In this document: positions 1 through 13,264 of the stretch, piece after piece
How positions within the stretch are numbered: position 1 is the stretch's first letter
Layout: each line of letters starts with the position of its first letter
Assembly (NCBI GenBank): GCA_043750125.1
Contig: JAYVCD010000418.1
Coordinates: 1-13,264, forward strand
Length of the DNA stretch: 13,264 nucleotides
Source: Archangiaceae bacterium
Lineage (GTDB): Bacteria > Myxococcota > Myxococcia > Myxococcales > Myxococcaceae
Direction: 5' to 3'
Translations under genes and position numbers: made by a program
Notes under the pieces: model-generated
Databases searched by the model: none
Told to the model about the DNA's origin: nothing
Seen by the model: the letters and a program-made list of their open reading frames with translations, nothing else

Positions 1-107
1 CAGTTTTCGTTGGCCCAGGTGCCGGTGATCGGGTCGTCCGGCCCCTTGCCACCACAGCCAATCGAGAGAATCAGCGCCGCCAGCGGGAGTACGATTCGAA
101 CCATCAT
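1..107 (-). CDS. 5' part of a putative lipoprotein (runs off the left edge)
   Basis: Manual minus-strand translation from ATG at 107: MMVRIVLPLAALILSIG-C-GGKGPDDPITGTWANEN. Basic residue, hydrophobic stretch and lipobox-like SIGC; SD-like GAGGT at 119-115. Not in the ORF track because it is truncated. Confidence 0.75.
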   Translation of the reverse strand, partial: MMVRIVLPLAALILSIGCGGKGPDDPITGTWANEN

Positions 108-130
108 TTGCGATACCTCGGTGTTGGGGT

Positions 131-146
131 TTTCCATGATTGGAAA
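131..146. promoter_or_regulatory. Palindrome TTTCCA-N4-TGGAAA, possible operator of the left-edge lipoprotein gene
   Basis: Perfect 6-bp arms in an AT-richer patch about 25 bp upstream of the ATG at 107; extends with a bulge to GGG/CCC. Confidence 0.3.
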
Positions 147-840
147 CCCGGCATCCGCAGCCTGTGTCGCTGACGCGATGTGGGCCGGGTCAATGCACTT
201 ACCGAGCCCTGTACGCAAAGCCGCGTCACAAGGAGCATTCTTCGCGCCGCGCCCGAGGCGGCTTGCCTCATCGAGGCGCTTTGGCGGGAACCCGCGGGAC
301 TGCCACCAGGGAGATTGACCGCCCGTAAATCCTCGCCCGGAAGAGGGCGCAACGCAGGGCGATGCCGCGGGGGAGCTGGGAATAAATCGCTGGTCGTTGG
401 CGAAGTGGTGGCAGAAGAATTCCGATCGTCCTCGGACGAGCAGGACGGCTTTCGAGCTGGACGCTCAGGGGGCCCGACTCAAGGAAGAGATCGACGCCAT
501 CGGGCCGCGCTCTCCTTCTCGAGCTGGGCCCGTGCGCAACGCGCAGACCAGAGGCAGCTGCACCGTCGGCAACGATCGCGACCGCCTGCAACTTCCGGCT
601 TCGGTCCGGCTGGCCTCGCCCCAGTCCATCGCGACACGCTCTCCCCACGGGATGCCCAGCTTCTTCGCGAGCGCCGCGACCCGCGCCCCGTTGTGCCGAT
701 GCTGCTCGAGCTTCTGGGGAAGCTCGGATGATCGGGTACATCTGCCAACACCGCAGTCCGGGCAAGAGAGGCAGCAACGTCGACAAACGACCGCCCTGCC
801 AGCACCTTGCAGATCTGCCGCGGGCGATTAGTGGCCATCA

Positions 841-3228
841 TCACGAGTCGGCCAACCCGCGGCGCCGCGCCTCCAGCGCCAGCTTGGCGAGTTCGATCAG
901 CGTCACCACAACCAGACCCAATCCACAGGTGAGCGCGAGCTGCGAGGCCGTGAGCGGGGCCAGCTTGAAAAGCGCGCGGGTGAATGGCAGCTCGACGAGA
1001 GCGACCTGAAGCACCAGGGTGAGCCCGACGACCCACAGCAACCCGCGGTTGGTGAAGATGCCGGTTCGCCAGAAGATCTTCTGATTGTCTCGTGCCGAAA
1101 GCGCGCGAAAGGTCTGCGAAAACACGATCACACAAAACGCCATCGTCCGTGCGTGCGCGACACTGAGCGCCGCTGCAGCCCAGACGAACACCGCGAGCGC
1201 CATGGTCGCTTCGAGCACTCCCACCGCGACGATGAAGAGCCACTCCCTTCGGCCGAGCATCGCCGCGCCTGGGCGACGAGGCTCGCGTGTCAGCACCGAC
1301 TGCGGAGGCTTATCGAACACCAGCATCAAGCTGGGCAGCCCATCGGTCACGAGATTGATCCACAGCAACTGCAGCGGCAGCAGCGGAACCGGAAGCCCCA
1401 CCAGCGCCGCTCCGAACATCACCAACAGCTCGCCCAGGTTTCCTCCCAGCAGGTAGGTGAGGGCCTTGCGGATGTTCTCGAAGATGCCGCGGCCCTCCTC
1501 AACCGCGGCGACGATGCTCGCGTAGTTGTCGTCGGTCAGCACCATGTCTGCCGCCTCGCGCGACACCTGGCTGCCGGTCTTGCCCATCGCGATCCCGATG
1601 TGGGCCTCCCGCAGCGCGGGCGAGTCGTTGACGCCGTCGCCCGTCATCGCAACCACCTCCCCCGCTGCCTTGAGCTCACGAACGATCTTCAGCTTGTCGC
1701 CGGCCGTCGCACGCGCGTAGACCGCAGGACGTCCCGGCACCTCGCCTTCGAGGATCCCGAGCTCTTTCGCGATTGCCCGCGCCGTCGTTGCGTGATCTCC
1801 GGTCACCATCACCGTGCGAATTCCAGCAGCCCGCGCTTTCTCGACCGCCTCGATCGCCTCGGGCCGTGGCGGGTCCGCCAGTCCCAGCAGTCCCTGGTAA
1901 TCCAGCGGCCCGTCGAGGCCCTGGGTCCCGATCGCCACGGCGAGGACCCTCAGCCCTGCCCCTGCCAGTTGGTCATTCTGCTCGAGCAGATCGGCCGGCC
2001 GGTCGCTGCAGCGCGGGGCAAGCACTTCGACGGCACCTTTGAAATAGACGCGGCCGTCAGCCCGGCCAATCGCCATGAACTTGCGTTCGGAATCAAACGG
2101 CACCACCTGCAGCCGCGGAGCCTGAACTTCGATCTTCTCTCGGGTAATCCCGACCTTTGCTGCCGCCGCGAGGATCGCCAGCTCGGTCGAATCTCCGGTC
2201 GAAGGTCTTGCTGGATCTTCGGAGTACTCGGCGTCACTTGCTGCCGCGGCCGCGTAGAGCAGCGCCTTCTCGTCAGTGCCACGGGTCTGGCGTAAGGCCA
2301 TCACTCCTGTGGTGAGGGTGCCGGTCTTGTCGGTGCAGATGACCGTCGCCGCGCCAAGGGTCTCCACCGCATGGAGGTGCCGCACGATGACGTTGCGCCT
2401 GGCCATCCGCTGGATCCCAACCGCCAGCGCGACCGTGACGATCGTCGCCAGCCCTTCGGGTACAGCGGCGACCGCGAGCGAGATCGCAGTCAGTGCTACC
2501 TCCATCAACGGCTCTCCTCGCCAAAGCCCAAGTGCCGCGACCACCGCGACGATGCCCACACAGGCGAACACCAATAATCGGCCCACCTTCTCGAGCTGCT
2601 TCTGCAGCGGGGTAGTCGGATCCTGGGCCGCCGCGAGCAATCCGGCGATCTTCCCCATCTCGGTCCGGGGACCGGTTGCCCGCACCCAGGCGCGCGCCAG
2701 CCCGGTCATCACCGAGGTCCCCATGAAGACACTGTCCGGCTTTGACCCGGCACTCTTACGAACCGGGACGCTCTCTCCGGTAAGGATCGCCTCGGAGGTC
2801 TGCAGTTGGTGCGCCTCGACGAGCTCACCATCGGCCGGAACCACATCGCCCGCCTCGAGCACCATCAGGTCGCCGGGCACGACGTTCATCGCCTCGATGT
2901 CGACGACGTGTCCGTCGCGAAGCACCCGAGCACGCGGCGCGGCGAGGGCGCGCAACGCGTGGATGCTCTTCTCAGCACGGTATTCCTGGAGAAAGCCGAC
3001 CACTGTGTTGATGACCAGGATCGCCGCGATCGCCACCGCGTCGACCTGCTCGCCGATGGCCGAAGAAACCCCCGCGGCCACGACCAGCAACCAGAACATC
3101 GTGCCTTTCAGCTGGCCGAGCAGCGTGTTCCAGACGGTCCTCGTGTTGTGGCGATCGAATTCGTTTGGGCCCGCCTCTCGCAGCAGACGCGCTGCCTCCG
3201 CGGTGCTCAAGCCGGCTGGTGTCTGCAT
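841..3228 (-). CDS. Cation-transporting P-type ATPase, type IIA (Ca2+/PacL/CtpF-like), 795 aa
   Basis: Motifs TGES (A domain), VAAVPEGL (M4), DKTGTLT (phosphorylation site), FDSERK, KGA, DPPR, TGD, GDGVND, M5 NLGE and M6 WINLVTD; multiple TM segments. Confidence 0.96.
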   Translation of the reverse strand: MQTPAGLSTAEAARLLREAGPNEFDRHNTRTVWNTLLGQLKGTMFWLLVVAAGVSSAIGEQVDAVAIAAILVINTVVGFLQEYRAEKSIHALRALAAPRARVLRDGHVVDIEAMNVVPGDLMVLEAGDVVPADGELVEAHQLQTSEAILTGESVPVRKSAGSKPDSVFMGTSVMTGLARAWVRATGPRTEMGKIAGLLAAAQDPTTPLQKQLEKVGRLLVFACVGIVAVVAALGLWRGEPLMEVALTAISLAVAAVPEGLATIVTVALAVGIQRMARRNVIVRHLHAVETLGAATVICTDKTGTLTTGVMALRQTRGTDEKALLYAAAAASDAEYSEDPARPSTGDSTELAILAAAAKVGITREKIEVQAPRLQVVPFDSERKFMAIGRADGRVYFKGAVEVLAPRCSDRPADLLEQNDQLAGAGLRVLAVAIGTQGLDGPLDYQGLLGLADPPRPEAIEAVEKARAAGIRTVMVTGDHATTARAIAKELGILEGEVPGRPAVYARATAGDKLKIVRELKAAGEVVAMTGDGVNDSPALREAHIGIAMGKTGSQVSREAADMVLTDDNYASIVAAVEEGRGIFENIRKALTYLLGGNLGELLVMFGAALVGLPVPLLPLQLLWINLVTDGLPSLMLVFDKPPQSVLTREPRRPGAAMLGRREWLFIVAVGVLEATMALAVFVWAAAALSVAHARTMAFCVIVFSQTFRALSARDNQKIFWRTGIFTNRGLLWVVGLTLVLQVALVELPFTRALFKLAPLTASQLALTCGLGLVVVTLIELAKLALEARRRGLADS

Positions 3229-3242
3229 GGATGCAACCCCCG

Positions 3243-3258
3243 AGCAACTCCTGTGCCT
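3243..3258 (-). promoter_or_regulatory. Putative sigma54 (-24/-12) promoter of the ATPase
   Basis: Minus strand AGGCAC-AGGAG-TTGCT versus consensus TGGCAC-N5-TTGCW; the -12 C is 16 nt before the A of the ATG at 3228. Confidence 0.7.
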
Positions 3259-3360
3259 TCAGAAATTGCGTCAGCCTGGATGTGGCGCCGAGGGCGAGGG
3301 CACCCACTTCGCCCGCGGCATTCGATCGCCTACGGCGCCCAACGCCCGGGCTCGCCGCTT

Positions 3361-3375
3361 GCGTAAGCACCGCGC
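3361..3375. promoter_or_regulatory. Possible enhancer-binding-protein site GCGTA-N5-CGCGC
   Basis: Two mismatches to GCGCA-N5-TGCGC, about 100 bp upstream of the ATPase -24 box. Weak in GC-rich DNA. Confidence 0.25.
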
Positions 3376-3567
3376 GGACGGCGCTTTTCAAGGCAGGACA
3401 CATCTACCCGGGCGATCCCTCGATGGAATTCTCCGCAGCTGCGCTGGTGCTGGTGCGCTCGGTGGACGCGCCCGTGAGCTGCTTGCCCAGCCTGCATGTC
3501 GCCCTCAGTTCGGTGAGCGCGCTCGCCCTCGGGCGGTGGCCTCCTGCATCGCCCCGGAGCCCAGCAA

Positions 3568-4026
3568 TCATCGGGGCGTCTGCTTGCTGGCCGCCCGTCG
3601 CGTTGCCGGCGAGCGTCGAGGAGCAGGCTTCGGTTGGTGTGCCAACAGTTCGACCAGCGCGTGCAGAGCGTCGGTGGAGGTGAAGAGACCCACCACCTGA
3701 TCGTGCTCCATCACCACAGCTGAGCCGACCTTGTTCTTCCACATGTGCAGCACCACAGACCGCAACGAAGCGGCCCGACTCACGACGTAGGGCCCCTGGC
3801 TCATCGCCTCTTCGACCGGGACCTTCTCCGGGTCGACGCCCTGGATCGTCTCGAGAAAATACAAGTCGCGCTGGCTGACCAACCCGACGAGCCGGCTGCC
3901 ATCCAACACCGGCAGGTGACGGATACGATTGGCGCGCATCAACCGGTGGGCGTCGGCCAGAGTGCGATCGACGCGGATCGAGTGAGGGGCTGGAGCTGCG
4001 TAGTCGGCAATGGTGGGTTGGGTCAT
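3568..4026 (-). CDS. Stand-alone CBS-pair (Bateman module) protein, 152 aa
   Basis: Two CBS repeats: MRANRIRHLPVLDGSRLVGLVSQRDL and MWKNKVGSAVVMEHDQVVGLFTSTDAL. Confidence 0.93.
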   Translation of the reverse strand: MTQPTIADYAAPAPHSIRVDRTLADAHRLMRANRIRHLPVLDGSRLVGLVSQRDLYFLETIQGVDPEKVPVEEAMSQGPYVVSRAASLRSVVLHMWKNKVGSAVVMEHDQVVGLFTSTDALHALVELLAHQPKPAPRRSPATRRAASKQTPR

Positions 4027-4037
4027 GCCCGACAGGG

Positions 4038-4053
4038 AGCAACCGTTGGACCA
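4038..4053 (-). promoter_or_regulatory. Putative sigma54 promoter of the minus-strand CBS gene
   Basis: Minus strand TGGTCC-AACGG-TTGCT (GG-N10-GC). Predicted +1 near 4027, next to the ATG at 4026; no SD. Confidence 0.7.
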
Positions 4054-4084
4054 GCGACGTACCGCCCCTGCGTTCGGGTCCCCA

Positions 4085-4101
4085 CGTGCAGAACCTGCAC
4101 G
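4085..4101. promoter_or_regulatory. Perfect palindrome CGTGCA-N5-TGCACG, candidate sigma54 activator site shared by the divergent CBS genes
   Basis: cgtgca gaacc tgcacg lies in the divergent intergenic region, between the two sigma54-like boxes. Confidence 0.55.
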
Positions 4102-4168
4102 GATTCAGAGGCCCGAGCGCGGTGAGAAGCAAGCAGCTTGGTATTCAGCTCCGCAACCGGAGTGACGT

Positions 4169-4184
4169 TGGCCTCGAAAGTGCC
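4169..4184 (+). promoter_or_regulatory. Possible sigma54 promoter of the plus-strand CBS gene
   Basis: TGGCCT-CGAAA-GTGCC (GG-N10-GC), about 50 nt before the ATG at 4233. Weaker -12 box than the others. Confidence 0.45.
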
Positions 4185-4232
4185 TTGCACTGCGTCAGTC
4201 ATTGGGAATCCCGCCAAACATTGAAAGGAACA

Positions 4233-4919
4233 ATGGACGACGACCCTCAAGACCGGGAATTCCCACGAGGCGCCGCAGAACCGCGGGTCGGGCTTCCCGT
4301 GCGGTTGAGAACGGTCGCTCGACCCGAGCAGGGCGAACGCGCCGAAGCGTCGACCGTACATTGCCCGGTCATTCAGGGGTCGCGCTCCGTAGAGCACTGC
4401 ATGCGGTGCCCCCGATTTAAAGGCCTGGGGCGCGACGAACGGGGAGTTCTTGTTCACTGCCGGCCCGGTTCCGGCATTATCCCCACCACGGACCTCGCAG
4501 ATGCGGTCAACACCACACCGACCGGTGAGCTGCTCGGCGCCGAGGTGATGTGCCTGGACTGTGAGCTCGCGGCATCCAAGGCGGCGGAACTCCTCCAGGC
4601 TCGCGGCGTCCGGTCCGCGCCTGTGGTCGACGATCATGGAGTGCTGATCGGCGTCGTCGAGGTCAGCGCGCTCCGCCGTGCATGCGAGGACGCAGAGACG
4701 TTGCGCGGCTACGCGTTGGGCGCGACGGCTCCAGAAGTCGAGGACGCAATGACCTACACGGGGGCTGCGCTCAGCGAGTCTGCGTCAATCGCCCAGGCGG
4801 CGCGCTTGATGGCCACCCGGGGCGTCGAGAGCGTCACTGTGGTCAGTCAGGACCAACAGGTGCTGGGGGTGCTCACTGCGATGGACCTGGTTCGCTGGTT
4901 GGCAACGCTTGGCGGCTGA
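4233..4919 (+). CDS. CBS-pair protein with N-terminal Cys-rich (C-x11-C-x2-C-x16-C) domain, 228 aa
   Basis: ATG at 4233 preceded by AAAGGA. CBS repeats LQARGVRSAPVVDDHGVLIGVV and MATRGVESVTVVSQDQQVLGVLTAMDL; N-terminal HCPVIQGSRSVEHCMRCP...VHC. Confidence 0.9.
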   Translation: MDDDPQDREFPRGAAEPRVGLPVRLRTVARPEQGERAEASTVHCPVIQGSRSVEHCMRCPRFKGLGRDERGVLVHCRPGSGIIPTTDLADAVNTTPTGELLGAEVMCLDCELAASKAAELLQARGVRSAPVVDDHGVLIGVVEVSALRRACEDAETLRGYALGATAPEVEDAMTYTGAALSESASIAQAARLMATRGVESVTVVSQDQQVLGVLTAMDLVRWLATLGG

Positions 4920-5013
4920 GGCGAGGCGTCACGACAAGCACTCTTTGGCAAAGGCGGCATCGAACAGCAGGGAAGCGCGCCCACGGGGTTTCCAACGGGC
5001 CGCGGCGCTTGAA

Positions 5014-5028
5014 ATGCACCGATTGCGC
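5014..5028. promoter_or_regulatory. Candidate activator site ATGCA-N5-TGCGC upstream of the USP gene
   Basis: Same TGCA-N5-TGCR pattern as 4085-4101, about 50 bp upstream of the -24 box. A weaker copy GTGCG-N5-TGCGT is at 5042-5056. Confidence 0.4.
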
Positions 5029-5078
5029 CGGCGTTGAAGACGTGCGGCTTCTGCGTCGACGGCCCGCTGAGGCACGTG

Positions 5079-5094
5079 CGGCCCGCCGATTGCT
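5079..5094 (+). promoter_or_regulatory. Putative sigma54 promoter of the USP gene
   Basis: CGGCCC-GCCGA-TTGCT (GG-N10-GC). Predicted +1 near 5105, ATG at 5108, no SD. Confidence 0.65.
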
Positions 5095-5107
5095 GTACCG
5101 ACAGTGC

Positions 5108-6391
5108 ATGTCGATGCTCTGCGCTACCAATTTTTCCCCTGAGGCGATCACCGCCACCACCTTTGCTGCAGAGCTTTCCCGTCAACGCCGAGAGAATCTC
5201 TGGCTCGCCTTTGTGATGCCGGAAAACGCCGCGAAAGCCTTTGGCGAAGCGGTCTTCAAGACTGCGGATGAGACGCTGAAGAACGAGGCTGCGCGGGCTC
5301 GCAAGCTGGGCGCCAACGTCACGCCCGCGCTTCTGATCGGCAAGCTTCACACCGAGCTTCCGCGGTTCGCTGCCGAGAACAAAGTTGGGCTGGTTATTAC
5401 CGGCGACACCCGCAAAGAGCCCAACTTCATCGGCACCGGGACGCTCGCGCGTCTGGCGCAACACCTCGAGGCTCCGCTGTGGGTCGTGCGCGACCCGGCC
5501 CCGCTCCTTGCCTGGGCGAAAGGCGAGCGGCCACTGAAGGTGATGCTGGCGATGGATCGAACCCAGAGCACCCAGGTAGCTGTCGAGTGGCTGTCGAAGC
5601 TCTGCCGCTATGGAAGGATCGACGTCGTTGGCGCGCATGTCTATTGGCCGGCAGTCGAAGCGCAGCGGATGGGGCTGCCACCGCTCCGGACCTGGGACGA
5701 GCAGCGACCTGAGATTCTCGAGGCGTTGCACCGCGAGCTGCTGGGGATGCTGCCTCCCACCCTGAGCCAACGGGTACGAATCGCGCCGGCGCTCGGGCGG
5801 GCGTCGGAGCACGTGAACGCGCTGGCCGCCGAAGAGGGCGTTGACCTGCTGGTGCTCGGCACTCACCGCCGCCAGGCGCTGGGACAGCTTTGGAGCGTCT
5901 CCGAGCAGTGCCTCCAGTTGGCGTCGATGTCGGTCGTTTCGATTCCGGCCGGCGCCGGGACCCAGGACCCGAAGCCTGCGTTGCATCGGGTCGAGCGGAT
6001 TCTTGCGGCCAGCGACTTTTCCCCGACGGCGGACCGCGCGATCACCTGGGCGCTGTCGATTCTCGCCAGAGGCGGCACCGCAGACCTGGTGAATGTCGTT
6101 CCTTGCGCTGTCGGCGCGGTCGCAGAGCGGCAGCTGATCGATCGGCTGCTCGAACGGCTGCCGCCGGAAGCGCGCGCCAACAAGCTCAACGCCGTGGGGC
6201 ACGTATTGGTCGGCCCGAATGCTGCCCAGGCCATCTCGGCAGCGGCTGAGCGCTTCAACAGTCAGGTGATCTGCCTCGGCTCGCGCGGGCACTCAGGCCT
6301 GGTCAAGCTGATGCTCGGTTCGACGGCGCAAGGCGTCCTCGAGGCTGTCTCGAGCCGGCCAGTAATGGTCGTCCGGCCAGTCGAAGCCTGA
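5108..6391 (+). CDS. Universal stress protein with three tandem USP domains, 427 aa
   Basis: Domain starts MLCATNFS, VMLAMDRT and ILAASDFS; motifs DLLVLGT and VICLGSRGHSGLVKLMLGSTAQGVL...PVMVVR. Start set at ATG 5108, where USP similarity begins. Confidence 0.93.
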   Translation: MSMLCATNFSPEAITATTFAAELSRQRRENLWLAFVMPENAAKAFGEAVFKTADETLKNEAARARKLGANVTPALLIGKLHTELPRFAAENKVGLVITGDTRKEPNFIGTGTLARLAQHLEAPLWVVRDPAPLLAWAKGERPLKVMLAMDRTQSTQVAVEWLSKLCRYGRIDVVGAHVYWPAVEAQRMGLPPLRTWDEQRPEILEALHRELLGMLPPTLSQRVRIAPALGRASEHVNALAAEEGVDLLVLGTHRRQALGQLWSVSEQCLQLASMSVVSIPAGAGTQDPKPALHRVERILAASDFSPTADRAITWALSILARGGTADLVNVVPCAVGAVAERQLIDRLLERLPPEARANKLNAVGHVLVGPNAAQAISAAAERFNSQVICLGSRGHSGLVKLMLGSTAQGVLEAVSSRPVMVVRPVEA

Positions 6392-6414
6392 GTGTTCCGC
6401 CGTCTTCACCCTGC

Positions 6415-6437
6415 AGATCCCCCCTGGGGATCTTTTT
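6415..6437 (+). terminator. Rho-independent terminator after the USP gene
   Basis: AGATCCCC-cct-GGGGATCT followed by TTTT, 23 nt after the stop codon. Confidence 0.75.
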
Positions 6438-6439
6438 GC

Positions 6440-6710
6440 GGACTCAATGTCTCAGCGCAAATCGGTGCACCAGACTCACACGGCTACGTCAACGGGCTGT
6501 CGGTGGGCGGCAAGTTGTTCGTGCCCGCCGCATCGCAGCTGGGCGCGGGGGTCACGGCGACGGGCGGCGTGCGACTGCGATCCGTCACAGCTTTCGGACC
6601 TCGACCCCGCGACGGGAACTCAGCGCAGGTTGCTCACTCCACTCAAAGGAAGCTGCACCAACATTCACTCGGTGCTGCCCACGGACGATGGGCGCTTTCT
6701 GCTCGCGGTA
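6440..6710 (+). pseudogene. Unassigned coding remnant(s), possibly beta-propeller-like
   Basis: Protein-like peptides in two different frames (GYVNGLSVGGKLFVPAASQLG; LSDLDPATGTQRRLL...IHSVLPTDDGRFLLAV) with no credible start or RBS. Confidence 0.3.
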
Positions 6711-6711
6711 G

Positions 6712-6765
6712 CGCGTCGATGCGCTGATGGATTCCGTCGCCAAGAACATGCGCCGGGACCTGCTG
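6712..6765 (+). repeat. 54-bp perfect direct repeat, copy 1
   Basis: cgcgtcgatgcgctgatggattccgtcgccaagaacatgcgccgggacctgctg is identical to 8736-8789; flanking bases differ on both sides. Confidence 0.97.
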
Positions 6766-6802
6766 CTGCTCCTTGACCCGACGGTGCCGAACTTCCGATG
6801 GG

Positions 6803-8404
6803 TTATTTTTCGTTCACCCAGTTTGAATCGACGCCGATCTTCCCGCCGAACATCGTCATCCAGGACGTGAGCTGCTGAACGTATTGCGCCTCGTTGTTTC
6901 CATCGCTCGAGGGCGCGTACTTATGAACCAGCCCCTTCCAATCGCGCGCGTCGACCAGCGCGCGGTAGGGCAAGGTCGGGCTGCCCATCAAGTGGACATA
7001 GGCCTCGATGCCGGACTGAATCGACCCGAAGTGCTCGAAGCCGCCCTGCCCCGGCGTGCCGCCGAACTGACTTTCCCACTCGGCATGCCGAAGGTTTCCA
7101 GGGTTGTTGTTCGCGATTGAGAGCGTGTTCTCCGACCGGAGAAAGGTCGACTCTTTCGCCAGCTGCGCCATCACCAGGTCCACCGGCACGTGTTCCTTGC
7201 GGCAGGAAGCGACGAGCACCGCCCCCATCCCCTGCATCCGGCTGCCCGGGTAGCCGGCGAGGACTGCATTAATTTTTCGCGCCGTCTCAGCATCGCCCGC
7301 TGCCGGCGGCTTGACGGGCGGCGTCCCGGCGACCGCTCCGAGGGCCTTCTGCAGCGCTGCGCGCGTCAGGGGTCCGAAGTTCATCCCGTCGTTTCCGACG
7401 ATGCCCGCTCCCTGCTGGATTCGGTTCACTGCCGCCCGGGTCAGCGGTCCGTAATACCCCGGGCCGGTGTTCATGTCCGCCTGGCGCATCGCACCCGCTT
7501 TGACCAGCGCGCGCTGCAGCTGCTCTACGTTCGGGTCGTACGAAGCGCCGCCATTGAATTGCAGATCCACGGTCGGCACGTTGGTTACCGGAGGCGGCGT
7601 CGCAGTCGGAGGCTGAGCCGGTGCGCCAATCGCGGTGCCCTTGTCGTTGACGAAGAACTGGGTGCCCGAACGCGGGAAGTGGTCGAAGACGTGGGAGTGG
7701 TTGGTGTTGGTGGCTCCCGCTTGCGCGAGCGCCGGACCCTGACCGCTGTCCGAGCCGGGGCGCACCACGCCGATGTGTCCAATGTCCGGGCTCTCATCGA
7801 TGCTCGCCACCGCTGGAAAGCCGAGGTTTGCCAGCCGCTGCGCTTCTGCCGCCGAGACCGGACGCCAACCCTGCTCCGGACCGTGTTGGTTCAACCACCG
7901 GTTGGTCGAGTTCGCGTCCATCTCATGCCCGCTGTTGTAGGGCTGGGGGTGGCCGGCGTTGTCGACCCAATGGGGAATCTCAGCGCCCATCGCGCGGGTG
8001 ACATCCCACGCGAAGATGTTGCAGTAGGTGTTGCCGTCGCGCTGCGCGTAGCGCGGGTTGCTGGCCACCGCGAATTCGTTGATCACATTGTCGTAGGTGA
8101 CGGCCGTTCGCATCGCCGGGTTGCCGCGAAGCGGAGGCGACGCCGGATACGCGGCGTTGGTGTTGGTGGTGCCTGGCGCCGGTTGGCTCCCGTCGAAAGA
8201 AGCACCGGGTGGGGCATTGGAGGCGGGCGCAGGCGCCGGTGGCCCGAAAGTGTCGCTCTGCCCGGGAATCTGCAGCACCGCGCCAGCCGAGATCAGGTCC
8301 GCATTTTTGATCTGCGGATTGACACCCATCAGCGCTCCGACCGAAGTGCCATACCGCGCGGCTACGGACGAAAGCGTGTCACCCGGACGAATCTGGTAGC
8401 TCAT
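6803..8404 (-). CDS. Multidomain peptidoglycan hydrolase: LysM + Cys/His (CHAP/NlpC-P60-like) domain + PG-binding domain + lysozyme/glucosaminidase-like domain, 533 aa
   Basis: LysM YQIRPGDTLSSVAARYGTSV...NPQIKNADLISAGAVLQIP; TYC128N and GH210IGVV; PG_binding_1-like VEQLQRAL...GYYGPLTRAAVNRIQ; AQLAKE418S...NNPGNL...F..IQSGIEAY...KYAP..DGNN...Y. SD AGGAG upstream. Confidence 0.9.
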   Translation of the reverse strand: MSYQIRPGDTLSSVAARYGTSVGALMGVNPQIKNADLISAGAVLQIPGQSDTFGPPAPAPASNAPPGASFDGSQPAPGTTNTNAAYPASPPLRGNPAMRTAVTYDNVINEFAVASNPRYAQRDGNTYCNIFAWDVTRAMGAEIPHWVDNAGHPQPYNSGHEMDANSTNRWLNQHGPEQGWRPVSAAEAQRLANLGFPAVASIDESPDIGHIGVVRPGSDSGQGPALAQAGATNTNHSHVFDHFPRSGTQFFVNDKGTAIGAPAQPPTATPPPVTNVPTVDLQFNGGASYDPNVEQLQRALVKAGAMRQADMNTGPGYYGPLTRAAVNRIQQGAGIVGNDGMNFGPLTRAALQKALGAVAGTPPVKPPAAGDAETARKINAVLAGYPGSRMQGMGAVLVASCRKEHVPVDLVMAQLAKESTFLRSENTLSIANNNPGNLRHAEWESQFGGTPGQGGFEHFGSIQSGIEAYVHLMGSPTLPYRALVDARDWKGLVHKYAPSSDGNNEAQYVQQLTSWMTMFGGKIGVDSNWVNEK

Positions 8405-8515
8405 GACGACTCCTGCCCCTTTTGCCTTTCAAAGAGGTTGTCGCCCATCGTCGCGCTGGGGTTTCGCCTCGGTCTGTAAAGGCGATTTCGATCGGCAGAG
8501 ATCCGCGATGCCCTT

Positions 8516-8565
8516 CCCGCAGCGCACACCGAAGCGCATTGATGCGCACGCGTGTGCGCTGCGGG
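8516..8565. repeat. Long inverted repeat/hairpin (14-bp perfect stem, internal loop, 5-bp stem, 4-nt loop)
   Basis: cccgcagcgcacac (8516-8529) pairs with gtgtgcgctgcggg (8552-8565); inner gcgca-ttga-tgcgc at 8534-8547. Confidence 0.85.
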
Positions 8566-8735
8566 TGATTCAGCGCCGACTTTGATGCGGGGCGTCTTCA
8601 ACGTCGGGGACAACAAGACCTCCCCTTACATTTTCGAGGCCAACTTTGCCTGAGTGCCAGCGGCGGGTGAAGCGGCCGGACTTCAGCGCGAGGTGCGCAT
8701 CAGGTCTTGAGCCGCCGCACGTCTCGCAACGCGAT

Positions 8736-8789
8736 CGCGTCGATGCGCTGATGGATTCCGTCGCCAAGAACATGCGCCGGGACCTGCTG
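8736..8789 (+). repeat. 54-bp perfect direct repeat, copy 2
   Basis: Identical to 6712-6765. Confidence 0.97.
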
Positions 8790-8938
8790 GTATGGACGGC
8801 CACCCGCGGCCTGCGGGCGTGTTCGGCATCCGCACCGACGACTCTGCGCCGCTTCGGCCATCCTCCGAAGCATGGGTACTCCCGCAAGAACGCTCCTCCC
8901 GCCCCCCGTCTCTCCAGGGCCACCTGCCTGAAACCCCC

Positions 8939-9238
8939 TTGGTTGCGCTTACCGGTATCTTGCGAGGCCTCGCGATCGGGTGCGGGCTGGCAGCGCTGAT
9001 TGCTCCGAAGGCGCTGCGGCTCGCCTACCTCGCGGTCACGGTGATCGGGATCCCGATTGGCTACGTGGTCTCGCACGTGGTGCTCGCAGTGATCTTCTTC
9101 GGCGTCTTGACCCCCACGGGGTTGCTGCTGCGATTTTTCAAGGGTGACCCGATTCATCGCCGCTGGGAACGCGGGCGCGCCAGCTACTTCACTGCCCGGC
9201 TTCCATCTGCGCCGCGCCGGTACTTCCGGACCTATTGA
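8939..9238 (+). pseudogene. SxtJ-family membrane protein, probably 5'-truncated
   Basis: PKALRLAY...IGIPIGYVVSHVVLAVIFFGVLTPTGLLLRFFKGDPIHRRW...SYF...RRYFRTY matches the SxtJ C-terminal pattern. The upstream in-frame part (8792-8938) looks unrelated; no RBS. Confidence 0.7.
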
Positions 9239-9763
9239 ATGCGCGCGCGCGGTGGCTCGGCCTCGCCCCGTGGCTGCTGACACCCGCCTGCGGCCCGGTG
9301 CGCGTTTCGCCCAATGCCCAGTCGATTTACCGGGTCGGGCGTTTTGACGACACGGATCCAGGTGGGCCGTGGTCCGCCTCGCGCTTCTCGCTGAAATTCA
9401 GTGGGGCCTCGGTGCGCGTGCGGTTGCGACAGGCGACGCGGCCCGCGAGCCCCGAAGGGCCCCCCCAGCCTCTTCGGGTCCGCGTCGAGCTCGACGGAAT
9501 CGTTCATGACGTCTCCGCCGACGAGCGCGGCGAGCTGGCTTTCGATGCAAGGGGGCTTCTGGGCCAGGCGCATCGGCTCACCCTGGTGCGTCAGAGCGAA
9601 CCCCGGCCCGGAAAAATTCGTACCCGCGTACCGCGTGTTCGTCGATCGGATTCGCGCGGCGTATCCGAAGGCGATCGTCTGCGCATTGCTGATGCCCACC
9701 GGATCTGTCCCCGAGCGCGAAGCGATGCGGAAGTACCGCTTCCGGGCCTGGCCTCGAACCTGA
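9235..9763 (+). pseudogene. CE2-like SGNH/GDSL esterase lipoprotein with internal deletion and frameshift
   Basis: Signal/lipobox-like LLTPAC; CE2 N-domain-like IYRVGRF...WSASRFSLKFSG...VELDG...HRLTLVRQSE. At ~9600 it jumps to another frame, PEKFVPAYRVFVDRIRAAYPKAIV (late SGNH helix). No GDS, GxND or DxxH motif remains. Confidence 0.7.
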
Positions 9764-9774
9764 TCTCCGGGGGG

Positions 9775-10025
9775 CTACGAGAGCGGCCAGGGACCAAAGA
9801 CTTCGACGTCGACGCCTTCCGCATAGTGGACGACCGCCGGCGGCACGGTGGGCTGGCGAATTCCACAGGCCTGCAGCAGCCCGTCTTCGAGGTGGATCAG
9901 AGAAGCGCGCTGCGCGGGGTAGGGCGAGTGATGAACCTGCCCCAGGCTCAGCGCGCGGCTGTCACTGCCAGCAGCGAGCTGGCGTCGAGCGAGAAGAAGT
10001 ACACCCCGGGTTGCCCGCGGTAGTG
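9775..10025 (-). pseudogene. DUF2071/YqjF-family remnant (5'-truncated, internal deletion)
   Basis: Minus strand HYRGQPGVYFFSLDASSLLAVTAAR, then at ~9950 a frame switch to LSLGQVHHSPYPAQRASLIHLEDGLLQACGIRQPTVPPAVVHYAEGVDVEVFGPWPLS* (TAG 9777-9775). Both blocks resemble YqjF motifs that are normally well separated. Confidence 0.75.
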
Positions 10026-10173
10026 CGCCCCTTCCTGCTCGGGCCCCTTCTCATCTTTGTCGCCCTCGTTGGATGCGGCGCCGCTCTTGTCTGATACCCG
10101 ATGCACGGTTCGGTTGCTGGATGGGCTTCGTTGACGTTGGGGACGAACGAATGCAGAACTGGCTGCCACTCAA

Positions 10174-11100
10174 ATGCCGGCCCTGTTCATCGCCATTCTG
10201 CTGTCGAGCATGACCGCCATCGCGGCGGGCGCCATGCCAATCAGAGTGACGATCACCCATATCCGCGGGGCGGGCGCGCTCTCCTGCCCCGATGAGTCCG
10301 CGCTCAGGAGGAACGTCGTATCGCGGCTTGGGTACGACCCGTTTGTGGCTGCTGCCCCGCTGCAAGTCCTGACACGCCTCGAGCGTGTCGGGCAGGGGTA
10401 CAGCGCCTCGCTCGAACTCGTTCGTGAGGGCGAAGCGCCCCGCAGCAGAACGCTGACCTCAGAATCGACCGACTGCCGCGAAATTGCCGAATCTCTTGCT
10501 TTGGCCCTGACGCTCGCGGTCGACCCGCAGTTTCTGGTACGGGCTCCGGCTCGCATTCCGGCGCCAATCCCCGCATCACCGCCCCCCCCCACGAAAGCGA
10601 CGCCAGTGCCCAGCGCGCCAGTCGAATTCGCAATCTACGCCGGTGGATTGGGCACGGTTGGCTTGTCGCCAAGGCCGAACGGCGGCGGCAACGTCGGACT
10701 CGGCTTCCGCTACCGCTCGTTCTCTCTTTATGGCGAGGGCAGAATCGATGTGCCCGCTTCGCTCGAACTCGCCGCCGGAGTCGTCTACACCAGCCTGCTT
10801 CTGGGCACCGTGCTGCCTTGCTTTCAGTGGAACCACATCGGCGCCTGTGGGTCGCTCAGCGTTGGAGCCCTTCAGGTGGACGGGCGGCTCGCTTTTGGCC
10901 GACGTGAAACGAGCCCCGTTGTGAAAGTCGGAGTCCGATTCCAATACGAGTGGATGCCCTTTCAGCACCTGGGCCTGCTCATTCACGGCGAGGTGAGTGG
11001 CGTTCCCACCCGTGTCACGGTGTTCGCGGATGACGTTTCGATCTGGTCCACCAGTCCGGTGGCTGGCGAGGTCGGGCTGGGAATCATCGGGGTGTTTTGA
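10174..11100 (+). CDS. Secreted/outer-membrane hypothetical protein: periplasmic two-Cys domain, Pro-rich linker, C-terminal beta-barrel-like domain, 308 aa
   Basis: Hydrophobic N-terminal signal; CPDESAL...RTL...DCREIAESLALALTLAVDP; PAPIPASPPPP linker; about 8 amphipathic strands ending in Phe. Directly upstream of the ECF gene. Confidence 0.85.
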   Translation: MPALFIAILLSSMTAIAAGAMPIRVTITHIRGAGALSCPDESALRRNVVSRLGYDPFVAAAPLQVLTRLERVGQGYSASLELVREGEAPRSRTLTSESTDCREIAESLALALTLAVDPQFLVRAPARIPAPIPASPPPPTKATPVPSAPVEFAIYAGGLGTVGLSPRPNGGGNVGLGFRYRSFSLYGEGRIDVPASLELAAGVVYTSLLLGTVLPCFQWNHIGACGSLSVGALQVDGRLAFGRRETSPVVKVGVRFQYEWMPFQHLGLLIHGEVSGVPTRVTVFADDVSIWSTSPVAGEVGLGIIGVF

Positions 11101-11102
11101 CA

Positions 11103-11651
11103 ATGAGGGAACCCCGCCCGCAATACCCAGTTGAGATGCTCGCGGCGTTGGATCTCAAGAACCTGTACGAAAAGGAGGCCGACACGGTGTTTGCCTTCCT
11201 GACCCGCTTTGGCTTGCGGCCTGTTGAGGTGGAGGATGCAGTCCACGACACCTTCTTGGCCGCACTTGGACGCGCCAAGAGCTTTGACACGAGCCGCCCA
11301 GCACGGCCGTGGCTCTTGGGCATCGCGTTTCGGGTCGCTGTCGCGCGTACCCGGCATGGCCGGACGAGGGAAGAGCTGGGCGACGTCCCTGACTCCATCG
11401 ACCCGGGGCAAGATCCCGAACGAGCATTGACCACCCGGCGCGCGGAACGCATTGCCCAACAGGTGCTGGCGCAGCTTCCTGAAGAGCAGCGGTCTGTCTT
11501 CGTGCTGCACGACCTACAGGAAATCCCAATGGCGGACATCGCGACAGCCATGGAGGCTCCCTTGGCCACCACCTATTCAAGGTTGCGTTTGGCGCGCCTG
11601 GCTTTCACGCGCGGGGTCGAACAACTTCGGCAAGCTGGGGGGCAGCTATGA
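11103..11651 (+). CDS. ECF-type RNA polymerase sigma-70 factor
   Basis: Region 2: VEDAVHDTFL...SFD...RPWLLGIA. Region 4: LAQLPEEQRSVFVLHDLQEIPMADIATAMEAPLATTYSRLRLAR. Start uncertain (TTG 11097, ATG 11103 or a later ATG). Confidence 0.93.
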   Translation: MREPRPQYPVEMLAALDLKNLYEKEADTVFAFLTRFGLRPVEVEDAVHDTFLAALGRAKSFDTSRPARPWLLGIAFRVAVARTRHGRTREELGDVPDSIDPGQDPERALTTRRAERIAQQVLAQLPEEQRSVFVLHDLQEIPMADIATAMEAPLATTYSRLRLARLAFTRGVEQLRQAGGQL

Positions 11652-12403
11652 CTCAAGACGAGAAAGAGCAGATGCCGCCCAGGCCCGTTGAGGTGCAGGC
11701 CCTACCGCCCGTGCGTATGAACCTGGGACAAAAGGCGATGCTGTGGTCCCGCGTCGAAGCGTCAGCTGTTGCGGCAATGGTGCACGCCGATGGGGGTGGT
11801 CATCAGCTTCCTACTGACCAACCCGTCACGATTACCGACACAGCCTCGTCGCTGATCGCCAAAGCTGGCCGAAGTTCTTCGGTGGTCAAGTGGGGCCTTG
11901 CCGCACTCGTGACTGGCATCGCAGTGGGTGCCGCAGTTGACCGGTTCGGTTTCCCTCCTGAGCCCAAGGTCGTCGAGAAGGTGGTCGTGCGCACTGAGGA
12001 GGTCCGCATCGAGGTCCCCACGGCAGCCCAGGCTCCGCCACCCAGTTCGGTGCCTCCAGCGAAGACCGCACTGCGGAGGCCCGAGTCGAAGGCCTCGACA
12101 CCCGCGCCAATGGTTCCCGAAGTTGTTGCCCCCGGCACGAACGTTGAGCGGCAGCTGATCGAGGGAGCCAGAACCGCTCTTGTGCGTCGGGACGCGAACT
12201 CTGCTTTGCAGACGTTGGCGAAACTGCGACACGATTTTCCGAATGGCCAGCTGATCGAGGAGCGAGACAGCCTGCAAGTGCAGGCGCTCCAGCAGGCAGG
12301 GCGTGAGGACGATGCCAAGGCGTCGGCAGAAGTGTTTCTGGATCGGTACCCCCGCAGCGTCTTCGGGCCTTCCATCGAGGCGATTCTTCAAGGGGAAAAA
12401 TAA
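11648..12403 (+). CDS. Putative single-pass anti-sigma factor with C-terminal TPR-like helical domain, 251 aa
   Basis: ATGA overlap with the sigma stop; TM WGLAALVTGIAVGAAV; Pro/Ala linker; ERQLIEGARTAL...AL..L...FPNGQLIEER...FLDRYPRS, a pattern typical of proteins encoded after myxobacterial ECFs. Confidence 0.82.
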   Translation: MTQDEKEQMPPRPVEVQALPPVRMNLGQKAMLWSRVEASAVAAMVHADGGGHQLPTDQPVTITDTASSLIAKAGRSSSVVKWGLAALVTGIAVGAAVDRFGFPPEPKVVEKVVVRTEEVRIEVPTAAQAPPPSSVPPAKTALRRPESKASTPAPMVPEVVAPGTNVERQLIEGARTALVRRDANSALQTLAKLRHDFPNGQLIEERDSLQVQALQQAGREDDAKASAEVFLDRYPRSVFGPSIEAILQGEK

Positions 12404-12525
12404 TGCGCACCGCTTGATAGAAAATTCGACGTGCCCGCAACACAGTCATTGAGGGTAGGCGCAGCGCGATTTGTCGGCGTTAGACCGTGTTCATTGACCG
12501 TTAGACGCAGCACGTGGTGGGAGAC

Positions 12526-13264
12526 ATGAAACTTAAACTCTGGGTTTTTTCGGTTGCAGTCCTGGTGACGAGCGCTTGTGACTCGTCCTTGAACGCGGGC
12601 AGCAGTTGCAACGCGAAGACGTGCGATGGGTGCTGCACGCTTGAGGGTACCTGCAGCTCTGGCAGGGTCGATACCCAGTGTGGCGCGGCGGGCACGGCTT
12701 GCGTCGACTGTTCCTCCCAGAACGGCGTCTGTTCTTCGAGGACCTGCGCGTCAGCCGTCGGCGCTGGTGGTGGCGGTGGCGGTGGCGGCGTTGGCGGTGG
12801 TAGCGGTGGTGGCGGCAGTGGCGGTGGTGGCGGTGGCGGCAGTGGCGTTGGCGGAGGCGGTGCCTGCATCCCTGAAAGCGATGTTTTGTTCTGCTCTCGT
12901 TTAGCCAAGGACTGCGACAACGTGACCGCCGCAGACAACTGCCTTGCATCGCGCACCGTCAACTGCGGTTCATGCAGCACGCCCCAGACTTGCGGCGGCG
13001 GCGGAGTCGTTGGGGTCTGCAGCGAAGCAACGGGGGCTATGAGCTGGTCACGCTTCGCAGACCCCTCGTTCTGGCGAATTCGATTCTACGGGCCAAAGGT
13101 CGCCGTCGATGGTTTGGGGAACGTCGCCGTTGCTGGCGGGTATCTCAAGGACGTGGATTTTGGCACCGGCATTCTCAGCAGGGTGGGCGGTAGCAATTCC
13201 TTTCTGGCGCGATATTCCGGAAACAACATCGCCCTTTGGAGCTCGGCCTTTAAGACGACTTCGG
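12526..13264 (+). CDS. Cys-rich, Gly-linker lipoprotein with start of an SBBP-like beta-propeller (runs off the right edge)
   Basis: Manual translation: MKLKLWVFSVAVLVTSA-C18; CNAKTCDGCC...QCGAAGTACVDC; poly-Gly; CIPESDVLFC...NCGSCSTPQTCGGGG; VAVDGLGNVAVAGGY...DFGTG...FLARYS...LWS. No stop to the window end; SD GGGAG at 12519-12523. Confidence 0.9.
   Translation, partial: MKLKLWVFSVAVLVTSACDSSLNAGSSCNAKTCDGCCTLEGTCSSGRVDTQCGAAGTACVDCSSQNGVCSSRTCASAVGAGGGGGGGGVGGGSGGGGSGGGGGGGSGVGGGGACIPESDVLFCSRLAKDCDNVTAADNCLASRTVNCGSCSTPQTCGGGGVVGVCSEATGAMSWSRFADPSFWRIRFYGPKVAVDGLGNVAVAGGYLKDVDFGTGILSRVGGSNSFLARYSGNNIALWSSAFKTTS
12766..12861 (+). repeat. GGY-rich low-complexity tract encoding a Gly/Ser linker
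   Basis: 32 codons, mostly GGT/GGC, in frame with the 12526 ORF. Confidence 0.9.

Follow-up and report, generated by a model that had tools for sequence, protein, structure and literature searches.

A perfect 54-nt direct repeat around a myxobacterial peptidoglycan hydrolase gene consists of leftover pieces of an AAA+ ATPase gene and looks like a rearrangement scar

Direct repeats that bracket a gene are known from several systems. Gene relics are short fragments, in frame, of a gene whose intact version lies elsewhere; they may be identical in two places, non-coding in their context and bracketing a rearranged segment devoid of mobility genes, and they arise by insertion with duplication or by duplication followed by deletion. 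In Campbell-type or RecA-amplifiable units, a segment lies between identical direct repeats, and either a deletion, leaving one repeat and releasing a circle, or amplification of the repeat together with the segment is expected. PMC1428787 describes both the RecA-dependent instability of direct repeats and long-distance template switching. In integrase-mobilised islands, attL and attR are direct repeats consisting of a piece of a gene and flank the insert. Transposons and insertion sequences with target-site duplications have terminal inverted repeats and a transposase, and integron cassettes carry a single gene with a nearby imperfect palindrome, attC, expected at its 3′ side. Finally, De Bruijn assembly may generate artefactual repeats of k − 1 nucleotides.

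The window analyzed here (13,264 nt) is the entire contig C418 of a myxobacterial metagenome-assembled genome (MAG) of 460 contigs and 6.17 Mb that is 89% complete. The initial annotation had pointed to a perfect 54-bp direct repeat that encloses a whole LysM hydrolase gene, and asked whether it delimits an integrated or excisable cassette. The exact repeat is designated R, the left flank A, the enclosed segment B (6766-8735, 1970 nt) and the right flank C, so that the locus reads A-R-B-R-C. The two copies of R are remnants of an AAA+ ATPase gene, of which the genome holds an intact version on another contig. The arrangement looks like an ordinary rearrangement scar and not like a mobile cassette; in our judgement, illegitimate recombination or template switching probably left this scar on either side of a hydrolase gene that is itself intact and has a paralog in the genome.

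The repeat and its parent gene

Positions 6712-6765 and 8736-8789 of the window form a direct two-copy family of 54 nt, 100% identical and with a spacing of 2024 nt. The perfect identity previously reported is thus confirmed, and it is not expected by chance, since shuffling the window 30 times gave maximal exact repeats of only 12-18 nt, against 54 nt for the longest one in the window itself. A search for further copies of the 54-mer in the source genome gave one more, located at 32350-32403 of contig C39 and with 2 mismatches, which makes three occurrences in all. With IUPAC letters at the two variable positions, the 54-mer had 0 matches in a collection of metagenome contigs from which records of the source genome were possibly excluded.

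The third copy corresponds, in frame, to codons 31-48 of an intact 500-aa open reading frame (ORF) of C39, where the repeat is read in the context ...LVSWEEQ-RVDALMDSVAKNMRRDLL-EWTATRGLRA... The protein contains an AAA domain (PF00004) and matches over its full length the phage protein family phrog_8638 (E 5e-146). The repeat "reads as protein", as had been noted, because it is codons 31-48 of this AAA+ ATPase gene. When the AAA protein was compared with the window by tblastn, the match was limited to residues 28-62. Hence, the copies show in-frame homology to a gene that is intact elsewhere, lacking its start and its remainder, as in a gene relic. No second AAA paralog that might serve as the source of the fragment was found in the 89%-complete MAG.

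The initial annotation had described the reading frame of the repeat in some detail, and its description is accurate. A TAG lies directly outside copy 1 (6709-6711), the frame RVDALMDSVAKNMRRDLL continues past copy 1 as LLLDPTVPNFRW, the residues HVSQRD precede copy 2 in an open frame, and across the junction of a hypothetical circle 82 codons stay open. As a meaningful feature, though, the open frame does not stand: it reflects no more than the reading frame of the AAA+ ATPase gene from which the repeat derives, and the ORFs that contain the repeat copies, or flank them, gave no family match in Pfam.

Alignment with the parent gene showed that homology extends beyond the exact repeat, and differently in each copy. 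Copy 1 is a 56-nt fragment (6710-6765, plus strand) 96% identical to C39:32405-32350, and copy 2 is an 83-nt fragment (8736-8818, plus strand) that adds 29 nt of the parent gene to R and matches C39:32403-32321 with 95% identity; 3 of its 4 differences are synonymous. Blastn and alignment place both on a single fragment, F, of at least 85 nt and spanning approximately codons 31-58 of the AAA gene, copy 1 being F1-56 and copy 2 F3-85. At each of its two edges, the 54-nt identity is limited by a junction with segment B. At position 30 of the repeat both copies carry a C, where C39 and the genus relatives G001 and G004 have a G; this derived base, common to both copies, indicates therefore a single shared source. 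The extra AG of copy 1 amounts to only 2 nt, with a chance probability of 1 in 16, and if it were fortuitous copy 1 could be a simple partial copy of copy 2.

The enclosed gene and the surrounding DNA

Segment B contains an intact peptidoglycan hydrolase gene of 533 aa on the minus strand (6803-8404), with LysM, PG_binding_1 and Glucosaminidase domains in Pfam, a central domain, and endolysin-type PHROG matches. The whole gene is enclosed by the repeats, in agreement with the initial annotation. It has a paralog located at C39:27317-28921 (77.7% amino acid and 76% nucleotide identity, no internal stops), only 3.4 kb from the intact AAA gene, and the order and orientation of the AAA gene and the paralog on C39 are those of copy 1 and the hydrolase gene in the window. 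This adjacency is lineage-specific, since in the 4 other genera having both genes they lie on different contigs. The AAA fragment beside the hydrolase gene mirrors the C39 neighbourhood, a non-random link for which a simple scar model does not account.

The two parts of this similarity differ in age. At four-fold degenerate sites the hydrolase paralogs differ in 116 of 229 positions, whereas F differs from the AAA gene in 2 of 17 (Fisher p = 0.002). The contrast indicates that F arrived recently next to a paralog of long standing: the AAA fragment is much younger than the hydrolase duplication. A recent gene conversion of the hydrolase gene by the C39 paralog was also considered and rejected, as no 60-nt window exceeded 92% identity.

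The DNA around the hydrolase gene is a mosaic. With blastn-short and tblastx the stretches 6392-6587, 6766-6799, 8427-8507 and 8575-8735 gave no significant matches; the spacer from copy 1 to the hydrolase stop codon (6766-6802) likewise had no match in the source genome or its relatives. To the left lies a gene for a universal stress protein (Usp) domain protein of 569 aa (4682-6391, plus strand; PF00582, E 3e-40, 3 stretches). It is followed by a second gene fragment, derived from a beta-propeller gene and recognized by homology to genes of relatives: 41 codons, 122 nt (6588-6709, plus strand), with neither start nor continuation. The fragment corresponds to the C-terminal part of a protein of ~405-420 aa whose gene is intact in three genus relatives; it is 75.6% identical in amino acids to the G004 gene on contig C3 (L014, 13239-13361) and 74-80% identical in nucleotides to those of G003 and G002, and elsewhere in the source genome only a 29% paralog was found. 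Its homology stops exactly at 6709|6710, directly abutting copy 1.

Upstream of the hydrolase gene, the "strong hairpin" of the initial annotation is indeed one (8516-8565, −46 and −50 kcal/mol, z about −5). It belongs to a palindromic element (8508-8574) that is a short dispersed repeat of this genome, with copies on contigs C257 (97%), C424, C399 and C149. A dispersed repeat of ~111 nt (8846-8956; 97% to C251, 94-96% to C285, with a partial copy on C240) is found beyond copy 2, with a summed contig depth ~10-fold over that of its neighbours in sequencing runs X1 and X2. It lies just upstream of the likely start of the right neighbour gene, which encodes a small membrane protein of the SxtJ family (8792-9238, plus strand; PF19588, E 2.7e-7, residues 65-121) and probably starts later than 8792. 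Taking into account the propeller fragment fused to copy 1 and the two dispersed repeats, both intergenic regions are patchworks of rearrangement debris, amid which the hydrolase gene is intact and selected.

The region as a whole is variable, since synteny with the flanking genes is lacking in genus relatives. In this comparison, no other gene of the window occurs at the loci of the Usp homologs in G004 and G001, and the gene at 9235-10023 had no match in 4 of 4 genus genomes, an empty result that by itself carries no weight. A scan of the window against Rfam gave no family in the repeat and hydrolase region, the sole match being sub-threshold and elsewhere in the window; a promoter scan found none, and 4 terminator-like sites were found against 2.3 expected.

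Support for the assembled order

The initial annotation had cautioned that 54 nt equals k − 1 for k = 55 and that the repeat might be an assembly artefact. Of the De Bruijn artefacts it has indeed the length, 54 being 55 − 1, but the cut-off of this assembly is 99 nt. When all maximal exact repeats of at least 30 nt were enumerated across the genome, their counts fell smoothly from 30 to 93 nt and then piled up at 94-99 nt, with none longer than 99 nt; 201 pairs belong to the pile-up and in 196 of them both copies are at contig ends. The final k was therefore ~99-100 and not 55. There is a single exact repeat of 54 nt, the bracketing one, and there are 3 of 55 nt, so that no excess exists at these lengths and the caveat loses its basis.

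With a final k of ~99, single k-mers span the 54-nt R plus both flanks, and each pass through R needed real k-mers carrying both flanks. This argues against a graph loop or a joining of strain variants in which A-R-B-R-C would not be on one molecule, an explanation that we consider unlikely. It draws on the fragmentation and incompleteness of the MAG and on the behaviour of independent assemblies. In runs X1 and X2, k = 31 Logan contigs extend from A into R (6349-6739), from R into B (6736-7105) and from B into R (8539-8765), and in run X3 a single k = 31 contig, 8539-8859, spans B-R-C. Thus, all four junctions were seen in k = 31 contigs over three public runs, at 8-10x in X1 and X2, though contigs of such short k cannot bridge 54 nt, and the order A-R-B-R-C is taken from the original assembly. 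The contig of X3 runs through B-R-C without a branch, and 6200-6580 and 6732-6982 on the A-R-B side are uncovered in that run while B and C are covered, for which low depth or filtering may be responsible. Run X5, which belongs to a second study, contains no more than parts of A, B and C, at ~2.5x, and neither this nor the gap in X3 is taken as evidence.

As B is joined to R at both ends, the only alternative to the assembled order is a free circle or an array. Both are countered by the lack of a replicon and by depth, which in X1 contigs is 10 for A, 7.6-9.4 for B and 8.9 for C. The same figures bear on the amplification or loss of the lytic gene that had been envisaged: in X1 and X2 the depth inside the repeats is about that outside, B being neither amplified nor clearly under-represented.

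Proposed origin of the arrangement

Starting from the repeat, its parent gene, the tiling, the junctions and the lack of mobile-element features, we infer the following order of events and mechanism. The 85-nt fragment of the AAA gene would already have been present at the locus, and illegitimate recombination would then have placed the 1970-nt hydrolase segment inside the fragment with a 54-nt duplication, giving A-R-B-R-C. Two routes are conceivable: the segment was inserted at a staggered break that was then filled in, or a template switch took place during replication or repair. As a close alternative, the same fragment may have been copied to both sides, likewise giving A-R-B-R-C, and a variant with several events, tandem duplication of B-R followed by deletion, is possible. 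That the fragment stems from the paralog's neighbour gene could be accounted for if repair first invaded the paralogous C39 locus and a nearby template switch ensued. The propeller fragment abutting copy 1 suggests that short templated patches were employed, be it in one event or in several. A duplication of 54 nt far exceeds the usual target-site duplications, which counts against the proposed mechanism. The insertion of a circular intermediate proposed in the initial annotation retains its geometry, A-R-B-R-C with a 54-nt duplication (F1-56 and F3-85), but not the notion of a cassette with a life of its own.

Compared with the gene relics described, which the locus resembles in its short in-frame pieces, identical in two places, it has three peculiarities: (i) the parent gene is located on another contig beside the paralog of the bracketed gene; (ii) the fragment is younger than the paralog pair, and (iii) it is fused to a further fragment, from an unrelated gene. 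With respect to mobile elements, the initial annotation had remarked that no integrase, transposase or tRNA is present, and this proved correct, as Pfam revealed neither of the two enzymes among 17 ORFs and a tRNA search was negative. Precisely these absences speak against the integrated or excisable cassette: the window has no recombinase and no tRNA, its GC is uniform, no att-like target gene is restored at either end, and terminal inverted repeats are lacking, the best local alignment of the B ends scoring 9, a score equalled or exceeded in 57 of 200 shuffles. Neither repeat copy belongs to an intact target gene; the fragments, of 56 nt and 83 nt, stand isolated among unrelated sequence. 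Without inverted repeats and transposase the locus also differs from transposons and insertion sequences with target-site duplications. It resembles an integron cassette in having a single gene with a nearby imperfect palindrome, but the palindrome is 5′ of the gene and dispersed in the genome, the bracketing repeats are direct and identical instead of attC hairpins, and no ORF of the window matched the IntI family in Pfam.

It is conceivable, if rather unlikely, that the locus functions as a recombinase-independent module in which RecA pops the hydrolase gene out as a 2024-bp circle that re-enters at the fragment or at the AAA gene of C39. The copies are perfectly identical and in direct orientation, A-R-B-R-C equals the product of a Campbell-type insertion, a 96%-identical target exists in the intact AAA gene next to the paralogous hydrolase gene, and the instability of direct repeats via RecA is well known (PMC1428787). 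The circle, on the other hand, would have no replication or transfer function, and the depth of B, close to that of A and C in X1 and X2, implies that any empty-site or circle fraction is small. Over 4 runs no joints or alternative forms came up, albeit from k = 31 contigs, which are unable to reveal them. Moreover, 54 nt would be a weak substrate for RecA recombination. Repeats of only 54 nt and the absence of visible amplification distinguish the locus from the known amplifiable units. If the module did exist, it would generate population heterogeneity in hydrolase dosage.

We regard as improbable that two independent captures took place, the same AAA region having been copied as filler into one break to the left and another to the right of the hydrolase gene. 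That the locus captures short pieces of genes is shown by the adjacent propeller fragment, and copy 2 is longer at its 3′ side and copy 1 perhaps at its 5′ side; nevertheless, two events would have had to select the same 54 nt of a 1.5-kb gene, and the two copies are identical throughout R, the derived base at position 30 included, for which one event is simpler.

A more elaborate proposal, to which we give very little credence, is a pop-out/pop-in module free of recombinase, in which the 54-85-nt AAA piece serves as homology and RecA excises the gene and re-inserts it at the fragment or at the intact AAA gene, coupling the dosage of a lytic enzyme to on/off switching of the ATPase in a predatory myxobacterium. 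In a weaker variant, the 3′ end of the hydrolase mRNA, which would contain the antisense of copy 1 and reach to the terminator-like site 6675-6655, would pair with the AAA mRNA. A site-specific mobile cassette served by a recombinase in trans, with R as the attL/attR core and the AAA gene as the target of the element, is the least credible reading of all, since, for all that identical direct repeats made of a gene segment resemble the att duplications of integrative elements and that the AAA family matches a phage family, there is no integrase, tRNA or inverted repeat, neither copy lies in an intact target gene, the AAA gene of C39 carries no insert, R occurs only three times in the genome and is absent from the metagenome contig collection (own-genome records possibly excluded), and the one-gene cargo is an old chromosomal paralog.

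Returning to the recombination scar, the repeat has no dedicated function in this explanation. Its one probable consequence is that RecA could act on it: a rare deletion across R would lose the hydrolase gene as a non-replicating 2024-bp circle, or a tandem amplification of the gene would ensue. If the repeat does mediate such events, it would be a small added source of lytic-enzyme heterogeneity. The locus provides a worked example: perfect repeats on both sides of a gene, even when they can be read as protein, need be neither att sites nor assembly artefacts. Moreover, the intergenic DNA of this myxobacterial lineage gathers short, fresh pieces of its own genes, here of an AAA ATPase and of a beta-propeller protein, which hints at break repair with templated filler or at template switching.

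The C39 locus and the hydrolase protein

The AAA+ ATPase gene whose relics lie at both copies of the 54-nt repeat is intact on contig C39 of the same metagenome-assembled genome (G000), within a locus (L019, C39:27200-33500) that encodes a START-domain protein, the AAA+ ATPase, a 240-aa ORF and a WGR-domain protein, followed by a convergent LysM hydrolase paralog. The ATPase gives a full-length match to phrog_8638 (function unknown), and its gene is conserved at 63-65% in four of the five other genera searched, where it stands without an adjoining LysM hydrolase. In the hydrolase of the window (6803-8404, minus strand) the LysM domain is placed right at the protein start, and inspection by eye revealed no obvious N-terminal signal peptide. 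The conserved central region, approximately residues 100 to 280, retains 88-92% nucleotide identity to the paralog and has no Pfam match.

The beta-propeller fragment

Positions 6588-6709 correspond to 41 codons of a beta-propeller gene with the reading frame kept, and are joined directly to the AAA fragment. Three genus relatives carry an intact version of this gene. In G000, which is 89% complete, no intact ortholog was found.

Repeats in the window and the genome

The strong hairpin at 8508-8574 is a palindromic element of REP-like type; G000 carries at least four further copies of it, of 84-97% identity (C257:7586-7652, C424:253-319, C399:23351-23404 and C149:3604-3662). Positions 8846-8956, immediately upstream of where the SxtJ-like gene probably starts, are occupied by a dispersed repeat about 111 nt long, which recurs at C251:3523-3633, C285:2285-2400 and C240:7728-7784 with 94-97% mutual identity, and was confined to G000 among the 41 genomes searched. 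Contig depths from public runs, when summed, are about 10-fold higher over this repeat than over its neighbours; Rfam gave nothing for the repeat and its fold test was not significant (z = 0.25). Within the ORF at 12514-13263, positions 12751-12870 form a GGC/GGT-rich tract of 9-nt periodicity, a Gly-rich coding repeat, and tracts resembling it are present on many other contigs, several at contig ends.

Exact non-tandem direct repeats of 56-58 nt also occur within single contigs of G000, at C166:996-1053 and 3711-3768, spaced by 2.7 kb, and at C44:5494-5549 and 9053-9108, spaced by 3.6 kb. These two pairs may represent more cases of the repeat-bracketed structure found in the window.
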